A stretch of 64,000 bases of DNA, taken from NCBI GenBank assembly GCA_963666345.1, contig OY762721.1:1152001-1216000 (forward strand), in the 5' to 3' direction. Positions within the stretch are counted from its first letter, which is position 1, and the number at the start of each line of letters is the position of its first letter. This DNA comes from Desulfatiglandales bacterium (GTDB taxonomy: Bacteria; Desulfobacterota; DSM-4660; Desulfatiglandales; Desulfatiglandaceae). Position numbers and translations under genes: made by a program. The notes under the pieces are model-generated. The model saw nothing but the letters and a program-made list of their open reading frames with translations. It did not search any database and was not told where the DNA came from. Positions 1 to 64,000 of this stretch are shown piece by piece.

Positions 1-41
1 AGATACTGAAGGAGCTCACCTGTTAATGTCAATTCTTCCAT
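1..41 (-). CDS. 5' end of a probable branched-chain amino acid ABC transporter permease (LivH-like), running off the window
   Basis: ATG at 41 with GGAG RBS; reads MEELTLTGELLQY; lies directly downstream of the Liv-type binding protein. Confidence 0.4.
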   Translation of the reverse strand, partial: MEELTLTGELLQY

Positions 42-60
42 ATTTACTCCCGTCAAAAGT

Positions 61-85
61 GAGGGGTGGCAGTTATGCCACCCTC
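61..85. terminator. Intergenic stem-loop after the binding-protein gene (terminator or mRNA-stabilising hairpin)
   Basis: GAGGGGTGGC-agttat-GCCACCCTC inverted repeat. Confidence 0.45.
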
Positions 86-115
86 ATCTGCTGACTTTGC
101 CGGCATGGGAATTTT

Positions 116-1279
116 TTAGTTTGCCGGTGCCCAGTTATCACCCTTAACTTTTACCAGGGTAAAAGATTCCTGCCAATTCAGGCCGATATGATCGTCCGCG
201 GACATGTTAAATGTACCATGTTGGCCGATAAAGTTTCTGGTATTTTCAACTTCGTTTCGGATACCTTCCTTGTCGCAGCCAACGGCCTTTATAGCCTTTA
301 CCACAAGCATGAGGGCATCCCATGCGTGTCCGCTGAAGGTGGCTATCGGCTCATTATATTTGGCCTCATAATCTGTAACAAACTTCATACAAACATCTTT
401 TTGCTGTGATTCCGGGAGTAGCGTAGCGATATTGCAAGGGCCGAGAGGGCAATGAACACCTTCAGCTGCGCCTGCTGCCAGTTCTATATTCTTGAGATTG
501 CCAAAGGCCTGGCTTCGATAAAGAGGGATTGAAGACATACCGAGATCTTGCCAGTTTCTCATCAAGACTACCGAGCTGGGGCCAATCCCCCAGTTACAAA
601 TTGCCTTAGCTCCTTTTGACTTGATTTTAGTCAATTGCGCTGTTATATCTTGATCTTTCGGCCCATAAGTCTCGTCTGCTACAATTTCCATTCCATATTT
701 GGGGGCTAATCGGAGCAGCTCTTGTCTGCCACTCTTACCAAATCCTGATGTAAGGGTTATGACAGCGATTTTATTTATACCTCGCTTTTTAAGATGTGAG
801 TAGTTGGCTTCCACACCCATTGTGTCGCTCTGAGGAGTCTTGAAGACCCATTTACGTATTTTTTTCGTCTTATCGTTGTAAACAATTTTATAACTGGCGG
901 CACAGGTCACAAGGGGTGTTTTAAGTCTTTTTGCTTCATCAACAATCGCAAGCGAAGTTCCGCTCAATGAAGGCCCTATTACCGCACAGACCTTGTCCTG
1001 CGTAACCAGTTTTCTAAAGAAAAGTCTTGTCTTGGTAGAATCGCCCTCAGTGTCGTAGAGAATTACTTCCAACTTTTTCCCATTGATGCCGCCCGATGTG
1101 TTGATTTGGTCAACCAATAAATTAACTGTTTTCTTTTCAGGATCACCAATAAATGATGCGCGTCCGGTTACAGAAAAAAGTGCCCCAACTTTGTATGAAT
1201 CGCCACTGAAAGCCAAGGTGGGGAGGATAAAGGATAATGAAATAAAGGTGCCTAATACAATAAATAAATGCTTTTTCAT
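116..1279 (-). CDS. ABC transporter substrate-binding protein, LivK/LivJ (type I periplasmic binding fold) family
   Basis: Signal peptide; motifs KVGALFSVTG, INTSGGINGKKLEVILYD, AVIGP, WDAL, GTFNMS. Confidence 0.9.
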   Translation of the reverse strand: MKKHLFIVLGTFISLSFILPTLAFSGDSYKVGALFSVTGRASFIGDPEKKTVNLLVDQINTSGGINGKKLEVILYDTEGDSTKTRLFFRKLVTQDKVCAVIGPSLSGTSLAIVDEAKRLKTPLVTCAASYKIVYNDKTKKIRKWVFKTPQSDTMGVEANYSHLKKRGINKIAVITLTSGFGKSGRQELLRLAPKYGMEIVADETYGPKDQDITAQLTKIKSKGAKAICNWGIGPSSVVLMRNWQDLGMSSIPLYRSQAFGNLKNIELAAGAAEGVHCPLGPCNIATLLPESQQKDVCMKFVTDYEAKYNEPIATFSGHAWDALMLVVKAIKAVGCDKEGIRNEVENTRNFIGQHGTFNMSADDHIGLNWQESFTLVKVKGDNWAPAN

Positions 1280-1559
1280 TCCTCTTTCTCCTATTTGCTA
1301 AAATTGACAAAATATAAAATCATACAAGAAAAACTTAAGCAATACTGAATTCACCCCCTTTCTTATCAAAATTTTGTGCTTCCGGGTTAGGTTGAAAACT
1401 ATGTTCGTATTACGTGAGTATTCTTTCTTTTCTCCAGGCGCCCAATCTTGATTTCACTGTCTCTATATTCCAGGCTCGTACATGATCAAGTTTTGAAAAA
1501 TTATCGGCCCGTTAATCAGCCCCTTTTTTCTTTATTACCTTGGCTGTGTTAGTGCACTG

Positions 1560-2010
1560 ATTGTATACATCACACCACAACGCTGGGTCTTACCCGGTGA
1601 GGGTTTTTGACTAACGATGAAACGCTCACACGCCTTGACATCGGTAAGGAATATTTTCCCAGGGATGCAGTGGTTGATATCATGGCGTACTTAGAGGTCG
1701 GTCTTTATTAAACCTTTCCCGATAGTACACCAAGTTAATGGAATGGGTTGTATCAATTAAAGAACCATCTAGCACCGTGAAGTCCCCAAGCTTCTTGTGA
1801 TTTATTTGGAACATGCTGCAAGTCAGAATATAATAGGTATCTAAGACTTTTAATCTCTGTCGAGTCCTGGTGTATTGTTGATCTAAAATAAACTGCTACC
1901 TTATACCCGCTTTGGGGCTATACTTTCTTGTGCAAAATCATATTCATTTGAGGACTTGCACGAGGTATTTCCTTTTAAAGTGCTCTTTAAGGTAAAAACA
2001 TATAGGGCAT
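1560..2010 (-). pseudogene. Heavily degraded IS4-family transposase remnant (limits approximate)
   Basis: Minus-strand fragments across frameshifts and stops: YLVQVLK / EYDFAQESIAPK / LGDFTVLDGSLID / DINHCIPGKIFLTD...ER, resembling IS4 DDE transposases. Confidence 0.65.
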
Positions 2011-2323
2011 CCGGCTGCCGGGGGAATTATATCTTAAAGATGCTGGTCAGGAGTTCGGATAGTTTGTTAGATAGCGGTGACTCTTTCTTCCTGCCTTCTG
2101 CTTTGATAATGTAACGAATGTCCTTAAAATGCATGTACTTCCAAATAACCTGAGGCTTTACAAAATAAGTTTTTCAATTATAGGGCATAAATTATCTTTT
2201 ACTTCATGACAATCGATTGCAAGTTTCTAATCGGATGAAAATATTATAAGGAAAGTTCTATTAGAGATGAGTTTCTTTCCATTCCTGTTCGCTATTATGC
2301 TAAAAGGCTTTTTGTTATTTTTT

Positions 2324-2339
2324 AGCAATATCTGTGCCG
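2324..2339 (-). promoter_or_regulatory. Sigma-54 (-24/-12) promoter facing the ABC transporter
   Basis: Reverse complement CGGCAC-AGATA-TTGCT with correct GG/GC spacing; identical to the site at 5022. Confidence 0.8.
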
Positions 2340-2532
2340 TATGGCCCATACCATTTTTAATAAAGGATTAAGGCTATTGTATTCAATAGCATAAGAACTC
2401 AAAGGGAGGGGGGTGGACATAGAAAAATATGGATAGAAATGGGAAGCTCAAAACTGCAATAAGTCAACACCCTGGCGGCCAAATTTAGGGGAGAATAAAA
2501 ATAAATTAATATTATCAACGTGATAACTGGAC

Positions 2533-2546
2533 TGGCAATATTGCAA
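2533..2546. promoter_or_regulatory. Candidate enhancer (UAS) for the PAS-bEBP
   Basis: TGGCAATATTGCAA near-palindrome about 195 bp upstream of the left sigma-54 site; similar to 4817-4830. Confidence 0.4.
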
Positions 2547-2547
2547 G

Positions 2548-4287
2548 TCATAATGGCATTTCTGCCGTTTTTAGCTTTCTGTAAATTGTTGCAGGGTCCA
2601 TCTTGAGGAATTTGGCAGCCTGCTTTACGCCACCATGTTTTTTAATTGCCGTTTTTAGCAGCGTTATCTCAAACTGTCTGACGGCATTCTTGAAGGAGCC
2701 CGCTTGCTGGATAGGATAATTGAGGAAGTCCTGTCTAAGCTCTGAGGGTAAGTCCTCCATGATGATTTCATCATGTGGGGTAACCAAAACGAGTCTTTCA
2801 ATTAAATTGATCAGTTCTCTGACATTTCCGGGCCATTGAAAACCTATTAGATAATCGATTACTTCTCGAGAAAAAAAGGCATTTTTATCATATTTGAGAT
2901 TGGTCTTTTCGAGAAAGAAATTGATCATATGAAGAATATCGTCCGGTCTTTCCCTAAGAGGTGGGATAAAAATGGGAATGACGTTTATGCGAAAATAGAG
3001 ATCCTTCCTGAAAGTTCCCTTTTCCACCATAGCTTTTAGATCACGGTTGGTAATAACGATGAGCCGAACGTCAACCTTCTTGGGCGTAACACTTCCAATC
3101 CTTACGATCTCAAGGTCCTGAATCGTCCTTAAAATCTTGACCTGAAGGTTTTGAGGCATCTCTCCTATCTCATCCAGGATTAGGGTTCCTCCTTCGGCAG
3201 CTTCGAAAAGGCCTTGTTTGCCCTTTACATCGGCACCGGTAAAGGCACCATGCTCGTAGCCAAAAAGCTCCGACTCCAGAAGATTCTCAGGTATGGCCCC
3301 ACAGTTTATTTTGAGCAGGGGACTGCTGTTGCGCGTTGAGTGCCTGTGAATATAGTTGGCAATAACCTCTTTGCCTACTCCTGTCTCGCCCGTTATGAGC
3401 ACAGGGGCATCCACCTGAGCAACACGCCCGGCCAGTTCAAAGGCTTGCCTGATTGCCTTGGATTCAGCTACAATCTGGGCCTTTTCAAAGTGGTGCGTCT
3501 TAAGCCTTTCTATCTTTTCATGGTATTGACTGTAAGGCCTTTTAGATTCAATGTTTTTACTTGATAGCCGCCTGATATCGCTTAGTTCCCTGACGTTACT
3601 GACAACCATGGTGATATCGCCGTTGTCATCAAATATCGGAGTTGCAGTGACAAGGGTCTCTTTTCCAGTGAACCATCTTTTCTGTAGCGTGAGTGTTCGC
3701 TTTTCCTTGAGTACCATTTTGGTTGCTGACCGGTTTGAAAAATACCCCTCCGTTTCCAGTTCAGCGACATTCTGTCCCAGGACCTCTCTGGCCGAAACTC
3801 CAGTTATTTTTTCCCAGGAGGGATTTACGCGTATTATGTTGCCTTCGCCGTCGGTGATAAAAAAGCCGTCGTAGGATGAATCAATAATCGCAACCATCTC
3901 TTCAATCATGTGGCGGCAGTTTTCACATTCAAGGAGGTTTTCTTCAACGCCTGAGACATCCTGAATTAGAATCATAACTCTGATAACCGTATCTTTGTCT
4001 ATGATAGGGATCTGATTGACAACAATAGTACGGTCATCCCATTCGACCCTCTTTTCTATCTCATGTTCGGCTCCAATCAGGATATCCTGGAAGTCCTTCC
4101 ATGCCTCAGGGATGATGTCGGAAATATGCTTCCTTTCCAGTTCATCGGTTGAAAGTTTCAGTATCTTGATAGCTTCAGGATTAAAAAAGGTAATCAGGCC
4201 CTGGGGGTCAGTTATAATGATGCCCTTGGAGGGTAATTCAAGCATCTTCTTATTCGTTTCTTGTTCACCCTGCAATATACGATTCAT
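2548..4287 (-). CDS. Sigma-54-dependent transcriptional activator (2x PAS, AAA+, Fis HTH)
   Basis: GETGVGKE Walker [28 protein letters not shown]-terminal HTH. Confidence 0.95.
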   Translation of the reverse strand: MNRILQGEQETNKKMLELPSKGIIITDPQGLITFFNPEAIKILKLSTDELERKHISDIIPEAWKDFQDILIGAEHEIEKRVEWDDRTIVVNQIPIIDKDTVIRVMILIQDVSGVEENLLECENCRHMIEEMVAIIDSSYDGFFITDGEGNIIRVNPSWEKITGVSAREVLGQNVAELETEGYFSNRSATKMVLKEKRTLTLQKRWFTGKETLVTATPIFDDNGDITMVVSNVRELSDIRRLSSKNIESKRPYSQYHEKIERLKTHHFEKAQIVAESKAIRQAFELAGRVAQVDAPVLITGETGVGKEVIANYIHRHSTRNSSPLLKINCGAIPENLLESELFGYEHGAFTGADVKGKQGLFEAAEGGTLILDEIGEMPQNLQVKILRTIQDLEIVRIGSVTPKKVDVRLIVITNRDLKAMVEKGTFRKDLYFRINVIPIFIPPLRERPDDILHMINFFLEKTNLKYDKNAFFSREVIDYLIGFQWPGNVRELINLIERLVLVTPHDEIIMEDLPSELRQDFLNYPIQQAGSFKNAVRQFEITLLKTAIKKHGGVKQAAKFLKMDPATIYRKLKTAEMPL

Positions 4288-4816
4288 TGATTCTCTTTCA
4301 TGACTTATCGATGTTCTGAATGATGTTTACTTCAAAATCGTCTTTATATCCGGAGCAAGCCAAAGAAATCTTACCCCATATATCAAAGCAAAACCAGCAT
4401 TAACACCCCTAATATATAATGATATCTAACATATCATGCCATGATATTCAATGATGTTCGTTGAGTTTATAAAACACCGAAACCGGCAATAAGTGCCTTA
4501 ACTTAGCAAAATGGTATGATTCGCCCAATCCACCGGCGAATGATAACCATGTAAGTCTATTCTGCGAAAGGACAACAGAGCAAAACGAGTCCCAAAACAA
4601 AAGATCCAAATGCAACAATGCTTTCAACTAAAACTCATATTCGATTCCCTATGAATATCCGATTTAGCTTGTCTTTGAGGCTATTTTCTTATTAATTTAA
4701 TAATAAATATAAAAGGATGTAAGCTATCATTATTGGATTAAATGTATATGCAGGATCGAAGTATAGGCATATTGCTATTTCCATAAACTTGAAAACTGCA
4801 AGTTCGCGATAATAAG

Positions 4817-4830
4817 CTGCAAAAATGCAA
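4817..4830. promoter_or_regulatory. Candidate enhancer (UAS) for the PAS-bEBP
   Basis: CTGCAAAAATGCAA about 190 bp upstream of the right sigma-54 site. Confidence 0.4.
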
Positions 4831-5021
4831 ATGCTTTATCCTATTGATAACATTAAAAAAAATAATTTTATTTATAAAATTAGAGCTGGATAAGATGATA
4901 TTATGCGGCTTTACCTCTCTGCTTTTCTCCAATAAAGTTCAGTGCATATTTCCCCCTTTTGTACCCTTATCCTGTCGAATACAATAGACTTAATCCTTTA
5001 TTAAAGCTGGCAGGGGTCATA

Positions 5022-5037
5022 CGGCACAGATATTGCT
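5022..5037 (+). promoter_or_regulatory. Sigma-54 (-24/-12) promoter for the methyltransferase cluster
   Basis: CGGCAC-AGATA-TTGCT. Confidence 0.85.
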
Positions 5038-5303
5038 GAAGAAAAGGCTGATTCCTCGGTGGAATAGTCGTTTATGTTTTTTTGTCTGCATTGGTAAATG
5101 GGGAACTGAAGGGATTTGGTGAAAAGCTGAAAAAGGCCTTTGGAACAAGTTATAAAATCCCAACTTACTCGATTGTGAATCAGTGAGGGGACTTTTATTA
5201 ATGCATATCTAAAGTGGATGTTTCTCCGTATGTCTATTTGGGAGAAGGTGATAAAAGTTTTTCCAGGCACTTCATTTATAATTTTTATGGCCCCTATTCA
5301 ACC

Positions 5304-5436
5304 GCTTTGAGAAAATAGGACCGGATTTAATCGCGGCGGTTATCCTACCTGTTTGGAGAAGTTTGGGGGTGATGTAAAGAGTGGAGATTATAAGCTCGAT
5401 GTGAAAGATATCACCCAGCTACTCAAAGAGGCCATC
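5304..5436 (+). pseudogene. C-terminal remnant of a CCG-domain (HdrD/GlpC-like) Fe-S oxidoreductase
   Basis: EKIGPDLIAA, then a frameshift, then YPTCLEKFGGDVKSGDYKLDVKDITQLLKEAI, resembling the ...ATACPxC...VxDIxELLxEA terminus. Confidence 0.5.
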
Positions 5437-5516
5437 TTACGGATTGATCATCCGGAAAAACAGAAACCGTTATCGCACCCGAGGATTTTTAAAGACTTTA
5501 TAAGAAGGAGTATTTC

Positions 5517-6899
5517 ATGAAGATTTCGTTGCCGGAAATTTTATTGAGGTCAAAAGAGGGCCAGTTTATGGAGGAAAAGCAATTTGACCTGGCCCTCTTT
5601 AAAAAGACCCAGGAGCTCCAAAAAAAATACCACATCAAATATGATCCGGGAAAACCCCTGGACACCGAAGGGGACTTGGCAGACAGGATCTATCAGGCTG
5701 GAGTTGAACTTTTTACGGAACTTGGGACTTTTTGTGTCACCACCAATAGGGTTATCAATGTATCGGAAAAAGAGCTTTTTGCCGCCATTGATACTTGCCC
5801 AGAGGAAATTGAATTAGGCCAGGGAAATGAGCGGGTCAAGATGGGCCATCGAGATGTAGAAGGCGATCAGCAGGTCGTTGTGGTAGCAGGTATTCAAACC
5901 GCACCCTACAGCGACGAAGCTCATATGTTCATGATTTACAAGGGATGTGCCATGGATCGCTGTGTGGACGGGATATGGGGAGGCATCCTTTTGAAGAACG
6001 ACGGTAAGTACGATGTCATAGCTGGCACACCATCCGAGATCTATCAGTACAGAAAAACGGTGGAAATACTGAGAAAGGCCGTTACTGCGGCGGGGCGACC
6101 AGGGCTGATTACCATCAGCAATGCGCCGACCAGTGGAGCCACCATTGCCATGTTTGATGAAGAAATGGGACTTCGACGCACCGATTACATGGAAAGCACT
6201 GGCATGTCGGAGTTGAAGGTGGCCTATGATGACCTGAATCGATCGGCCTTTGCCCTTGCCCACGGGGTAAGCATCCACGGCACCCACAGCTCCACCATCG
6301 GAGGATTTTCAGGCAACCCTGAAGGCGCAACAATAACGGCTGTGGCGGGAAGCCTTCAACTTATAGCAATACATTTTGCAGATAGCTTTCGATGCGGTAC
6401 TGTAGATTCAAGAATCAAGGCCCGTCAGAGTAGAAGTCAGTTATGGTCGGCAGGTTCAGCCATTCAGGCGCTTAGCAGGAACACCAAGCTTATCGTTGAC
6501 GGCAGTATTGGAGACCACCCGGCAGCAGGTCCCGGCACCAAACAATATTTTTATGAGAGCGCGGCAGGCCATATTGTATCGACGGTAATGGGAGGTCATT
6601 CCACAGAGGGAACCCGTAAATTCACAGTGGGAAACACCTGTAATTACGGGACGCCTCTTGAGTCCCGATGGATGGGGGAAGTTTGCAAGGCGGCCGTAGG
6701 TATGGATCGAAAAACGGCGGAGCAAATCGTCTTGTATCTTTTAAGCAAATACGAAGACCATCTCATGGATGCTCCTGAAGGAGAGACTTTCGATGGCCTT
6801 TATGACCCGAAGCATATGTTACCCAACCAACATTATCAGACCCTGTATGACGAAGTCAAAAAGGAGCTTAAGGATATTGGAATCAATTTTATCGATTAA
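5517..6899 (+). CDS. MtmB-family corrinoid methyltransferase homolog 1, no pyrrolysine
   Basis: Colinear with monomethylamine methyltransferase MtmB motifs (AGRPG, ELK, GGFSG, AGPGT, LESRWMGEV, APEGETF..LYD); Ile200 (ATC, 6114-6116) at the Pyl-equivalent site. Confidence 0.85.
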   Translation: MKISLPEILLRSKEGQFMEEKQFDLALFKKTQELQKKYHIKYDPGKPLDTEGDLADRIYQAGVELFTELGTFCVTTNRVINVSEKELFAAIDTCPEEIELGQGNERVKMGHRDVEGDQQVVVVAGIQTAPYSDEAHMFMIYKGCAMDRCVDGIWGGILLKNDGKYDVIAGTPSEIYQYRKTVEILRKAVTAAGRPGLITISNAPTSGATIAMFDEEMGLRRTDYMESTGMSELKVAYDDLNRSAFALAHGVSIHGTHSSTIGGFSGNPEGATITAVAGSLQLIAIHFADSFRCGTVDSRIKARQSRSQLWSAGSAIQALSRNTKLIVDGSIGDHPAAGPGTKQYFYESAAGHIVSTVMGGHSTEGTRKFTVGNTCNYGTPLESRWMGEVCKAAVGMDRKTAEQIVLYLLSKYEDHLMDAPEGETFDGLYDPKHMLPNQHYQTLYDEVKKELKDIGINFID

Positions 6900-6911
6900 T
6901 GGAGAAAAAAT

Positions 6912-7574
6912 ATGGAAATAGAAAATTTGGCTGAAGAACACAAACAAATCTTGGATTCACTTATGCGAGCCATAGTCGACATAGATGACGAAAAAGCCAC
7001 GACCATCGCCGAAAAAATCATTGAACAAGAAATCAATCCTAGCCTTGCCATCAAATATTCCATCTCGAATGCTGCTATAGGGATTGGAGAAAAATTTGAT
7101 TCTGGAGAATACTTCCTTGCCCATCTTGTCATGGCTGGAGATTTGATGGCTTCGGTGGGCAAAATCCTGGAGCAAAATATCCCTATAGAAACACGCGAAA
7201 GAAAAAAAGTAGCCGTCATCGGTGCAGTGCAGGGCGATATGCATACTGTAGGAAAGAACCTGGTGTCTACCATGTTACGTTCCGGCGGATTTGAGGTCTA
7301 TGATATGGGAGTCGACGTGCCCAGCATGGCATTTATAGAAAAGGCAAAAGAACTTGATGCAGACCTGATTGCCCTCTCTTCTCTGCTAACCACAACAATG
7401 CCCTATCAGAAAGAGGTAATTGAGGATCTGGCAGCAATGGGTCTCAGAGACCGTTTCAAGGTTATGGTGGGTGGGGGTCCTGTAACAAGAAGCTATGCTG
7501 AAAAAATTGGGGCTGATGGGTATGGTAAAGACGCCATCGAAGCACTAGAAGAAGCGAAGAAAATTTGCGCATAA
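6912..7574 (+). CDS. Methyltransferase cognate corrinoid (B12-binding) protein, MtmC/MttC-like
   Basis: DMHTVGKNLV (DxHxxG), SSLLTTTM, VMVGGGPVT..A..IGADGY, N-terminal cap domain. Confidence 0.92.
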   Translation: MEIENLAEEHKQILDSLMRAIVDIDDEKATTIAEKIIEQEINPSLAIKYSISNAAIGIGEKFDSGEYFLAHLVMAGDLMASVGKILEQNIPIETRERKKVAVIGAVQGDMHTVGKNLVSTMLRSGGFEVYDMGVDVPSMAFIEKAKELDADLIALSSLLTTTMPYQKEVIEDLAAMGLRDRFKVMVGGGPVTRSYAEKIGADGYGKDAIEALEEAKKICA

Positions 7575-7599
7575 CAATATAATATGAAAGGCTTATGAG

Positions 7600-8967
7600 A
7601 TGATATCTTTGTATGAAATTGCCGAAAGAACTCAAACTGGTGAAAAAGTGGAAGAAAAGAAATGGGATATGGAATTCTACCAAAACATCAGTGAGCTTCT
7701 CAAGAAATACCAAATACAGACCCCTGACGACCACTGCTATATTAATATGGATGATGAATTGCCTGAAAGAGCCTTTGAGGCAGCTATCGAATTTTTGGAA
7801 AAAACTGGGATCTACTGCATTACTACCAGAAGACGGATAAAGCTCACTAGAGAGGAAATCCTAACTGCAATTAACGAAGCTCCTACTGAAATTTTGATGG
7901 GCGAAGGAAGGGACCGAAGGGTCTGGAAACAACGCAGCATAGAAGAAAAGGAGAAGGTTAATGTCTGTCCAGGCCATCATACTCCTTTTACGGAAGATTT
8001 GGCAGGACTTGTGGTGAGTAATTTTGCCCAGATCCCCAGGACCGACTTTATTGAAGGATTCAATTTTTCCGAAGTCGATGGTCGAGAAATAATGGGGCCA
8101 CCCATGGAAGTATACGCTTCCAGGCGCCAGGTGGGATGGATGAGAGAAGGCATTCGTAAGGCTGGAAGGCCTGGCTTGGCCATTGTCTATTATCCTATTA
8201 ATACGAGAGCGGAAGATCTTATAGGTGCAATAGACCCCGATCATGGGATCAGAAGAACAGACGGCGTCTTGCTTTCCCTTTTGCCGGATTTGAAAATGGA
8301 ACAAGATATGCTATCAGCAGCCATTGTCTACGAGGAATATGGATCCTTTAAACTGAGCGGCAGTTTTGCCATCGCAGGTGGATTCTGTGGCGGTATGGAA
8401 GGCGCAATCATCGAAGGGATCGCTAAGCCTATTGCAGCCATGATTGCCTATCGGGACTATATCAATTACACCGGCGTAGAACATGTTCATATGCTTAACG
8501 CAAGAGTAATTCTGCTTCCATGGATCAATTGGGCTCGTTCCGTTGTGAATCAGGCCTTAAACCGTTTCACTCACACACTGTGTATGCGCTGGATCATACC
8601 AACCTCGGGGCCGGGTACCGAATTGAATCTTCTTGAAGGTGCAATGCAATCCATTGAGGCCCCCATAAATGGTATGAATCTCTATGCTCCAAGGCATTGC
8701 CGAACGACGGTTAACCATGGACAAACACCACTGGAAGCTGAATGGATGATTCAGGTTAGCGATGCGGTAATTGAACAGGGATTCGACAGACGAGCAGCTG
8801 ATGAAATTTTGTCGAAGATTGCCGATGTTATTAAGGATGAAAAGCCGGCAGAAGGCTTTGATATAACTCAGTGTTATGATCTTGTTCACCACAGACCACT
8901 GCCAGAATACCAAAACGTCTACATGAAAGTAAAAACGGAACTTGCAAATATGGGTCTGAAAATTTAA
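7600..8967 (+). CDS. MtmB-family corrinoid methyltransferase homolog 2, no pyrrolysine
   Basis: AGRPG, GGFCGG, SGPGTE, TPLEAEWM, QCYD motifs; Val196 (GTC, 8185-8187) at the Pyl-equivalent site. Confidence 0.85.
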   Translation: MISLYEIAERTQTGEKVEEKKWDMEFYQNISELLKKYQIQTPDDHCYINMDDELPERAFEAAIEFLEKTGIYCITTRRRIKLTREEILTAINEAPTEILMGEGRDRRVWKQRSIEEKEKVNVCPGHHTPFTEDLAGLVVSNFAQIPRTDFIEGFNFSEVDGREIMGPPMEVYASRRQVGWMREGIRKAGRPGLAIVYYPINTRAEDLIGAIDPDHGIRRTDGVLLSLLPDLKMEQDMLSAAIVYEEYGSFKLSGSFAIAGGFCGGMEGAIIEGIAKPIAAMIAYRDYINYTGVEHVHMLNARVILLPWINWARSVVNQALNRFTHTLCMRWIIPTSGPGTELNLLEGAMQSIEAPINGMNLYAPRHCRTTVNHGQTPLEAEWMIQVSDAVIEQGFDRRAADEILSKIADVIKDEKPAEGFDITQCYDLVHHRPLPEYQNVYMKVKTELANMGLKI

Positions 8968-9421
8968 GGTTCTTCTCCAACTTAGTTGGCGAAGAGGGTC
9001 CAAGGACCCTGGGAGTCAAGGCCCGCCCTGTCGCGACTCTGTGATCACTTAAATTATAGGCCAAGCTCCACATTGCCGACAATTTATTGACAATCCAGTA
9101 AGGTTAATAGGTCTGGGCCAGGGGTTCAAGGGATTGTTTTCTAAAGAGTTTATCAGCATTTTTAACAAGATTTATTGATCTCCGTGTAATTTATGTTGTT
9201 TGAGAATTTTTGATTTATTCTATATACCTGAAAAGCGTTCGTGGGATTTCTGCAACAGCTTTAAATCTTTGTAATGCTTTAGCGGTGTTATCAGCCGTTT
9301 CAATGGAGCACTCGAATCCTTGAATCCTCGACCCCTTCGAAACTGGGAACCCGCTGCGAAGCAGTGGGACTGAGCGAAGCAAAGAGTCCTTCATTTAGAT
9401 CAACTCTTTTGGAGATGGACC
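8968..9421. mobile_element. Non-autonomous TIR element, copy A, with internally deleted four-helix-bundle gene remnant
   Basis: Starts GGTTCTTCTCCAACTTAGTTGG and ends TTGGAGATGGACC; homologous to 15746-16277 and 63248-63680; minus strand LKHYKDLKLLQKS...LINSLEN; no clean target duplication. Confidence 0.75.
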
Positions 9422-9468
9422 CCAAATCTTTAATTGAGCCCATACCAATATCCTCTCAACATTATTAA

Positions 9469-9526
9469 AGCGAACACCCGGCTTCAGCACGTGCCATTAG
9501 GCGTCCGCTGAAAGCCGATGTTCGCT
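9469..9526 (-). repeat. attC-like site (58 bp)
   Basis: Minus strand AGCGAAC-atc-GGCTTTCAGC...GCTGAAGCC-gggt-GTTCGCT with an unpaired base in the L box. Confidence 0.75.
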
Positions 9527-9894
9527 GCCCCTTTTCTTTCGTTCCATGTTTGCGGATAGTAGAGCTTCAACACATTCCAAAATCTTTCACGAACCACCTG
9601 TTTCCCATTATGATAATCTTCGAAAAAGCCAACTTCATTCCATTCTGGGGGATAGCAGTAGCGTTCACCATCTTCGCCATATTGGCATACCCAAAAATCC
9701 GGCTCTTCTGGATCAATGACCTTGAAACAATCATCGTCATAAAGAACGGGATCATTACCATATGGTTTCGAATCCGCATCTGTAAGCAGCCTATATGCGC
9801 CTGCTTCAATTCCGAGGACCTCATATATACGGCCTATAGTAAGGGATAGACTATACCCCTTGGAATCTTTGAGCTTTATGGGTGATACTTTCAT
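9484..9894 (-). CDS. Hypothetical gene-cassette protein (likely start 9894; frame runs into the attC)
   Basis: Open frame bounded by GTTCGCTGC and GCAGCGAAC cassette cores. Confidence 0.65.
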   Translation of the reverse strand: MKVSPIKLKDSKGYSLSLTIGRIYEVLGIEAGAYRLLTDADSKPYGNDPVLYDDDCFKVIDPEEPDFWVCQYGEDGERYCYPPEWNEVGFFEDYHNGKQVVRERFWNVLKLYYPQTWNERKGAANIGFQRTPNGTC

Positions 9895-9903
9895 AATTTT
9901 AGC

Positions 9904-9944
9904 AGCGAACAATGCCATCACCGGAGGGGATGGCATTGTTCGCT
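9904..9944 (-). repeat. Short attC-like perfect hairpin between two cassettes
   Basis: GCAGCGAACAATGCCATC-N9-GATGGCATTGTTCGCTGC, 18-bp perfect stem with AAC/GTT cores. Confidence 0.6.
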
Positions 9945-9950
9945 GCCTGT

Positions 9951-10790
9951 CTACCCCTTATTGGCAATGACCGCAAACTCGCTTGATTTCGGATCATACG
10001 GTGTTCCAGCCAGGTCAGAATAATATCCTTTGATGGAAAGACTTGCCTCCTTAAATTCCCTCTCTAGATCTTCGGGTGCAAAATACTGTAACCAGTTGTA
10101 CACCTGCTTAGTGCGCTCAGACTCAATAATTGTGTATTTGTCCAGCACTACCTTCTCATCATCGTATTTGAATGTATTTAGAAAGCCATAATACTTGTTT
10201 GGTGACCAAAATCCGTTGAGCTGGTTCACCTCATATGTCGCGGCCTCTTCCCTTTGTTCGAATGCCGATAGGGAATAAATGTCAATAAGTACCGAACCGC
10301 CCGGTTTTAGGATCTTATGGAATTTGCGCAGAAGCCCTTTCCTTTGTTTTGGGCTAAGGGCGCAGAAATCACACATGATCATCAGGACCAGATTGAACCG
10401 GTCTTCTGTTTCAAACTCAAAGTAATTCTGATTCACGTAGCTGATGTTTAATTGCTCGCGGGTTGCGATATCCTTTGCGTACTCGATGGACCTCCCCGAA
10501 AAATCGATACCTGTCACATTTGCTCCGTGTTTCGCCAAACGTGCTGCGTATAATCCAGGACCACACCCAAAATCGGCTATCTTGGAATCTATGCCGATGT
10601 TGAACTGAGTTGCGATCCATTCCACCGATCGATTGATGAATTCCGCGTTTCGTGAAGAAACGTCGATCGCCTCGTCGAGGTGAAACAAGAGCATCTGTTT
10701 TGATGTATGTTCATCGGTCCATAGATCGCTTGCGGTGTAAAATTGAAACGGTTCCGGCCGTTCGTTAATCCCCTCTAATTCATCAAACAT
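9951..10790 (-). CDS. Class I SAM-dependent methyltransferase (cassette-borne)
   Basis: IADFGCGPG motif I, VTGIDFS, LKPGG. Confidence 0.9.
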   Translation of the reverse strand: MFDELEGINERPEPFQFYTASDLWTDEHTSKQMLLFHLDEAIDVSSRNAEFINRSVEWIATQFNIGIDSKIADFGCGPGLYAARLAKHGANVTGIDFSGRSIEYAKDIATREQLNISYVNQNYFEFETEDRFNLVLMIMCDFCALSPKQRKGLLRKFHKILKPGGSVLIDIYSLSAFEQREEAATYEVNQLNGFWSPNKYYGFLNTFKYDDEKVVLDKYTIIESERTKQVYNWLQYFAPEDLEREFKEASLSIKGYYSDLAGTPYDPKSSEFAVIANKG

Positions 10791-10814
10791 TCTCTATCCT
10801 TGTTTATTACACAG

Positions 10815-10921
10815 AACAGTCCCAATATGAGGAAAATTTTCCATCTATTGGCATATTTAAACATGAAATATGGAAAATTTCATATCGACTTTTCCACCTA
10901 ACAGATAATGCTATCGATATC
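10815..10921. promoter_or_regulatory. attI-like / intI upstream region, copy 1
   Basis: Homologous to 15526-15663; the homology begins exactly at the AAC (bottom-strand GTT) core next to the first cassette. Confidence 0.65.
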
Positions 10922-11035
10922 ATGGAAAGTTCAAAATTCCGACCGGATCCCAATCTTCGTCTCATGGATCAGGTGCGACAGGTCTTGAGTTATCACCATT
11001 ATTCCTATCGCAAAGTCCTGATGGTCAGGTCTTGA
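10922..11035 (+). pseudogene. intI: 5' stub of integron integrase
   Basis: MESSKFRPDPNLRLMDQVRQVLSYHHYSYR resembles the IntI N-terminus (LxDQVR..R.HHYSYR); homology stops near 11011. Confidence 0.75.
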
Positions 11036-11192
11036 ATGTTGAATGTCTGGGTTCTTTTTCGATTGCCCGAATCCTTTTCTTCAGGTTTCTGTTCTGATAA
11101 ATTTTGCTCTTTACCCATCAGCCGGCATCTATGTGAATGGTGCCCTTTATCTCAGCCTCCATGGGTTAATTCAAATTTCAGGACCTGACCCC
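11023..11192. repeat. REP/REPIN-like inverted-repeat element
   Basis: GGTCAGGTCTTGAA...TTCAGGACCTGACCCC inverted termini between the intI and RAYT stubs. Confidence 0.55.
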
Positions 11193-11202
11193 TCTGCCCC
11201 GT

Positions 11203-11283
11203 AAAAAGAAACTCTTTCTTGTGACATCTATGGGTAATATGCCACGCATATCCTGGTATGTAATGTCGATTTGCCCTTGGCAT
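11203..11283 (-). pseudogene. 5' stub of REP-associated tyrosine (Y1/HUH) transposase, RAYT-like
   Basis: MPRANRHYIPGYAWHITHRCHKKEFLF. Confidence 0.7.
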
Positions 11284-11360
11284 ATTGTCCCCGATTTCTT
11301 AGAAATTAAAGTTTGGCATCAAAATTAATAATTTAAGCCAAAAAACGCTTAACATTCCGA

Positions 11361-11408
11361 CATTTTAGCTTTATTTCAGTTGGTTACCTCGGTCCTACCC
11401 CCGATTAA
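11361..11408. repeat. Shared border sequence of the attI units, copy 1
   Basis: CATTTTAGCTTTATTTCAGTTGGTTACCTCG...CCGATTAA, repeated at 15686-15731. Confidence 0.7.
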
Positions 11409-11426
11409 CACTCTCTTATAATTTAA

Positions 11427-14400
11427 TCAACGCATGGCATCCAGATCAAGCGCGACTGATATTGACTCGTCGGTAGTTCCTTCGGACGGCTTGACCATTA
11501 AACGTTCGGTAGGCAGTCCTTCAGTACCGGTGGTCATCATTCTTACAATAGCCTGTGCCCTATTGTCCGCTAGCTGTTTGAGCGTTGATCTTTCAACCTG
11601 CTCACGTTTCACAAGATCGGCGAACAGCTGTTTGGCAAGTTTAGCGGGATTTTCAGATACCTGTGTTGTATCAGCATTTTTTTTCACCTGTTTTGATTTG
11701 ATTTTTTCATCCTCAGGCTCCTTTTCAGGTTTCAGGGCCTCGTAAGCCTCCTGACCGTACCTTTCAACCAGGATTTCCGCTAATTTCTCCAGAGATTGAG
11801 GATTGCTGAAATCCACAGGTCCCGGATCTTCTCCCGGAGCCAAATGCACCCCTGTTGCCTCTGCCACTGCTCGACGGACCTTAATCCGTTTGATTGCCTC
11901 TCCATCGGAATCGCTGTTATAGCGACCTGTAACTATAAGCTTTAAATTGGGTCTTTTACTAAGTGCATCGAGTAATTTCACCAGTTTTTCCTGTTCCGGC
12001 GGAGGGACTTCATGGCGCCCTGCTTCAAAAATTATGGCATCAAGTTCTTCCTCCTCACCCCCTAACAACCCTCCGAGGGCCTTGAAAGGGGCTGTGACTA
12101 TCTTGGTCAGCAGGTTAACCAAGGCCTTCCATACAAGCGGGCCGTAGCGGAATTCAGGGTCTTCAAGGCTGCCGGTTATCGGCAAATCCATATCGATTAC
12201 ACCATTTGAATCTCTTAATAGGGCAATGGCGAGATCAAGCGGGAGGTTCATGGCATCGGGACTTTCGACTTTTTCACCCAGCTTCAGGGTATCTATCACA
12301 ATCTTGTTTTGACTCAGCAGTTGGCTGTTTTCGATCTTGTATTGCAGATCCAGGGAAAGCTTGCCGGAGTCGATCTTACGTCCCGCAAATTTGCCAGAAT
12401 AAGGTGTCAGATTGCTCATATCCACGTTGCTAAATATCACGGAGATATCTGTATGCTCTTTCGGATTAAAGGAATTGATCTCACCTTTGATGTTACTGCT
12501 TCCATATTCATCAACACGGCCTTGGAGGTCAACCTGTGTCAGGGCACCCGGAGAAGAAGATATACCTATAACCGTACCTTTAAGTTCATGGATTTTTGAA
12601 GCAAACTGAGGTCTCAGGCTGAGATCGGCAAAATCCAGTTTGCCTCTATCGAGGCTCAGCCTTCCGACCCTCACAGAAAAGGGCTGCCCTTCAGACTTCG
12701 GAGAAGATTCTTTAGGTTTAATTTCCGCTGAAGCTCTATCTTTGTCGCTAAATGCCTCCACCAGATTAACCGTCTTATCTTTATAAATGATAAATTTTCC
12801 CTCCAGCCCGGCAAGTTTCAGGATATCCATTTTTATCTCATTTGGTTTCAAACTAAAAAAGAGATCCGGGGTCTCAAGCTGCTCCCATCCCATCAGGGTA
12901 GCAGTACTGGAGTTTTCAATGATCTTAAGATGTGAAAAACCTATCCGTCCCTTGTATGTCGTGCCTCCTTTTGAATTACGATTAAATGTCCCGGCTGTGG
13001 ACAAGAGGCCGGACTTCAGCGTAAGGTCTGCAGCAGCTTTGGCAAGATAGGGCTGTGCAACGGGCAGGGAAAAGTCAGTTACGGTAACATCGGACTTTAT
13101 CTCAAAGCTAACCGGGTCAAGCTTGCCCGATACCGAAAACTCACCGCCTTGGACAACCTTAAGAGAAATCTCGAATGGGGATGGAGACGTTCCATCAAAA
13201 CGTGAAACAGTCAGATTAATGTTATCTAGATCAATCAGAGTGCTGCCTGGTTTTACCGTTAAATCAAAGATCTTTGTTTTGAAGCCCGAAAGCGATGCCT
13301 TTTCAACCAAGTATTGCCAGCCATTGCTGTCCTTTTCTTTTGGAGCCTTCTCAGGGGCAACCTGTTCTGAGTCTTTTGAGACAAGCAATTGGGCAAGGTT
13401 GATTTTGTTATCCTTATCACGGATAACATTAACCATGCCGTTTGAAAGCTCCAAACGGGAAATGGAAGCAGACTTCGTACCAAGGTCAAAAGACCCATCC
13501 GCCAATGTCATGGCTTCTATCTCAACGGCCGGCTGGGAGGCAGTTAAGAATTCCATCGCGATCTGCTTAAGGCTCAGGCCAAGGTCATCAACCTTAAGTT
13601 GTGCCTCTGTCGAACCGACGTTGATAGCCGCATTGAAGGCTAGCCGGACTTCATCGGCGGAAAAGCGGGTCGGCTTGGCTTTGCTATGGTCTGTGAAATT
13701 AATCGCCAGTTTTTGAAGGTCAAAGTCCGCGATATTAATGGCCCAAGGGTTTCCTTTATCTTTTGTGCTAGATGAAGGGGACGAAACCGGTCTTGTTTCT
13801 GTCTTTCTGCTTGTGAGCCTATGGATGCTCAACACCCCATCCCGGTCCTTTATAAGGTTCAGGGTTCCTCCCCGGATTGCAAGGCTGACTGGATCGATTC
13901 TGTGTTGGACGAGATCCACTTTTTCAGCATCCACACTTATTTCAAGCAGGCTCAAGAAGGGTTTTTCTGCCCCTTTACGCTGAAGCTTAAGGTTATCGCT
14001 CTTCACACTCAAATCATTCAAGGCAAATACAGGATTGTCTTTGCTCAAATCGAGAAGGTATTGGGTTTCTATGTTCAGTTTACCCTCCGGAGGGGCAATG
14101 TTCAAAAGAGAACAGACAAAATGCCAAGGGGTTATCAGGGATATCTGTTGAAATGCCAAGCTGCCTTGAGAGCGCAGTGGCTGCAACGAAACCTGGCCCG
14201 ATCCTTTGAGGGTTGCGCCATCCGCGCTTGTCGTTAATGTGTATTGGCCCACACGATCGGGTAATGTTGAGATACCACTCAGCCGGATGTCTAGAGGGGA
14301 AAATGACACACTTGCCGGTTTGGGCTGTCGATTATCTGTAATATCAATCCGGGCCCGGTTGATCCCTGCATCATGCAGCAATAACCTTAATGGTTTGCTT

Positions 14401-14831
14401 TTCTTTTCATCAGATGCCGCTTTTTTCTCTCCTGCCAGACGGGTCAAATTAACTTCGCCATTCTTCTCAATTAAGATATTCACGGACGGCGCATCAACAG
14501 AGATCTCTGCAAAGGTGAGTGCCCAGCGGAAAAGACTGCTGATTTGAAAATTGACGTACAAACGCTGGAACCCGGCAATTGCTATTCCATCAGGTTCATT
14601 AATCTGAAAAGCCGTTGCCTCTAGTGACAGGGTATAGGGATTAATTTTAACCTGCTCAAGGGATACTTCACAGTCAAGGCGTTGACTGAGCGTCTGCGGA
14701 AGATAGCGTTCAATTAAAAATGGCATCAAGACGAACCCAGCAATCGTATATAGAGCTATCAAAATGGCGACAATAATGAAGGCTTTGCTCCTGACAATTC
14801 TGATAAAAGTCTCTTTTAATTTATCATTCAT
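11427..14831 (-). CDS. DUF748 domain (AsmA-like) envelope protein
   Basis: N-terminal TM helix, repeated beta-rich segments, LTPYSGKFAG, LPLDLAIALLRD..G.I..DLPI.G.L.DP.F, C-terminal LA..RA..I segment. Confidence 0.85.
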   Translation of the reverse strand: MNDKLKETFIRIVRSKAFIIVAILIALYTIAGFVLMPFLIERYLPQTLSQRLDCEVSLEQVKINPYTLSLEATAFQINEPDGIAIAGFQRLYVNFQISSLFRWALTFAEISVDAPSVNILIEKNGEVNLTRLAGEKKAASDEKKSKPLRLLLHDAGINRARIDITDNRQPKPASVSFSPLDIRLSGISTLPDRVGQYTLTTSADGATLKGSGQVSLQPLRSQGSLAFQQISLITPWHFVCSLLNIAPPEGKLNIETQYLLDLSKDNPVFALNDLSVKSDNLKLQRKGAEKPFLSLLEISVDAEKVDLVQHRIDPVSLAIRGGTLNLIKDRDGVLSIHRLTSRKTETRPVSSPSSSTKDKGNPWAINIADFDLQKLAINFTDHSKAKPTRFSADEVRLAFNAAINVGSTEAQLKVDDLGLSLKQIAMEFLTASQPAVEIEAMTLADGSFDLGTKSASISRLELSNGMVNVIRDKDNKINLAQLLVSKDSEQVAPEKAPKEKDSNGWQYLVEKASLSGFKTKIFDLTVKPGSTLIDLDNINLTVSRFDGTSPSPFEISLKVVQGGEFSVSGKLDPVSFEIKSDVTVTDFSLPVAQPYLAKAAADLTLKSGLLSTAGTFNRNSKGGTTYKGRIGFSHLKIIENSSTATLMGWEQLETPDLFFSLKPNEIKMDILKLAGLEGKFIIYKDKTVNLVEAFSDKDRASAEIKPKESSPKSEGQPFSVRVGRLSLDRGKLDFADLSLRPQFASKIHELKGTVIGISSSPGALTQVDLQGRVDEYGSSNIKGEINSFNPKEHTDISVIFSNVDMSNLTPYSGKFAGRKIDSGKLSLDLQYKIENSQLLSQNKIVIDTLKLGEKVESPDAMNLPLDLAIALLRDSNGVIDMDLPITGSLEDPEFRYGPLVWKALVNLLTKIVTAPFKALGGLLGGEEEELDAIIFEAGRHEVPPPEQEKLVKLLDALSKRPNLKLIVTGRYNSDSDGEAIKRIKVRRAVAEATGVHLAPGEDPGPVDFSNPQSLEKLAEILVERYGQEAYEALKPEKEPEDEKIKSKQVKKNADTTQVSENPAKLAKQLFADLVKREQVERSTLKQLADNRAQAIVRMMTTGTEGLPTERLMVKPSEGTTDESISVALDLDAMR

Positions 14832-14952
14832 TGCATACTCCTCATAGACCCATCGCGATTATTATTCCTTTTGAAGGTATCCTCTTAACCGGTAGCATTT
14901 TCCAACCGCCTGTCGTGCTTCATGATTATTGTATGGCTGTATCAATAAAAAA

Positions 14953-14971
14953 GGTTCATCCGGCAAATGCC
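14953..14971. repeat. Orphan ISL3 terminal inverted repeat
   Basis: GGTTCATCCGGCAAATGCC, 19/19 identical to the ends of the ISL3 at 20257-21605; no partner end seen. Confidence 0.7.
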
Positions 14972-15184
14972 TTATACCAATGAAGTCTTCAACTCGCGTA
15001 AAGGCCTCAACTTCTGTTAGCCCTGCCCTTGTCGTATTTTCCCATGCTTTTGCAGGACGTTTGACTCTTGATTCAGTGATCCTACCACGGACGCCCGTAC
15101 GAACAGCCAATTGACCAAGTCTGAGCCTCAGCAATAAGGTAATTTGTTAGGCGATAATACGAAAAACTCCATATCGGTCACTGT

Positions 15185-15460
15185 CTATTTTAGAAGCTCC
15201 TCTGCTTCTGATGGAGTTGCCAAAGGGTAGATGTCAAAACTTACGGGGACAATGTTTGTCCATTGCGTCATAAGTTTATGAAGCTCATCGTTTGAAGACA
15301 CATCAAAAATGGCAACAATGCCTCTGCCTACCCTTGGGTAGAAGCAAACAATTTTATCTTTTGATTTTAAATCATTAATCCAAGAAAAAAATCCCAATCT
15401 CGCGTTCTTTACATCTTCCGGCCTGGAAGGGTGCGGTGTACTCACTACTAAATATAGCAT
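15185..15460 (-). CDS. Small dimeric alpha/beta-barrel-like protein (DUF3303 / muconolactone-isomerase-like), cassette-borne
   Basis: About 91 aa, FYPRVGRG.VAIFDV.SN.ELH; bounded by GTCAGGCG and CGCCTAAC cores. Confidence 0.65.
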   Translation of the reverse strand: MLYLVVSTPHPSRPEDVKNARLGFFSWINDLKSKDKIVCFYPRVGRGIVAIFDVSSNDELHKLMTQWTNIVPVSFDIYPLATPSEAEELLK

Positions 15461-15525
15461 ATTCAAACACCTTCTTGATTTTCAGATTTTAATGTTTTTC
15501 TGTACAGTTTTGAAATTTTTCGCCT

Positions 15526-15731
15526 GACAGTTCCAATATAAGGAATATTTTCCATCTATTGTTTCTATAGAAAGGGAAAAAGTCCTCTTATTGGCATATT
15601 TAATCATAAAACATGGAAAAGTTCACATCGACTTTCCCATCTAACAGATAATGCCATCGATATCATGGAAAATTCAAAATTCCTCCATTTTAGCTTTATT
15701 TCAGTTAGTTACCTCGACGACCTCCGATTAA
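15526..15731. mobile_element. attI-like unit copy 2: attI region, first codons of intI (MENSKF) fused directly to the shared border
   Basis: Aligns with 10815-10940 (32-bp indel) and then with 11361-11408. Confidence 0.65.
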
Positions 15732-15745
15732 TTGTTTTTATATTG

Positions 15746-16277
15746 GGTTCTTCTCCAACTTAGTTGTCGAAGAGGGTCCAAGGATTCAAGGATTCAAGGG
15801 TTTTCTTTCCAGGGATCATCGCTTTGGACATTGCCCCGACATCCCCTATTTCCCTTCTTAATCTCTGAAGCCGCTCTTCTTTCAAATAACCCAGGTCAGC
15901 TGATGTCATGTCCCGGGTTTCCAATTCACAGGCTGAACCATATGCAATAAAGAAAAATTACATATACTCTATAGCCGTTTTTCTCCCATACCCTCAGGCG
16001 GTATCCCTTGATACGAAAACAGCGGATCTTCTGATTCGGGAGGTAAAACAGTATTGCTCATCTTTAAAAAAACGTTTCGTTTCTTTATACATATGCAAAC
16101 GAGGTGTATACAATTTTTGCCGAACGTTTAACTTCCTATGATCTTTAAGCTTTTCACTCGAACCCGCGGCCCCTTGACCCCTCCAAACCGGGAACCCGCT
16201 GCGAAGCAGTGGGACTGAGCTGAGCTAAGCGAGGGCGAAGAATCCTTCATTTAGACCAACTCTTTTGGAGATGATCC
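15746..16277. mobile_element. Non-autonomous TIR element, copy B, with near full-length four-helix-bundle pseudogene; 8-bp target duplication
   Basis: TIRs GGTTCTTCTCCAA / TTGGAGATGATCC; TTATATTG at 15738-15745 and 16278-16285; minus strand TSRIRRSAV..A*GYGRK..IAYGSACELET..DLGY. Confidence 0.85.
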
Positions 16278-16316
16278 TTATATTGTTGGTTTGGATTTAC
16301 GGGCAGGACAATTCTT

Positions 16317-16385
16317 ATTAAACGCATGGGCTGACGGATGCGCAATCGTTTTCCCGCGTATCCTTTGTCAAGCCCGATGTTCGGT
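16317..16385 (-). repeat. attC-like site after hicBA
   Basis: Minus strand ACCGAAC-atc-GGGCTTGAC...GTCAGCCC-atgc-GTTTAAT. Confidence 0.65.
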
Positions 16386-16388
16386 TTT

Positions 16389-16568
16389 CTATTCGGCATT
16401 CAGATCCTTCAAAATTTTTTTTGCTAATGGTTATTTGATCTCGGTATGCCGGGGGACAGTTTCCGTAGCTCCATTCTTCGGATTAATCCAAAGTGAATGC
16501 GAGGCCCCCTCCCTCTTCAGGTAGCAGCCCGCAATTCTCAATCTTCGCTCAAGGTCTCGTCGTTTCAT
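16389..16568 (-). pseudogene. hicA: HicA toxin with premature TAA at codon 46
   Basis: MKRRDLERRLRIAGCYLKREGASHSLWINPKNGATETVPRHTEIK*PLAKKILKDLNAE; ATGA overlap with hicB. Confidence 0.8.
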
Positions 16569-16783
16569 CCTATCAGAACCTTATCCTGGATCGCGTCATC
16601 AGGCAGCCCCCGAAGAATGTCGGCCTTGCGATCTTCCAAAATCAATTCAATAGCCTGACGCAGATTTGTTTTGGTTTCTTCTATTGTCTCGCCCTGTCCG
16701 TTGGCGCCGGGTACCTCCGGACAGATAGCCCAGAAGTCGCCCTCGGGAGCCGGTTCTATGATTGCCGTAAATTCAGCTTTCAT
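16565..16783 (-). CDS. hicB: HicB-family antitoxin
   Basis: MKAEFTAIIEP..EGDFWAICPEVPGANGQGETIEE...L..AI.LIL; AAGGAG RBS. Confidence 0.85.
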   Translation of the reverse strand: MKAEFTAIIEPAPEGDFWAICPEVPGANGQGETIEETKTNLRQAIELILEDRKADILRGLPDDAIQDKVLIG

Positions 16784-16810
16784 TATCATCTCCTTATTTA
16801 TCATTGAAAG

Positions 16811-16860
16811 AACCAACCTCTCGCCTGATTGACCGTAGCGGAACCGCAATCAGGCGAGAA
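16811..16860 (-). repeat. Degenerate attC-like hairpin upstream of hicB
   Basis: TCTCGCCTGATTG...CAATCAGGCGAGA stem followed by GTTGGTT on the minus strand. Confidence 0.4.
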
Positions 16861-17173
16861 AGAAAATTGCACTTATTTCACTTCATTTTTAAATATCAGC
16901 GAATCTCCGTATGCATCTTTTTCAAACCGGCTATCATGTTTTAAAAATATTTTCATATTCTCATTTTCTGTGCTGAAATGATGTATCAGGATTTAGAACC
17001 GGGGCACGGTAACATATTGCAATTTACCACTTAACATTCCAAAAATAAATCCTGATTCAATAGGTGTATCATAATTTGAATCAAGGGCCTTTTTTCATGG
17101 CTGCCGTGATTAAAATGATCAAATACCGTATGCAAGGCCAAAAAGGACTATTCTGGGGGAAGCCAAAAATATT

Positions 17174-17839
17174 TCACAGGGCCATAAAAAAGCGGTCAAA
17201 CCCTGCAACAAAGGCTCTTCCATCCTTTTTAAGAAGCACACCTTCCTCTCCTGTAACCTGAACAATGGGGAAAACATCCCCGTTCCATTCCTGCCTGAAC
17301 CTATGAAGGATAGATGAAAAACCGCGTGATTTTGCCTTGCACTCAACTGCAAGGATCGGTCGATTTTTGAGTGTCAAAACAAAATCGATCTCCTTTTTGT
17401 CATAGGTCCTGACATAGTAGAGCCCCACCTTCGGCCACCCTGCATCATAAAGTGAGGTAACGAAACGGAGCAATTCAGTTCCTACCATATTTTCAAACCG
17501 GCTGCCTTCCCTGCCCGCATAAGTCCAGTCAAGAAAATACCATTTCTTTTCCTTCTTCATGGCCCTGTTTATCTTCCCTGAAACAGGGGGAATCGGCCAA
17601 GCGAGATAGAGGCTCTGCAGTGCTGACAGCCATGCCTGGACCGTGCTGTGACTTGATTCAATGTCTTCAGCAAGGGAACGCAGCGAAAGGGGCGATCCTA
17701 TCCTTTCCGGAAGAAGCTCCACGAGGTGAGAGACACGGTCAAGTTCTCTGATCCCTGAAAGATCTCTCAGGTCTTCCCGCACAAGAAGGCTCAAATAATC
17801 CCTGTGCCAGCAATTGACCAGTAAAAGCATATACGCCAT
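17174..17839 (-). pseudogene. C-terminal fragment of an AAA+ ATPase / DUF4143 protein
   Basis: GSPLSL.SLAED, KKWYFLD, FEN.V..EL, EIDFV, AVECK; Walker A region missing. Confidence 0.7.
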
Positions 17840-17889
17840 TGATCATTAATGCGAATGCCGTATTGACCTGAACGATCACCTTTGCCATG

Positions 17890-17956
17890 CCCGGCACACA
17901 AGGTTAAACTGAGAGGCGCGTTTTTTTAGCGGTCGGCTCAAGTGATTGGTTCGCTT
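17890..17956 (-). repeat. Degenerate attC-like site after the RelE-type toxin
   Basis: Minus strand AAGCGAAC-caatcac-TTGAGCCGACCGC...GCGCCTCTCAGTTT; the AAGCGAAC core is complementary to GTTCGCTT at the cassette start. Confidence 0.6.
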
Positions 17957-18236
17957 ATGTGCTTTTGACATACGTCTTCAGATCGCGATAATAATTCTCA
18001 TGGGGGCCAATCATTATCAATTCGAGGTCTTCCGCCACGAATCTGTAAGCCAAAAGATACTGAGTCGTCTTAATATTATACTTATGGACGTAGATCCCTC
18101 GCAGATCACCTTTCTTTTCGGTACCAATAGCCGGATTTTCAGCAATGAGCTTGACTTGTTCATCAAGTTGCAACTTCTGTGTCTTGCTGAACTTCTTGAC
18201 TTTTCGCGCAAACGATCTTGATTGAAGAATCTTCAT
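17955..18236 (-). CDS. RelE/ParE-family toxin
   Basis: F.RKVKK, NP.IG..KKGDL, LLAY, IGPHENYYRDLK. Confidence 0.85.
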   Translation of the reverse strand: MKILQSRSFARKVKKFSKTQKLQLDEQVKLIAENPAIGTEKKGDLRGIYVHKYNIKTTQYLLAYRFVAEDLELIMIGPHENYYRDLKTYVKST

Positions 18237-18242
18237 AGGGGA

Positions 18243-18461
18243 CTACCCGAATTTGTATTCTGAGGATTCATCCAGTTCCAGCTCAGCGACTCCAATAAGG
18301 ATTTCTTTAATCAGGCCATACGTGAGGTCGGGATTATCCTCAGCGCATTTGCCGATTCTGGCCCAATGTTCAATTTGGCCGGTGATAGACCGTTTGTCGA
18401 TTTTGCTATAGATTTTAGCCTCTTTGACCAGATCGCCAGAGACTCTTACAGCGGTTGCCAT
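18243..18461 (-). CDS. ParD-like antitoxin
   Basis: MATAVRVS..LV.EAK......RSITGQIEHWARIGK.AE.NPDL. Confidence 0.85.
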   Translation of the reverse strand: MATAVRVSGDLVKEAKIYSKIDKRSITGQIEHWARIGKCAEDNPDLTYGLIKEILIGVAELELDESSEYKFG

Positions 18462-18545
18462 GTCAGCACCTCCGATTAATTTTATTGCAATATACTACAA
18501 TTCATAGCAATTTGCAACATTTGTAAGTGGGATTGTCAATATTGA

Positions 18546-18649
18546 AGCGAACGCCCCGCCTGAGCCGCGGCCCATTAAAATTTCAACCCTTCACAGTTTT
18601 AACGAAAAACCGCAATTTTTCCGCCGTCTGCTCCAGGCGGATGTTAGCT
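18546..18649 (-). repeat. attC site
   Basis: Minus strand AGCTAAC-atc-CGCCTGGAGC...GCTCAGGCG-gggc-GTTCGCT; upstream ORF stop codon lies within the first core. Confidence 0.8.
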
Positions 18650-19054
18650 GCCGGGAACAAACCCAGCAGGGGGAACACTCTTGTTTCTCACTGAATGTAT
18701 GACCTTGTCGTTTGCTAAACGAACCCTGGCAAGGGAATAAGCATTTTCTCTGATTTTCTCTGGAAGATGATTAAGCGGGATCCATGTTTCCCACGATTCT
18801 TCTGGCTTGAGTCGCCGGGGAAGTGGCCGAGCAGGATTAAGTATATGAATGTCTGTACCGGCGACAACCCAAACATGGGTCACCTCAACTTCACGTTGAG
18901 GAGATGCATTCCTAACGTTGATGAAATAACACTCTGGGCCATTGGGTAAAAGAAGAGCACTATGGCAACGGACTTTTACACTTTTGCAAAGACCAATTGC
19001 ACTAAATATCCACCCGAGAACTGTTTGAACCATCTCTAAAATCACCTCAATCAT
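18644..19054 (-). CDS. Hypothetical gene-cassette protein with N-terminal hydrophobic segment
   Basis: 136-aa ORF bounded by GTTATCTGCC and GGCAGCTAAC. Confidence 0.65.
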   Translation of the reverse strand: MIEVILEMVQTVLGWIFSAIGLCKSVKVRCHSALLLPNGPECYFINVRNASPQREVEVTHVWVVAGTDIHILNPARPLPRRLKPEESWETWIPLNHLPEKIRENAYSLARVRLANDKVIHSVRNKSVPPAGFVPGS

Positions 19055-19058
19055 AGGC

Positions 19059-19122
19059 AGATAACGATAAAGATTTTATTGAGAGTGATGCTTTGCAGCA
19101 TTCTCAATAAAATTGTGTTGGA
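19059..19122 (-). repeat. Degenerate attC-like hairpin
   Basis: Minus strand GTCCAAC...TTTTATTGAGA..GC/GC..TCTCAATAAAA...GTTATCT. Confidence 0.4.
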
Positions 19123-19467
19123 CTGAGCCGATTCGCCCCATGCTATGGGGATTGTATCGGTTCTCTTATAAAGGATATCTGATAAATCTTTGTCTCTTTG
19201 ATAGATTGAACAGCGTTTTTAATGCAGTGGAAGTTCATACTACCATCTTCAACGGTCTTTAATGACCTGGGAAAAGGTGTTTTTAATGCTTAAGCACACT
19301 CTTTTCCCATAGGCCTTTCCAGGTCTCTTATGTTTGTGATCCAGATTTTTCTAATAGCCAGGTTGTTCACGGGGAAGCCCTCGCAGGCAATGGATTTATA
19401 ACTTTCCTAAAATGCATCCTTCCTTTGCCGCATTGGGGGCATACCATCACATCAATGCCTGTCAGCC

Positions 19468-19860
19468 TTAAGAGTAAATCTTGCCACCTTTCTCTCCCTT
19501 TAACGGAGCGACCTCTTTTAAAATGGTTTCCGGCGTCCCTTTGCTGGTCAGGCTGTAGACGACAGGTATTCCCACAGCCCTCGCCTTTGTGACAAGTGTC
19601 TTGATTTTAGGAACAGAAGCTATACATCGAGGCCTTCTCTCTGAATTACAGGTTCGCTTTTCAATGTCCAAAACCAAAAGGGCCGTAACCTTGGAGTCCA
19701 CTTTGACCGGTTTGATCGCAGGGGCCTCCGGCGCTTTGACGCTGGTCCATTCGTCAATAATCGTTTCATCTGCCCGAACAGGGCCTGTAAAAAACAAAAG
19801 AACGCCGAATAAAACGGTTCCCTTCATAATCATTTGTTTCACATTTATTTTCATAGTCAT
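19468..19860 (-). pseudogene. Secreted isochorismatase-family (cysteine hydrolase) protein, C-terminally truncated
   Basis: Signal peptide, TALLVLD, L..KAR..GIPVVYS; ends before the catalytic C-terminal half. Confidence 0.65.
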
Positions 19861-20256
19861 CTCTCTTAGTCCTCCATTTTTTTAACGCTGTAATCAGACG
19901 GGATTGATTCAGGCTTGAATCATTATTAAGCCCGGGCAAACCCGGCAAGACTGATGATATCTTAATAGCTGGTTCAAAATAATGAGTTCCAATATATCGG
20001 GAACTTAGATTTCAGTTAAATGTAAGACATTGTCGACCGCCCGTACCTAATCTTGTGCATTGAAAATTTTGAAATATTTATCCAATACCATTTTCATATC
20101 GCAACTCTCATTGAGCCTGCCATCTCCATAAGATACCACCATTTTTAAAGAAGGGTCCGGAAAGTAGCTTTTCCAAAAACTGATTTAAAGGTTGGTATCA
20201 TTTTCGATATAATCTTATCCGGATATGTTCGGTCTTAATTCACGGTTTTCTTTTAT

Positions 20257-21605
20257 GGTTCATCCGGCAAATGCCGGGGTAATAATATTGGTTGGTGAAT
20301 TTACTGTAAAAAGCCATAGAAAAATCGTCGCCAATGGGTTATCTCGTTTCTGAGCTACGACACTACAGACACGAGAGGAGACCGACAATGGCGACGACAA
20401 GCTTTTTGTATCACACAATGGGCCTTAAAGGCTACCGACACATTCGTACCGAGTATCGTTATGGTGTTGTCTTTTACCATGTAAAACTGAGGAACACCAA
20501 ACGCAGGTGCAGAAGATGCGGTGCCAGGTGGCGTTATCTCAGAAAAGCAGGAAAATTTACCAGGGTTTTTCATGCCTTGCCCATTGGCAGAAAGCCACAG
20601 AAGATAGTGCTTCATGGGCATGAACAATACTGCCGGCATTGTGGACGTATATTGAGGGAACCCATTAAATTTGCCAGAGGGAAAAAGCGTTCTTTGAGAT
20701 GTTTTGATCGATTTATCGTTGATCTGTGCACTATTGCTACCATCAAGGCAGTGGCTGCGTTCCTTGGGGTTGGATGGGATCTGGTTAAAGGCATCTTCAA
20801 GGAAGATCTTAAAAAGCGCTTGAGCAGACGAAAGCTGAGAAGAGTCCGCTACATTGCGGTTGATGAGTTTGCTCTTCGAAAGGGGCATCATTACATGACT
20901 GTGGTCATGGATCTTGAAACCGGACAGATCCTTTATGCTGAGAAGGGCAAGGATGCACAGGCCTTGATCCCTTTTCTCAAAACGCTGCGCAGGAGAAGAA
21001 TAAAACTCATGGCAGTGGCAATGGACATGTCCCCGGCCTACATGAATGCTGTTAAGGAAGTATTCCCCAATGTTGATATCGTACACGATCCTTACCATGT
21101 GGTGGTTAATGTCAACAAGGCTATTGATGAAACCAGGAAAAATATTTACCGCACCATGACAGGCAAGCAGCGTGGCATCATTAAAGGATCGAGGTTTTTG
21201 CTGCTCAGACCGCTAGAGGCTTTAAGTGAGGCCTCACTTTCAAAGCTTTCTGCTATTATGGAAATCAATGAGCCGCTGTATAAAGCATATATACTGAAAG
21301 AAGAACTTCGCTGGTTCTGGAATCTACCGAATGCATGGTTAGGTGAGCAATTCTTGGATAACTGGATCAAGGAAGCATACGAAACAGGTATCAAAAGCTT
21401 CATAAAGCTGGCTGATTCACTGCTGCGACACAAACCAGGTTTGTTATCATATTTTGCTCACCGTATCTCCACTGGTCCACTTGAGGGCCTTAACAACAAA
21501 ATCAAAGTGCTCAAACGACAAGCATATGGTTTCAGAGACAACGAGTATTTTAAACTACGTCTCTACTTCTTACATAATGACACCCCGGCATTTGCCGGAT
21601 GAACC
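20257..21605 (+). mobile_element. Intact ISL3-family insertion sequence
   Basis: 24-bp perfect TIR GGTTCATCCGGCAAATGCCGGGGT; 8-bp duplication TCTTTTAT at 20249-20256 and 21606-21613. Confidence 0.95.
20388..21602 (+). CDS. ISL3-family transposase
   Basis: CxxC zinc finger, IAVDEFA..KGH.Y.T, AMDMS..Y, HD.YHV, EG.NNKIK..KR.AYGFR; GAGGAG RBS before ATG 20388. Confidence 0.95.
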   Translation: MATTSFLYHTMGLKGYRHIRTEYRYGVVFYHVKLRNTKRRCRRCGARWRYLRKAGKFTRVFHALPIGRKPQKIVLHGHEQYCRHCGRILREPIKFARGKKRSLRCFDRFIVDLCTIATIKAVAAFLGVGWDLVKGIFKEDLKKRLSRRKLRRVRYIAVDEFALRKGHHYMTVVMDLETGQILYAEKGKDAQALIPFLKTLRRRRIKLMAVAMDMSPAYMNAVKEVFPNVDIVHDPYHVVVNVNKAIDETRKNIYRTMTGKQRGIIKGSRFLLLRPLEALSEASLSKLSAIMEINEPLYKAYILKEELRWFWNLPNAWLGEQFLDNWIKEAYETGIKSFIKLADSLLRHKPGLLSYFAHRISTGPLEGLNNKIKVLKRQAYGFRDNEYFKLRLYFLHNDTPAFAG

Positions 21606-21677
21606 TCTTTTATTTTGCCCCATCGTGTTTATATTAAAAGCAATGTTTAAAACTTATGACATGAGCGAATATCAGGA

Positions 21678-22373
21678 ATGAACAAGACTATTTCACTAAT
21701 CACACTTTCAGTATCTCTAATACTCGGTATGACACAACCCATTGAATCTGCCGCACGAACGGAAACAGCCACTATTGCAATGGGCTGATTCTGGGGACCT
21801 GACTCCCGGTTCGGGGGCATAAAAGGCGTCTTAAGCACTGAAGTGGGGTATACGGGAGGTATGACAAGAAACCCCACATACCACAGCATTGGCGACCATA
21901 CAGAGAGCCTTCAAATTCGCTATGACCCTGAAATGATTGACTACGGCTATATCCTTGAGACCTTTCAAAAGAGCCACATAATAACTGATAGATCATTTTC
22001 CAGACAATATCGATCCGCCATATTTTATCATGATGAAACCCAGAGAAGGATTGCCCAAAAAATGCTTGAAAGGGTCGAAAAAGATACCCGCAAAAGGGTG
22101 TACACTCAGATCGAAGCCTTGAAAATATTCTACCCCGCAGAGGATTATCATCAAAAATATGCCTTGAGGAGACATCCCGAGATCATTCGTCTGCTGGTGA
22201 ACCATTATAAAAACGAGAAGGAGTTTATGGAATCCACCATCGCAGCGAGGCTAAACGGTTATCTGGGCGGACATGGCAATTTAGGAATCGTGAGAGAAGA
22301 AATTTTGAAACTTGACATTGAAGACGATAAGAAAACCAAATTAATCGGATTACTGGAAAAGGTCATCCGTTGA
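21678..22373 (+). CDS. msrA: Selenocysteine-containing peptide methionine sulfoxide reductase A with signal peptide
   Basis: In-frame TGA at 21786-21788 in G-U-FWG (GCFWG motif); VGYTGG, NPTY, DHTE, QYRSAIF, FYPAEDYHQKY; hairpin CTCCC-GGTTC-GGGGG just 3' of the TGA. Confidence 0.88.
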
Positions 22374-22427
22374 AGCCCATACTACACTTTCAAATAAAGG
22401 GGCTTTATCACCTGTTGTTTCATCTCA

Positions 22428-22621
22428 AAACACCAGGATATATTCCCACTGAAAAATCCCAGATCATCTGATCAGGTGTGCACTGGTCTGGATTTTCTTC
22501 ATTTAACAGGATTTTCGTCTTTTACGATACCATTTTCATATCACAACTTTGGCTAAGGTTGTGATTTCACCCGCAAACACCAGGATATATTCACCATGAA
22601 AAGCCCCAAATCCTCTGATCA
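22428..22621 (+). repeat. Two ~47-bp imperfect direct repeats (22428-22474, 22575-22621)
   Basis: AAACACCAGGATATATTC...GAAAA..CCCA.ATC.TCTGATCA. Confidence 0.55.
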
Positions 22622-22846
22622 TATCACAGTTCTTCACTAAGCTGAGATACCAACCATTTGACGCCTTTTTCCTTTTTATGAGATAACTTTCAAATCGCAG
22701 GTTCGGTTAACCCTGTGATATCCAGCAATAACACCCACTTTTACAGCATCAATGACACAAGATAAAGTCATCCCTCTTGTGATTACCTTTGGAATTGTTG
22801 ATTTTTATAGCTGGCCGGAATTTTTGGATAGGATAATTATTTGCAG

Positions 22847-24592
22847 CTATTCATCATCATAAAGATGCATATCAGGATAATATTTTTTGGCACATTCTGG
22901 ACAAATACCGTGGCTAAATTCAATATCGGAATGTTTGTTCATATATGATTCGATCTTATTCCAATATCCCTTGTCATCGCGTATCTTTTTGCAGTGAGCG
23001 CAAATGGGTAAAAAACCCTGTAATGTTTTAACTTCTGATAGTGTTTTCTGAAGTTTGTCTCTTTCTTGCTGCAGAGCCTCCTCGGCTTTCTTGCGCACTT
23101 GAAGGGTTTTTGTCAGTTCCTCGTTTTTGATCTTTATTTCCAGGGTTCTATCCTCCACCTCCTGCTCAAGGTTTTCGGCATATGCCTTTTCCCGGTCCCT
23201 GGCATCGCACAGATTATCAATCATATTATTAAATGATTGGGCAAATGAGCCTATTTCATCTTTTGTATGTATATCAACGTGCGTTGTCAGATTTCCTTCT
23301 TTAACACGCAAAGCCCCCTTGGAAAGCTTGCCTAAGGGCCTGATGAAGTTCTTTATAGAGAGTATTGCTATAGCAATAATCGAGATTATCAAGAATAGAA
23401 TAGTTGCCAAGGTGAATTTCGTAGCCATTGACTTAACTGTTGAATCCAGCACGTTGCGGGTTTCCTGGATAGAGCCAAGAATAACGTCCTCAGCTACTAC
23501 TGTACCTAAACGCCATCCGGTTGAAGGCAAAAAATGAGAAGAAAGTATATATGGTTGTCCATTCAGAACAAACCGGGAAACCTTGTATTTATTCTCAATC
23601 ATACTTTCGCCTATCTTTCTGATTTCCACATTAGAGGAGTCCAATAGACTATGTTTCAGGATAACCGTGGCATCCACCAGTTTGTCCCGGTCTATCTTGA
23701 TTTCAAACATATCCAAATATTCCGGAGGGAAGGCAATAAGCCTTCCCTGATTATCAACAAGAAAGGAAAACAGGCCGTTCATCCTGTGAGGGGAGGGTAT
23801 GTTTTCAAAAATGTCGGTCACAATGGTATCCAGGGTAATATCAACCCCGGCTCCGCCGAGGTATTGTCCGCTCTTGCTGTAAACAGGGGTGCTCGCAGTG
23901 ATCAACAATCCCTGGTCGACACTGTCTAAGTAGATATTCGACCATACGGTCTTGCGTTCAAGGTTGTTTTCCGGCTTTGTAATCACATACCAGTTCGCAT
24001 TTCTTATATCAAATTTTGTTGTCGGAGGAAGTTTATCCACACCATGAATATTGGGATAGTAACGGGCGATTCCGGGCTCGGTGACAACATAACAGGCAAT
24101 ACTTTCGGGGTTTTCCTCTTTAATGGTTTCGAGAAAGGGATCAAGGTGGGAAAGAGTATTGATCTGTTCAATGATTCCCTCTGACATGTAAGGAGCGCCC
24201 CAGTATAATACCATTGTTCTTTCTGAACGATCATTTGAAAAGATTCCATTATGCGGGTAGACGACGATTTTCTCGTTTGGTTTGAGAGGCGTTTTTCCGT
24301 ATAAGGTCATATTTTCCAGGAGAACAGCAGACTGTTTGGCTATCATGGCTGAAGAAGCGGCGAACTTTTTGAAAGTGTTTTCATATCGCATAGCCTGTTC
24401 ATGAGCGATACGGGCCAGAAAAGCGTTTGCATTATCCCTGATGTTTGTTTCATTCCTGGAGGCGGATAATTCTCCGAATTCCGTAATCAGTTGTTTAGCG
24501 ATATAAGCAAGAGAAACCATTGACAACACCAGCACAAGTGAAAACGTTATCAACAATTTAACCCCTATTTTCGAATACAGCCATTTACGCAT
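22847..24592 (-). CDS. Membrane sensor: Cache domain, HAMP, coiled coil and C-terminal CxxC...CxxC domain
   Basis: Two TM helices, W...YLD....L.IT.S.PVY, DEIG..A.SFN.M, LPICAHCKKIRDDKGYW...FSHGICPEC. Confidence 0.85.
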   Translation of the reverse strand: MRKWLYSKIGVKLLITFSLVLVLSMVSLAYIAKQLITEFGELSASRNETNIRDNANAFLARIAHEQAMRYENTFKKFAASSAMIAKQSAVLLENMTLYGKTPLKPNEKIVVYPHNGIFSNDRSERTMVLYWGAPYMSEGIIEQINTLSHLDPFLETIKEENPESIACYVVTEPGIARYYPNIHGVDKLPPTTKFDIRNANWYVITKPENNLERKTVWSNIYLDSVDQGLLITASTPVYSKSGQYLGGAGVDITLDTIVTDIFENIPSPHRMNGLFSFLVDNQGRLIAFPPEYLDMFEIKIDRDKLVDATVILKHSLLDSSNVEIRKIGESMIENKYKVSRFVLNGQPYILSSHFLPSTGWRLGTVVAEDVILGSIQETRNVLDSTVKSMATKFTLATILFLIISIIAIAILSIKNFIRPLGKLSKGALRVKEGNLTTHVDIHTKDEIGSFAQSFNNMIDNLCDARDREKAYAENLEQEVEDRTLEIKIKNEELTKTLQVRKKAEEALQQERDKLQKTLSEVKTLQGFLPICAHCKKIRDDKGYWNKIESYMNKHSDIEFSHGICPECAKKYYPDMHLYDDE

Positions 24593-24791
24593 AACGACAC
24601 CTTAAAAGAGGTTAACGTATGGTTTGACTACTGTAATAGTGCATTTCAACCTGATCCCAGATAATTCAGTGAGTCAGGCGACATCACAAACCATGCTTTC
24701 TGCATCATTATTTATCTGATAGCCGACCATTTCAAGTATGCTACCGGTATCCTGGAAAATTTCAGAGCGAGCATACTCAAGGTTCGGATAA

Positions 24792-26744
24792 TTATTCTTG
24801 AGCAGAGGCCATTGCCTTGTTCAGCACCTCCCGCACTTTGCGCGTCAAACCTGCCGGTGAAAAAGGCTTTTCGAGAAAATTAAGTCCCGGTGCCAGAACA
24901 CCGCGATGAACAATAGAGTCGTCAGTATATCCGGACATGTAAATCACTTTCATTCGTGGGTAGAGAGTTTGCAGCCGTTCTGCGACTTCCTTACCGCCCA
25001 TCCTGGGCATCACCACATCAGTGATCAGCAGATCAATCGTTCCCTCGTGCTCCTTGCTTATTCTCAAGGCATCTTCCCCGTTTTCAGCCACCAGTACTCT
25101 GTATCCATGGGGCTGGAGAGACTTTTGTGCAAGTTTTCGAAGACTATTATCATCTTCTACAATCAAAACGGTCTCAGAACCACTAAGCTTCTCAATAGGG
25201 GTTTGTTCTTTTTCCCCCTTCTTAACATCTCTTTTTACCTTGGGCAGATAAATCTTGAAGGTGGAACCCTGTCCGGGCTCGCTGTAGACCCATATAAAAC
25301 CATTGTTTTGTTTGACAATGCCGTAGATCGTGGACAGGCCCAATCCTGTACCCTTGCCTTTTTCCTTGGTGGTGTAAAAAGGATCAAAGATATGTTCCTG
25401 GAGTCCTTTGTCCATCCCTATGCCGGTATCACTTACAGTCAGCAACACATAAGAGCCTGGCTGCTTTTCAACAGTGCCGTGATCGGTAAAATAGTTCTCG
25501 CCCAGATCCATGTTGACCGTTTCAATGGTGAGCTTGCCTCCATTGGGCATGGCGTCCCTGGCATTGACCGCCAGGTTCATGATCACCTGCTCCATTTGTC
25601 CGGGGTCTATCTCTACCTTCCATAAGCCAGATCCTGGGGTTATCAGAATTTCAATATCCTCTCCAATCAGGCGGACAAGCATCTTTTTTATACCTGTCAA
25701 TAATTTATTCAGGTCCAGAATCCTAGGCTGGACAATCTGTTTGCGGCTGAAGGCGAGGAGCTGGCGGGTCAAAGCGGCTGCCCTTTCCCCGGCTAACTTG
25801 ATCTCCTCTATCTCCTCAGTTAAGGGTTTATCGGTTTCGACAGTCATTAACATAAGGTCAGCATACCCGATGATGGTGGTCAGTATATTGTTGAAATCAT
25901 GGGCCACACCGCCTGCTAAGGTGCCGATGGCTTCCATCTTCTGGGCCTGACGGAGCTGCGCCTCGATCTGCATGCGTTTGGTGACATCGGTGAAGAACCC
26001 CACGTTGCACTCCAGGCCGTCGATGACGGCCGAGGTCGTTTGGATGTCCGCAAAGATGACGCTGCCATCTTTCCGGAGGCAGGGAAGATTCGGAGCGAGA
26101 AGCCTATCGCCACGCGCCTGGGCCTCGAACTCGGCCAGGACGTGATTGAGCGACTCTTTGGGGTGGATATCCGTCACGTCCAGCCCTATGAGCTCTTCTT
26201 CGGCATACCCCAACATCTCGCATATGGCTGGATTGCAGTATCTGAATCTCCGGGTCTCCATGTCCGCCACCAGTATGCCCTCTGTAGCTCCTTCAAATAT
26301 TATCCTATACCTTTCTTCTGATTCTTTGAGTACCTGTTCTGCAGACTCTTCCAGCAGGTCTTCTAATTGCCTGCGCTCGGTAATGTCCTCGATGGCCAGC
26401 AGGATGATCCGTTCCTTGCCCCATGTTTGTTCAATCTGGCGGGCATTCAACAGCATGACGCGCCTGCCGATGGTGGCAAAATCGTGTTCAACCTCATAAT
26501 TGTTAAAGCTGGTCTTTTCGGGAAGAATGGTTTCCAGCAGTTCCCGCAGCTTGGGGATATCCCACTGTTTGTTGCCAAGGTCATAGATAAGCCGTCCCAC
26601 AGTCTCTTCGGGTTTTACCTTGAAAAATTCATAGAAGGAACGGCTGGCTGCGATAACCTTCAGCTCTGAATCAAGTACCAAAAGGGGTTCACGTATTGTT
26701 TCTACGATATCTTCGAATATCTGGTCTGTCTGAGTCGCTACCAT
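24792..26744 (-). CDS. Hybrid sensor histidine kinase (2x PAS, HisKA, HATPase, receiver)
   Basis: AHDFNNIL H-box, NLAVNARDAM, DTG.GM, PFYTTK..GKGTGLGL, LLITDVVMP. Confidence 0.95.
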   Translation of the reverse strand: MVATQTDQIFEDIVETIREPLLVLDSELKVIAASRSFYEFFKVKPEETVGRLIYDLGNKQWDIPKLRELLETILPEKTSFNNYEVEHDFATIGRRVMLLNARQIEQTWGKERIILLAIEDITERRQLEDLLEESAEQVLKESEERYRIIFEGATEGILVADMETRRFRYCNPAICEMLGYAEEELIGLDVTDIHPKESLNHVLAEFEAQARGDRLLAPNLPCLRKDGSVIFADIQTTSAVIDGLECNVGFFTDVTKRMQIEAQLRQAQKMEAIGTLAGGVAHDFNNILTTIIGYADLMLMTVETDKPLTEEIEEIKLAGERAAALTRQLLAFSRKQIVQPRILDLNKLLTGIKKMLVRLIGEDIEILITPGSGLWKVEIDPGQMEQVIMNLAVNARDAMPNGGKLTIETVNMDLGENYFTDHGTVEKQPGSYVLLTVSDTGIGMDKGLQEHIFDPFYTTKEKGKGTGLGLSTIYGIVKQNNGFIWVYSEPGQGSTFKIYLPKVKRDVKKGEKEQTPIEKLSGSETVLIVEDDNSLRKLAQKSLQPHGYRVLVAENGEDALRISKEHEGTIDLLITDVVMPRMGGKEVAERLQTLYPRMKVIYMSGYTDDSIVHRGVLAPGLNFLEKPFSPAGLTRKVREVLNKAMASAQE

Positions 26745-27164
26745 AGTGCTCTCCTCTCTACATCAAGCCTTGACTTTATTTTGTTTGAATAAATGGAGCT
26801 TTTGAGTGTCAAGCATACTCGCTGTATCATTGATTTTTTTAACCTTTGAAAACTCAACCATGCTTGCATCTTGCATAATACTTCAAAATCTTCACAATAG
26901 GGATAGTTATCCTAACTTCAGGTATGCAAAATCATCGTAAAAGCGGAAAGGCCATTTAGCTTGATTATCAGTCAATCACTATATCCACAAATTAAGGATA
27001 ACATATTTATAATAATATGAAAATCTTTGATCTACAAATATTAGCTCATATTGACATAGCTTTTCGATACCTCAATATTCTAAGCAGCTTAAATAGTTCA
27101 GATATGTTTGACTTATCATCGGTAGGGCGTGGGTAAAGGGATGAGAAAATATTCCAGGTCCCGG

Positions 27165-28706
27165 CTACCTGTACTGCTTCGGGTTTATATCGTATTTTTT
27201 TACCTTGTAGCCGAAGATGCGCTCGGTGGTCTTTAAGGCCATTGCGGCCTGGCGCATGTTACCCCTGCTGTTTTTGAGTGCCTCCACAAGAAGCTCGTTT
27301 TCATATCTTTCTACCGCCTCTTCAAGGGAATTGGACTGCTGGGTGCCTGTCTCTTCCGCGGTCTGAAGAGTCGGCGGCAGATGATAGCCGTGTATTACCT
27401 GATCGTCACACAGGAGTACGGCCCTTTCAATGCAGTTTTCAAGCTCTCTTACGTTTCCGGGCCAGTGATACTGAGTGAGCGCGTCAATGGCGGGCGTTGA
27501 TATCCTCTTTATGTCCTTTCCGTATTCCTTTGCGTACTTTTCCAGGAAATAGTCGGCAAGAAGGAGCAGGTCCGATTCCCTGTCCCTTAAGGCGGGCATA
27601 TAGATGGGATACACATTGAGCCTGTAGAAGAGGTCTTCCCTGAAACCGCCCTCTTCCACCTCGGCCGCCAGATCCTGGTTGGTGGCGGCCACGAGCCTGA
27701 TATTGACCCTTATGGTCTTTGTCCCGCCCAGTCTTTCAAGCTCCCTTTCCTGGAGGACCCTCAGGAGCTTTGCCTGGCTTTCAAGGGCGAGTGAGCCTAT
27801 CTCGTCGAGAAAGATCGTGCCCCCGTTTGCAAGCTCGAATTTTCCCGCCTTCTGCGCGTTTGCGCCGGTAAAGGCCCCTTTTTCATATCCGAACAGTTCC
27901 GCCTCGACAAGATTTGCCGGCAGGGCCGCACAGTTTACCTTGATAAGGGGTTTTCCCGATCGCAGGCTGTTATAGTGGATGGCGTTTGCGACAAGCTCTT
28001 TTCCGGTGCCGCTTTCACCTAGGAGCAGGACATTGGCATTGCTTTTTGCCACCTGGGTGATCAGGTAGAATACCTCCTGCATCTTGCGGCTGTTTCCTAT
28101 TATGCTGGTAAAGCTGTATTTCTTATTTAAGGTCCTTTTAAGCCTTATGTTTTCCTGCCTCAACTGATCCGTTTCCCGGTTTATCCTCTCAAGAAGCGCC
28201 ACCTTCTGGGCGATAAGGCTGCTTATCACGGTCAGAAGCCGCACGTCTTCATCCAGAAGATCCTTGTCCTGAAACGCCCGGTCCACGCTCAAGGCCCCTA
28301 TTGTCCTTTTTCCGCTCTTTATCGGCACGCATACAAATGAGATCTTTGATTTATCTATCCCCTTTCGTGATCCCGTCTTATCCAGAAAAAGAGGTTCATC
28401 ATCTATATTGGGCACAACCATCGGCCTTCCCGATTCTATTACCCGGCCTGTAATGCCTTCACCCAGCCTGTACCGCCCCTTTGTCTTTTCTTTTTTGGAG
28501 AGCCCGTGGGCGACCTCGATATGGGTCTCGGACGTGTCAGGGTCAAGAAGGGTAATTGAGCCCCTTTTCATACCGAGGTGCTCTGAAAGGAGATCCAGTA
28601 TGCCGTAAAGAGATTTTCGCAGGTCAAGCGTGGAATGTATTGCCAGACTTATCTCATAAAGGCATGCTATTTCATCAGGCCTGGGGCCGGTCTTTTTTCC
28701 GCTCAT
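27165..28706 (-). CDS. NifA-like GAF-AAA+-HTH sigma-54 activator
   Basis: GAF ([17 protein letters not shown]), [27 protein letters not shown]. Confidence 0.9.
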
Positions 28707-29132
28707 GCTTAAGCTCTTCGCTTTCTTTTTTTTAAGTCAGGAGATATTATCGTGCGTTTCCGCCCTGGAAACAATCCAAAATAGTATTTTTAAGGGTTTT
28801 ACAATACAAATTTGTAGATAACATGGCAAGCCCTAAAAAGAGGCCCGGAGCCACATAAACAAAAAAAATCCCGCTAGATGCCACGGACAAATCTTCCCGG
28901 CCCTTTGAACCGGCGCGTTAAAGCCATTAACAAGCCTTGCGGTATCTGATATCCCCTGTCTCAAGCACAACGGGGGAGGGCTGCGGGAAAAAGCAAAAAA
29001 ATTATTGTTATTGAAAAATAAAAGCGATAGATTTAAACGCTAGTTTTTTCATGCTTTTAAATCGGATTGTTTACAAGAGGGACGATCTCCCGCAGATATT
29101 AAAAAAAGGTATACAGATAAAAGGAGAATTAC

Positions 29133-30320
29133 ATGCCGGGTTTTGAGATATTTGGAGACGAGGAAAGAAAAGAGGTCCAGGAAGTCCTGGACACGGGCGT
29201 ATTGTTCAGGTACGGGTTTGACCAGGCGCGAAACGGTATATGGAAGGCAAGGACCTTTGAACAGGAGGTCTCAAAGGCCCTGTCGGTTAAGCACTGCCAT
29301 CTTTGCTCAAGCGGCACCGCGGCCCTTTCAATCGCGCTTGCATCGTGCGGAGTGGGCGCGGGAGACGAGGTCATAGTCCCGCCGTTTACCTTTATCGCCA
29401 CTATTGAAAGCGTGCTTCAGGCAGGGGCGGTTCCCGTATTCGCGGACATTGACGAGACCCTCTGTCTTAATCCGGAGGCGGCGGAGGCCGCGATCACCCC
29501 CAGGACCAGGGCAATGATCGTGGTCCACATGTGCGGCTCCATCGCCAGGATAGAACTACTGAAGGATATCTGTGAAAAACGGGGGATAATCCTTATCGAA
29601 GACGCCTGCCAGGCATTCGGAGCCACCTACAAAGGCAGGTACGCAGGCACCTTCGGGAAAGCGGGGTGCTTCTCCTTTGATTCGGTCAAGACCATCACCT
29701 GCGGAGAGGGGGGAGCGGTCGTAACCGATGATGATGAATTATACACAAGGGCGTTTCAGTACGCAGACCACGGCCACGACCATATAGGGGATGACAGGGG
29801 CCTTGAGGGGCATCCCGTGCTCGGCTCCAACCACCGGATAAGTGAACTGAACGCGGCGGTCGGCCTTGCCCAGCTGAGAAAGATCGACCGGATACTGGAA
29901 ACGCAGAGGAGATTCAAAAAGGTTATCACAGACGCCCTCTCCGATATCCCCCGGATCACATTACAGAAGACGGATGACCCTCAGGGCGATTCCGCCACGT
30001 TTCTTTCCTTTTTCCTGCCTGATGAAGAACAGGCCAGGCAGGCCGCGAAAGACCTGGCAAGTCAGGGCGTGGACGGGTGCTTTTACTGGTACGACAACAA
30101 CTGGCATTACATCAGGAAGTGGGACCACCTTTTAAGGCTTAATTCCGCGGCCAGGCTGCCGATCGAACTCATGGATAAAAGGCCTGATTACGGCGCGCTT
30201 GATCTTTCCGCTTCTCACGGCATCATGGGCAGGGCCATATCCATGCAGATAAAGCTGGGCTGGACACAAGAGGATGTCAAAAGGCGAATTGAAAAAATAA
30301 AAAACATATTTAATGGATAG
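29133..30320 (+). CDS. kdnA: 8-amino-3,8-dideoxy-manno-octulosonate transaminase (DegT/DnrJ family)
   Basis: MPGFE.FG.EE, SFDSVKTITCGEGG, DHGHDHIG.DRG, GVDGCFYWY.NNWHY resemble KdnA; adjacent to kdnB. Confidence 0.85.
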   Translation: MPGFEIFGDEERKEVQEVLDTGVLFRYGFDQARNGIWKARTFEQEVSKALSVKHCHLCSSGTAALSIALASCGVGAGDEVIVPPFTFIATIESVLQAGAVPVFADIDETLCLNPEAAEAAITPRTRAMIVVHMCGSIARIELLKDICEKRGIILIEDACQAFGATYKGRYAGTFGKAGCFSFDSVKTITCGEGGAVVTDDDELYTRAFQYADHGHDHIGDDRGLEGHPVLGSNHRISELNAAVGLAQLRKIDRILETQRRFKKVITDALSDIPRITLQKTDDPQGDSATFLSFFLPDEEQARQAAKDLASQGVDGCFYWYDNNWHYIRKWDHLLRLNSAARLPIELMDKRPDYGALDLSASHGIMGRAISMQIKLGWTQEDVKRRIEKIKNIFNG

Positions 30321-31398
30321 AATCATGAAACAAGAATACAGAAATCTTAGTTTGGTCCCCCGAATGGTATTCGGCAGGGGTTGTTTTAATCAGCTGGGAG
30401 ATATCCTGGCACCCAGGCGGGAAAGCGGCAGGATGCTCTTTCTGGTCGACGACGTGCTGGAGCATACCGGGTTCGCTGATCGCCTTCCCATGGAAAAAGG
30501 CGACCTGCTCATATGGGTGAACGTTGATGATGAACCGTCCACGAAACTGATCGACAGTCTCAAGAGCAGGGCTACCGAGCAGCTTGGAGAAAATCCTTCA
30601 GCCGTTATAGGAATAGGGGGGGGGAGCGTCATGGACACTGCCAAGGCTGTCTCGGTCATGCTTGCCAACCCGGGATCATCGGCCGGATACCAGGGCTGGG
30701 ACCTGGTAAAAAACAGGGCCATATACCATGTGGGAATCCCCACCATCTCGGGCACCGGGGCCGAGGTCTCCCGTACCGCCGTTCTGACCGGGCCGATAAG
30801 AAAACTGGGCATAAATTCCGATTATTCCGTCTTTGATCAGATAGTCCTTGACCCGGACCTGCTTCACGGTGTGCCGTCCGACCAGAGATTCTACACCGGC
30901 ATGGACTGCTATATCCACTGTGTCGAATCGCTCAGGGGAGGATTCATCAACGCCTTCAGCAGGGCGTATGCGGAAAAGGCCATGGATATCTGCCGGGAGA
31001 TATTCCTTGAGGACTGGAAAAGGGAATCAGAGGAAAAGCTTATGATGGCATCTCTTTTCGGAGGCCTGAGCATAACCTACTCCCAGGTAGGCGTCTGCCA
31101 TGCCCTGTCCTACGGTCTCGCCTACGTCCTGAAGGTCCACCACGGCATAGGAAACAGCCTGGTCTTCGACTATCTCGAGGATTTCTACCCGGATGAGGTG
31201 GTTGAGTTCAGACGGATGTGTAAATGGCAGGACATTCAGATTCCCAGGGGAGTGACAAAGGGCATCCCGGAGGCGGACCTCACCAGGATGATCGATATAG
31301 CCCTGACACTGGACCCTCTGTGGGAAAACGCCCTGGGGCCTGACTGGAAAGAGATAATGACCCGTGATCGCCTGAAAGGGCTTTATGAAATGATGTGA
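30313..31398 (+). CDS. kdnB: Kdo 8-oxidase (iron-containing alcohol dehydrogenase family)
   Basis: FGRG.F.QL, GGGS.MD.AKAVS, YQGWDL, GP.RKLG.NSD, YTGMDCYIHCVESL, SQVG.CHA.SYGL. Confidence 0.85.
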   Translation: MDRIMKQEYRNLSLVPRMVFGRGCFNQLGDILAPRRESGRMLFLVDDVLEHTGFADRLPMEKGDLLIWVNVDDEPSTKLIDSLKSRATEQLGENPSAVIGIGGGSVMDTAKAVSVMLANPGSSAGYQGWDLVKNRAIYHVGIPTISGTGAEVSRTAVLTGPIRKLGINSDYSVFDQIVLDPDLLHGVPSDQRFYTGMDCYIHCVESLRGGFINAFSRAYAEKAMDICREIFLEDWKRESEEKLMMASLFGGLSITYSQVGVCHALSYGLAYVLKVHHGIGNSLVFDYLEDFYPDEVVEFRRMCKWQDIQIPRGVTKGIPEADLTRMIDIALTLDPLWENALGPDWKEIMTRDRLKGLYEMM

Positions 31399-31442
31399 CC
31401 GCTTTCGGCGGGGCACAGCGGGACGGCAATAATGGAGTCAGC

Positions 31443-34073
31443 ATGACGGAAGAGCCCAGGAAACCTGTCCTGAGCGGTCTCAAGGCGCTTGACCATGTCA
31501 TAAAAGGCCTGCGCCTGGGCGATAATGTGGTATGGCAGGTCGACGACCTGAAGGATTATTCCCACTTTGCCGAACCCTTCGCCGAGCAGGCCATAAAGAG
31601 CACCGGCACGTGCGTGTATATAAGATTCGCACCGCACCCCCCTATCCTGCGCCCGCGCAGAGGTCTTGCAGTAACAGAGGTGGACCCGAAGCCGGGATTC
31701 GATGTCTTCAGCGCTCAGATCCACAGGGTCATAGAGGAATGGGGCAGCGAAACCCTGTTCGTGTTCGACAATATTTCCTTTCTTGCAGAGGAGTGGACAA
31801 CCGATGAACTGCTGGCCAACTTCTTTCAGGTAACCTGCCCCTTTCTCTATGAAATGGACACGGTGGCCTATTTCGCCCTAACCAGGGGCAAGCATGCCCA
31901 CAGCGCCATAGCCAGGATAAGGGACACGACCCAGGTACTCATCGACGTCTACCGTCTGAAAAACCGCATGTACATACATCCGCTCAAGGTCTGGGACAGG
32001 TACTCTCCGCAGATGTTCCTGCCTCACGAGGTTTCAAACGGCATATATGAACCGGTATTTCAGAGCGGGCAGGCCGCCGCCGTCTCCGCAACCGCCAGGA
32101 GATTTCCCCTGCGGGCGAAGCAGAGCTCCATAGCCCCCTGGGACAGCATATACAGCAGGCTGGAGCAGTACGATCTTGAAAAGGGAATCGACCCTGAAAG
32201 GGAATCGGAATTCCAGGCGCTCAAGCAGGAATTCACCAGGATGATGCTCGGCTGGAACCCGCGTTTCAACCGGCTGGCAGACAGATACTTCGAACTGGAA
32301 GACCTCTATGCCATCAGGAACAGGATGATAGGCACCGGCAGGATCGGAGGCAAGGCGGCCGGCATGCTGGTGGCAAGACGCATCCTGCTCAAAAGCAGGG
32401 GAAAGACATCATTTTCAGATGTCATGGAAGACCATGATTCCTTTTATATAGGATCGGATGTCTTTTTTACCTTTCTTGTCCAGAATAATCTTTTCAGACT
32501 GAGGCTCAAGCTCTCAAGGAACTCCGACACCTCGCATGAAGAATTCGAGCAGGTGGAAAAAAACTTCCTGAAAGGTAACTTCCCCCAGGCGATTATGGAG
32601 GAATTCGAGGGCATGCTCGAGTATTTCGGCCAGGCCCCCATCATCGTCAGATCAAGCAGCCTTCAGGAGGACAGCTTCGGCAACGCCTTTGCAGGCAAAT
32701 ACAGGAGTGAATTCTGCCCTAATCAGGGTACCCTGGATGAAAGGCTCAAGGCGTTTCTGACCGCCGTCAAACTGGTTTATGCCAGCGCCCTGAGCCCTGA
32801 TGCTCTTTCATACAGGAGAAGAAGAGGCCTTGGGGAAAGAGACGAACAGATGGCCATTCTGGTTCAGAGGGTCTCAGGCATGCCATACAGGAACTTTTTC
32901 TTCCCGAGCCTTGCGGGTGTCGCGTTTTCAAAGAACCGGTATGCCTGGACCCACAGGATCGATTCCGGCAGGGGAGTAATAAGGCTGGTATTCGGCCTCG
33001 GGACCCGCGCCGTCAACCGTGTCGGGGACGACTATCCCCGGATGATCGCGGTGAGCCACCCCGGGCTGAGGCCTGAAACCGGCATGGAAATCGCCAAATA
33101 TTCCCAGCGCAAGATAGATCTCCTGGACCTCGTGGAAAACAGCTTTGAAACGCTTCCCATAGGCGAGGTCCTGAGCGGGGGCAACTACCCCAACCTGCAT
33201 ATGCTTATATCCATCCTGAAAGACGGTTACATGACGGAACCTTTCAAGACACTAGGCCCTGATTCAGGTGAAAAACTGATCCTGACCTTCAACAGGCTCA
33301 TCGGAAATACGGATTTCATCCGGATCATGGATGAGGCATTGCAGCGGCTTGAACACGCCTACGGCCAGCCGGTCGACACCGAGTTCACCGCATCCATCGA
33401 TAAAGACGGCAAAGTCAGGGTAAACATCCTTCAGTGCCGGCCGCTTTTGCTTCCCGGGCTTACCGGACCCGTAAAGCTTCCGCAGAAATTGAACGCCGAA
33501 AGGATACTGTTTAAATCAAAGAGGTTTATCAGCGGCGGGATGATTGAAAGGGTAAGATACATCATCTTCATCTCCCCCTATTCATACTCGGGGGTGGGGA
33601 ATCCCGACCTGAAAAAATCGGTCGGCAGGATAGTCGGACGGCTCAACAGAAATCCGAAGATCATAGAAGGAAAGGCCCTTCTGATAGGACCGGGCAGATG
33701 GGGCAGCAGCAACATCGATCTAGGAGTTAACGTCAGTTATGCCGACATAGACAACATGGCCGCGCTTGTGGAAATAGCGGGAGAGGACAGAGGGCATGTG
33801 CCGGAGGTATCTTACGGCACGCATTTTTTTCAGGATCTGGTGGAGGCCCGGATCATCTATCTGCCGCTTTATCCCGACGAACCCGATTCGATGTTCAATG
33901 CCGGTTTCTTCGATAAATCGGTAAACAGGATCAGGGATTTTACAGCTCATTATGAGGGACTAGAAGGGGTCGTCAAGGTGATAGACGTACCGGAGACCAC
34001 AGGCGGCGCCTATGCCGGCGTTGTAGCGGATCCTCAGACACACACCGCGATCTGCTTTCTTGAAAAAAACTAA
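31443..34073 (+). CDS. PEP/pyruvate-binding (PPDK_N) domain protein with N-terminal RecA/KaiC-like domain
   Basis: IGGKAAG, IVRSSSLQED...AFAGKY, GLGTRAV, LQCRP, GPGRWGS, SYGTHFFQDL; likely ATG 31443. Confidence 0.85.
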   Translation: MTEEPRKPVLSGLKALDHVIKGLRLGDNVVWQVDDLKDYSHFAEPFAEQAIKSTGTCVYIRFAPHPPILRPRRGLAVTEVDPKPGFDVFSAQIHRVIEEWGSETLFVFDNISFLAEEWTTDELLANFFQVTCPFLYEMDTVAYFALTRGKHAHSAIARIRDTTQVLIDVYRLKNRMYIHPLKVWDRYSPQMFLPHEVSNGIYEPVFQSGQAAAVSATARRFPLRAKQSSIAPWDSIYSRLEQYDLEKGIDPERESEFQALKQEFTRMMLGWNPRFNRLADRYFELEDLYAIRNRMIGTGRIGGKAAGMLVARRILLKSRGKTSFSDVMEDHDSFYIGSDVFFTFLVQNNLFRLRLKLSRNSDTSHEEFEQVEKNFLKGNFPQAIMEEFEGMLEYFGQAPIIVRSSSLQEDSFGNAFAGKYRSEFCPNQGTLDERLKAFLTAVKLVYASALSPDALSYRRRRGLGERDEQMAILVQRVSGMPYRNFFFPSLAGVAFSKNRYAWTHRIDSGRGVIRLVFGLGTRAVNRVGDDYPRMIAVSHPGLRPETGMEIAKYSQRKIDLLDLVENSFETLPIGEVLSGGNYPNLHMLISILKDGYMTEPFKTLGPDSGEKLILTFNRLIGNTDFIRIMDEALQRLEHAYGQPVDTEFTASIDKDGKVRVNILQCRPLLLPGLTGPVKLPQKLNAERILFKSKRFISGGMIERVRYIIFISPYSYSGVGNPDLKKSVGRIVGRLNRNPKIIEGKALLIGPGRWGSSNIDLGVNVSYADIDNMAALVEIAGEDRGHVPEVSYGTHFFQDLVEARIIYLPLYPDEPDSMFNAGFFDKSVNRIRDFTAHYEGLEGVVKVIDVPETTGGAYAGVVADPQTHTAICFLEKN

Positions 34074-34248
34074 GGGGATCAGATCCCTGTTAATTGAAGT
34101 TCACCAGGCAAAGCAAGAGGATCATCTCCAACCGAGCATCTGCAGCCATTCTTGCCGGGAAGGCACGGATTGGTGGCCCGGTCCGTAAAAGCGGACTAGC
34201 ACCGGAAAGGCGATATTTGCCGTATTCCATCCGCAGGAGATTTAAAAG

Positions 34249-34872
34249 ATGGAAAAAGACATACAAGCAGGAATCAGAAACAGGGTCCTTGCGGTATCCG
34301 GCAGCCCGCGAAAGGGCGGCAATTCGGATATCCTCATGAAGGAACTGCTTGAAGGAGTGAAGGACCGGGGCATGTCATGTGAAGGCATCAATCTTACGGA
34401 TTATCACGTGCATCCGTGCGTCGGCTGCGAGGGCTGCAGAAAGACGGGCATGTGCGTCAAACTGAAAGACGGCATGCAGCTTCTTTATCCCAAAATAATC
34501 GAATCAAAAGGCCTCATATTGATATCACCTACTCATAATTACAATATAACCGCCTGGATGAAGGCGTTCATAGACAGGCTTTACTGCTTCTATGTTTTTT
34601 CCGACCAGCGCCCGAGAGGCTGGAAGAGCCGGCTGTCCGGTAAGGGTCGAAAGGCCGTTGTTGCAGCGGTATGCGAACAGGAAAGCCGCGAGGACATGGG
34701 TTTTACACTGGAGGCGATGAAAAGGCCCATATCCGCCCTCGGCTATGACGTAATCGACGAACTTGCCGTATTCGGGACATTTGACAGGGGAAAGGTTGCC
34801 AGGGACAAGTCCGTAATGAAAAAGGCGAGGGACCTCGGGGCGACCCTCGCCTCTTCCGTCGAACAGGCCTGA
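34249..34872 (+). CDS. Iron-sulfur flavoprotein / flavodoxin-like FMN reductase
   Basis: GSPRKGGNS, CxxCxxC....C, SP..NY.....MKAFIDR. Confidence 0.88.
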   Translation: MEKDIQAGIRNRVLAVSGSPRKGGNSDILMKELLEGVKDRGMSCEGINLTDYHVHPCVGCEGCRKTGMCVKLKDGMQLLYPKIIESKGLILISPTHNYNITAWMKAFIDRLYCFYVFSDQRPRGWKSRLSGKGRKAVVAAVCEQESREDMGFTLEAMKRPISALGYDVIDELAVFGTFDRGKVARDKSVMKKARDLGATLASSVEQA

Positions 34873-34882
34873 AACGGTATTT

Positions 34883-35800
34883 TCAGCTGTTATCCTCCGT
34901 CGGTCTGACCGACAGGACCGGACAGGGCGACTGCCTTATTACCCGGTCGGTATTCGAGCCGACAAAGAGCGTCTCCACCAGACCGCCACCCCTGGCGCCC
35001 AGCGCTATAAGATCTATATCATTTACCACGGCGTACTTGGTCAACTCTTCATGAGGCTGACCCGCCATAAGGGTCGTTTTAGGGACGCACCAGTTGCGGG
35101 CCTCTTCAGGTATCTGTTTTTCAAGTTTTTCCCTCAATTGACCGTGCAGATCCTTTTTGAGCTGATTTGAGGCCTCCCGGTCCGGCGTGATATAGTCCTT
35201 GTACACGGACGGTTCAACGACATGGACGAGATGAAGCTCCGCCTCAAACTCCTGAGCCAGGCTGACGGCATGCTTGAACGCAAGCGAGGAATACTGGGAA
35301 AAATCGCAGCCCACAAGGATCTTCTTGATGAGCCCTTCCGGCTGTTTCTCTTTTTCTTTTATATAATCAGGCCCTTTGACCACCAGCAGCGGACATGGAA
35401 GCACCCTCATAAGCCTTTCCGTCACGGATCCCAGAAGCAGCCGCTTAAGTCCCGATCGGCCGTGGTTTCCGCACACGACAAGATCAGCGCCGTTATCCTC
35501 GGCCATCCGCGTAATCTCATCGGCCGTATGGCCTATCGTTACAAGAGGTTCCCAGTCCACGGAACTGCTGTCTATTATCCCGTTTATATGTTCATAGGCA
35601 TAGCTCATGGAACGGTCGTGAAGCTCCACAGGATCAGGATTAGCCTCTCCATACATACCGGCGAACGGGACATCTATGACATGACAGACATAGACCTTGG
35701 CATCGAGTTCCTTTGCCAGGCTGACGCCGTATAATACGGCATTTCTGGAGAAATCTGAAAAATCGGTGGCACAGATAATCTTTCTGATTTGTACCCTCAT
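34883..35800 (-). CDS. Tandem-domain universal stress protein
   Basis: KIICATDFS, G.HGRSGL..LLLGSVTE, second domain KILVGCDFS...GSNT..V.R..PCPVL. Confidence 0.92.
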   Translation of the reverse strand: MRVQIRKIICATDFSDFSRNAVLYGVSLAKELDAKVYVCHVIDVPFAGMYGEANPDPVELHDRSMSYAYEHINGIIDSSSVDWEPLVTIGHTADEITRMAEDNGADLVVCGNHGRSGLKRLLLGSVTERLMRVLPCPLLVVKGPDYIKEKEKQPEGLIKKILVGCDFSQYSSLAFKHAVSLAQEFEAELHLVHVVEPSVYKDYITPDREASNQLKKDLHGQLREKLEKQIPEEARNWCVPKTTLMAGQPHEELTKYAVVNDIDLIALGARGGGLVETLFVGSNTDRVIRQSPCPVLSVRPTEDNS

Positions 35801-36034
35801 TATTCACGTCCTCCTTTGATCCTTAGTCTGCCTTTATTTTAGCAGAGACCAACCCGACATACAACTTCTCTTTTAAGGGCCCCTGTCCATTTTCTCATCC
35901 CTTTGGTTATTAACAGTCAAGCGCAGGCACACGGGGCTCTTTCCTTAAGGCCTTATACATCGGCGAGAAAGGCGTGAAAAGCGGGAAACGGCTCCACTAC
36001 CTTAACTTTTTAATCCTTTCAGCCTCAGCCGGGC

Positions 36035-36331
36035 CTAATCCGGTTCATAGTAGACCGGCTTTCTCATCTCCTTGAAAGAAAAATTATAAAACACATTGTA
36101 ACCGTTATAATCCAGCACCCTGAGATCATCGGACTGGTTCAGATCCCCCATTATCACCTTGAAATGATTTCCGTATTTCCCCCGGACAACCTCAAGGGCC
36201 AGCTCACAGGCGATAAATTTTCTTATCCCCTTTACCGTCAATTTATCCACAAGCTTCGGATCGGAAAAAGACCCGTAGGTTGTCAGAATCAGGATCGGTC
36301 CCGTCCCCGTAAAAATAATGCCTGCTTTCAT
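36035..36331 (-). CDS. Conserved hypothetical cytosolic protein (98 aa)
   Basis: GAGG RBS before MKAGIIFTGTGPILILT; LRVLDY.G..VF..F. Confidence 0.7.
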   Translation of the reverse strand: MKAGIIFTGTGPILILTTYGSFSDPKLVDKLTVKGIRKFIACELALEVVRGKYGNHFKVIMGDLNQSDDLRVLDYNGYNVFYNFSFKEMRKPVYYEPD

Positions 36332-36646
36332 AACCGCCTCCTTTGCCGCACTCATCGCCTCCCTCAAACAGATCGGGGCGGGCTGCGACATTCCGGGTTT
36401 AAAAGAAATGGCCAACCGGACTCACACCCGGTTCACGCAGGCTCCTTTGGCAGACAAAATGCAGTAACAGGATCAGGGATGAAATATCACAGGGATTTCA
36501 AGGATAGGAACAGGATCTACCGGAAGGAATAAAGCTAAAGAACCTGCAGACTAATTATCCGGGGACAGGTTTATAGTCAACAGGTTCATTTAAACATGAC
36601 TCTTTTGATTTTTCAAGGTGTTTCATGCTTCAGTACAAACTGTGCA

Positions 36647-37336
36647 TCAGCTGTCAGAGGTAGCGTCGGGATCTCCTTCTTTTTTGAACAGGTGTCTGCT
36701 TATCTCACCCTCTATCAGATAAATGACCTCCTCCGCGATGTTTGTGGCATGATCTGCAATCCTTTCCAGGTGACGAGATACCGAAAGTAGATGTATGAGA
36801 TAGTCAGTCCTGTCCGGCTGGGACTTGATGGATTCAGTTATCTTTTCAAAAATATCCCTGTTCATGTCATCCACCTCGTCATCCTTGAGGCATATCTTGT
36901 ATGCAAGATCGACATCCATGTTCACAAGCGAATCCAGGCTGCTCTTAAGCATGGCCTGGGTCTTTTCGCCCATCTCGGAATAGTCTACAGGCACAGGGAC
37001 AGGCGGTTGTTTTGCAAAAAACACCACCCTTTCGGCGATATTTACCGCCTCGTCACCGATCCTCTCCAGGTCATTATTTATCTTGATAACCGCCGTTAAA
37101 AATCGAAGATCAACCGCCACAGGCTGGTAGAGGGCGAGGATCTTGAGACATTCCTCCTCCACCTCGACCTCATTATGGTCAATCTCCTTGTCGGATTCGA
37201 TTACTTTTAACGCGAGCTCCGCATCCCTCTCCTCAACCGCCCTCAGGGCCATGCGGACCCGTTCTTCAACCATTGCCCCAACCGTGAGCATCCTTCTTTT
37301 CAGCTTGTCAAGCTGAGTCTGAAAACGAATTGTCAT
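36647..37336 (-). CDS. phoU: Phosphate signalling protein PhoU
   Basis: QPVAVDLR, DLERIGD.A.NIA, LERIADHATNIAE. Confidence 0.95.
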   Translation of the reverse strand: MTIRFQTQLDKLKRRMLTVGAMVEERVRMALRAVEERDAELALKVIESDKEIDHNEVEVEEECLKILALYQPVAVDLRFLTAVIKINNDLERIGDEAVNIAERVVFFAKQPPVPVPVDYSEMGEKTQAMLKSSLDSLVNMDVDLAYKICLKDDEVDDMNRDIFEKITESIKSQPDRTDYLIHLLSVSRHLERIADHATNIAEEVIYLIEGEISRHLFKKEGDPDATSDS

Positions 37337-37359
37337 TTGCTAAAACCTCTCTGTAATTG

Positions 37360-38121
37360 TTATCCGAAACGCCCTGTTATGTAGTCAGAAGTCTGCTGCA
37401 GTTTCGGTTTGGTAAAAATGGTCTCGGTCTGGTCCACCTCAATAAGCTTGCCGATGTAAAAAAACGCCGTGACATCGGACACCCTTGCCGCCTGCTGCAT
37501 GTTGTGCGTCACAATAATTATGGTATACAACTCCTTCAGTTGATGGATCAATTCCTCTATCTTCTGTGTGGCAATCGGATCAAGCGCGGACGCAGGCTCG
37601 TCCATCAGAACCACTTCAGGCTCAACCGCCAGGGCCCTGGCAATGCATAGCCTCTGCTGCTGTCCGCCTGAAAGCCCAAGCGCGGATTCATCCAGCCTGT
37701 CTTTCACCTCTTCCCACAGGGCTGCCTGCTTGAGGCTCTTTTCCACCTGATTTACCAAGTATGATTTGTCCCGAACCCCATTTACACGCATACCATAGGC
37801 CACATTTTCAAATATGCTCTTTGGAAAGGGATTCGGTTTTTGAAACACCATTCCCACATGACGTCTCAGGGTAACCACATCCACGTTGGGATCATATATA
37901 TCCTCACCTTCCAGCAGGACACTTCCTTCCACCCGACTGTAGGGGATAAGGTCATTCATCCTGTTAAGGCACCTCAGAAGGGTGCTTTTTCCGCAGCCCG
38001 AAGGGCCGATAAGGGCGGTAACCTCGTTCTTCTTGAAATCGAGGCTGATCTCATGGAGCGCATGAAAATCTCCATAATAGAAATTGAGGTTGTCCGCTTT
38101 CATCTTGATTTTGTTATCCAT
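37360..38121 (-). CDS. pstB: Phosphate ABC transporter ATPase
   Basis: [38 protein letters not shown]. Confidence 0.97.
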
Positions 38122-38171
38122 AGAGAATCCTTAATCCTGCCGTAATGTCATTGGAAGTTGAGCATATGATA

Positions 38172-39128
38172 TCATTGTTTCCTACGCAGCTTGGCCCTGT
38201 ATAGGATGGCGATCAGATTGAGCCCCAGAACAAGCGCTATAAGCACAAGCGCGGTTCCATACTGCAGGTGCCTTGTGGCCTCTATCTCCGTGCCGGCCGT
38301 TGCAAGAACGTAAATATGATAAGGCAACGCCATTATCTCGTCAAACATAGAGGAAGGAAGCGAGGGGGTATAGTACACGGCAGCGGTAAACATAATCGGG
38401 GCGGTTTCACCCGCTGCCCTGCTTATCCCGAGGATCGCCCCGGTAAGCACACCGGGAAGAGCAGCCGGCAGCACTACCCTGTAGATGGTCTGCCATTTCG
38501 TAGCCCCCAGCCCTAGGGACGCCTCTCTGTATGTATCCGGAACCGCCCTTAAGGCCTCTTCCGTCGATCCTATTATAATCGGCAGACTCATGGCCGCAAG
38601 CGTAAGAGAACCGGCAAGGATGCTGACACCCATCTTGAGATAGACCACAAAAAAGGCAAGTCCGAAAAGCCCGAACACCACGGAAGGCACTCCTGCAAGG
38701 TTGTTTATCCCAAGCCTAATAATTCTGACCACCTTGCCGGCTCTGGCATACTCGTTGAGGTATATGGCGGACGCAACCCCGATCGGAAGGGCCACGATAA
38801 TGGCACCGAGGCTCAGACAAAGTGTTCCGACTATACAGGGAAGAATTCCACCTTTTGTCATGGAATCGACAGGAGCCTGCGTCAGAAACGTCCAGTTAAT
38901 GGCCCGCCATCCCCTTGAAAAAAGAAAATAGACAACGAATATGAGGGCTGAACCGTTTATAACAGCGGCTATCCGAAACATAGTAAACATGGTCGCCTGT
39001 GTGGCCTTTCTGCCTCTTGAAAGGGAACCATGCATGCCCCTGGGGGCACGCGTGCCATGCCCCATTTCTTCCCGACCTAGAAGGCCCTCACCTTTGGGCC
39101 TGTTTTCCACTGTTTCCGTCTCATTCAT
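38172..39128 (-). CDS. pstA: Phosphate ABC transporter permease
   Basis: LAGVPSVVFGLFG, EAS..LGATKWQT, RAAGETAP. Confidence 0.95.
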   Translation of the reverse strand: MNETETVENRPKGEGLLGREEMGHGTRAPRGMHGSLSRGRKATQATMFTMFRIAAVINGSALIFVVYFLFSRGWRAINWTFLTQAPVDSMTKGGILPCIVGTLCLSLGAIIVALPIGVASAIYLNEYARAGKVVRIIRLGINNLAGVPSVVFGLFGLAFFVVYLKMGVSILAGSLTLAAMSLPIIIGSTEEALRAVPDTYREASLGLGATKWQTIYRVVLPAALPGVLTGAILGISRAAGETAPIMFTAAVYYTPSLPSSMFDEIMALPYHIYVLATAGTEIEATRHLQYGTALVLIALVLGLNLIAILYRAKLRRKQ

Positions 39129-39221
39129 AATGGTTTTACCTGACTTAAAAATTAATCCGATTTCCTTATATAAATCCCTCTATACTGCAGGGCATTTTTC
39201 AAAAGTGCAGACGCCCGTTTC

Positions 39222-40133
39222 CTAAAGCGTTGCAGCACCCACCTGCCTGTATTTGTTGGAGATATATTCCGCCACCATATTAAAGAGAAGCGTAAAAAAG
39301 AAAAGCACTATGCCGGTGGCAAACAGCGCGTAATAGTGATCCCCCCTGAACGGGGCTTCGGCCATTTCCGCTGCTATGCTTGCCGGCATCGGCCTTACCG
39401 GATCAAATATGGAACCTGGTATCATTGCGGCCCCACCTGCAACCATCAGGACAACCATTGTCTCGCCGATAGCCCTGGACATGCCGAGTATGACTGCCGT
39501 ACAAATCCCTGATATGGACGCAGGAACGATTACCCTGGCTATTGTCTCCCACCTGGTAGCTCCCAGGGCCAGGGATGCCTCTTTAAGCTCTTTGGGAACG
39601 CTGAAAATGGCGTCTTCCGAGATGCTGCAAATTGTAGGAATTGACATAAAGGCAAGCATCAGGGAGGCATTAAAAAGGTTAAGCCCTGTCGGCACATCCA
39701 GAATCTCCTGAAGAAAGGGCGCCACTATCACCATTCCGAAAAAGCCTATCACCACGGAGGGAAGGGCTGCAAGAAGCTCCACAATAGGTTTGACCCACTC
39801 CCTCACCCTTGCTGAGGCGGCTTCCGCAAGATAGAGTGCGGTCAGGACGCCGAGAGGGATGGAAATAAAAGAAGATATAGCGGTAACAGTCAGAGAGCCT
39901 ATGATAAGGGCTAATATCCCGAATTCAGCCGGGTCATCGGTAGGGTACCAGTATTTGCCGAACAGGAAATCAGAGACGGAAACCTTTCCGAATATCGGCA
40001 CACCCTCAAAAAAGAGAAATACAACTATGAGCCCAAGTGTAAGTATAGATGCAAGGGCGATGATGAAAAAGGTGGATCTAATAAACATCTCCGCCCTTCT
40101 TCTACTTGCACCCTTTTTTTCAGCCTTTCCCAT
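39222..40133 (-). CDS. pstC: Phosphate ABC transporter permease
   Basis: ELLAALPSVVIG, RAIGETM.V.MV.G. Confidence 0.95.
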   Translation of the reverse strand: MGKAEKKGASRRRAEMFIRSTFFIIALASILTLGLIVVFLFFEGVPIFGKVSVSDFLFGKYWYPTDDPAEFGILALIIGSLTVTAISSFISIPLGVLTALYLAEAASARVREWVKPIVELLAALPSVVIGFFGMVIVAPFLQEILDVPTGLNLFNASLMLAFMSIPTICSISEDAIFSVPKELKEASLALGATRWETIARVIVPASISGICTAVILGMSRAIGETMVVLMVAGGAAMIPGSIFDPVRPMPASIAAEMAEAPFRGDHYYALFATGIVLFFFTLLFNMVAEYISNKYRQVGAATL

Positions 40134-40403
40134 TTGATCTCCATGTATCTTTTGAAGCTTTACCTACCGGCAGTTTTATAAAGAACGGTCATAAATTTCA
40201 ATACTCTGTTTTAATTAGATGTTGCCTTCAGCTGTCAGGTATCAGCAAGTAGCCAACAAATTGATATCTCAAGAGTTTTACTGACTGCTGATAGCATGAG
40301 TCCATAAATCTTGATTTATGGATGAGCACTAATTAGCCTTTGCGAAAAAAAGGCGCCTCCCCCCATCTAAAGGAGGAAAAACGCCTGTTTATTGTCCTAA
40401 TTG

Positions 40404-41222
40404 TTAGAAAAGGGGCACATAACCTGCATCTTTTACAAACTTCTGACCCTTTTCAGGATTGATTACATAATTTATAAAATTGGCTGTTACACCTTTGGGC
40501 CACCCGGGGGTAAACATAAAAAGCGGCCTGCTTACCGGATAGGTACCGTTCAGCGTGGTGTCTTCAGATCCAACGATATTATTTACCGTAAGGGCCTTTA
40601 CTGTTTTGTCCATGTAGCCCAGACCTATGTAACCGACCGCGTTCTTATTCTTTGCCACCGCCTGAACCACGGCTCCGTTTGATGCCTGGAGAAGGGCGCC
40701 CGGAAAGACCCTCGCCTTCTTGAGCACTTTGTTGTGCCAGACCTCATATGTCCCGGAAGAGGTATCGCGCGATATCACGACTACGGGCCTGTCATCGCCA
40801 CCTATCTCCTTCCAGTTCTTGACCTTTCCCTCATAGATATCCTTGAGCCGGGCCATGGTTATATTCTTTACCGGATTTTCAGGATGGACAACCGGTACTA
40901 TGCAGTCGTAGGCGACCGCAAATGGGACCGGGTACACACCTTTTTCAACGGCAAGCGTTACCTCTTTGCTCTTTATGAACCTTGAGCTGTCCGCGATATC
41001 CGTGCTTCCGTCGATAAGGGCCTTGATGCCGTTACCTGAACCGCCGCCCGAGATGGTTATCTTTACATCCGGGTTTTCCTTCATATACGCCTCAGACACC
41101 TTCTGGGCAATAGGAAGGACAGTGGTTGATCCCTTGATTACAAGGTTTTCTGCCAGTGCCGCGTTACCCACCATAAGAATGCCGGCAACAAGTCCGATAA
41201 AAGAAAAAAGCTTTGATTTCAT
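40404..41222 (-). CDS. pstS: Phosphate-binding protein (likely start 41222)
   Basis: GSTTVLP, GGGSGNG, SRD.SSGT, YP.SRPL; GGAG RBS. Confidence 0.95.
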   Translation of the reverse strand: MKSKLFSFIGLVAGILMVGNAALAENLVIKGSTTVLPIAQKVSEAYMKENPDVKITISGGGSGNGIKALIDGSTDIADSSRFIKSKEVTLAVEKGVYPVPFAVAYDCIVPVVHPENPVKNITMARLKDIYEGKVKNWKEIGGDDRPVVVISRDTSSGTYEVWHNKVLKKARVFPGALLQASNGAVVQAVAKNKNAVGYIGLGYMDKTVKALTVNNIVGSEDTTLNGTYPVSRPLFMFTPGWPKGVTANFINYVINPEKGQKFVKDAGYVPLF

Positions 41223-41309
41223 ATTCTCCTCCAGATTTTTCAAATTAGTGGTTAAAAAAATTGGTTCCGCCATCAGACTGCTTAAACTCACAACTCAAAG
41301 ACAGGAAGA

Positions 41310-41342
41310 ATTTAAGAAAGGTTTGTTAGGGTTATGTTAGGG
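41310..41342 (-). promoter_or_regulatory. Candidate Pho box upstream of pstS
   Basis: Minus strand CTAACATAACC-CTAACAAACCT, direct repeats at 11-bp spacing. Confidence 0.55.
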
Positions 41343-41626
41343 AGCAATTAGGATTAAATGAAATCAAAAGGTTAAAGGATTTTACTTAGCGCCCCGAATT
41401 TGTCATCCCGGTGCTCACAAGGCACCAAATCACCCTCAAAAAGACAATCCATCCCCTGAGGTTTTGTCTCCGTTGATCAGTCTGAAATCATGCAAATAAC
41501 CTTATAACGGGCTCCGATGCCGTAGGGAAAAGGCAGAGGCCGCGCCCCCGGCAAGAAGGGCCATGACCTTTATCTATCTGATTTCAAGGGAGGTGAGGCG
41601 GATGAACTGAAGGAGGGGGAGGGGAA

Positions 41627-41932
41627 TCAATTCAGGTCAGTGGCATCCACAACCGGATGTCTTATACCGTACAGCATCTTGTTTATATCGAAATTTTTCT
41701 TTAACCACTCCTGTATCCTGCTGTCCAGCTCCTTTGGCATTCCTTTTCCCAGGACCTTGAATTCACTCCTGTTCTCCAGCCTGTTATAAAGGAACATGAC
41801 CCTTGTGGAGACATTGCCGTGGAAGCCGGTCGCCTCAGGATTTATAAGCTCAAATATCGTACAGAATTTATCAATATCTCTGCTTTCACACATTTTTTTC
41901 TCTCCATTTTTCAATTTCTCATCAATTGTCAC
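41627..41932 (-). CDS. Hypothetical protein
   Basis: 101-aa ORF 9 bp downstream of the acyltransferase gene, same strand. Confidence 0.5.
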   Translation of the reverse strand: MTIDEKLKNGEKKMCESRDIDKFCTIFELINPEATGFHGNVSTRVMFLYNRLENRSEFKVLGKGMPKELDSRIQEWLKKNFDINKMLYGIRHPVVDATDLN

Positions 41933-41941
41933 GGCCTGCTG

Positions 41942-43828
41942 TCACGCGCACTCGGCCAGGCATTTTTCACTATGGTATTTATGAAACTCTTCAGTACCCT
42001 CCTTTCCCATGTACCTGGAAAGTAGACGCTTGTCTGTCTCAATGAGATCAACAAAAATCAATGCGTCCAGTACGTCGCTGAAATTATGATCAATGTTGAA
42101 TTCAAGGATCTTTCCTCCCAGTCGAACATAATGCTTGAGTAGTATGGGGATACCCTTTTTATCCTCTTCAATCTCTGAAATGAGATCGGAAAGGCCCTGT
42201 ATATTAAGAGGCATGTTGAGCGCGGTCCTGATCTCCCGGCCCTTGATTTTTCTCCTTTTCAATGGGCTCCTCGCCTTTACATGGCGCGCAAGCTCCTTTT
42301 CCCGGTTATGAACCCTTAAGAATTCAACTATCAGCTGCCGGGAGACGGAACGGTAATCATTGGTTATACTGACGGGCCCGAAAAGGACTCTGTATCTCGG
42401 ATTGAGTGCCACATAACCGGCTATGCCCTTCCACAGGAGCATGAGCGGATGATAGGACCTCTGATATTCCGGCCTGATAAAAGACCTGCCCAGTTCGATG
42501 GCCGGATCACTCTGAGCCAGGAACCGTTTCCGGTAATGAAAAAGAGAGTGCGTGTAAAGCCCGTTCTTGCCGTACTCGGCAAGTATCCGGTCGGTAAGTC
42601 CCATACGATAGGCCCCTGCGATCTCCTGCCTTTCAAGGCTCCAGAGAAACACATGCAGGTAGTAGGAATCAAACCGGTCGAGATCCAGCTCTTTTCCGGT
42701 TCCTTCGCCCTCCTGCCTGAATGTTATTTCCCTGAGCCTGCCTATCTCACGTATTATATTGGGTATCTGCCGGGCCTCGGCCTGAAATACCGCGAATCTG
42801 TCCGTGTCTAAAAGCCTTTGCCCGGATGGGAGGGACTCCAGATCTTTCAGCAGACAATCCCTTGGTACGGGATCAATTATTGATTGATACTCATTTGTCC
42901 CGGCCTTTCTCCTTTTCGATACATTTTTCCTTAAGAATCCCTGCCTTGGAGGGCACAGCAGATAAGTCCTCATCCTGAGGTATTCCATAATCTCTTTGTC
43001 ACTCCGGAATTTATCAATCCTGTCAAAAGGGATCAGGTTGCCCACCTTGAGCAACACCTCTTTTTTGGACTTGTTGAGCATCTCCCTGGGCAGCATTATT
43101 GTCCTGAGCCTCGGATGAAGCAGCCCCGCCACCTGAAACAGCATGCTGTTTGATCCTGTAAAATGGACCGGCAGGACGGATGCGCCGGTCCTCCTTATGA
43201 TGCGGGCGATCATGTCCGTCCATTTGGGATCGGTTACCCCTCTCTTTGTGAATTGCATGTGAGACACTTCCCCGGAGGGGAAGACACAGGCCATGCCGCC
43301 CTGCCTGAGCCAGGACAGCACCTGCCTCATAGGTGCTATATTCGCCCTGACAGAATCGGCTCTACCAAAGGGATCAACAAATATGAACAGATCCCTGAGT
43401 TCAGGAATCCTGCCGAGCAGATAATTTGCCATCACCTTTACGTCGCTTCTTGCTGAAAGCAGCATCGAACTCAGGATTATCCCGTCAATACCTCCGAAAG
43501 GATGATTTGAGACAACAATAACAGGACCTTCCTTAGGTATCTTGAGAAGATCTCCATCAGACACTTCATAATTGATACCGAGAACCTCAAGCAGACTTTT
43601 AAGGAACTGGGGGGTATTTTCCGTGTTTGAAGCTCTCTTGTGGACCTTGCTCAATCTGTCAACAAGGAGAATTTTCTCTATGGCGCTTTTGGGAAAAGAC
43701 CTAAGTGTATGAAGTAAATGGGTTCGGCCCTCGGTTTCAGATTTATCAACGATCTCAAGATTATGCTTTTGCACCTGGAATCTCCTCTTTTCCGGTTTTC
43801 GCTGCATCATTTCCCGCCCCTGACTCAC
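41942..43828 (-). CDS. Bifunctional acyltransferase-GNAT, OlsF-like ornithine/amino lipid synthase
   Basis: N-terminal NHPFGGIDG (HxxxxD) and FP.GEVS; C-terminal IGRLRE.TF..GEG...DLD.FD, ELGRSF, L.LLWKGI. Confidence 0.85.
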   Translation of the reverse strand: MSQGREMMQRKPEKRRFQVQKHNLEIVDKSETEGRTHLLHTLRSFPKSAIEKILLVDRLSKVHKRASNTENTPQFLKSLLEVLGINYEVSDGDLLKIPKEGPVIVVSNHPFGGIDGIILSSMLLSARSDVKVMANYLLGRIPELRDLFIFVDPFGRADSVRANIAPMRQVLSWLRQGGMACVFPSGEVSHMQFTKRGVTDPKWTDMIARIIRRTGASVLPVHFTGSNSMLFQVAGLLHPRLRTIMLPREMLNKSKKEVLLKVGNLIPFDRIDKFRSDKEIMEYLRMRTYLLCPPRQGFLRKNVSKRRKAGTNEYQSIIDPVPRDCLLKDLESLPSGQRLLDTDRFAVFQAEARQIPNIIREIGRLREITFRQEGEGTGKELDLDRFDSYYLHVFLWSLERQEIAGAYRMGLTDRILAEYGKNGLYTHSLFHYRKRFLAQSDPAIELGRSFIRPEYQRSYHPLMLLWKGIAGYVALNPRYRVLFGPVSITNDYRSVSRQLIVEFLRVHNREKELARHVKARSPLKRRKIKGREIRTALNMPLNIQGLSDLISEIEEDKKGIPILLKHYVRLGGKILEFNIDHNFSDVLDALIFVDLIETDKRLLSRYMGKEGTEEFHKYHSEKCLAECA

Positions 43829-43987
43829 GAGACAGGCCCGTTCTTTTTCAAAAGAGAGCTTTCCTCTACCCTGTTTCTTATAGACTCAATCTGTTTTTCC
43901 CTCTTTTCAATTTCTCAAAAAAGCATCACCATAAATGAACCACAGGGTCTAAACAGGAGATACTGCTTCGGGCCCGCTTTTCCGGGT

Positions 43988-45766
43988 TCAGCCTGTATAG
44001 GGTATATAAATCGTGAAGGTGCTCCCCTTTCCGGGAATGCTTTCCACATCTATCCTTCCTCCATGGGCCTGGGCTATATGCTTTACTATGGCAAGGCCCA
44101 GGCCGGTTCCGCCAAGGAGCCTGCTTCTAGCCTTGTCCACCCTGTAAAACCGCTCAAAGAGCCGTGAGAGGTGCTCTTTTTTAATGCCGCGGCCATCGTC
44201 AGCCACCCTTATTACTACCTCCCCCTTTTCAACGGTCGTGCTTACCCTGATCGTACTCTTCTCATCGCTGTACTTGACGGCGTTGTCAATAAGGTTGGCA
44301 ATCGCCTGCTCAAGAAGAGTGGCATCCAGTCTGGTTACATAATCCCCTTCAGAACGGTATTCAATAGTTATATCCTTGGATGCGGCGCTGGACTCACACA
44401 GCTGTATGGCGGTCTTTATGACGCCCTTTACGCCTGCCTCGACAAAATCGATATTACCTTCGTCTCTTTCCTGTTCTATCCTGGACAGCTGCAGGAGATC
44501 CTCTATGATCGCCTCAAGACGCTGAACATGGCGCTCTATTATCTCAAGAAAACGCTCGGCATCCTCCCTGTTTTCCATGCCGGCATCCCTGAGGGTCTCC
44601 ACGAAACCCTTTATCGCGGTTATCGGAGTCTTTATTTCATGAGAGACATTGGCCACAAAATCACGCCTGACATTCTCGAGTCTTTTCATCTTCGATATGT
44701 CGTTTAACACCACAAGGGCGCCGATCATCTCGCCTGCCGCGTCCTTTAAAAGGGTCCCATGCCCCTTTATAAAGCGCTCCTTATCCGAGGAAAGAACGAT
44801 ATCCCTTTCAACAGGCTCATCACTTATCAGGGTGTCTTTTACAAACCGGTTAAGCATGCTGTTTCGGACCACTTCCTGAATGCTAAGCCCCTTCGCATCG
44901 GAGGGGTTGCACTCAAGCATCCTTCCTGCCGCGTGGTTAAGGCTTATGATCATTTCCTCCTTGTCCACCGCTATCACACCTTCCACCATGCTGGACAGGA
45001 TCGCCTCTATCTCGTTTCTCTGTCTTTTTACGGTCTCGATACGCTCATGAAGCTGGACAGCCATCCCTTTCATGGCCTCTGAAAGTCCTGATATCTCTTC
45101 GGTCCTGGTGACAGGGAGGCTGCATTCAAAATTCCCCTCTGCAAGGCAGACGGCGCTTTTTCTGATATGTTCGATCGGACGGCTTATACGCCGCGACACG
45201 ATCAGGCTCAGACCCGCGGCAACAAGGGCCATGAAAAGACCGCCATAGGCTATCTTTACCTCCAGCCGTCTGATCTCCGTATCAATGGAGTCGACGGGTA
45301 TAGAAGTGCGCACAACGGCCGCGATCTTCTCGTCCCTTTTCACCGGTATGCCAACATACATCAAATCCCTTTCAAGGGTATTGCTGTACCTGGTGGACCT
45401 TCCTATACCCTCTTTGAGGGCGCTGAGGAATTCAGGCCTTGTTATATGGTTATCCATCCTTGAAGGGACCTCCTCTGAATCACCCACAACTCTTCCGGAG
45501 GGCAAAATCACTGTAATTCTTGTTGAGGAGTCTTTCCCTGATATCTTGCAGAGCCGGTCGATCCCCTGTTCATCAAGAGGACCAAGCATACCCCTTATCT
45601 GAGATCTGAACAGATTGGCCCTTGCAGCAAGGTCGGAAGATGTCTGCTCCAGAAAAAAGTGTTTCATGGATCTTGAAGCATAACCTGTTACTGCAAAAAG
45701 TGATATTACCGTGATAAGAATATAGGAGGGATAAAGCTGCCACAGCAGCCGCCTTTTTTTTGGCAT
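43988..45766 (-). CDS. phoR: Phosphate regulon sensor kinase
   Basis: HAMP, PAS, DFVANVSHEIKTP, FERFYRVDKARSR..GGTGLGLAI. Confidence 0.92.
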   Translation of the reverse strand: MPKKRRLLWQLYPSYILITVISLFAVTGYASRSMKHFFLEQTSSDLAARANLFRSQIRGMLGPLDEQGIDRLCKISGKDSSTRITVILPSGRVVGDSEEVPSRMDNHITRPEFLSALKEGIGRSTRYSNTLERDLMYVGIPVKRDEKIAAVVRTSIPVDSIDTEIRRLEVKIAYGGLFMALVAAGLSLIVSRRISRPIEHIRKSAVCLAEGNFECSLPVTRTEEISGLSEAMKGMAVQLHERIETVKRQRNEIEAILSSMVEGVIAVDKEEMIISLNHAAGRMLECNPSDAKGLSIQEVVRNSMLNRFVKDTLISDEPVERDIVLSSDKERFIKGHGTLLKDAAGEMIGALVVLNDISKMKRLENVRRDFVANVSHEIKTPITAIKGFVETLRDAGMENREDAERFLEIIERHVQRLEAIIEDLLQLSRIEQERDEGNIDFVEAGVKGVIKTAIQLCESSAASKDITIEYRSEGDYVTRLDATLLEQAIANLIDNAVKYSDEKSTIRVSTTVEKGEVVIRVADDGRGIKKEHLSRLFERFYRVDKARSRLLGGTGLGLAIVKHIAQAHGGRIDVESIPGKGSTFTIYIPYTG

Positions 45767-45769
45767 TGT

Positions 45770-46459
45770 CTATTCCCTGAAACGATAACCGACCCCTCGG
45801 ACGGTTTCGATGTAGTTTCCGGCAGATCCCAGTTTTTTCCTCAAACCCACTACCTGCACATCGACCGAACGGTCGGTAACGGGATAGTCTTCTCCCTTTA
45901 CGGCGTCGACTATCTGAGACCTGGTAAATACCCATCCAGGCCTTCGGGCAAGATAGTTGAGGATACCGAATTCCGTGAAGGTCAACTCGACCGGGACTCC
46001 CTTTAAAAGCGCCTCATGCCTGCCTGGATGAATAACCAGGTCATGGATCCTGATAACCGAGTCATCCCCTGCCTTCTCTCTTACGCTGTTTCTTCTCAAG
46101 GCGGCTCGCACCCTTGCGATAAGAACCCTGGGGCTGAATGGTTTTGCAATATAGTCATCGGCTCCAAGCTCAAGGCCTGTAACCACATCCGCCTCCTCAC
46201 CTTTGGCGGTAAGCATCACTATAGGTATATGACTGGTCTTCTCATCGTTTTTGAGATATCTTGTCACATCAAGCCCGTCGATCCCCGGCAGCATAAGGTC
46301 AAGCACTATAAGATCAGGAGACTTGCCACGGGCGATCTGAAGGGCCTTTTCACCGGACCCGGCCATAAAGACCTCATAGCCTTCCCTTGTAAAATTAAAC
46401 CTCAGCAGTTCAAGGATATCTTCTTCATCGTCTACTACGAGAATCTTCTCTTTTGCCAT
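45770..46459 (-). CDS. phoB: Phosphate regulon response regulator (PhoB/PhoP type)
   Basis: Receiver plus winged helix; GLE.GADDY..KPFS, IETVRGVGY. Confidence 0.9.
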   Translation of the reverse strand: MAKEKILVVDDEEDILELLRFNFTREGYEVFMAGSGEKALQIARGKSPDLIVLDLMLPGIDGLDVTRYLKNDEKTSHIPIVMLTAKGEEADVVTGLELGADDYIAKPFSPRVLIARVRAALRRNSVREKAGDDSVIRIHDLVIHPGRHEALLKGVPVELTFTEFGILNYLARRPGWVFTRSQIVDAVKGEDYPVTDRSVDVQVVGLRKKLGSAGNYIETVRGVGYRFRE

Positions 46460-46505
46460 CCACTCATCCTTAAGATTTGATCATAGTATGACACATAATC
46501 AGCTA

Positions 46506-46550
46506 TTTTTGTTAGCATTCAGTGATTATTCTGTAAAGATTTTATTAAAT
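46506..46550 (-). promoter_or_regulatory. Candidate Pho box array upstream of phoB
   Basis: Minus strand TTAATA, TTTACA, ATCACT, CTAACA hexamers at 11-bp period. Confidence 0.4.
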
Positions 46551-46897
46551 ATCTATCTTAAGTAACTAGTGTCAGGAAAACCGGGCACCGGTTTACCCCT
46601 GAAAGGGAGCAGGCTGCCATGCCGGCCGCTGAAATACATGAGATTGAGGGATACTGACAAGTCAAAAAGCAGTGGAGCGAAGCGACTCCTTAATTTTAGG
46701 CACTTTCAATCTTATTTCATTATAGGCACTTATCCCCATTCACTCAAACAAAGCTGTTTTCCCCGACCCGCAGACAACCGGATTTTCTACAGTGAGACAA
46801 TGGATATCTTATTGACAGGAGCATCCGCCTCTTACAAAATACGTTGCTAACAATAGCTTGTACAGGCCGAAAACGCCATGATTGTAAGGAGAATAAA

Positions 46898-47131
46898 ATG
46901 GGCGAAAAATTCCTATGCCGCTGGTACGATGAGACTTCCGGAATGAAACGGGCCTATGACAGCGGGATGCTGGACATCAAATGGATAAGAGACTACTGCT
47001 GGAAAGAGGGCTCCGGCTGCGTAAGAAAAAAGCGCTTCGAGACCGAGGGTTATGTCTCGCCCGACTATGTGCTTCCCGACGGAACGGTCGATGAAAAACT
47101 TAAACAATGGGTTTTAGGGAAAAAAATGTGA
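46898..47131 (+). CDS. Small Cys-containing hypothetical protein
   Basis: AAGGAG RBS; C.WY, YC, C.R, PD..LPDG. Confidence 0.65.
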   Translation: MGEKFLCRWYDETSGMKRAYDSGMLDIKWIRDYCWKEGSGCVRKKRFETEGYVSPDYVLPDGTVDEKLKQWVLGKKM

Positions 47132-47625
47132 TGGAAATAAGGATCGTGCGCAGCAGAAGAAGAAAAAAAACCATTGAGGCAAGACAGATTGAAGGGCGTC
47201 TGGAGATCCTTGCTCCCGCCTTTATGACGGATGAGGAGCTGAGGCCGCACATCAAAAGACTTAAGACGCGCATCCTGAAACGTGTTGTGAAATCCGAACT
47301 GAATGACGGCTCCCTTCAAAAAAGGGCGGAGCTTCTGAACAAGCGCTATTTTGGAAACATGCTCAGATTGGACAGCATAAAATGGGTAACCAATCAGGAA
47401 AAGCGGTTCGGAAGCTGCACGCCTGGAAAAAGGAGCATCCGGATATCTCATATGATCTCCGCTATGCCCCGCTTTGTGATAGACTATGTCATCATTCATG
47501 AACTGGCACATCTTAAAGAAGCGAACCACGGCAGAAAATTCTGGGACCTTGTGTATCTTTTCCCAAAGGCGGAAAGAGCCAGGGGATATCTCATGGCGGT
47601 CGGTATGGAGCAGATGGAAGAATGA
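47107..47625 (+). CDS. YgjP/DUF45-type (M48/SprT-like) metallo-hydrolase (true start probably 47131)
   Basis: GSC, DYVIIHELAHL.E.NH...FW. Confidence 0.85.
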   Translation: MGFREKNVMEIRIVRSRRRKKTIEARQIEGRLEILAPAFMTDEELRPHIKRLKTRILKRVVKSELNDGSLQKRAELLNKRYFGNMLRLDSIKWVTNQEKRFGSCTPGKRSIRISHMISAMPRFVIDYVIIHELAHLKEANHGRKFWDLVYLFPKAERARGYLMAVGMEQMEE

Positions 47626-47803
47626 ATCGCACCTGTTTGCCTTTTATCTCACTTCCTCAGGCCATGCCTGCAAAGCTGTCATCCACTTGACTTCAACCTG
47701 ACATAATTATTATAATTGTAACCGGATATTTTTATTTTTTCTATACTTCCGGTTTCATTTCCGCATCTCTGTCCTTTCGGGCCTCATTGCAAAAGGGGGT
47801 ATC

Positions 47804-48394
47804 ATGATAACAGGAAAAAACATCAATCCCCGTTTTAAGGATCAGATTTTAGACGGCCTTATCCACATCATCATTTATCAGGACATGGAGATGAGGATAC
47901 AGTGGGCCAACAGGGCCGCTTTAGATCTTATCGGCCTGCCCCCGGAACAGGTGATTGGACGCAGATGTCATGAAGTCATCTTTGATACGAACCACCCTTG
48001 CAAGGATTGTGCGGTTAAAAGGGCACTTGCCTCAAACTCCACCGAGCATGGCGAAATGACAACCCCTGACGGCCGGACATGGCTTGTGACCGCCAATCCC
48101 ATTTTTGATGAACATGGAAATGTAATCGGGGCGGCGGGAATCTCAATCGACATAACAGAGGTAAAAAAACTCAGAGCTGAAAAGGAATCGCTGCTAAAGG
48201 CCCTTGAACAGGCTTCTCAAAAGGCAAAAACATTGGAGAACCTGATCCCCATATGCGCGGTGTGCAAAAGGATACGTGACGGCAAAGGGGCCTGGAATCA
48301 GGTCGAATCATATATCCAGGAACATTCCGATTTAAGATTCAGCCATTGTATCTGCCCTGAGTGCGCAAAAGAGCACTACAAGGATCTTCTCTAG
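47804..48394 (+). CDS. PAS-domain protein with C-terminal CxxC...CxxC domain
   Basis: PAS (GRRCHE...PC..C) plus IPICAVCKRIRD..G.W...FSHCICPEC. Confidence 0.8.
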   Translation: MITGKNINPRFKDQILDGLIHIIIYQDMEMRIQWANRAALDLIGLPPEQVIGRRCHEVIFDTNHPCKDCAVKRALASNSTEHGEMTTPDGRTWLVTANPIFDEHGNVIGAAGISIDITEVKKLRAEKESLLKALEQASQKAKTLENLIPICAVCKRIRDGKGAWNQVESYIQEHSDLRFSHCICPECAKEHYKDLL

Positions 48395-48465
48395 ACCCCA
48401 TCCGGACCTGTTTGACCATTACCTGGCAGGTGATCTGACCTGTACTGTAATCAAAGGTAAAAAAA

Positions 48466-49071
48466 ATGGCCGCTTCAAACAAGACCTTTGAAAAAACATA
48501 TGAGGGGTACCTGAACGCGGTAAACCGGGTTGATTTCAAGCCACTCAAGGAGAGGCTGGGCCTGACCTTATATGAAAGCGGAGTCGAAATCCCGCTGTTT
48601 GACGATTCATTCATGATCTCAAGTAACGGGATAACGGACAGCCAGGGGCAAAGGGCACCTCATGAAGTCTGTGTCGTCCTGTCAAGATACATACTTCTAT
48701 GTCCCGACCCGGCCCCGGAAAAAGGGAAGTTGACCTCATACAGGGATTTCAGGGATTCCGGTCCCTTGACCGTATACTTCGAAAATGACGTCGAAGGTGC
48801 CATAGCCGGCAGTTTTTCCTCAAGGCTGGATGAACTTGAAAAGGCATGCGGAAAAATCGGGGGAAGGCCTGGCAAGATCGAAGTAAAATACGACCTTTGC
48901 TTTACCTTTGATGCCCTTCCGAGGATTCCCCTTGTTCTTCTTTTTAACGATCTTGATGAAGAATTCCCGGCCGGCTGTTCAGTCCTGTTTGAAAGCAGCG
49001 CCGTAAGCTACCTGGACCCGGAATGCCTCGCCATGATAGGAAGGCTGCTTTATATTAAGCTGGCGGGATGA
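48466..49071 (+). CDS. DUF3786-like protein
   Basis: F.ALPRIP..L.F.D.DEEFPA...VLF....YLD.E.LA. Confidence 0.75.
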   Translation: MAASNKTFEKTYEGYLNAVNRVDFKPLKERLGLTLYESGVEIPLFDDSFMISSNGITDSQGQRAPHEVCVVLSRYILLCPDPAPEKGKLTSYRDFRDSGPLTVYFENDVEGAIAGSFSSRLDELEKACGKIGGRPGKIEVKYDLCFTFDALPRIPLVLLFNDLDEEFPAGCSVLFESSAVSYLDPECLAMIGRLLYIKLAG

Positions 49072-49083
49072 AAAGAAAAATCT

Positions 49084-50556
49084 TCATGACGCTTCAAGGC
49101 AGGTCTTGCTGAATTGTTTATCGATCGGCACCGGATAGTTACCGTCAAAGCAGGCGAGACATAGTTCATCCCTGGGTATGTGAGTGGCCTTGACCAGCTT
49201 GTCGATCCCAAGATATCCGAGGCTGTCGAGCCCGGCGAATTCCCTTATCTCATCCACCGATTTGCTGGCCGCTATCAACTCACCCCTTGTCGTAAAATCG
49301 ATACCGTAATGGCACGGGAAGCGGTGCGGGGGGCAGCTCACAAGCATGTGGATCTCCTTTGCCCCGATCTCCCTCAAGGTCTTTATCCTTGTCCGGGCTG
49401 TAGTACCCCTTATTATGGAGTCCTCGATTATAAGTACCCTTTTCCCCTTAAGGAGTTCCTTTACCGGATTCAGCTTAACCTTGACGCCGAAATCCCGCAT
49501 GCTCTGGGAGGGCTGTATAAAGGTCCTTCCCACGTAGTGATTCCTTATCATACCCATTTCAAGCGGAATTCCTGATGCCCTGGCGACACCGATGGCGGCA
49601 TAATTGCCCGAGTCGGGAAAAGGCATTACAAAATCCACCTTCCTGTCAAATCCCTCCGCGAGAAGTTCACCCTGCCTTTTGCGAAACTCGTATACATTCT
49701 GACCGAACACATTGCTGTCAGGCCTGGAAAAATATATGAGTTCGAATATACACTGGCTTTTTCGTGTCTTTTTCTCGAGGGGAATACTTTTTAGCCCCTT
49801 ATCATCTATCACTATTATCTCGCCGGGCTCAACCTCCCTCATATACTTCGCCCCGACCAGGTCGAAAGAACATGTCTCGGAGGCAACTACGTAACCCTTG
49901 TCCAGTTTCCCTATACAGAGAGGCCTGAATCCCTGAGGGTCCTTGCACGCTACAAGTTTGTCCTGAGTCATTATCAATACGGAATAGGCGCCCTTGATAG
50001 TTTTCATGGTATCGGCCATGGCATTTTCAAGACCGTTTTTGAGTGACTTGGCAAGAAGATGAAGTACGACCTCGCTGTCCATGCTGGTCTGAAATATGGA
50101 GCCCCTTTTTTCCAGTTCTTCTTTTATCTCACGCGCGTTAACCAGATTTCCGTTGTGAGCTATTGCCAGGGTATTGCCTGAATACTGGACCCTGAAAGGT
50201 TGGGCGTTAACCAGAAGAGACGATCCGGTCGTTGAGTATCTAACATGCCCCAGAGCCATATGGCCCTTGAGTTGATCGAGGATACTTTCGTTGAATATGT
50301 CATGTACAAGGCCCATGGCCTTGTGCTCGAGCACCCTTTGTCCGTCGGAGGTCATTATTCCGGCGCTTTCCTGGCCCCGGTGCTGAAGGGCGTAAAGGCC
50401 GAAATAGGTCAGTTTAGCGGCCTCCGGGTGCCCGTAAATGGCAAATATGCCGCATTCCTCTCTCGGCCGGCAAGGATTAAGACAGGACCTTTCCTCATCG
50501 GTATTCATATCTGCGGCCTGAGGCACGGCGCGGGGAAAAACAGGATCATCAGACAT
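49084..50556 (-). CDS. purF: Amidophosphoribosyltransferase
   Basis: EECGIF propeptide junction, [34 protein letters not shown]. Confidence 0.97.
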
Positions 50557-53500
50557 TATCGTGATACTCCTGAAGTGTTTTAACTTTCAATTCGCCTCTT
50601 TTCATCGACCTTATTGCCAGAGCAGTAGCCCTTGCTCCCGCCAGTGTCGTGGTATAAGGGATATCGAAGGCAAGGGCCGCCCTTCTTATGGAATACGACT
50701 CCGACACCGTCTTCTTGCTCCCGGTCGTGTTTATTATCAGGTCGATGTCTCCATTTTTGATCATGTCTAGTATGTGGGGTCTGCCCTCCCGGACCTTGTT
50801 CACCCTTTTGTTTGGTATATCACTGTGTTCAAAATACCGGGAAGTACCCTTTGTTGCCGCAATCACAAAACCGATTTCATGCAGAATGGTCGCGATATCA
50901 GCCAGGGCCTTCTTGTCTTTATCCTTCGCGCTTATGAATACGGTACCACCGAGTGGAAGGTGCTGGCCTGCCGCAAGCTGGGATTTGGCAAAGGCAAGCC
51001 CGAAGCTCCTGTCGATGCCCATTACCTCGCCTGTCGATTTCATCTCCGGCCCCAGGATCGTATCCACCCCCGAGAACCTGGAAAAGGGAAACACCGACTC
51101 CTTGACACAGACGTGGGAAGGCATGGAATCCCCGCTCATCTTCTCCTCCTTGAGGCCCAGATCATCCAGCATTTCCCCCAGGATCACTCTTGTCGCCAAT
51201 TTTGCCAGGGAAACGCCGGTAGCCTTGCTTACGAACGGCACCGTGCGCGAGGCCCTCGGGTTGACTTCCAGGATATAGATGACATTATCCTTGACCGCGT
51301 ACTGGATATTCATAAGACCCACCACTGCCAGTTCCTTTGCTATAGCCTTTGTGTGCTCTTTTATCTTTTCGATAATTCCTTCGTTCAGGGATATGGGAGG
51401 AAGGACGCAGGCACTGTCACCGCTGTGTATACCGGCCTCCTCGATATGCTCCATGATGCCGCCTATAAATGTATCAGACCCGTCGGACAGGGCATCCACA
51501 TCTATCTCGGTCGTGTCCTCAAGAAATTTATCTATCAAAACAGGTTTTCCGGGAGAAACCTTAACCGCGCTTTCCATGTAAAACATGAGGTCTTCTTCGT
51601 CATATACGACCTTCATAGCCCGTCCGCCCAGCACAAAGGAAGGCCTCACCACAACCGGGTATCCGATCCCGGAGGCTACCCTGACCGCATCATCCTTGTT
51701 TATGGCGATACCGTTTTCAGGTTGAAGTATATCCAGTTTCTTAAGCAGTAATTGAAACCGCTCCCTGTCCTCGGCCCTGTCAATGCTGTCCGGACTTGTC
51801 CCCAGGATCTTGACGCCCTCCCGGGCAAGGGAGTTTGAGATATTCAGCGGAGTCTGACCTCCAAACTGGACTATTACGCCTTCAGGCCGCTCCTGTTCAA
51901 TTATATTGAGAACGTCTTCCCTTGTTAAGGGTTCAAAATAGAGTTTGTCCGATGTGTCATAGTCCGTACTCACCGTTTCAGGATTGCTGTTTACCATTAT
52001 ACTTTCGACACCGAGTTCCTTCAGGGCGATCGATGCCTGCACGCAACAGTAATCAAACTCTATCCCCTGACCTATCCTGTTGGGGCCCCCTCCCAGTATC
52101 ACCACCTTCTTTCTGTCCGAACGCCTTATCTCATTTTCCTCTTCATAGGTCGAATAATAATAGGGGGTGTATGCTTCGAATTCCGCGGCACAGGTATCTA
52201 CGAGTTTGTAGACGGGGGTTATCCCCTTTGCCACCCTGATATCTCTGACGTCCTTCTCGTCACGACCGGACAGATCGGCGATCTGCCTGTCTGAAAAGCC
52301 ATACTCCTTTACGCGTGCCAGGAAATCCTCATCCCATTGAGACGGGTCCTCATTCCTTTCAAGACGCCTGCACATCTCAACCTCAAGGCCGTATATCTGC
52401 GAAATGTTATAGATAAACCAGGGGTCTATTGAAGTCAGGCCGCATATCTTTTCGATGCTCATCCCCGCCCTCAGTGCCTCTATTATATAAAACAGACGCT
52501 CCGAATTGGGTTTGATAAGCCTGTTTTCAATCTCCTCCCGGTCGGCGTACTCATGTCTCTTGCCGGGCATATCGGCTCCGAGGCCGAATCTGCCTGTCTC
52601 AAGGGATCTTACCGCCTTTTGAAGGGCTTCCTTGAAGGTCCTTCCGATTGCCATGGTCTCGCCCACCGATTTCATCGAAGTGGACAGGAGGTCTTCGGCT
52701 CCGGGGAACTTTTCAAATGTCCATCTGGGCACCTTGACGACACAGTAATCTATAGCAGGTTCAAAAGAGGCGCGGGTCTTTTTGGTGATATCGTTTGCTA
52801 TCTCATCCAGTGTGTAACCGACGGCAAGTTTGGCCGCGATCTTGGCTATGGGAAATCCCGTTGCCTTCGATGCCAGGGCGGAACTTCTCGACACCCTTGG
52901 ATTCATCTCTATTACCACCATTTCGCCTGTCCCGGGATGGATGGCGAACTGCACGTTGGATCCTCCGGTTTCGACTCCGATCTCCCTCATTATGTCTATG
53001 GAGGCATCCCTCATCTGCTGGTATTCCCTGTCCGTAAGGGTTTGAGCGGGAGCGACTGTTATGCTGTCGCCCGTATGAACACCCATGGGATCAAGATTTT
53101 CTATCGAACATATGATCACCACATTGTCCTTGAAATCACGCATTACCTCCAGTTCGTACTCCTTCCAGCCCAGCAGAGATTCCTCCAGGATGATCTCCGA
53201 GATCATGCTGACTTCAAGCCCCGACTTTGCCAGGGACTCCATCTCTTCCCCGTTATAGGCGACTCCGCTTCCCGCCCCCCCGAGCGTGAAGCTCGCCCTT
53301 ATAATAAGAGGATATCCTATCTGTTCGGCCACACTCCTGGCCTCCGCCATATTCCGAGCGATTCCGTTTCTGGGGACCCTGAGGCCTATCCTGTTCATGG
53401 CATCACGAAAAAGTTCCCTGTCCTCCGCCTTCCGTATAACAGGGATGGAGGCGCCTATCATCTCCACGCCAAGCTCATCAAAGATCCCTGTTTCGGCGAC

Positions 53501-53803
53501 CTTCACGGCGGTGTTGAGACCTGTCTGCCCTCCCAGTGTGGGAAGGACCGCATCAGGTCTTTCCCTTTCGACTATCTTGGCGACTATCTCAGGAGTTATC
53601 GGCTCCACGTATGTACGCCGGGCCACTCCGGGATCGGTCATGATGGTGGCGGGATTGCTGTTTACAAGGACCACCTCATAGCCTTCCTGCATCAGTGCCT
53701 TGCACGCCTGGGTTCCGGAATAATCAAACTCGCACGCCTGGCCGATCACGATCGGACCGGAACCTATTATAAGGATCTTATTTATGTCTTTTCTCTTTGG
53801 CAT
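50549..53803 (-). CDS. carB: Carbamoyl-phosphate synthase large subunit
   Basis: [32 protein letters not shown], two ATP-grasp domains, MGS domain. Confidence 0.98.
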
Positions 53804-53804
53804 C

Positions 53805-54971
53805 TCATAAACTCGGTCGGGAAAGACCGGATTCGGTCTTCATCATGTCAATAAACCTGTCGAAAAGATAATCCGCGTCATGCGGACCCGGGCACGCCTC
53901 AGGGTGGTACTGCACTGAAAAAAGGGGCATCTTCCTGTGCACGAGGCCCTCCAGGGTCCCGTCATTCAGATTTATATGGCTCAACTCGACATCGGCATGC
54001 CTGAGCGATTCAAGGTCCACGCAGAATCCGTGATTCTGAGATGTAATCTCCACCTTTCCGGTTTTCATGTCCTTGACCGGCTGATTTCCACCCCTGTGAC
54101 CGAATTTCAATTTGAAGGTCTTCCCTCCCAGGGCAAGACCTATCAGCTGATGTCCCAGGCAGATACCGAAGATCGGCCTCCTGGACATCTGAGCCTTTAC
54201 CGTGTCCACCCCGTAGGTCACGGCTGAAGGATCACCCGGGCCGTTACTGAGAAAAAGTCCGTCCGGATCGAGCCTGTCAATGGTCTTAGAATCGGTGTCG
54301 GCGGGAACGACAAGCACGTTGCATCCTCTCTTTACAAGGGATCTCAGTATGTTCCATTTGGCGCCGAAGTCGATCGCTATGACACGCAAACGCCCGCTGT
54401 CCGGCCACTCAAAGACGTCCAGCCCCCCTGCGGGCCTTGTCCGCTCTTCATCCGTCCAGATCGCAGGCTCCCTGCAGGTTACCTCCCGCACAAGATCCCT
54501 TCCGACCATATCGGGCGCGTTCCTTGCCGTCCGCACAAGCACCTGAGTATCCGTTTCCTCGGTTGAAAGGGCAGCCTTCATTGCACCTTCAAGCCTTATG
54601 TGTCTTGTCAGTGCCCGCGTATCAATACCTTCTATCCCCGGAACGCCTGATTCCATAAGGTAATCGGCGAGGCTTTTCCCGGACCTCCAGTTGCTGGGGA
54701 ACCTCTGGTATTCCTTGATGAGAAGGGCGGAGGCCTGGATCCTGTCGGATTCTATGTCATCCTCATTTGTACCGTAATTACCTATCAGTGGATAGGTCAT
54801 CGTGACCATCTGCCCGCAGTATGAGGGGTCGGTCAGGATCTCCTGATAGCCGGACATGCTGGTATTGAACACCACCTCACCCGTGGTACTGCAGGGGCCG
54901 GTAAAGGACCGTCCGGTAAATATCCTTCCATCCTCCAGTGCCAGAATTGCTTTCATCGCAGTCTGCTCCAA
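53805..54971 (-). CDS. carA: Carbamoyl-phosphate synthase small subunit (ATG probably 54956)
   Basis: [34 protein letters not shown]. Confidence 0.97.
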
Positions 54972-54978
54972 ATATCAG

Positions 54979-55761
54979 CTACTCCCATGTTTTTCTTATC
55001 TTGACACCCCTTTTTAAAAGGCTCTCCTTTATATCCCTTATACTGTAGGTGCCGTAATGGACGATGGATGCCACAAGCGCGGCATCGGCCTTGCCCGATT
55101 TGAAGGAATCATACATGTGGTCAAGACTCCCCGCTCCCCCGGAGGCGATAACGGGAATCCCGACGTTTTCAGAAATAAGAGAGGTAAGCCTCAGCTCGTA
55201 ACCCTGCCTGGTGCCGTCCGCGTCTATGGAATTAAGGCATATCTCCCCTGCCCCGAGTTCTTCTCCCTTCAGGGCCCATGAAAGTGCGTCAAGACCCGTA
55301 CAGGTCCTGCCGCCATGTATGACGATTTCGTATCCGGAAGGAATCGATTCCGAGGGTGTAATCCTTTTTACATCCATTCCGAGCACGATGCACTGGCTTC
55401 CGAACGCGGCGGCCCCATCTGAAATCAGCCCCGGATTTTTTACCGCCTCGCTGTTGATGCTGACCTTCTCTGCACCCGCTAAAAGAACGTTTCTCATATC
55501 TTCCACAGACCTTATACCGCCGCCCACGGAAAAGGGTATGAATATTTCTCCCGCCACCCGTCTAACCACGTCTATCATTATATCCCGCCGGTCACTTGAC
55601 GCGGTGATATCGTAAAAGACTATCTCATCGGCTCCCTGCTCATAGTAATACCTTGCCATCTCGACCGGATCGCCGATATCTATATTTTCCCTGAATTTTA
55701 TACCCTTTGTGGTTTTACCCTCCCTTACGTCCAGGCAGGGTATAATTCGCTTACTAAGCAT
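54979..55761 (-). CDS. hisF: Imidazole glycerol phosphate synthase cyclase subunit
   Basis: [30 protein letters not shown]. Confidence 0.97.
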
Positions 55762-56389
55762 AGGCTCCATCCCATGCGCAGAAATTCCTTAATATTCTCA
55801 ATCCGGGCCAGGCGCTCTTTTCCGGATGAAACTGCGTCGCTATAAGATTCTTTCTCCCTATTACGGAGGGAAATTCGATCCCGTATTCGCTCCGGCCTAT
55901 TATATGCCTTTCCAGTGCCGGCATGGGGTAATAGGAATGCACAAAGTAAAATTCATCATCCCGGCCTATCCCATCAAGAACAGGATGCGTTCCATTGTGC
56001 CGAACCCCGTTCCACCCCATGTGCGGAATCTTGAGACGTTCCCCACCCTTTTCGTATAAGGGCGATTCAAAACGACGGACCCTGCCCTTAATGAGTCCAA
56101 TGCAGGTCGTATCGTTTTCCTCACTCATTTCCATAATTATCTGGGCCCCGAGACAAATCCCCATAAGGGGGATCCCCGATTCGAAGACATCCCTCAGCAC
56201 CCTGTTCACACCTGAACCTTCAAGGTCATCCATTGCGCTGCCGGCGGCTCCCACGCCCGGGAATATGACCCGTTCGGATTCAAGGATTTCTTCTCTTTCA
56301 TTTGTTATCCTGCATGGAAATCCAAGGCCTTTTAAGGCCCTCTCAACGCTTTTGAGATTCCCCGCCTTGTAGTCTATAATGGCTATCAT
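55754..56389 (-). CDS. hisH: Imidazole glycerol phosphate synthase glutaminase subunit
   Basis: IIDY.AGNL.SV, PGVG, GICLG.Q, PHMGWN, QFHPEKS. Confidence 0.97.
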
Positions 56390-56543
56390 TTAAGATCCAT
56401 AAAGATAGTGAGACAGTATCTCCCCTGAGGATACAGGTTACTTATAAGATTCAGGATTTTCAAGAATTTGCTTAATCAAATTGATCAGGAAATCCCTCGA
56501 GTAATTCTAGCTGATAATCCCGGAACTCAATTTCAAGTAAATA

Positions 56544-56559
56544 TGCAAGTGTAGTGCCA
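56544..56559 (-). promoter_or_regulatory. Sigma-54 promoter upstream of hisH-hisF-carA-carB-purF
   Basis: Reverse complement TGGCAC-TACAC-TTGCA, consensus match. Confidence 0.85.
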
Positions 56560-56767
56560 ATCCATTTATAAAGATCGATTCCAAAGACAATCAATAAGTT
56601 AGGATCTTTCCTTCTGATTTTCAGGCAAGAACTGCAACAATTTTGTATGTATTAACGTTTATAATAATAAAGGTATTTTTGTCCAGAAAATCCGGGCGCT
56701 GCACTTTGATCAAACACCCGGTCGCCTGAGCGTACCGGCTGCAAGCAGGCAAAAAAGTAAAGCAGGG

Positions 56768-57158
56768 GCAGCGTTATTTGTTATAGGTTATTCGGAAAAA
56801 CCGTAAAAACACACATGCCCGCTTCCATATACCCTCATCAGTTAACGCACAAGCGCAGGTGCCGGAACTGCTTTTTCCGGCCTTATCTCACAAAAAAATA
56901 CCACAGGAAGTCCCGGTGGCCGGATACCGGGCTTTCTTTCACGGTGCCCTGTCAGCTAATGTAACGCCCGCAAAAGCCCTTGGATACGGCCACTTTTCCG
57001 TCAAGTATAGAGAAGGACGGAAAAAGGAGTGCCGGCGCCGGAGCGGAAGCCATGCAGACGTGCAGTGTTATTTGTTATCGGTTATTCGGAAAAACCGTAA
57101 AAACACACATGCCCGGTTCCTTATGCCTCTATCTGCTAACGCATAAGCGGAGGCGCCG
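56768..57158 (+). repeat. Two 97-bp direct repeats (56768-56864, 57062-57158)
   Basis: Shared GCAG.GTTATTTGTTAT.GGTTATTCGGAAAAACCGTAAAAACACACATGCCCG...TAACGCA.AAGCG.AGG.GCCG. Confidence 0.8.
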
Positions 57159-57286
57159 TAGCGTTTACCGGTTAAACTGCCGAATGTGTCTTTTTAAAAC
57201 CGATCGCATAAACACATAAAAGTATTGACAATGGGCCTTGATCACGAATATTTAATCAGGGATAAGTTACACTATTATTAACTTAA

Positions 57287-57652
<366 letters not shown>

Positions 57653-57886
57653 GGTCCAACCGGAAACGGCCCTTCTTCACAATTCCAGTGTCAATCGGCG
57701 GGATTTGTTGTCCGACGTATTATAGTCGCCTAATTCCTTGAATTCTTCGCTGTGGGCTCAGTCCCACCCGTCGACAGGCTCGGGGCGGGTTCCCGGCATC
57801 CTTGATCCTGAAAAAAATGGCCCATTCCCGAATCTGACACTTGATAAACCCCTTGTTTGATTGATGGATAGACGATATCTACGTAA

Positions 57887-60481
57887 TTGTATAATGCCAC
57901 CGACATAGCGGAAAAATTCATAGAATCAAGAGCTGAGCTCTTTTATAAGGGGCTTAAAGAATATACCGGTTTGACCCTGGCCCGCAAATACACTCACCTC
58001 ATGGACCGCTTTGTCAGTGCCCTTTTCTCCTTTCAGGGGCGGAAAAGATCCTCTAAAAAATCAGGAACAGACGTTTTTGCCCTGCTGGCCTTAGGCAGTT
58101 ACGGCAGACGGGAGCTGTGCCTTAACTCCGATGTGGATCTTATGATAGTTCACCAGGGCAGGCTCGGCAGTGAAATGGAAAGGGTTATCTCATCCACCCT
58201 TTACCCTCTCTGGGACTCAAAGATTGAAGTAGGTCATTCCATCGTCTCCGTGCAGGAATGCATCCACCTTGCCTTTCAGGATTTCAGGGTCCTGACCTCT
58301 TTGATGGACTGCCGATTTATCCTGGGATCCGGATCTTTTTTCAGGCTTTTTGAAGAGGCCCTTTACTCCAGGATATCCCGTGAAGGTAAAAAAATCCTGA
58401 CTCAGTTTCTAATCCTCCAGCAGGATCGCGCCGACAGATCAAACAGGGAAGGAGCCTTCCTGGAACCTGACATAAAGGAAGGCCTGGGCGGTCTCAGGGA
58501 CCTTCACACCATGACCTGGATGTCCAGGGCGTTTTTCAAATGCAAAAAGATCAGCCAGATGAAAAAATATGAGGCCTTTGCTCATTTCGAATTCAACAGA
58601 CTCTCCCGCTCCAGGGGCTTTCTCATAAGGCTGAGAAACCACCTTCATGCTCTTACCAAAAGAAAAGAAGACCACCTTCTTTTACCCTTTCAGCAGAAAA
58701 TCCCGCTTCTTCTTGGCTATAAAGACCGTTCCGGCATAAGTGCTGAAGAAAGTTTCATGAAGGAGCTCTACCTTCACATGAACCGTATAAGGTACGGATA
58801 TGAGCAGTTTCAGGTAAAAACCCTGGATATAATCTCTCCCTTCCCTCCATCACGACATAAAGGTCTTATACCATCTGAGGAATTTGAAATCATAAAGGGC
58901 AACCTTGTACTCGCCAAAGGAAGCCTGAAAGAAAAGGACCCGGGGGTGATACTAAGGGCACTTAACGAGGCGGACAGGCTCGGCCTCTATCTTGGATCCG
59001 GCTTCATCTGGGAGGCTGAAAAAATCCTGTCCCAAAGGGGAAAGGAGTTGAAATCATCCAAAGAGATGGGGGCACTTTTCCTTGGTTTCATGCTGAGACC
59101 TCCGGATTTCGATCTATTAAGGCTTTCTCTGGAAATCGGACTGATCAGCCTTTTCATACCTGAATTCAAGAAAATCAGGAATCTTCCACAGTTCGGTGTC
59201 TATCATGTTGAAACGGTTGATCTACACTCACTCAGGACCCTTCACATACTCAAGAAGATATCCCTGAGTGACGGCAAATGGCCCCAATTGAAACAGATCT
59301 TTGACAGCCTCAAAGACCCTGAACAGCTCTTTCTTGCCTGCGTCCTTCATGATATCGGCAAGGGATACGGATCGGATCATTGCCAAAAGGGGTCTGAACT
59401 GATCGCAAGAATCCTGAAAAGATTCAAAATAGGAGACAGGACAATTGAAACGGTAAAGTTTCTGGTCCTTAATCATGTCTTTCTCGCCCACATATCTCAA
59501 AGGAGGGATCTGAACGATGAAAAGACGGCCGTAAACGTGGCACAGACCGCAGGGGATAAAGACACCCTGGCGATGCTCCTTCTCCTGACTGTGGCGGACA
59601 GCTTTGCCACAGGGCCGCTCGCCAGAAGCGACTGGAAGATTCTTCTGATGATCGAACTCTACCGCAAGGCGGAAAACATACTTGAAAAGGGGATGTTGGC
59701 CTCCCCTGATGCCACGAAAAAGATACGGCAAAAAAGGGCATCCGCCCTTGAAACGGTAAAGGATCTCTTTCCCGCAAAGGAGATCTCAAAGCTCATGGAA
59801 GGCATTCCCGCCGGATATCTTCTCAACACCGATCCGGGAGATATTGAAGATCATTTAATGATGGCCCTGGACATGGGTAAAGATATCCATAAATGGCGGT
59901 TCAAAAAGATTGAAGACACCGGGATAACTCGAATCCTTCAGTGCATCAGGGACAGGCCCGGTTTCTTCAGCAAGATGGTAGGGGTCCTAACTCTTCACAA
60001 CATAAAGGTCATCACCTCTCAGATATATACCCTTAAAAACGGCCTTGCCTTTGACATCTACGAGGTCACTGACCCCTCCGATCCGGTTTACAATGAGGAA
60101 AAATGGCGCAGGATACGTGAGCAGATCATCCTGGCATTGGAAGAAGACCTGCCCCTGGACGAGATGATAAAAAGGAAGGGAAAGATGACCCTCTCAAAAG
60201 AGGGCTACAGCAGAAAAAAGGGCAAAAGGGTAACTGTGAGCAACCGCATATCGGATTTTTTCACCATAATAGAGGTATGGGCGGAACCGAGGCTGGGCCT
60301 TTTGTATGAATTGGGGAAAAGCATTTCATACCTTGGCCTTGATATAAGATTTGCAAGGTTCAACAGCGACGAAGAGCAGGTGACAGGGGTGTTCTATGTC
60401 AGGGACCGCTACGGCCAGAAGATAGAGGAGAGGGAAAAACTGCATCGGATAAGGGAGGATATAGGATCTCTCATCGCATAG
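57887..60481 (+). CDS. glnD: [Protein-PII] uridylyltransferase
   Basis: GSYGR.EL...SD.DL, K.G.GGLRD, HD domain (LHDIGKG), two ACT domains; start uncertain (TTG). Confidence 0.92.
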   Translation: MYNATDIAEKFIESRAELFYKGLKEYTGLTLARKYTHLMDRFVSALFSFQGRKRSSKKSGTDVFALLALGSYGRRELCLNSDVDLMIVHQGRLGSEMERVISSTLYPLWDSKIEVGHSIVSVQECIHLAFQDFRVLTSLMDCRFILGSGSFFRLFEEALYSRISREGKKILTQFLILQQDRADRSNREGAFLEPDIKEGLGGLRDLHTMTWMSRAFFKCKKISQMKKYEAFAHFEFNRLSRSRGFLIRLRNHLHALTKRKEDHLLLPFQQKIPLLLGYKDRSGISAEESFMKELYLHMNRIRYGYEQFQVKTLDIISPFPPSRHKGLIPSEEFEIIKGNLVLAKGSLKEKDPGVILRALNEADRLGLYLGSGFIWEAEKILSQRGKELKSSKEMGALFLGFMLRPPDFDLLRLSLEIGLISLFIPEFKKIRNLPQFGVYHVETVDLHSLRTLHILKKISLSDGKWPQLKQIFDSLKDPEQLFLACVLHDIGKGYGSDHCQKGSELIARILKRFKIGDRTIETVKFLVLNHVFLAHISQRRDLNDEKTAVNVAQTAGDKDTLAMLLLLTVADSFATGPLARSDWKILLMIELYRKAENILEKGMLASPDATKKIRQKRASALETVKDLFPAKEISKLMEGIPAGYLLNTDPGDIEDHLMMALDMGKDIHKWRFKKIEDTGITRILQCIRDRPGFFSKMVGVLTLHNIKVITSQIYTLKNGLAFDIYEVTDPSDPVYNEEKWRRIREQIILALEEDLPLDEMIKRKGKMTLSKEGYSRKKGKRVTVSNRISDFFTIIEVWAEPRLGLLYELGKSISYLGLDIRFARFNSDEEQVTGVFYVRDRYGQKIEEREKLHRIREDIGSLIA

Positions 60482-60587
60482 TATCGCCCTGATTCCCCAT
60501 CAAGACGCCATCTTGCCGGTGCGCCGGCACAACTCAAAGTCTCAAATCATTGCTGAATTTACACCAACCAGACGGAACAATTAGATA

Positions 60588-63233
60588 TCAGGCCTTACCC
60601 CATTCTTCAAGCCCGTCCTTTTCATCCGCGGTCGTTCCTTTGGGCCTTACCTTGCGGTAGACATCCAGGGGATCTCTTCTCTCCCCATTGACTTTAAGCA
60701 GATCATCCTCTATGGAAATTCCGAAGTATCTTTCATTTTCTTCAAGATAAGGAAGAATCAGATCCCAGTCCTTTTCTTCAAGACGCACTATCTCACCGCC
60801 GTTTAATTGCTGATCCTCGATAAGGGCGTAAGGATCTCTGACATAGACCGCACCGCCCGAGGCAAGAGAAAAGAGGTTTGAACCGGGATAGGGAGTCGCC
60901 TGGGCCTTCACCTTTCCCTCATCCTCAAACTCGACACCGTTAAGCACGACAAAACCTCCCCCCTTGAGCGGATCACCCGCCATGAAGGACTCACCAAGAT
61001 AGTCGAGGCAGGTCCCGTTTATCACCACTCTGGGGCTGCCGACCGCGTTTATCAGGGGCCGGCCCGCGGCGTTTCCCATGACGTAGACCTCTCCGCCTTT
61101 GGCCCCGTACATGAATGTCTGGCCGATGTCCCCATGTATAACCATTTTCCCCGATTTCATTACCTGCCCCAGCTGGTCCTGGGCATTTCCATGGACATGT
61201 ATGGAAAGCCCGTCTATGCCGCTTCCCATATAATCCCCGGAGCTTCCGTATATATCTATCCTGACCCCTCCCGAGTCACTGCCCAGGCCGCAGCCGTGGA
61301 ACCGCTGCCCCTTGAGGCCGAAGACTATAAACCTGCGCCACCCCCTGAAAAAGGCCTCCGCAAGAAGCCTGCTGTCACAATTATTTCCTTCGGGCGGGAA
61401 AAGTGAGGCATCTATCACAAGGACCTTTTCATCATATGCGGGCCCCCTGAAAAACTGCCGCATCTCCCAGTCTACAAGCCTGTAAGAACCGGCCGAGTCT
61501 TCTCTTTGAAGAGAAGGAAAATGCCTGAATATGGTCTCAAGGGTCTGGTTTATCATCTGGAGGATGGAGCGTCTCTTCTTGTCGTATGTGGGATATCGCC
61601 TGTCGATAAGTTTCGTGAGAGCACTTAAGGCCACCTCCAGATGGGCATCATCCTTAAGTGCCCATGCCCTGACCTCCTTGAGGCAGTCCATGAGATCCGC
61701 GTAGTCCCAGTCCCTCATCCCCTCTCTTATGTAATCGAAAAGAGCATCGGGTCTCTGTAGTTCGAAAAAGCCGGACACCTCGAAACGATCCCTCGACTCA
61801 TCATCCATGAGATAATAGACCCTGCCCGGCAGATACGGAGACTGGTTCTCAGGCACGGTGATCCGTCTTCCGAATTTATCGTTACAGCTTAATCGAAGTC
61901 CCTCATTGCCGTAATCCTCGTCATCATCCAGGCTGAATATAAAGGCACCCCCGTCCGTGTAGCTGCCCCCGCGTGCGTTCCAGTATTTGTCCGCAACCGT
62001 CCCGATCCTCGGGTCCTCCTCTGAAAGGCTTTTCAGGGTGGCGTCTATGGCCTGTTTCTCCGAGCAGATAAGGCCGACCTGGACCTGCCCCTCATGGAGG
62101 GCGAAGACCTGAGGCCTCAGCATTGCGGTGTCGGTAATGCCTATGAGCTGAAGCCTGTCTTTTTCCGTGTCGTTTCTCGCAATAATGAAAAACCATGGCC
62201 CGTCAGGCGAGCCATGGACATGCGAGCGCTGGATGGCACGGTAGATTTCCTGTTTATCAGGGTCGAGCAGATCGAAATCCCTTTCCATGGTCGGAGCCAG
62301 GGCCTCTATTACATACTCAAGGGGATAACCGTATGTCCTGCTGTAGAGATCAAACAGCTGGGCAGACACCTCGGTGTCTGTCAGAAACTGAGGGTATATA
62401 TTCCTCAGGCTCAAATATTGCGCCACGGAATGATAATTCGCGAAATCCCCGTTATGGACAAGCGCCTCATTGACACCTATGAATGGATGGGCCCCTGCAG
62501 GATGCCATACCCTTCCTTTGGTGGGATACCTCTGATGGGCTATCCATATATGCGCCTTGAAATTATCCAGTTTATAGTATTGGACAACCTGCTCCGCGTA
62601 ACCTACTATCTTGAGTATGAAAAAATTACGGCCGTGGGAAAGGACAAACGCCCTCTGCTGTCCATAGGCGTCATAGAAGGTCTTGTTTATCATGAAGCTG
62701 TTCTGATAGACGAATTCATCCTCCGCCTGTCTGTCTGAAAGTCCTTTTAGACCTTTTTCCTCCATGAACCCCTGCAGCACCTCAGGTCTTACCCTTACAA
62801 AATAGCGCTGGACCTCGGGAGGTCTTACGTCCAGCCCCTTGATATCCCTGTAATCATCAACGTGAGGCAGGCGTTCTGACAACGCCACCGTGAAAAAAGG
62901 CTCTATGAAACGGACCTCTATTTCAGGCAGCACTTCCTCTTCCAGGATGGCTATCTGAAGGATATAGTCATCCCTGAGCGTCCGCCTAGACACCCCCAGC
63001 ATCCTGTGGTCAAAACCCATGGCCGCTATTCCGCCTCCGCGACCGTTGCCCCGGTTGTGCATCTGTCTTGAGGGTTCATAGATATGCTTGCCCCTTACGG
63101 GGATAGAGCACGCAAAACCTGTTACACCGCATCCTCCCTCGGCCTCCGTCTCATAGGAGGCCCTGACAGGATAGCCCTCGGTCATCGATTCCCTGGAAAG
63201 CACGACTTTTCTTATTATGTCCTCTCTGTTCAT
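60588..63233 (-). CDS. Glutamate synthase-related subunit: class II glutamine amidotransferase fused to GXGXG domain, no FMN domain
   Basis: EGGCG, AHQRYPT, AHPF, HNGD, TDTEV; C-terminal GDIGQTFMYGAKGG, GNAAGRP. Confidence 0.88.
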   Translation of the reverse strand: MNREDIIRKVVLSRESMTEGYPVRASYETEAEGGCGVTGFACSIPVRGKHIYEPSRQMHNRGNGRGGGIAAMGFDHRMLGVSRRTLRDDYILQIAILEEEVLPEIEVRFIEPFFTVALSERLPHVDDYRDIKGLDVRPPEVQRYFVRVRPEVLQGFMEEKGLKGLSDRQAEDEFVYQNSFMINKTFYDAYGQQRAFVLSHGRNFFILKIVGYAEQVVQYYKLDNFKAHIWIAHQRYPTKGRVWHPAGAHPFIGVNEALVHNGDFANYHSVAQYLSLRNIYPQFLTDTEVSAQLFDLYSRTYGYPLEYVIEALAPTMERDFDLLDPDKQEIYRAIQRSHVHGSPDGPWFFIIARNDTEKDRLQLIGITDTAMLRPQVFALHEGQVQVGLICSEKQAIDATLKSLSEEDPRIGTVADKYWNARGGSYTDGGAFIFSLDDDEDYGNEGLRLSCNDKFGRRITVPENQSPYLPGRVYYLMDDESRDRFEVSGFFELQRPDALFDYIREGMRDWDYADLMDCLKEVRAWALKDDAHLEVALSALTKLIDRRYPTYDKKRRSILQMINQTLETIFRHFPSLQREDSAGSYRLVDWEMRQFFRGPAYDEKVLVIDASLFPPEGNNCDSRLLAEAFFRGWRRFIVFGLKGQRFHGCGLGSDSGGVRIDIYGSSGDYMGSGIDGLSIHVHGNAQDQLGQVMKSGKMVIHGDIGQTFMYGAKGGEVYVMGNAAGRPLINAVGSPRVVINGTCLDYLGESFMAGDPLKGGGFVVLNGVEFEDEGKVKAQATPYPGSNLFSLASGGAVYVRDPYALIEDQQLNGGEIVRLEEKDWDLILPYLEENERYFGISIEDDLLKVNGERRDPLDVYRKVRPKGTTADEKDGLEEWGKA

Positions 63234-63247
63234 TGGAAAACCTGTAT

Positions 63248-63680
63248 GGTTCTTCTCCCGATTAGTTGGTGTTAAACAGGGCTAAATAAAGAAATCCTTC
63301 TTATTTAAGCGGCTGAGTGCTCGTAGGATTCTTCGCCCTCGCTTAGCTCAGCTCAGTCCCACTGCTTCGCAGCGGGTTCCCGGTTTCTTTGCTCCGCTTG
63401 CGCTTCGCTCAGTCCCACTGCTTCGCAGCGGGTTCCCGGTTTCAAGGGGTCTAGGATTCAAGGATTCCAGTGCTCCATTGAAACGGCGGATACGCTAAAG
63501 CGTTACAAAGATTTAAAGCTGTTGCAGAAATCCTGCGAATGCTTTTCAGGTATAGAATAAATGAAAAATTCTCAAATAACATGAGGTACACAGAGCTCAA
63601 TAAATCGTTAAAAATACTGATAAAGTCTTAAAAAAAACAAACCCTTGGACCCTCTTCGCCAACTAAGTTGGAGAAGAACC
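63248..63680. mobile_element. Non-autonomous TIR element, copy C, inverted relative to A and B
   Basis: GGTTCTTCTCC...GGAGAAGAACC perfect 11-bp TIR; flanks ACCTGTAT / ACCTTTAT (7/8); plus strand LKRYKDLKLLQKS...LKILIKS. Confidence 0.8.
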
Positions 63681-63687
63681 ACCTTTA

Positions 63688-64000
63688 TTAATCTCTGTCT
63701 GCCTTTTCCTTCATATAATCGAGGTGAACGAGGCAGTCTGTCCGCCCTACAAGCTCTTTCAGACTATCCATTCCCAGCTTCCTGAGTATTCTGATGAGTT
63801 CCTTTCGCCAGGCAAGAAAGAGGTTTATTACCCTCTGAGTGCCCCACTCTATGGTCATCAGCTGCATCAGCTCCGGATCAGTCGTGGCTATACCCCTTGC
63901 GCAACCCCTCCCCCTCTCACAGTTATGGCAGCGCACGCACTCAAGGGCTACCAGATCGGCCGTGCCTGTGCAGACTCCGTCCGCACCCAGCGCTATTATC
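63688..64000 (-). CDS. 3' end of FMN/Fe-S glutamate synthase subunit (partial)
   Basis: ALECVRCHNCERGRGCARGIATTDPEL...LG..S..EL.GR.D.L. Confidence 0.85.
   Translation of the reverse strand, partial: IIALGADGVCTGTADLVALECVRCHNCERGRGCARGIATTDPELMQLMTIEWGTQRVINLFLAWRKELIRILRKLGMDSLKELVGRTDCLVHLDYMKEKADRD

Follow-up and report, generated by a model that had tools for sequence, protein, structure and literature searches.

The 64,000-nt stretch of a Desulfatiglandales genome analysed here (the window) contains a three-gene cassette in which two pyrrolysine-free methyltransferases of the MtmB family, MtmBa and MtmBb, flank a single corrinoid protein (CoP). To judge from its genes, the trio is probably an uncharacterised corrinoid-dependent, oxygen-free demethylation system. 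The reading to which we give a little better than an even chance is that the two proteins are separate Pyl-free, MtmB-fold MT1-type methyltransferases that use a common carrier for two related methylated substrates, probably N-methyl amines with a carboxylate group.

The gene for MtmBa (460 aa, 5517..6899, plus strand) is followed after 12 nt by that for the corrinoid protein (220 aa, 6912..7574, plus strand) and, after a further 25 nt, by that for MtmBb (455 aa, 7600..8967, plus strand). No internal stops were found in any of the three ORFs. Against Pfam PF05369, which has a curated cut-off of 25 bits, MtmBa scored 263.8 bits (E = 3.7e-78, profile positions 5-450 of 450) and MtmBb 216.6 bits (E = 7.7e-64, positions 2-450 of 450). 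Both also matched MtmB1 (PDB 1L2Q) in sequence alignments (E = 7e-51 and 7e-42 respectively), and the family-invariant columns of the alignment are retained in both. The AlphaFold2 model of MtmBa (pLDDT 89.6) matched the MtmB structure 1NTH in Foldseek with a TM of 0.89 (E = 1e-37) and that of MtmBb (pLDDT 79.9) with a TM of 0.81 (E = 6e-30), although the latter model is of low confidence at residues 200-270, a span that includes the Pyl-equivalent loop. The next-closest fold for both models was MttB, with a TM of ~0.5. Membership of the MtmB family is therefore supported both by profile and by predicted fold. MtmBa and MtmBb share only 31% identity (144/469). They are the sole PF05369 matches in the whole 4.16-Mb genome, so their lying side by side cannot be put down to a chance meeting of common genes. 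Every one of the best 120 database matches is at least 69% identical to MtmBa and, in the equivalent search, at least 76% identical to MtmBb. The corrinoid protein resembles MtbC/MtgC and contains B12-binding (1e-27) and B12-binding_2 (1e-10) domains in Pfam searches, with the base-off/His-on motif DxHxxG present as DMHTVG at residues 109-114. The motif and the N-terminal cap domain (B12-binding_2) are together those of a three-component system. By its NCBIfam scores it is no named equivalog, since both of its best matches fall below cut-off (MtbC, 193 bits against 350; TIGR02370, 182 bits against 215). A preliminary description of this DNA had pictured two uninterrupted, strongly divergent MtmB-family ORFs sharing one DxHxxG corrinoid protein, and had suggested profile searches and alignment to MtmB1 as checks; the exact ORFs, their low identity, the full-length profile matches and the 1L2Q alignments all bear it out.

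In those alignments, the pyrrolysine of MtmB1 (X in GRPGMGVXG) falls on the second I of GRPGLITI in MtmBa and on the V of GRPGLAIV in MtmBb. As GRPG begins at residue 193 in MtmBa and 189 in MtmBb, the Pyl-equivalent residues are Ile200 and Val196, the same two that had initially been named as replacing the TAG-encoded residue. Among 13 aligned sequences, a-type proteins have I, M or V at this position and b-type proteins V, and the column is highly variable over the non-Pyl family. Profile searches of the genome, which is 96.7% complete, found no PylS or PylD over cut-off (best scores 23.9 bits for TIGR03911, cut-off 150, and 33.6 bits for TIGR02367, cut-off 178). Thus the marks of a Pyl-dependent MtmB in the strict sense, a UAG-encoded residue and pylS/pylD, are both absent. 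No Pyl-split MtmB fragments were obvious among the best 150 family representatives. With pyrrolysine replaced by Ile or Val in a genome without pyl genes, monomethylamine is an unlikely substrate.

A 92-nt promoter module (4952..5043, plus strand) precedes the start codon of MtmBa by 479 nt and carries a sigma-54-type -24/-12 element (CGGCACAGATATTGCT, 5022-5037). This element, CGGCAC-N5-TTGCT, has one mismatch to the sigma-54 consensus. A second copy of the module (2318..2409, minus strand; element at 2339-2324) is found 1044 nt before a livK-type gene, which encodes a Liv-type (Peripla_BP_6) solute-binding protein (116..1279, minus strand, Pfam 1.3e-47); LivHMGF-type permease and ATPase genes extend left of the window. 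The two copies form an inverted repeat of 82% identity, with the sigma-54-type 16-mer identical at both promoters, and the module occurs nowhere else in the genome. On its own, the sigma-54 pattern shows no enrichment in the window, where it matched 22 times against an expectation of 28. Between the copies, and divergent from the mtmB operon, is a gene for a sigma-54 enhancer-binding protein (EBP; 2548..4287, minus strand) with PAS, AAA+ sigma-54 interaction (Sigma54_activat, 2.9e-67) and HTH_8 domains by Pfam; among NCBIfam models PrdR fits it best, but the score of 409 bits falls short of the 795-bit cut-off. The genome also has rpoN, at 2,929,382, so that an EBP with an interaction domain, a -24/-12 element and the sigma factor gene, the components of a sigma-54 regulon, are all present. 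We propose that the mtmB operon may be under sigma-54/EBP control and that the Liv-type importer is plausibly co-regulated with it through the common module. At related loci, partial EBP genes cut by contig ends were found beside the cassette in L035 (40% identity) and L048 (53%), over the stretches matched. A perfect TGGCAC-N5-TTGCA lies between the homologous EBP gene and TctCBA-a-CoP-b in L048, the only one of 12 scanned upstream regions of related loci with a sigma-54 element. No RNA elements were detected in the window with Rfam at gathering thresholds, and when the 479-nt leader was scanned by E-value, the sole match, to rpfG, was at the level of chance (17 bits, E = 0.37). Neither in the two long leaders nor in the 4288-5040 spacer was there a convincing ORF or any resemblance to proteins encoded next to the cassette at related loci, and no terminator pattern was found past MtmBb.

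To establish how widely the arrangement occurs, 51 loci (L004-L014 and L033-L072) were surveyed, 48 of which carry an a-ortholog at 55% identity or above. Of the 41 loci in which 750 nt or more follow a, 37 have a corrinoid gene after it. Where at least 2300 nt of downstream sequence was available (21 loci), 18 have an intact b, one retains no more than a 60-aa piece of it and two lack it; the conserved order that the preliminary description had asked about is thus borne out. Cassette orthologs are 60-84% identical, with median identities to the window proteins of 71% (a), 64% (corrinoid protein) and 78% (b). By the titles of titled records, the trio occurs in MAGs of Deltaproteobacteria, Syntrophaceae, Nitrospirota and Dehalococcoidales, and in those of Bathyarchaeia with the order CoP-b-a. 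In records from Spirochaetales (a alone) and Chloroflexota the a gene is all that is shown, and at a Desulfobacteraceae locus the contig ends within the corrinoid gene. Judged by gene order and sequence similarity, the a-CoP-b trio is a portable cassette, present in several bacterial phyla and in archaea.

Whole-genome profile searches gave no URO-D, Pterin_bind or RACo matches within the window, as had been noted from the sequence at the outset. That statement does not extend to the genome, where candidates lie 85-105 kb upstream and elsewhere: RACo/RamA genes at 1,048,060 and 3,497,704, a Pterin_bind gene at 1,052,253 and a full-length URO-D/MtaA-like gene at 1,052,981. CdhC (acetyl-CoA synthase) is encoded at 2,146,952. 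A second-step methyltransferase is absent from the vicinity of most cassette loci, and for this reason the unloading step in the scheme below is an assumption.

The closest system with a known function is MtqB/MtqC of Methanococcoides methylutens Q3c, in which a non-Pyl MtmB homolog acts on tetramethylammonium and choline (PMC13044021, 2026). The statement that no such homolog had been characterised is therefore outdated, and MtqB is the only one known to have a demonstrated activity. In both Q3c and the window a Pyl-free MtmB homolog adjoins an MtbC-like corrinoid protein. By description, however, Q3c has a single MtqB downstream of the corrinoid gene, feeding coenzyme M in a methanogen (PMC13044021), whereas here the carrier gene sits between those of two paralogs, in a bacterium of sulfate-reducer type that has an importer with a solute-binding protein. 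MtmB1/MtmC of Methanosarcina barkeri (1L2Q, 1NTH) shares the predicted fold (26-27% identity when structurally aligned at the TM values above), the GRPG motif and a corrinoid partner, but differs in its catalytic pyrrolysine, which is Ile or Val here in a genome without pyl genes. MtgB/MtgC and the non-Pyl MttB superfamily of Desulfitobacterium hafniense and Eubacterium limosum likewise combine a Pyl-free enzyme with a corrinoid protein, feeding tetrahydrofolate in an anaerobe; they constitute a separate family (PF06253), and in Foldseek the TM to structures of MttB or MtgB is only ~0.5. The studied genome also carries two genes of the MttB family, both paired with a corrinoid gene of their own. 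A further bacterial non-Pyl MtmB-superfamily protein, Ga0180325_111810 of 'Ca. Formimonas warabiya' DCMF, showed the largest abundance rise of any protein in dichloromethane-grown cells, with no substrate assigned (PMC9768040). It is the product of a single gene, is ~30% identical to other family members and has no paired arrangement described (PMC9768040).

The preliminary description left a choice between a heteromeric enzyme and two enzymes. An obligate hetero-oligomer of MtmBa and MtmBb, forming a single methyltransferase for one substrate, would fit the intact b that comes after the other two genes in 18 of the 21 loci long enough to show it, the strong conservation of both paralogs and their parallel divergence (r = 0.96 in 13 loci; none of 2000 permutations reached r), and Methanosarcina MtmB is itself a homo-oligomer. 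Co-inheritance alone would nevertheless give correlated divergence. Moreover, L010 and L061 have a-CoP-PTE without b, while the matching contexts of L009 and L062 do have b. In the genome of L010, three genes resembling b (at 59, 50 and 49% identity) occur with no a among them; the cluster in which they lie also encodes TRAP DctPQM, two corrinoid proteins, RamA, MTHFR and a methyltransferase of the Pterin_bind type. Because of the a-only loci and the b-like cluster without a, the heteromer is weakened and we regard it as unlikely; the two-enzyme half of the original alternative is favoured, and we infer from gene content that MtmBa and MtmBb would work separately, sharing one corrinoid carrier. 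The same cluster bears on a self-contained relay in which MtmBa would load the corrinoid protein (MT1) and MtmBb unload it to an acceptor (MT2). Such a relay could explain why b is better conserved than a, and why a URO-D-type gene is near the cassette in L053 and L033 only, among annotated neighbours. C123, H127 and C263 are also invariant, and H126 nearly so, across 21 b-clade sequences and missing from a; such residues resemble the acceptor-activating metal sites of other corrinoid methyltransferases. Yet no member of the MtmB fold is known in an MT2 role, the b-like cluster adjoins a canonical Pterin_bind methyltransferase, RamA and MTHFR, canonical MT2 candidates are present in the studied genome, and a-only loci would still require an unloading enzyme, all of which makes the relay very unlikely.

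Neighbour genes vary greatly from locus to locus, so the genomic context of the cassette may be coincidental in part. The initial proposal of a co-regulated Liv-type importer is upheld here by the identical sigma-54 element and the 92-nt module, but not as a general partner: the Liv-type link is found here and at four other loci, and TRAP, TTT, Opp-type, sugar-type ABC, SSF and MFS transporters accompany the cassette elsewhere. For the same reason the accompanying guess of a methylated amino acid or amide is reasonable but not the sole option. Transporters and regulators of carboxylate or amino-acid type recur beside cassettes (Liv, TRAP-TAXI, TTT, SSF, Opp-type, GntR-FCD), as do class-III and class-I aminotransferases, glutamate dehydrogenase and DHDPS-family proteins. 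From these we infer that the substrate is most likely an N-methyl amine with a carboxylate group, for instance an N-methylated amino acid or a product of betaine breakdown, rather than monomethylamine. An O- or S-methyl compound (a methoxylated aromatic acid of the vanillate, syringate or ferulate type, or an O-methylated sugar acid) seems rather improbable to us, but has its own evidence. The best solved relatives of the Liv-type binding protein, 3SG0 and 4DQD (both E = 1e-36), are presumably binders of aromatic ligands. CouP (4JB0), a ferulate binder (PMC3610893), is also among the matches. AFOR is encoded in L006, L040 and L042, an AMP-binding CoA ligase with two SDRs in L040, an OYE-type reductase in L045 and Amidohydro_2 in L044, and UxaA-like dehydratases, PTE, LarA-like proteins, GntR-FCD regulators and TRAP, TTT and MFS transporters occur near cassettes. 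The AFOR, CoA ligase, UxaA-like, PTE, LarA-like and Amidohydro_2 neighbours fit O-methylated aromatic or sugar acids no less well than N-methyl amines, but aminotransferases, glutamate dehydrogenase and Liv, Opp-type and LysE-type transport genes recur too. Known O-demethylase MT1 enzymes, furthermore, belong to other families. All MtmB-fold enzymes known to have been characterised act on N-methyl groups (PMC13044021). Ordinary methyltransferases for monomethylamine (or a simple methylamine) in nitrogen acquisition would agree with the public annotation of relatives as 'monomethylamine:corrinoid methyltransferase', with sigma-54 control, with two amt genes, glnK and glnD a few kb to the left and with the slight monomethylamine demethylation reported for MtqB (PMC13044021). 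This we consider highly improbable, given the lack of pyrrolysine and pyl genes, the variability of the Pyl-equivalent column, the binding-protein-dependent amino-acid/carboxylate importers that accompany the cassette and the retention together of two such dissimilar paralogs.

Under the favoured reading of two separate enzymes on one carrier, a small methylated compound would be imported, here via the co-regulated Liv-type ABC system. MtmBa and MtmBb would each transfer a methyl group from their own substrate to Co(I) of the common corrinoid protein, the two substrates being related methylated forms, for example successive demethylation states of a single compound. A methylcorrinoid:tetrahydrofolate methyltransferase encoded elsewhere would unload the methyl group, which would enter the Wood-Ljungdahl pathway, and a RamA-type activator would re-reduce oxidised cobalt. 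A bolder version, which we think distinctly unlikely, is either stepwise Pyl-independent N-demethylation, tertiary then secondary, with one paralog per step (dimethylglycine to sarcosine to glycine, or an N-methyl-proline-type pair), or an MT1/MT2 relay built from one fold. Known betaine methyltransferases stop once the first methyl group is removed, and stepwise N-demethylation, if true, would close the gap that they leave. We know of no precedent for activation of secondary or tertiary amines in the MtmB fold without pyrrolysine, and a literature search on dimethylglycine or sarcosine with corrinoid and MtmB found no assignment of such a function.

Non-Pyl MtmB homologs are a very large family: at the 50% identity level, the profile search gave 1584 clusters at E <= 0.001 and 399 at E <= 1e-30. 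A function is known for only one member. Metagenome surveys routinely take such genes as evidence of monomethylamine use, for example in Bathyarchaeia (PMC10321748) and in floodplain MAGs (PMC11264602); for the a-CoP-b subfamily this reading is probably wrong. The cassette, strongly conserved and of wide phylogenetic spread, is a well-defined experimental target. Several kinds of binding protein accompany it, and a ligand common to them could reveal the substrate. Its identity would add a new methyl donor to the anaerobic one-carbon metabolism of sediments, peat and the subsurface.

The trio consists of MtmBa (a; 5517-6899, + strand, 460 aa), a corrinoid protein (CoP; 6912-7574, +, 220 aa) and MtmBb (b; 7600-8967, +, 455 aa), separated by 12 nt (a/CoP) and 25 nt (CoP/b). 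None of the three contains an internal stop. The ORF positions of the preliminary description were confirmed. Its assignment of both flanking ORFs to the MtmB family also stands, as each covers the entire Pfam profile PF05369 (3.7e-78 for MtmBa, 7.7e-64 for MtmBb); no NCBIfam model matched either protein. Alignments with Methanosarcina barkeri MtmB1 (PDB 1L2Q; E 7e-51 and 7e-42, respectively) span the full length of each and put Ile200 of MtmBa and Val196 of MtmBb in the pyrrolysine column, as had been read from the sequence. The paralogs are as divergent as first thought (31% identity), and the family-invariant residues are retained by both. AlphaFold2 models, for which ortholog alignments were the input, superimpose on 1NTH with TM scores of 0.89 (MtmBa, pLDDT 89.6) and 0.81 (MtmBb, pLDDT 79.9, residues 200-270 being the weak part), the second-ranked fold being MttB at about TM 0.5. 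The single DxHxxG corrinoid protein proposed to lie between the paralogs has B12-binding cap and Rossmann domains with DMHTVG at residues 109-114; its top NCBIfam matches (MtbC, a generic 'pyl_corrinoid' model and MtgC) each fall under their cut-offs. The genome is one contig of 4.16 Mb, 96.7% complete; a profile search of all of it returned MtmBa and MtmBb as the only PF05369 genes, and nothing above cut-off for PylD or PylS.

A database search at E values up to 1e-10 found 332 relatives of a and 689 of b, the best 120 of each sharing at least 69% and at least 76% identity, respectively, with the window proteins. Scans of genome and metagenome contigs gave 13 and 46 loci, from which L031 and L032 (100% identical to the window, same organism) and L015, L016 and L073-L076 (about 30% identical, other subfamilies) were excluded. 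Of the 51 retained loci, 48 carried an ortholog of a (identity of at least 55%), and the corrinoid gene came next after a in 37 of the 41 with at least 750 nt downstream. Where at least 2300 nt downstream were available (n = 21), 18 loci carried an intact b, one a 60-aa b fragment (L044) and two no b (L010, L061), which bears out the gene order whose conservation the preliminary description had proposed to check. These locus counts overstate independence, owing to the near-duplicates L007/L008, L055/L056 and L037-L039. According to record titles, loci holding the trio belong to Deltaproteobacteria, Syntrophaceae, Nitrospirota and Dehalococcoidales, and a Bathyarchaeia MAG has the three genes arranged CoP-b-a, with 48-57% identity. 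One locus, from Desulfobacteraceae, is cut off within the corrinoid gene, a Spirochaetales record has a alone, and on a Chloroflexota contig the a-type gene is more distant and is soon followed by the contig end. Of 401 genomes sampled from the phylum of the window, 12 (its own included) had an MtmB-family match (E up to 1e-20), and the ortholog pair was found in one other genome only; none of the six same-family and seven same-order genomes sampled had such a match. Pairwise divergence of a and of b was strongly correlated (r = 0.96, 13 loci; 0/2000 permutations reached this value), as expected of a cassette that moves in one piece. The a and b clades are not sister groups in a tree covering 155 members of the family, and both fall inside one 43-tip clade (support 0.94), which points to an old pairing. 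The cassette formed by the trio is conserved and mobile.

Downstream of the cassette, between 17174 and 21602, lie a DUF4143 fragment (17174-17839), a short isochorismatase-like fragment (19468-19860) and an ISL3-family transposase (20334-21602). Such traces of mobile or decaying DNA, about 8-12 kb from the cassette, fit its patchy distribution. Convergent with the cassette is a SAM-dependent methyltransferase gene (9951-10790, -). NCBIfam ranks 'corrinoid protein-associated methyltransferase CpaM' first for it, but at 59.5 bits against a cut-off of 180, and among the loci searched the gene adjoins the cassette only in L032. Elsewhere in the window, a methionine sulfoxide reductase A gene at about 21729-22373 (+) would have the active site GUFWG with the in-frame TGA at 21786-21788 decoded as selenocysteine; gene calling put the ORF (21843-22373) downstream of this codon. 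It is also matched by the Pfam 'selenoprotein MsrA helical domain', and probably encodes a selenoprotein MsrA.

The conserved pairing could reflect an obligate heteromer of MtmBa and MtmBb, or a relay in which MtmBb unloads the methyl-corrinoid protein. A closer inspection of the two loci lacking b, L010 and L061, reveals a Dehalococcoidales-type context in the order UxaA-like, class-III aminotransferase, a, CoP, PTE. Loci L009 and L062 have a matching context but b is present, and MtmBa of L009 shares 82% identity with that of L061. The genome holding L010 also encodes, on another contig and without a, three b-like genes (identity to b of 59, 50 and 49%) in the order TRAP DctPQM, CoP, URO-D-like, MtmB, CoP, MtmB, MtmB, LarA-like, RamA, Pterin_bind, RnfC-like/MTHFR. 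Therefore, a can occur without b and b-type enzymes without a, which makes an obligate heteromer less likely. The same cluster also makes b less likely as an unloader, since its b-like enzymes already sit beside a canonical tetrahydrofolate-side pathway. It is a compact methylotrophy cluster of a Dehalococcoidales-type genome (L082, G401:C13:12001-32000), with three MtmBb-like genes, two corrinoid proteins and one or two URO-D-like genes.

The preliminary description had called the neighbouring Liv-type transporter co-regulated, and the promoters support this. A sigma-54 enhancer-binding protein (EBP; PAS, AAA+ and HTH_8 by Pfam; 2548-4287, -) is divergent from the mtmB operon, and a Liv-type Peripla_BP_6 binding protein is encoded at 116-1279 (-). 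A 92-nt stretch at 4952-5043 has an inverted copy (82%) at 2318-2409; the 16-mer CGGCACAGATATTGCT is the same in both, and forms a -24/-12 element that departs from consensus at one position and faces its own operon, mtmB or liv, in each copy. By blastn and exact search of the genome, which encodes rpoN, the module is restricted to these two sites. For the mtmB operon, a sigma-54 start is predicted close to position 5049. The sigma-54 consensus pattern shows no enrichment within the window (22 matches against 28 expected), so the argument for co-regulation depends on the shared module. The leaders measure 479 nt (mtmB) and 1044 nt (liv), and their analysis yielded no explanation for these lengths. 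The only perfect TGGCAC-N5-TTGCA match within the window is at 56544-56559 (-).

Beyond the left edge of the window come, in order, permeases of LivH/M type with ATPases of LivG/F type, a second EBP, an isochorismatase-family gene, glnK-amtB, glnD and one more amt. The second EBP (genome 1,146,895-1,148,649, -; 8895-10649 of L003, the locus left of the window) and that at 2548-4287 flank the liv operon and are 92% identical in protein and 94.4% in DNA over 1725 nt. The two proteins have diverged in the first sensor region (N-terminal ~125 residues), with residues 127-579 almost identical, a pattern suggestive of recent duplication or gene conversion in which the input domains stayed different. 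The nitrogen-regulation cluster adjoining the liv operon (L003, genome 1,138,001-1,153,000) comprises two Amt proteins, a GlnK-type PII, a GlnD uridylyltransferase and the isochorismatase-family hydrolase. A link to the acquisition of nitrogen from the demethylated product is possible.

Transporters beside the cassette vary widely: Liv-type ABC (this genome, L040, L042, L043, L044), TRAP-TAXI (L005, L033, L051, L052), TTT TctCBA (L042, L048, L057, L069), Opp-type ABC (L004, L034), sugar-type ABC (L035, L058), SSF (L007/8, L046, L047) and MFS (L007, L055/56). The binding proteins that adjoin it include TctC (L048/L057), TAXI/DctP (L005/L033), family-5 (L034) and family-1 (L035/L058) types. GntR-FCD regulators occur at six loci and sigma-54 EBPs in this genome, L035 and L048, the last with a perfect TGGCAC-N5-TTGCA between EBP and TctC. 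Carboxylates or amino acids are the cargo or effectors of the majority of these types of transporter and regulator. Class-III aminotransferases (5 loci), a class-I aminotransferase, glutamate dehydrogenase, DHDPS-family proteins accompanied by an Asp/Glu/hydantoin-type racemase, AcnX and isochorismatase-family hydrolases would fit N-methyl amino compounds. Aldehyde:ferredoxin oxidoreductase (3 loci), CoA ligase, an OYE-type reductase, Amidohydro_2, UxaA-like dehydratases (5 loci), PTE (4 loci) and LarA-like proteins would fit methoxylated aromatic or sugar acids. Among solved structures, 3SG0 and 4DQD are the closest to the binding protein (E 1e-36); both presumably have aromatic ligands bound. 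Also among the matches is CouP (4JB0), which binds ferulate (PMC3610893). Gene neighbours do not settle the choice between the two substrate classes. An N-methyl compound is the favoured methyl donor for one reason, that characterised members of the fold (Pyl-MtmB, MtqB) act on N-methyl groups.

A second-step methyltransferase and RamA are indeed absent from the window, as first reported, and both are encoded elsewhere in the genome. RACo/RamA genes are at genome 1,048,060 and 3,497,704, Pterin_bind genes at 1,052,253, 2,143,848 and 2,549,793, and acetyl-CoA synthase (CdhC) at 2,146,952. A full-length URO-D/MtaA-like gene at 1,052,981 belongs to a region with several genes for corrinoid proteins (1,058 to 1,070 kb), and each of two MttB-family genes has its own corrinoid gene beside it.

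No account of the a-CoP-b cassette turned up in a full-text literature search on non-Pyl MtmB. Tetramethylammonium and choline are demethylated by MtqB (ACT9XH_RS04775) of Methanococcoides methylutens Q3c (PMC13044021, 2026), and in strain DCMF grown on dichloromethane the protein reported to increase most strongly is a non-Pyl MtmB-superfamily member (PMC9768040). The initial reading of a corrinoid system with a non-Pyl MtmB pair largely holds, its option of an obligate heteromer being made less likely by the separate occurrence of a and b-type genes. The cassette is a widely spread new form of the known non-Pyl methylamine-methyltransferase/corrinoid theme, with a conserved paralog pair.

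Follow-up and report, generated by a model that had tools for sequence, protein, structure and literature searches.

Two decayed integron platforms, probably duplicated locally, beside an IS-like RAYT element in a Desulfatiglandales bacterium

Two integron remnants, here unit 1 and unit 2, lie 4.7 kb apart and in the same orientation in a 64,000-nt stretch (the window) of a Desulfatiglandales bacterium genome (GCA_963666345.1, contig OY762721.1, positions 1,152,001-1,216,000). We consider it likely that they are decayed, locally duplicated copies of one Desulfobacterales-type chromosomal integron platform that was associated with an insertion sequence (IS) and was not part of a mobile composite. 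Across window positions 10666-16215 the sequence is matched collinearly, at 99.98% identity, by contig L152 from an independent metagenome; the arrangement of the two units is therefore no assembly artefact.

Cassettes, attI sites and intI stubs

The integron parts of the two units are as follows (window coordinates; attC folding energies from DNA parameters).

9469..9526, minus strand: unit 1 attC, second cassette (R'' AGCGAAC, R' GTTCGCT), one imperfect bulged hairpin, -19.7 kcal/mol
9484..9894, minus strand: cassette ORF of 136 aa without a family match
9904..9944, minus strand: unit 1 attC, first cassette, short, same R'' and R' boxes as the second, -24.4 kcal/mol
9951..10790, minus strand: cassette ORF for a SAM-dependent methyltransferase of 279 aa (PF13649, E 1e-20)
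10816..10921, plus strand: attI of unit 1, whose left edge is the crossover (bottom strand ACTG|TT)
10922..11035, plus strand: intI pseudogene stub of unit 1, ATG at 10922, with 37 open codons, about 31 of them homologous to IntI
15098..15152, minus strand: unit 2 attC (tentative), single cassette, weak fold, -6.4 kcal/mol
15185..15466, minus strand: cassette ORF of 93 aa, DUF3303/muconolactone-isomerase-like
15527..15664, plus strand: full-length attI of unit 2, crossover at its left edge (bottom strand ACTG|TC)
15665..15683, plus strand: intI codons 1-6 of unit 2, joined inside the microhomology AAAATTCC(GAC) to an internal part of a RAYT element left end

The units carry entirely different cassettes. 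Their attC sites were located by hand and by folding only, two clear ones in unit 1 and a weak one in unit 2, and no Rfam match was found anywhere in the window. The R'' box of the tentative unit 2 site, GCCTAAC, is complementary to the start of the same cassette, (G)TCAGGC.

Homology between the units starts at A10816 and A15527, where the bottom-strand sequences are ACTG|TTCTGT (unit 1) and ACTG|TCAGGC (unit 2). It covers attI and the start of intI (10816-10940 and 15527-15683) at about 90% identity, which confirms the segment that a sequence-only reading of this DNA had described as shared from a GTT/GTC core to the intI start. Positions 10816-10850 and 15527-15561 are 91% identical, and 10830-10940 and 15573-15683 are 86-90% identical (E 3e-31, genome-wide blastn). 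When attI was aligned from 15 loci, 12 of them from related Desulfobacterales-type genomes, the site was conserved across relatives and the cassette side diverged at the same bottom-strand ACTG|TT (...AAC|AGT) in nearly all loci. This abutment of cassettes at one G|TT supports the view that the attI sites of the units would be genuine capture sites, and an attI adjoining the intI start with cassettes joined at G|TT, the arrangement expected of an integron platform, is present. Unit 2 attI holds 32 bp that are absent from unit 1 and kept in the other 14 aligned loci; the missing stretch takes with it one of three TTTCCAYCTATTG boxes, all of which are present in those 14 loci.

An intI gene with the IntI-specific extra domain is absent from both units, which retain 31 homologous codons (unit 1) and 6 (unit 2). 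The stub of unit 1, previously put at 30 codons, matches IntI residues 3-31 at 83% identity (tblastn). In DNA, the stub and attI are 73-82% identical to loci in relatives, and some part of unit 1 was matched in 48 of the 105 genomes of the family. A full-length IntI of 330-331 aa continues from the matching locus in five of these relatives, at two loci in one of them; the relatives' protein scores 444 bits on TIGR02249 (cut-off 265), and the stubs of the units are homologous to its N-terminus. Decay of this intI is common among relatives, with at least 11 other stub or pseudogene loci whose breakpoints, frameshifts and stop codons vary.

No cognate IntI for the stub attI is left in the genome. 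Its sole intact IntI is 54% identical, and genome-wide blastn found no match to the stub attI in the region upstream of it. Because there is no cognate IntI in the genome today, the attI sites of the units are most likely inert relics, and the earlier suggestion that they could be loaded in trans is not borne out.

The RAYT-like element and its relation to intI

Both units end in the same border, as had been noted, although its coordinates are corrected here to 11351-11408 and 15676-15731 (84.5% identity, E 6e-11). This border is the left end of a RAYT-like element plus about 7 bp of shared flank, and contains no integron part.

11283 to 11152, minus strand: 5' stub of a RAYT-like Y1 HUH transposase gene, 27 codons by DNA homology and residues 1-33 by tblastn
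11284..11401, minus strand: left end of the RAYT element (5' leader and terminal inverted repeat), outer end GGTCCTACCCC at 11391-11401
15676..15725, minus strand: RAYT left-end remnant of unit 2, with a degenerate terminal repeat and a 2-bp gap

The transposase stub in unit 1, which had been read as 27 codons from the sequence, lacks both the HUH motif and the region of the catalytic tyrosine. The 7 bases past the element end (11402-11408) are common to unit 2, where GATTAAT follows the left-end remnant. An intact RAYT-like gene of 266 aa is present at genome position 3692874 and has the same 125 bp upstream. It scored 38 bits on PF01797 (cut-off 23) and 75.2 bits on NF047646 (cut-off 80), and its 23.8 bits on the IS200-type TnpA profile NF033573 are below the cut-off of 55. 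Canonical IS200 copies occur separately elsewhere in the genome.

The ends of the element were defined by aligning ten RAYT copies from eight genomes with both window borders and a remnant at 3104 kb. Of the ten copies, eight have upstream homology that begins at GGGGTCGGACCRAG, as do the three remnants, while G092b, G061 and G097 show no clear match. Nine downstream regions were aligned; eight of them stop at the reverse complement CTYGGTCCGACCCC, about 20 bp past the stop codon, and G072a diverges. The mutual similarity of G072a and G072b, which share a contig, ends exactly at the upstream end of the element. Most aligned copies thus carry terminal inverted repeats of 14-16 bp, with GGGGTCGGACCRAG on the upstream side and its reverse complement on the downstream side. 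No single fixed word is seen in the left flanks of 12 copies. Both in this genome and in relatives the element occurs free of integron parts; it is a discrete, self-contained, IS-like unit encoding a RAYT-related Y1 HUH transposase. Its family has matches in 89 of 105 genomes, 6 in this genome and up to 21 in one relative, many of them fragments. A dispersed REP/REPIN population was not detected in the genome, where the flanking repeat has 37 matches (at most one mismatch) against about 47 expected from shuffles, and only about 10 of the 37 resemble element ends.

The junction between intI and the right end of the element is deleted in both units. It is kept in one relative of a different genus (G091), where the right end is placed between RAYT and intI, 7 nt from intI codon 48 and convergent as in unit 1, so the integron parts lie outside the element. 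A composite intI-RAYT element is disfavoured: the terminal inverted repeats enclose the RAYT gene only. The common ancestor proposed in the sequence-only reading is thus retained as an intI adjoining, and convergent with, a RAYT-like gene, and shows no sign of having been a composite mobile element. Linkage of intact intI and rayt in relatives had been set beforehand as a test, and no RAYT gene was found downstream of full-length cognate intI at any of 73 loci, each with at least 1 kb of downstream sequence. On the cassette side, a RAYT-like gene was found at 2 of 44 intI loci with at least 1 kb of upstream sequence, and RAYT pieces were found cassette-side of attI or intI in G050, G099 and L107 and also near the intact integron of this genome. 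Some real affinity of the element for integrons may exist, since the convergent remnant in G091 and the cassette-side pieces recur.

Genome-wide blastn found attI and border together only in units 1 and 2. Further copies of the parts exist singly, out of reach of the sequence-only reading: a third attI with an intI stub at genome 741312-741502, 420 kb away, has neither border nor RAYT, and two borders without attI are found at genome 3692751-3692848 and 3104862-3104927. Dispersal of attI by RAYT is not supported by this distribution, and the observations that the sequence-only reading had named as telling against it are largely those made here. The units are about 90% identical to each other, any other copy found is at most 82% identical to them, and no further homology was found flanking them beyond the shared segments. 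One gene occupies the interval between them; its best orthologue is 55% identical and has no synteny to this locus.

11427..14831, minus strand: gene for a DUF748/AsmA-like protein of 1134 aa, not recognisable as a cassette

Deletion junctions and MITEs

Three further features mark the breakpoints and outer sides of the units.

8968..9426, no strand assigned: the shorter copy here (copy A) of a MITE that is abundant and dispersed, beginning directly past the stop codon of an MtmB-like gene
11023..11190, no strand assigned: small MITE-like element with 22-nt inverted repeats, exactly where intI and RAYT are both cut off
15746..16278, no strand assigned: copy B of the abundant MITE (533 bp), a simple insertion with its own 7-bp duplication TATATTG (15739-15745, 16279-16285)

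The inverted repeat in unit 1 had been read as REP-like. Its arms are real (11023-11044 and 11169-11190, 22 nt, 86% complementary), but they are unrelated to the repeats flanking RAYT, and they are instead the ends of the small MITE-like element, which has three copies in the genome, the other two partial (3541072-3541201 and 2764583-2764683). In unit 2, intI codons 1-6 run directly into the border, in agreement with the earlier description of everything in between as gone. Relative to unit 1, 410 bp were lost between a direct repeat matching at 10 of 11 nt, AAAATTCCGAC in intI codons 4-8 and AACATTCCGAC in the RAYT leader. In unit 2 the two matching repeats have 8 nt in common (15676-15683), a word that unit 1 carries at both parental sites. 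Unit 2 is evidently a 410-bp microhomology deletion of a unit-1-like structure.

The abundant MITE gave about 90-107 genome matches by blastn, many of them partial or overlapping. Copy A has flanks that resemble its own AT-rich target duplication (AAATTTAA / AAATCTTTAA). A MITE-integron-MITE composite was tried and rejected, each MITE having its own target duplication and not one on the outer flanks only.

Origin of the units and relation to known systems

The ancestor would have comprised a cassette array, attI, intI and a convergent IS-like RAYT element next to or inside intI. A stretch from attI to just past the left end of the element may have been duplicated locally, after which the two copies would have diverged by about 10%. 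As read from the sequence, unit 1 then lost everything from about intI codon 31 to RAYT codon 27 or so, with the small MITE-like element now at the junction, and its attI lost 32 bp between two copies of the repeated box. The 410-bp loss in unit 2 joined codon 6 of intI to an internal point of the RAYT left end, and later insertions placed copies of the 533-bp MITE, each flanked by its own target duplication, on either outer side. Different first cassettes at the exact G|TT would reflect IntI-mediated cassette turnover while cognate IntI was available. The repeat has one of its ends at the IntI crossover point, which would not be predicted from a plain segmental duplication, and the third attI copy also ends exactly at G|TT.

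This shared end, exact in both units and the third copy, speaks for a duplication made by the integrase itself, in which a cognate IntI encoded elsewhere, and since lost, recombined attI with attC after intI was damaged and gave rise to a second platform by unequal exchange or circle insertion, with a different first cassette at each attI. The bottom strand from 15097 down to 10816 runs from G|TT to G|TT, like an oversized cassette whose site is attI, and the RAYT neighbour is common to both units while the cassettes differ. If it were true, solo attI platforms would be functional capture sites served in trans. We nevertheless regard such a duplication as unlikely, given the missing cognate IntI, the 54% identity of the intact one without a stub-attI match upstream, and the weak attC of unit 2 (-6.4 kcal/mol). 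In addition, if the ancestral intI was still intact upstream of RAYT, each copy could have exchanged cassettes by its own IntI before the two independent deletions, and activity in trans is therefore not needed. That solo attI platforms with intI cut down to a stub are live and served in trans, and that the RAYT element has an affinity for integrons of sulfate-reducing Desulfobacterales, landing repeatedly at intI or in cassette arrays, through which it seeds breakage, duplication and perhaps relocation of attI-plus-cassette modules, seems to us rather improbable.

Related platforms from a RAYT-carrying lineage could also have been separately inherited or acquired and lie close by chance or rearrangement, as the mere 90% identity, the 32-bp indel, the entirely different cassettes and the same intI-RAYT adjacency in another genus would allow. 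This is very unlikely for units that match each other at 90% but any other copy found at no more than 82%, share 7 bp beyond the element end and lie 4.7 kb apart in the same orientation. Movement of a composite intI-RAYT element by RAYT, its deleted derivatives spreading attI sites, would account for an attI and RAYT end common to both units and for the convergent stub in G091, an intact RAYT-like gene (genome 3692874) could act in trans, and the family is multi-copy and rich in fragments (89 of 105 genomes, up to 21 matches in one). We hold it to be highly improbable: the inverted-repeat ends enclose the RAYT gene alone, linkage to full-length intI was 0 of 73, and attI with border is confined to two adjacent units. 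Homology also reaches some 7 bp beyond the terminus of the element and has its other limit at the IntI crossover, with no RAYT-type end, while the unit 2 junction is an internal microhomology deletion and no transposition joint. Direct MITE copies flank the block (8968-9426 and 15746-16278), and MITE-flanked integrons described in PMC3575428 offer a precedent for movement of the whole 6.3-kb block by them. The chance of this is close to negligible, with TATATTG around copy B, a AAATTTAA-like duplication around copy A and outer flanks that mismatch; two copies within 7 kb are unremarkable at about 90-107 genome matches. Local duplication and decay is the reading that we prefer.

IS1111-attC elements and group IIC-attC introns target attC sites. 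The present case resembles other IS at integrons in that a transposable element is associated with inactivation and rearrangement, and differs in that the element encodes a RAYT-related Y1 HUH protein with no attC or attI targeting evident. ISCR1 is an IS91-like rolling-circle element. According to PMC3575428, the oriIS and terIS ends of ISCR1 differ from each other, inverted repeats are lacking and transposition is one-ended. ISCR1-linked complex class 1 integrons are a known HUH-linked route for moving integron-adjacent DNA. These share with our units an HUH-family element beside an integron and partial duplication of integron segments, whereas our element is of the Y1 RAYT-like kind, has inverted-repeat ends and gives no sign of mobilising integron DNA. 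As in RAYT/REPIN systems (Bertels and Rainey 2011; Bertels et al. 2017, PMC5581495, as described there), a Y1 HUH gene lies between inverted short repeats. Unlike the typical RAYT, a single, vertically kept copy per genome, this one has 6 matches, is often fragmentary, behaves like an IS, lacks a dispersed REP/REPIN population and falls just below the NCBIfam RAYT cut-off (75.2 vs 80). IS200/IS605 elements have subterminal hairpins, a fixed target word at the left end and no terminal inverted repeats; inverted-repeat ends are present here. MITE-flanked class 1 integrons, or integron mobilisation units, as described in PMC3575428, likewise hold an integron block between two MITE copies, but here the target duplications mark two independent insertions and no composite transposition.

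The units are likewise close to degenerate chromosomal integrons and to CALINs, attC clusters without an integrase as defined for IntegronFinder (Cury et al. 2016, PMC4889954). According to that source, CALINs can come from intI loss, IS-linked rearrangement is also proposed as an origin, and 23% of complete integrons have IS within their cassettes. Both have attC cassettes without a working intI nearby, and intI pseudogenes are known; here, unlike in CALINs, attI and the first 6-31 intI codons survive, and one genome holds three copies of the platform, two of which share an IS end.

The units are therefore best seen as relics of decay and local duplication and not as a new route for spreading integrons, and RAYT-driven spread is not supported. 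Their value is mainly that of a correction and an annotated example, which illustrates how a platform decays through an IS beside intI, a MITE-associated deletion and microhomology deletions. Two definitions may be used for annotation: the attI of a widespread Desulfobacterales IntI lineage, with three TTTCCAYCTATTG boxes and the crossover ACTG|TT, and the ends of an IS-like RAYT relative. If loading in trans were true, attI sites without intI would count as functional capture sites. An attI with an N-terminal intI stub can outlive the integrase, and some "CALINs" may still hold attI, because searches based on the IntI C-terminal domain would miss N-terminal stubs.

Two integron remnants and their capture sites

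The repeated units reported by the sequence-only reading are real, as seen both in repeats within the window and in blastn searches against the whole genome. Each unit is an integron remnant made up of one or more cassettes, an attI, a stub of intI and a shared end of ~47 bp, termed the border. The features concerned are as follows.

8968-9426: MITE copy A
~9469-11408: unit 1
11283 down to 11152: RAYT-like stub (Y1 HUH transposase relative) of unit 1
11427-14831: DUF748 gene
~15098-15731: unit 2
15746-16278: MITE copy B, 533 bp
63325-63680: further MITE copy in the window

Homology between the units starts at A10816 in unit 1 and A15527 in unit 2, where the bottom strand reads ACTG|TTCTGT and ACTG|TCAGGC, respectively. 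Positions 10816-10850 matched 15527-15561 at 91%, 10830-10940 matched 15573-15683 at 86% without gaps (90% by blastn, E 3e-31 against the whole 4.16-Mb genome), and the border (11351-11408 versus 15676-15731) matched at 84.5% (E 6e-11). Unit 2 contains 32 bp that are absent from unit 1 and fall between two copies of the attI box. The intI of unit 1 begins at 10922 and keeps an open frame for 37 codons, ~31 of them IntI-like; in unit 2 six intI codons (15665-15683) lead directly into the border. An independent metagenome contig was collinear with 10666-16215 and 99.98% identical, which excludes an assembly artefact for both units. A metagenome scan with the unit-2 junction matched a single contig from the same strain in the same context; this match supports the assembly and is uninformative on mobility.

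With unit 1 as query, matches were found in 48 of 105 genomes of the same family, and the attI and 5' segment of intI were 73-82% identical in many of these. In five relatives' genomes (G093, G080, G005, G097 at two loci, and G044) the matching segment runs into a full-length IntI of 330-331 aa; this IntI scored 444 bits on TIGR02249 (cut-off 265). Alignment of 15 loci, three from this genome and 12 from relatives, revealed a conserved attI in which three TTTCCAYCTATTG boxes each face a GGAAAA word. Similarity on the cassette side was lost at one point, bottom strand ACTG|TT, in nearly all 15 loci, and the bases after this crossover often fit GTTRRRY (e.g., GTTGGGC, GTTGGAC, GTTAGGG). The conserved attI together with the common breakpoint argues that the sites beside the stubs are genuine capture sites.

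Unit 1 holds two cassettes, encoding a SAM methyltransferase and a 136-aa protein without known function, whose attC sites have the boxes AGCGAAC and GTTCGCT in common. The single cassette of unit 2 encodes a DUF3303 protein; its R'' box, GCCTAAC, is complementary to the cassette's own start, and its candidate attC folds weakly. Strict gapless and fold-filtered attC scans recovered no sites beyond the two in unit 1. A looser scan of a bona fide array in a relative (L040) gave nothing convincing, and a scan for perfect R''/R' pairing found no enrichment, even at the genome's own integron; these scans are crude and no substitute for IntegronFinder, and no attC census is based on them. The cassette proteins had no paralogues elsewhere in the genome, and the whole window had no Rfam match at the gathering threshold.

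A third attI-plus-stub copy (genome 741312-741502) has a stop at codon 4 and another, different first cassette; RAYT and border are both absent there. The only intact IntI of the genome (1359012-1359980, 472 bits) shares 54% identity with the stub lineage over 318 aa. Its upstream sequence gave no blastn match to the attI query, and no TTTCCAYCTATTG box was seen in the upstream region inspected.

The border and the RAYT-like family

The border had been read as a common end of the integron units. Its sharing by the two units was upheld, but it corresponds to the left end of a RAYT element plus 7 common bases. An intact RAYT-like gene (genome 3692874) shares this 125-bp upstream region; its 266-aa protein reached 38 bits against PF01797 (cut-off 23) and, on the NCBIfam RAYT model, 75.2 bits, under the cut-off of 80. 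An alignment was made of ten RAYT copies (eight genomes), the window's two borders and a remnant at 3104 kb. For eight of the ten copies and all three remnants, upstream homology started at GGGGTCGGACCRAG, ~125 bp ahead of the ATG, and the reverse complement CTYGGTCCGACCCC, ~20 bp past the stop codon, formed the downstream end in eight of nine aligned regions. Two copies on one contig (G072a and G072b) lose similarity to each other exactly at the upstream end. Terminal inverted repeats of 14-16 bp thus enclose the gene and make it a discrete element.

Genome-wide, the repeat word shows no dispersal (37 matches with at most one mismatch, versus ~47 expected). The RAYT-like family is multi-copy and fragment-rich, with matches in 89 of 105 genomes, six here and up to 21 elsewhere, and family-wide it is mostly present as many 5' or 3' fragments. 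It behaves like an IS, unlike a single-copy RAYT with a REPIN population; differences of this kind between RAYT groups are described in PMC5581495. Same-strand clusters of RAYT-like copies occur in three relatives (G097 at 7.00-7.02 Mb, G092 contig C721 and G072 contig C14). The solo border at genome 3104862-3104927 is a RAYT left-end remnant adjoining an IS200 copy; the stretch 3104862-3105520 comprises this remnant and then a canonical IS200-type tnpA, and the genome has six near-identical IS200 copies. Outside the window, at 1342980-1344320, a small GIY-YIG-like ORF has inserted into a RAYT-like gene and splits it. This element lies on the cassette side, 15 kb from the intact intI, and has two tandem 120-bp copies of its left end.

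Deletions and late insertions

Unit 1 carries the microhomology words AAAATTCCGAC in intI codons 4-8 and AACATTCCGAC in the RAYT leader. In unit 2 both repeat families overlap by 8 nt at that word (15676-15683). Unit 2 is therefore the product of a 410-bp microhomology deletion in a precursor that resembled unit 1 or was longer. The joint falls within the RAYT left end and not at the element terminus; it marks a deletion and not a transposition. In unit 1, homology ends at ~11012-11030 for intI and ~11195-11204 for RAYT, and both breakpoints are the ends of a ~168-bp element bounded by a 22-nt inverted repeat, with two further (partial) copies at genome 3541 kb and 2764 kb. What had been called a REP-like repeat is this separate, small MITE-like element at the deletion junction, present in three genome copies and unrelated to the RAYT's own repeats.

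The intI stubs at three relatives' loci, L047 (G091), L044 (G100) and L023 (G101), break at the same codon 47-48, GGTACCAYG. The three breaks trace to two events: G091 has a RAYT right end at the break, and G100 and G101 have a deletion in common. The loci of the latter two are orthologous, so their shared breakpoint counts once. That the sequence after the break in G100 and G101 was a multi-copy element end was ruled out on checking. This intI may be fragile at codon 47-48, or breakage may favour that site.

An abundant 533-bp MITE lies on either side of the whole block, as copies A and B. A blastn search with its ends gave ~90-107 matches, many of them partial or overlapping, across the 4.16-Mb genome; 14 were at least 430 bp long, with 71-97% identity. 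The MITE has imperfect terminal inverted repeats (TCTCCAA...AGTTG), AT-rich 7-bp target duplications, a conserved internal GC hairpin (GGGAACCCGCTGCGAAGCAGTGGGAC) and a 54-aa minus-strand ORF. Both flanking copies have their own target duplication (TATATTG for copy B) and are late, independent insertions; on the separate duplications, movement of the block as a MITE composite is rejected. Copy A begins right after the stop codon of a 455-aa homologue of the MtmB family (monomethylamine methyltransferase; 7600-8967), which is one open frame with no internal stop. To the right of copy B, on the minus strand, are HicA/HicB-like (16431-16849) and ParE-like (17955-18236) toxin-antitoxin genes. Such genes are typical cassette content, so the region 16431-18236 may be a further attC cluster.

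Local duplication versus a composite mobile element

The sequence-only reading proposed that deleted derivatives of a composite intI-RAYT element disperse attI sites. One part of this stands: the RAYT neighbour common to both units indicates that their shared ancestor had intI beside a convergent RAYT element. A comparable arrangement is found in G091, of a different genus, where intI codon 48 and the right end of a truncated, convergent RAYT element are 7 nt apart. Because that end stands between RAYT and intI in G091, the integron falls outside the element. This was the only convergent adjacency among the relatives' stub loci examined; in G050 and G099, pieces of RAYT lie 0.9 and 4 kb from attI, on its cassette side. 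We surveyed 80 full-length cognate intI loci from public genomes, mostly Desulfobacterales-type MAGs. A RAYT-like gene was downstream of intI in none of the 73 loci with at least 1 kb of downstream sequence, and on the cassette side in two of the 44 with at least 1 kb there. The two adjacent units are the only places where attI is accompanied by the border. Judged on that reading's own terms, the composite mobile model is either refuted or without support.

Both units are probably the product of decay and local duplication. The repeated segment is limited by the IntI crossover at one end and ~7 bp past the RAYT terminus at the other, and plain segmental duplication does not predict an end at the crossover. 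An IntI-mediated event may lie behind the duplication; read on the bottom strand, the segment between the unit-2 attC and the unit-1 attI formally has a G|TT point at either end. Cassettes may also have turned over later at each attI. Either event would have called for an integrase in trans if RAYT had by then inactivated the ancestral intI, a state hidden by deletion of the intI-RAYT junction. Matches to the intervening DUF748 gene occurred in 33 of the 105 family genomes. At full length the best of them was 55% identical (G069) and had no neighbours in common with the window, and the window's ORFs showed no synteny with relatives' integron loci.

The closest known systems are degenerate integrons and CALINs, ISCR1-linked class 1 integrons, MITE-flanked integrons and RAYT/REPIN systems. 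According to PMC4889954, degenerate integrons and CALINs can arise by intI loss and IS-linked rearrangement. PMC3575428 describes complex class 1 integrons linked to ISCR1, where an HUH element is known to be associated with partial duplication of the integron, and provides precedent for MITE-flanked integrons. No RAYT-integron link appeared in the titles and abstract openings of the matches listed by a full-text literature search. The locus offers a well-resolved case of integron decay. Two by-products are of use in themselves: the attI of this IntI lineage is now defined, as are the ends of an IS-like relative of RAYTs.
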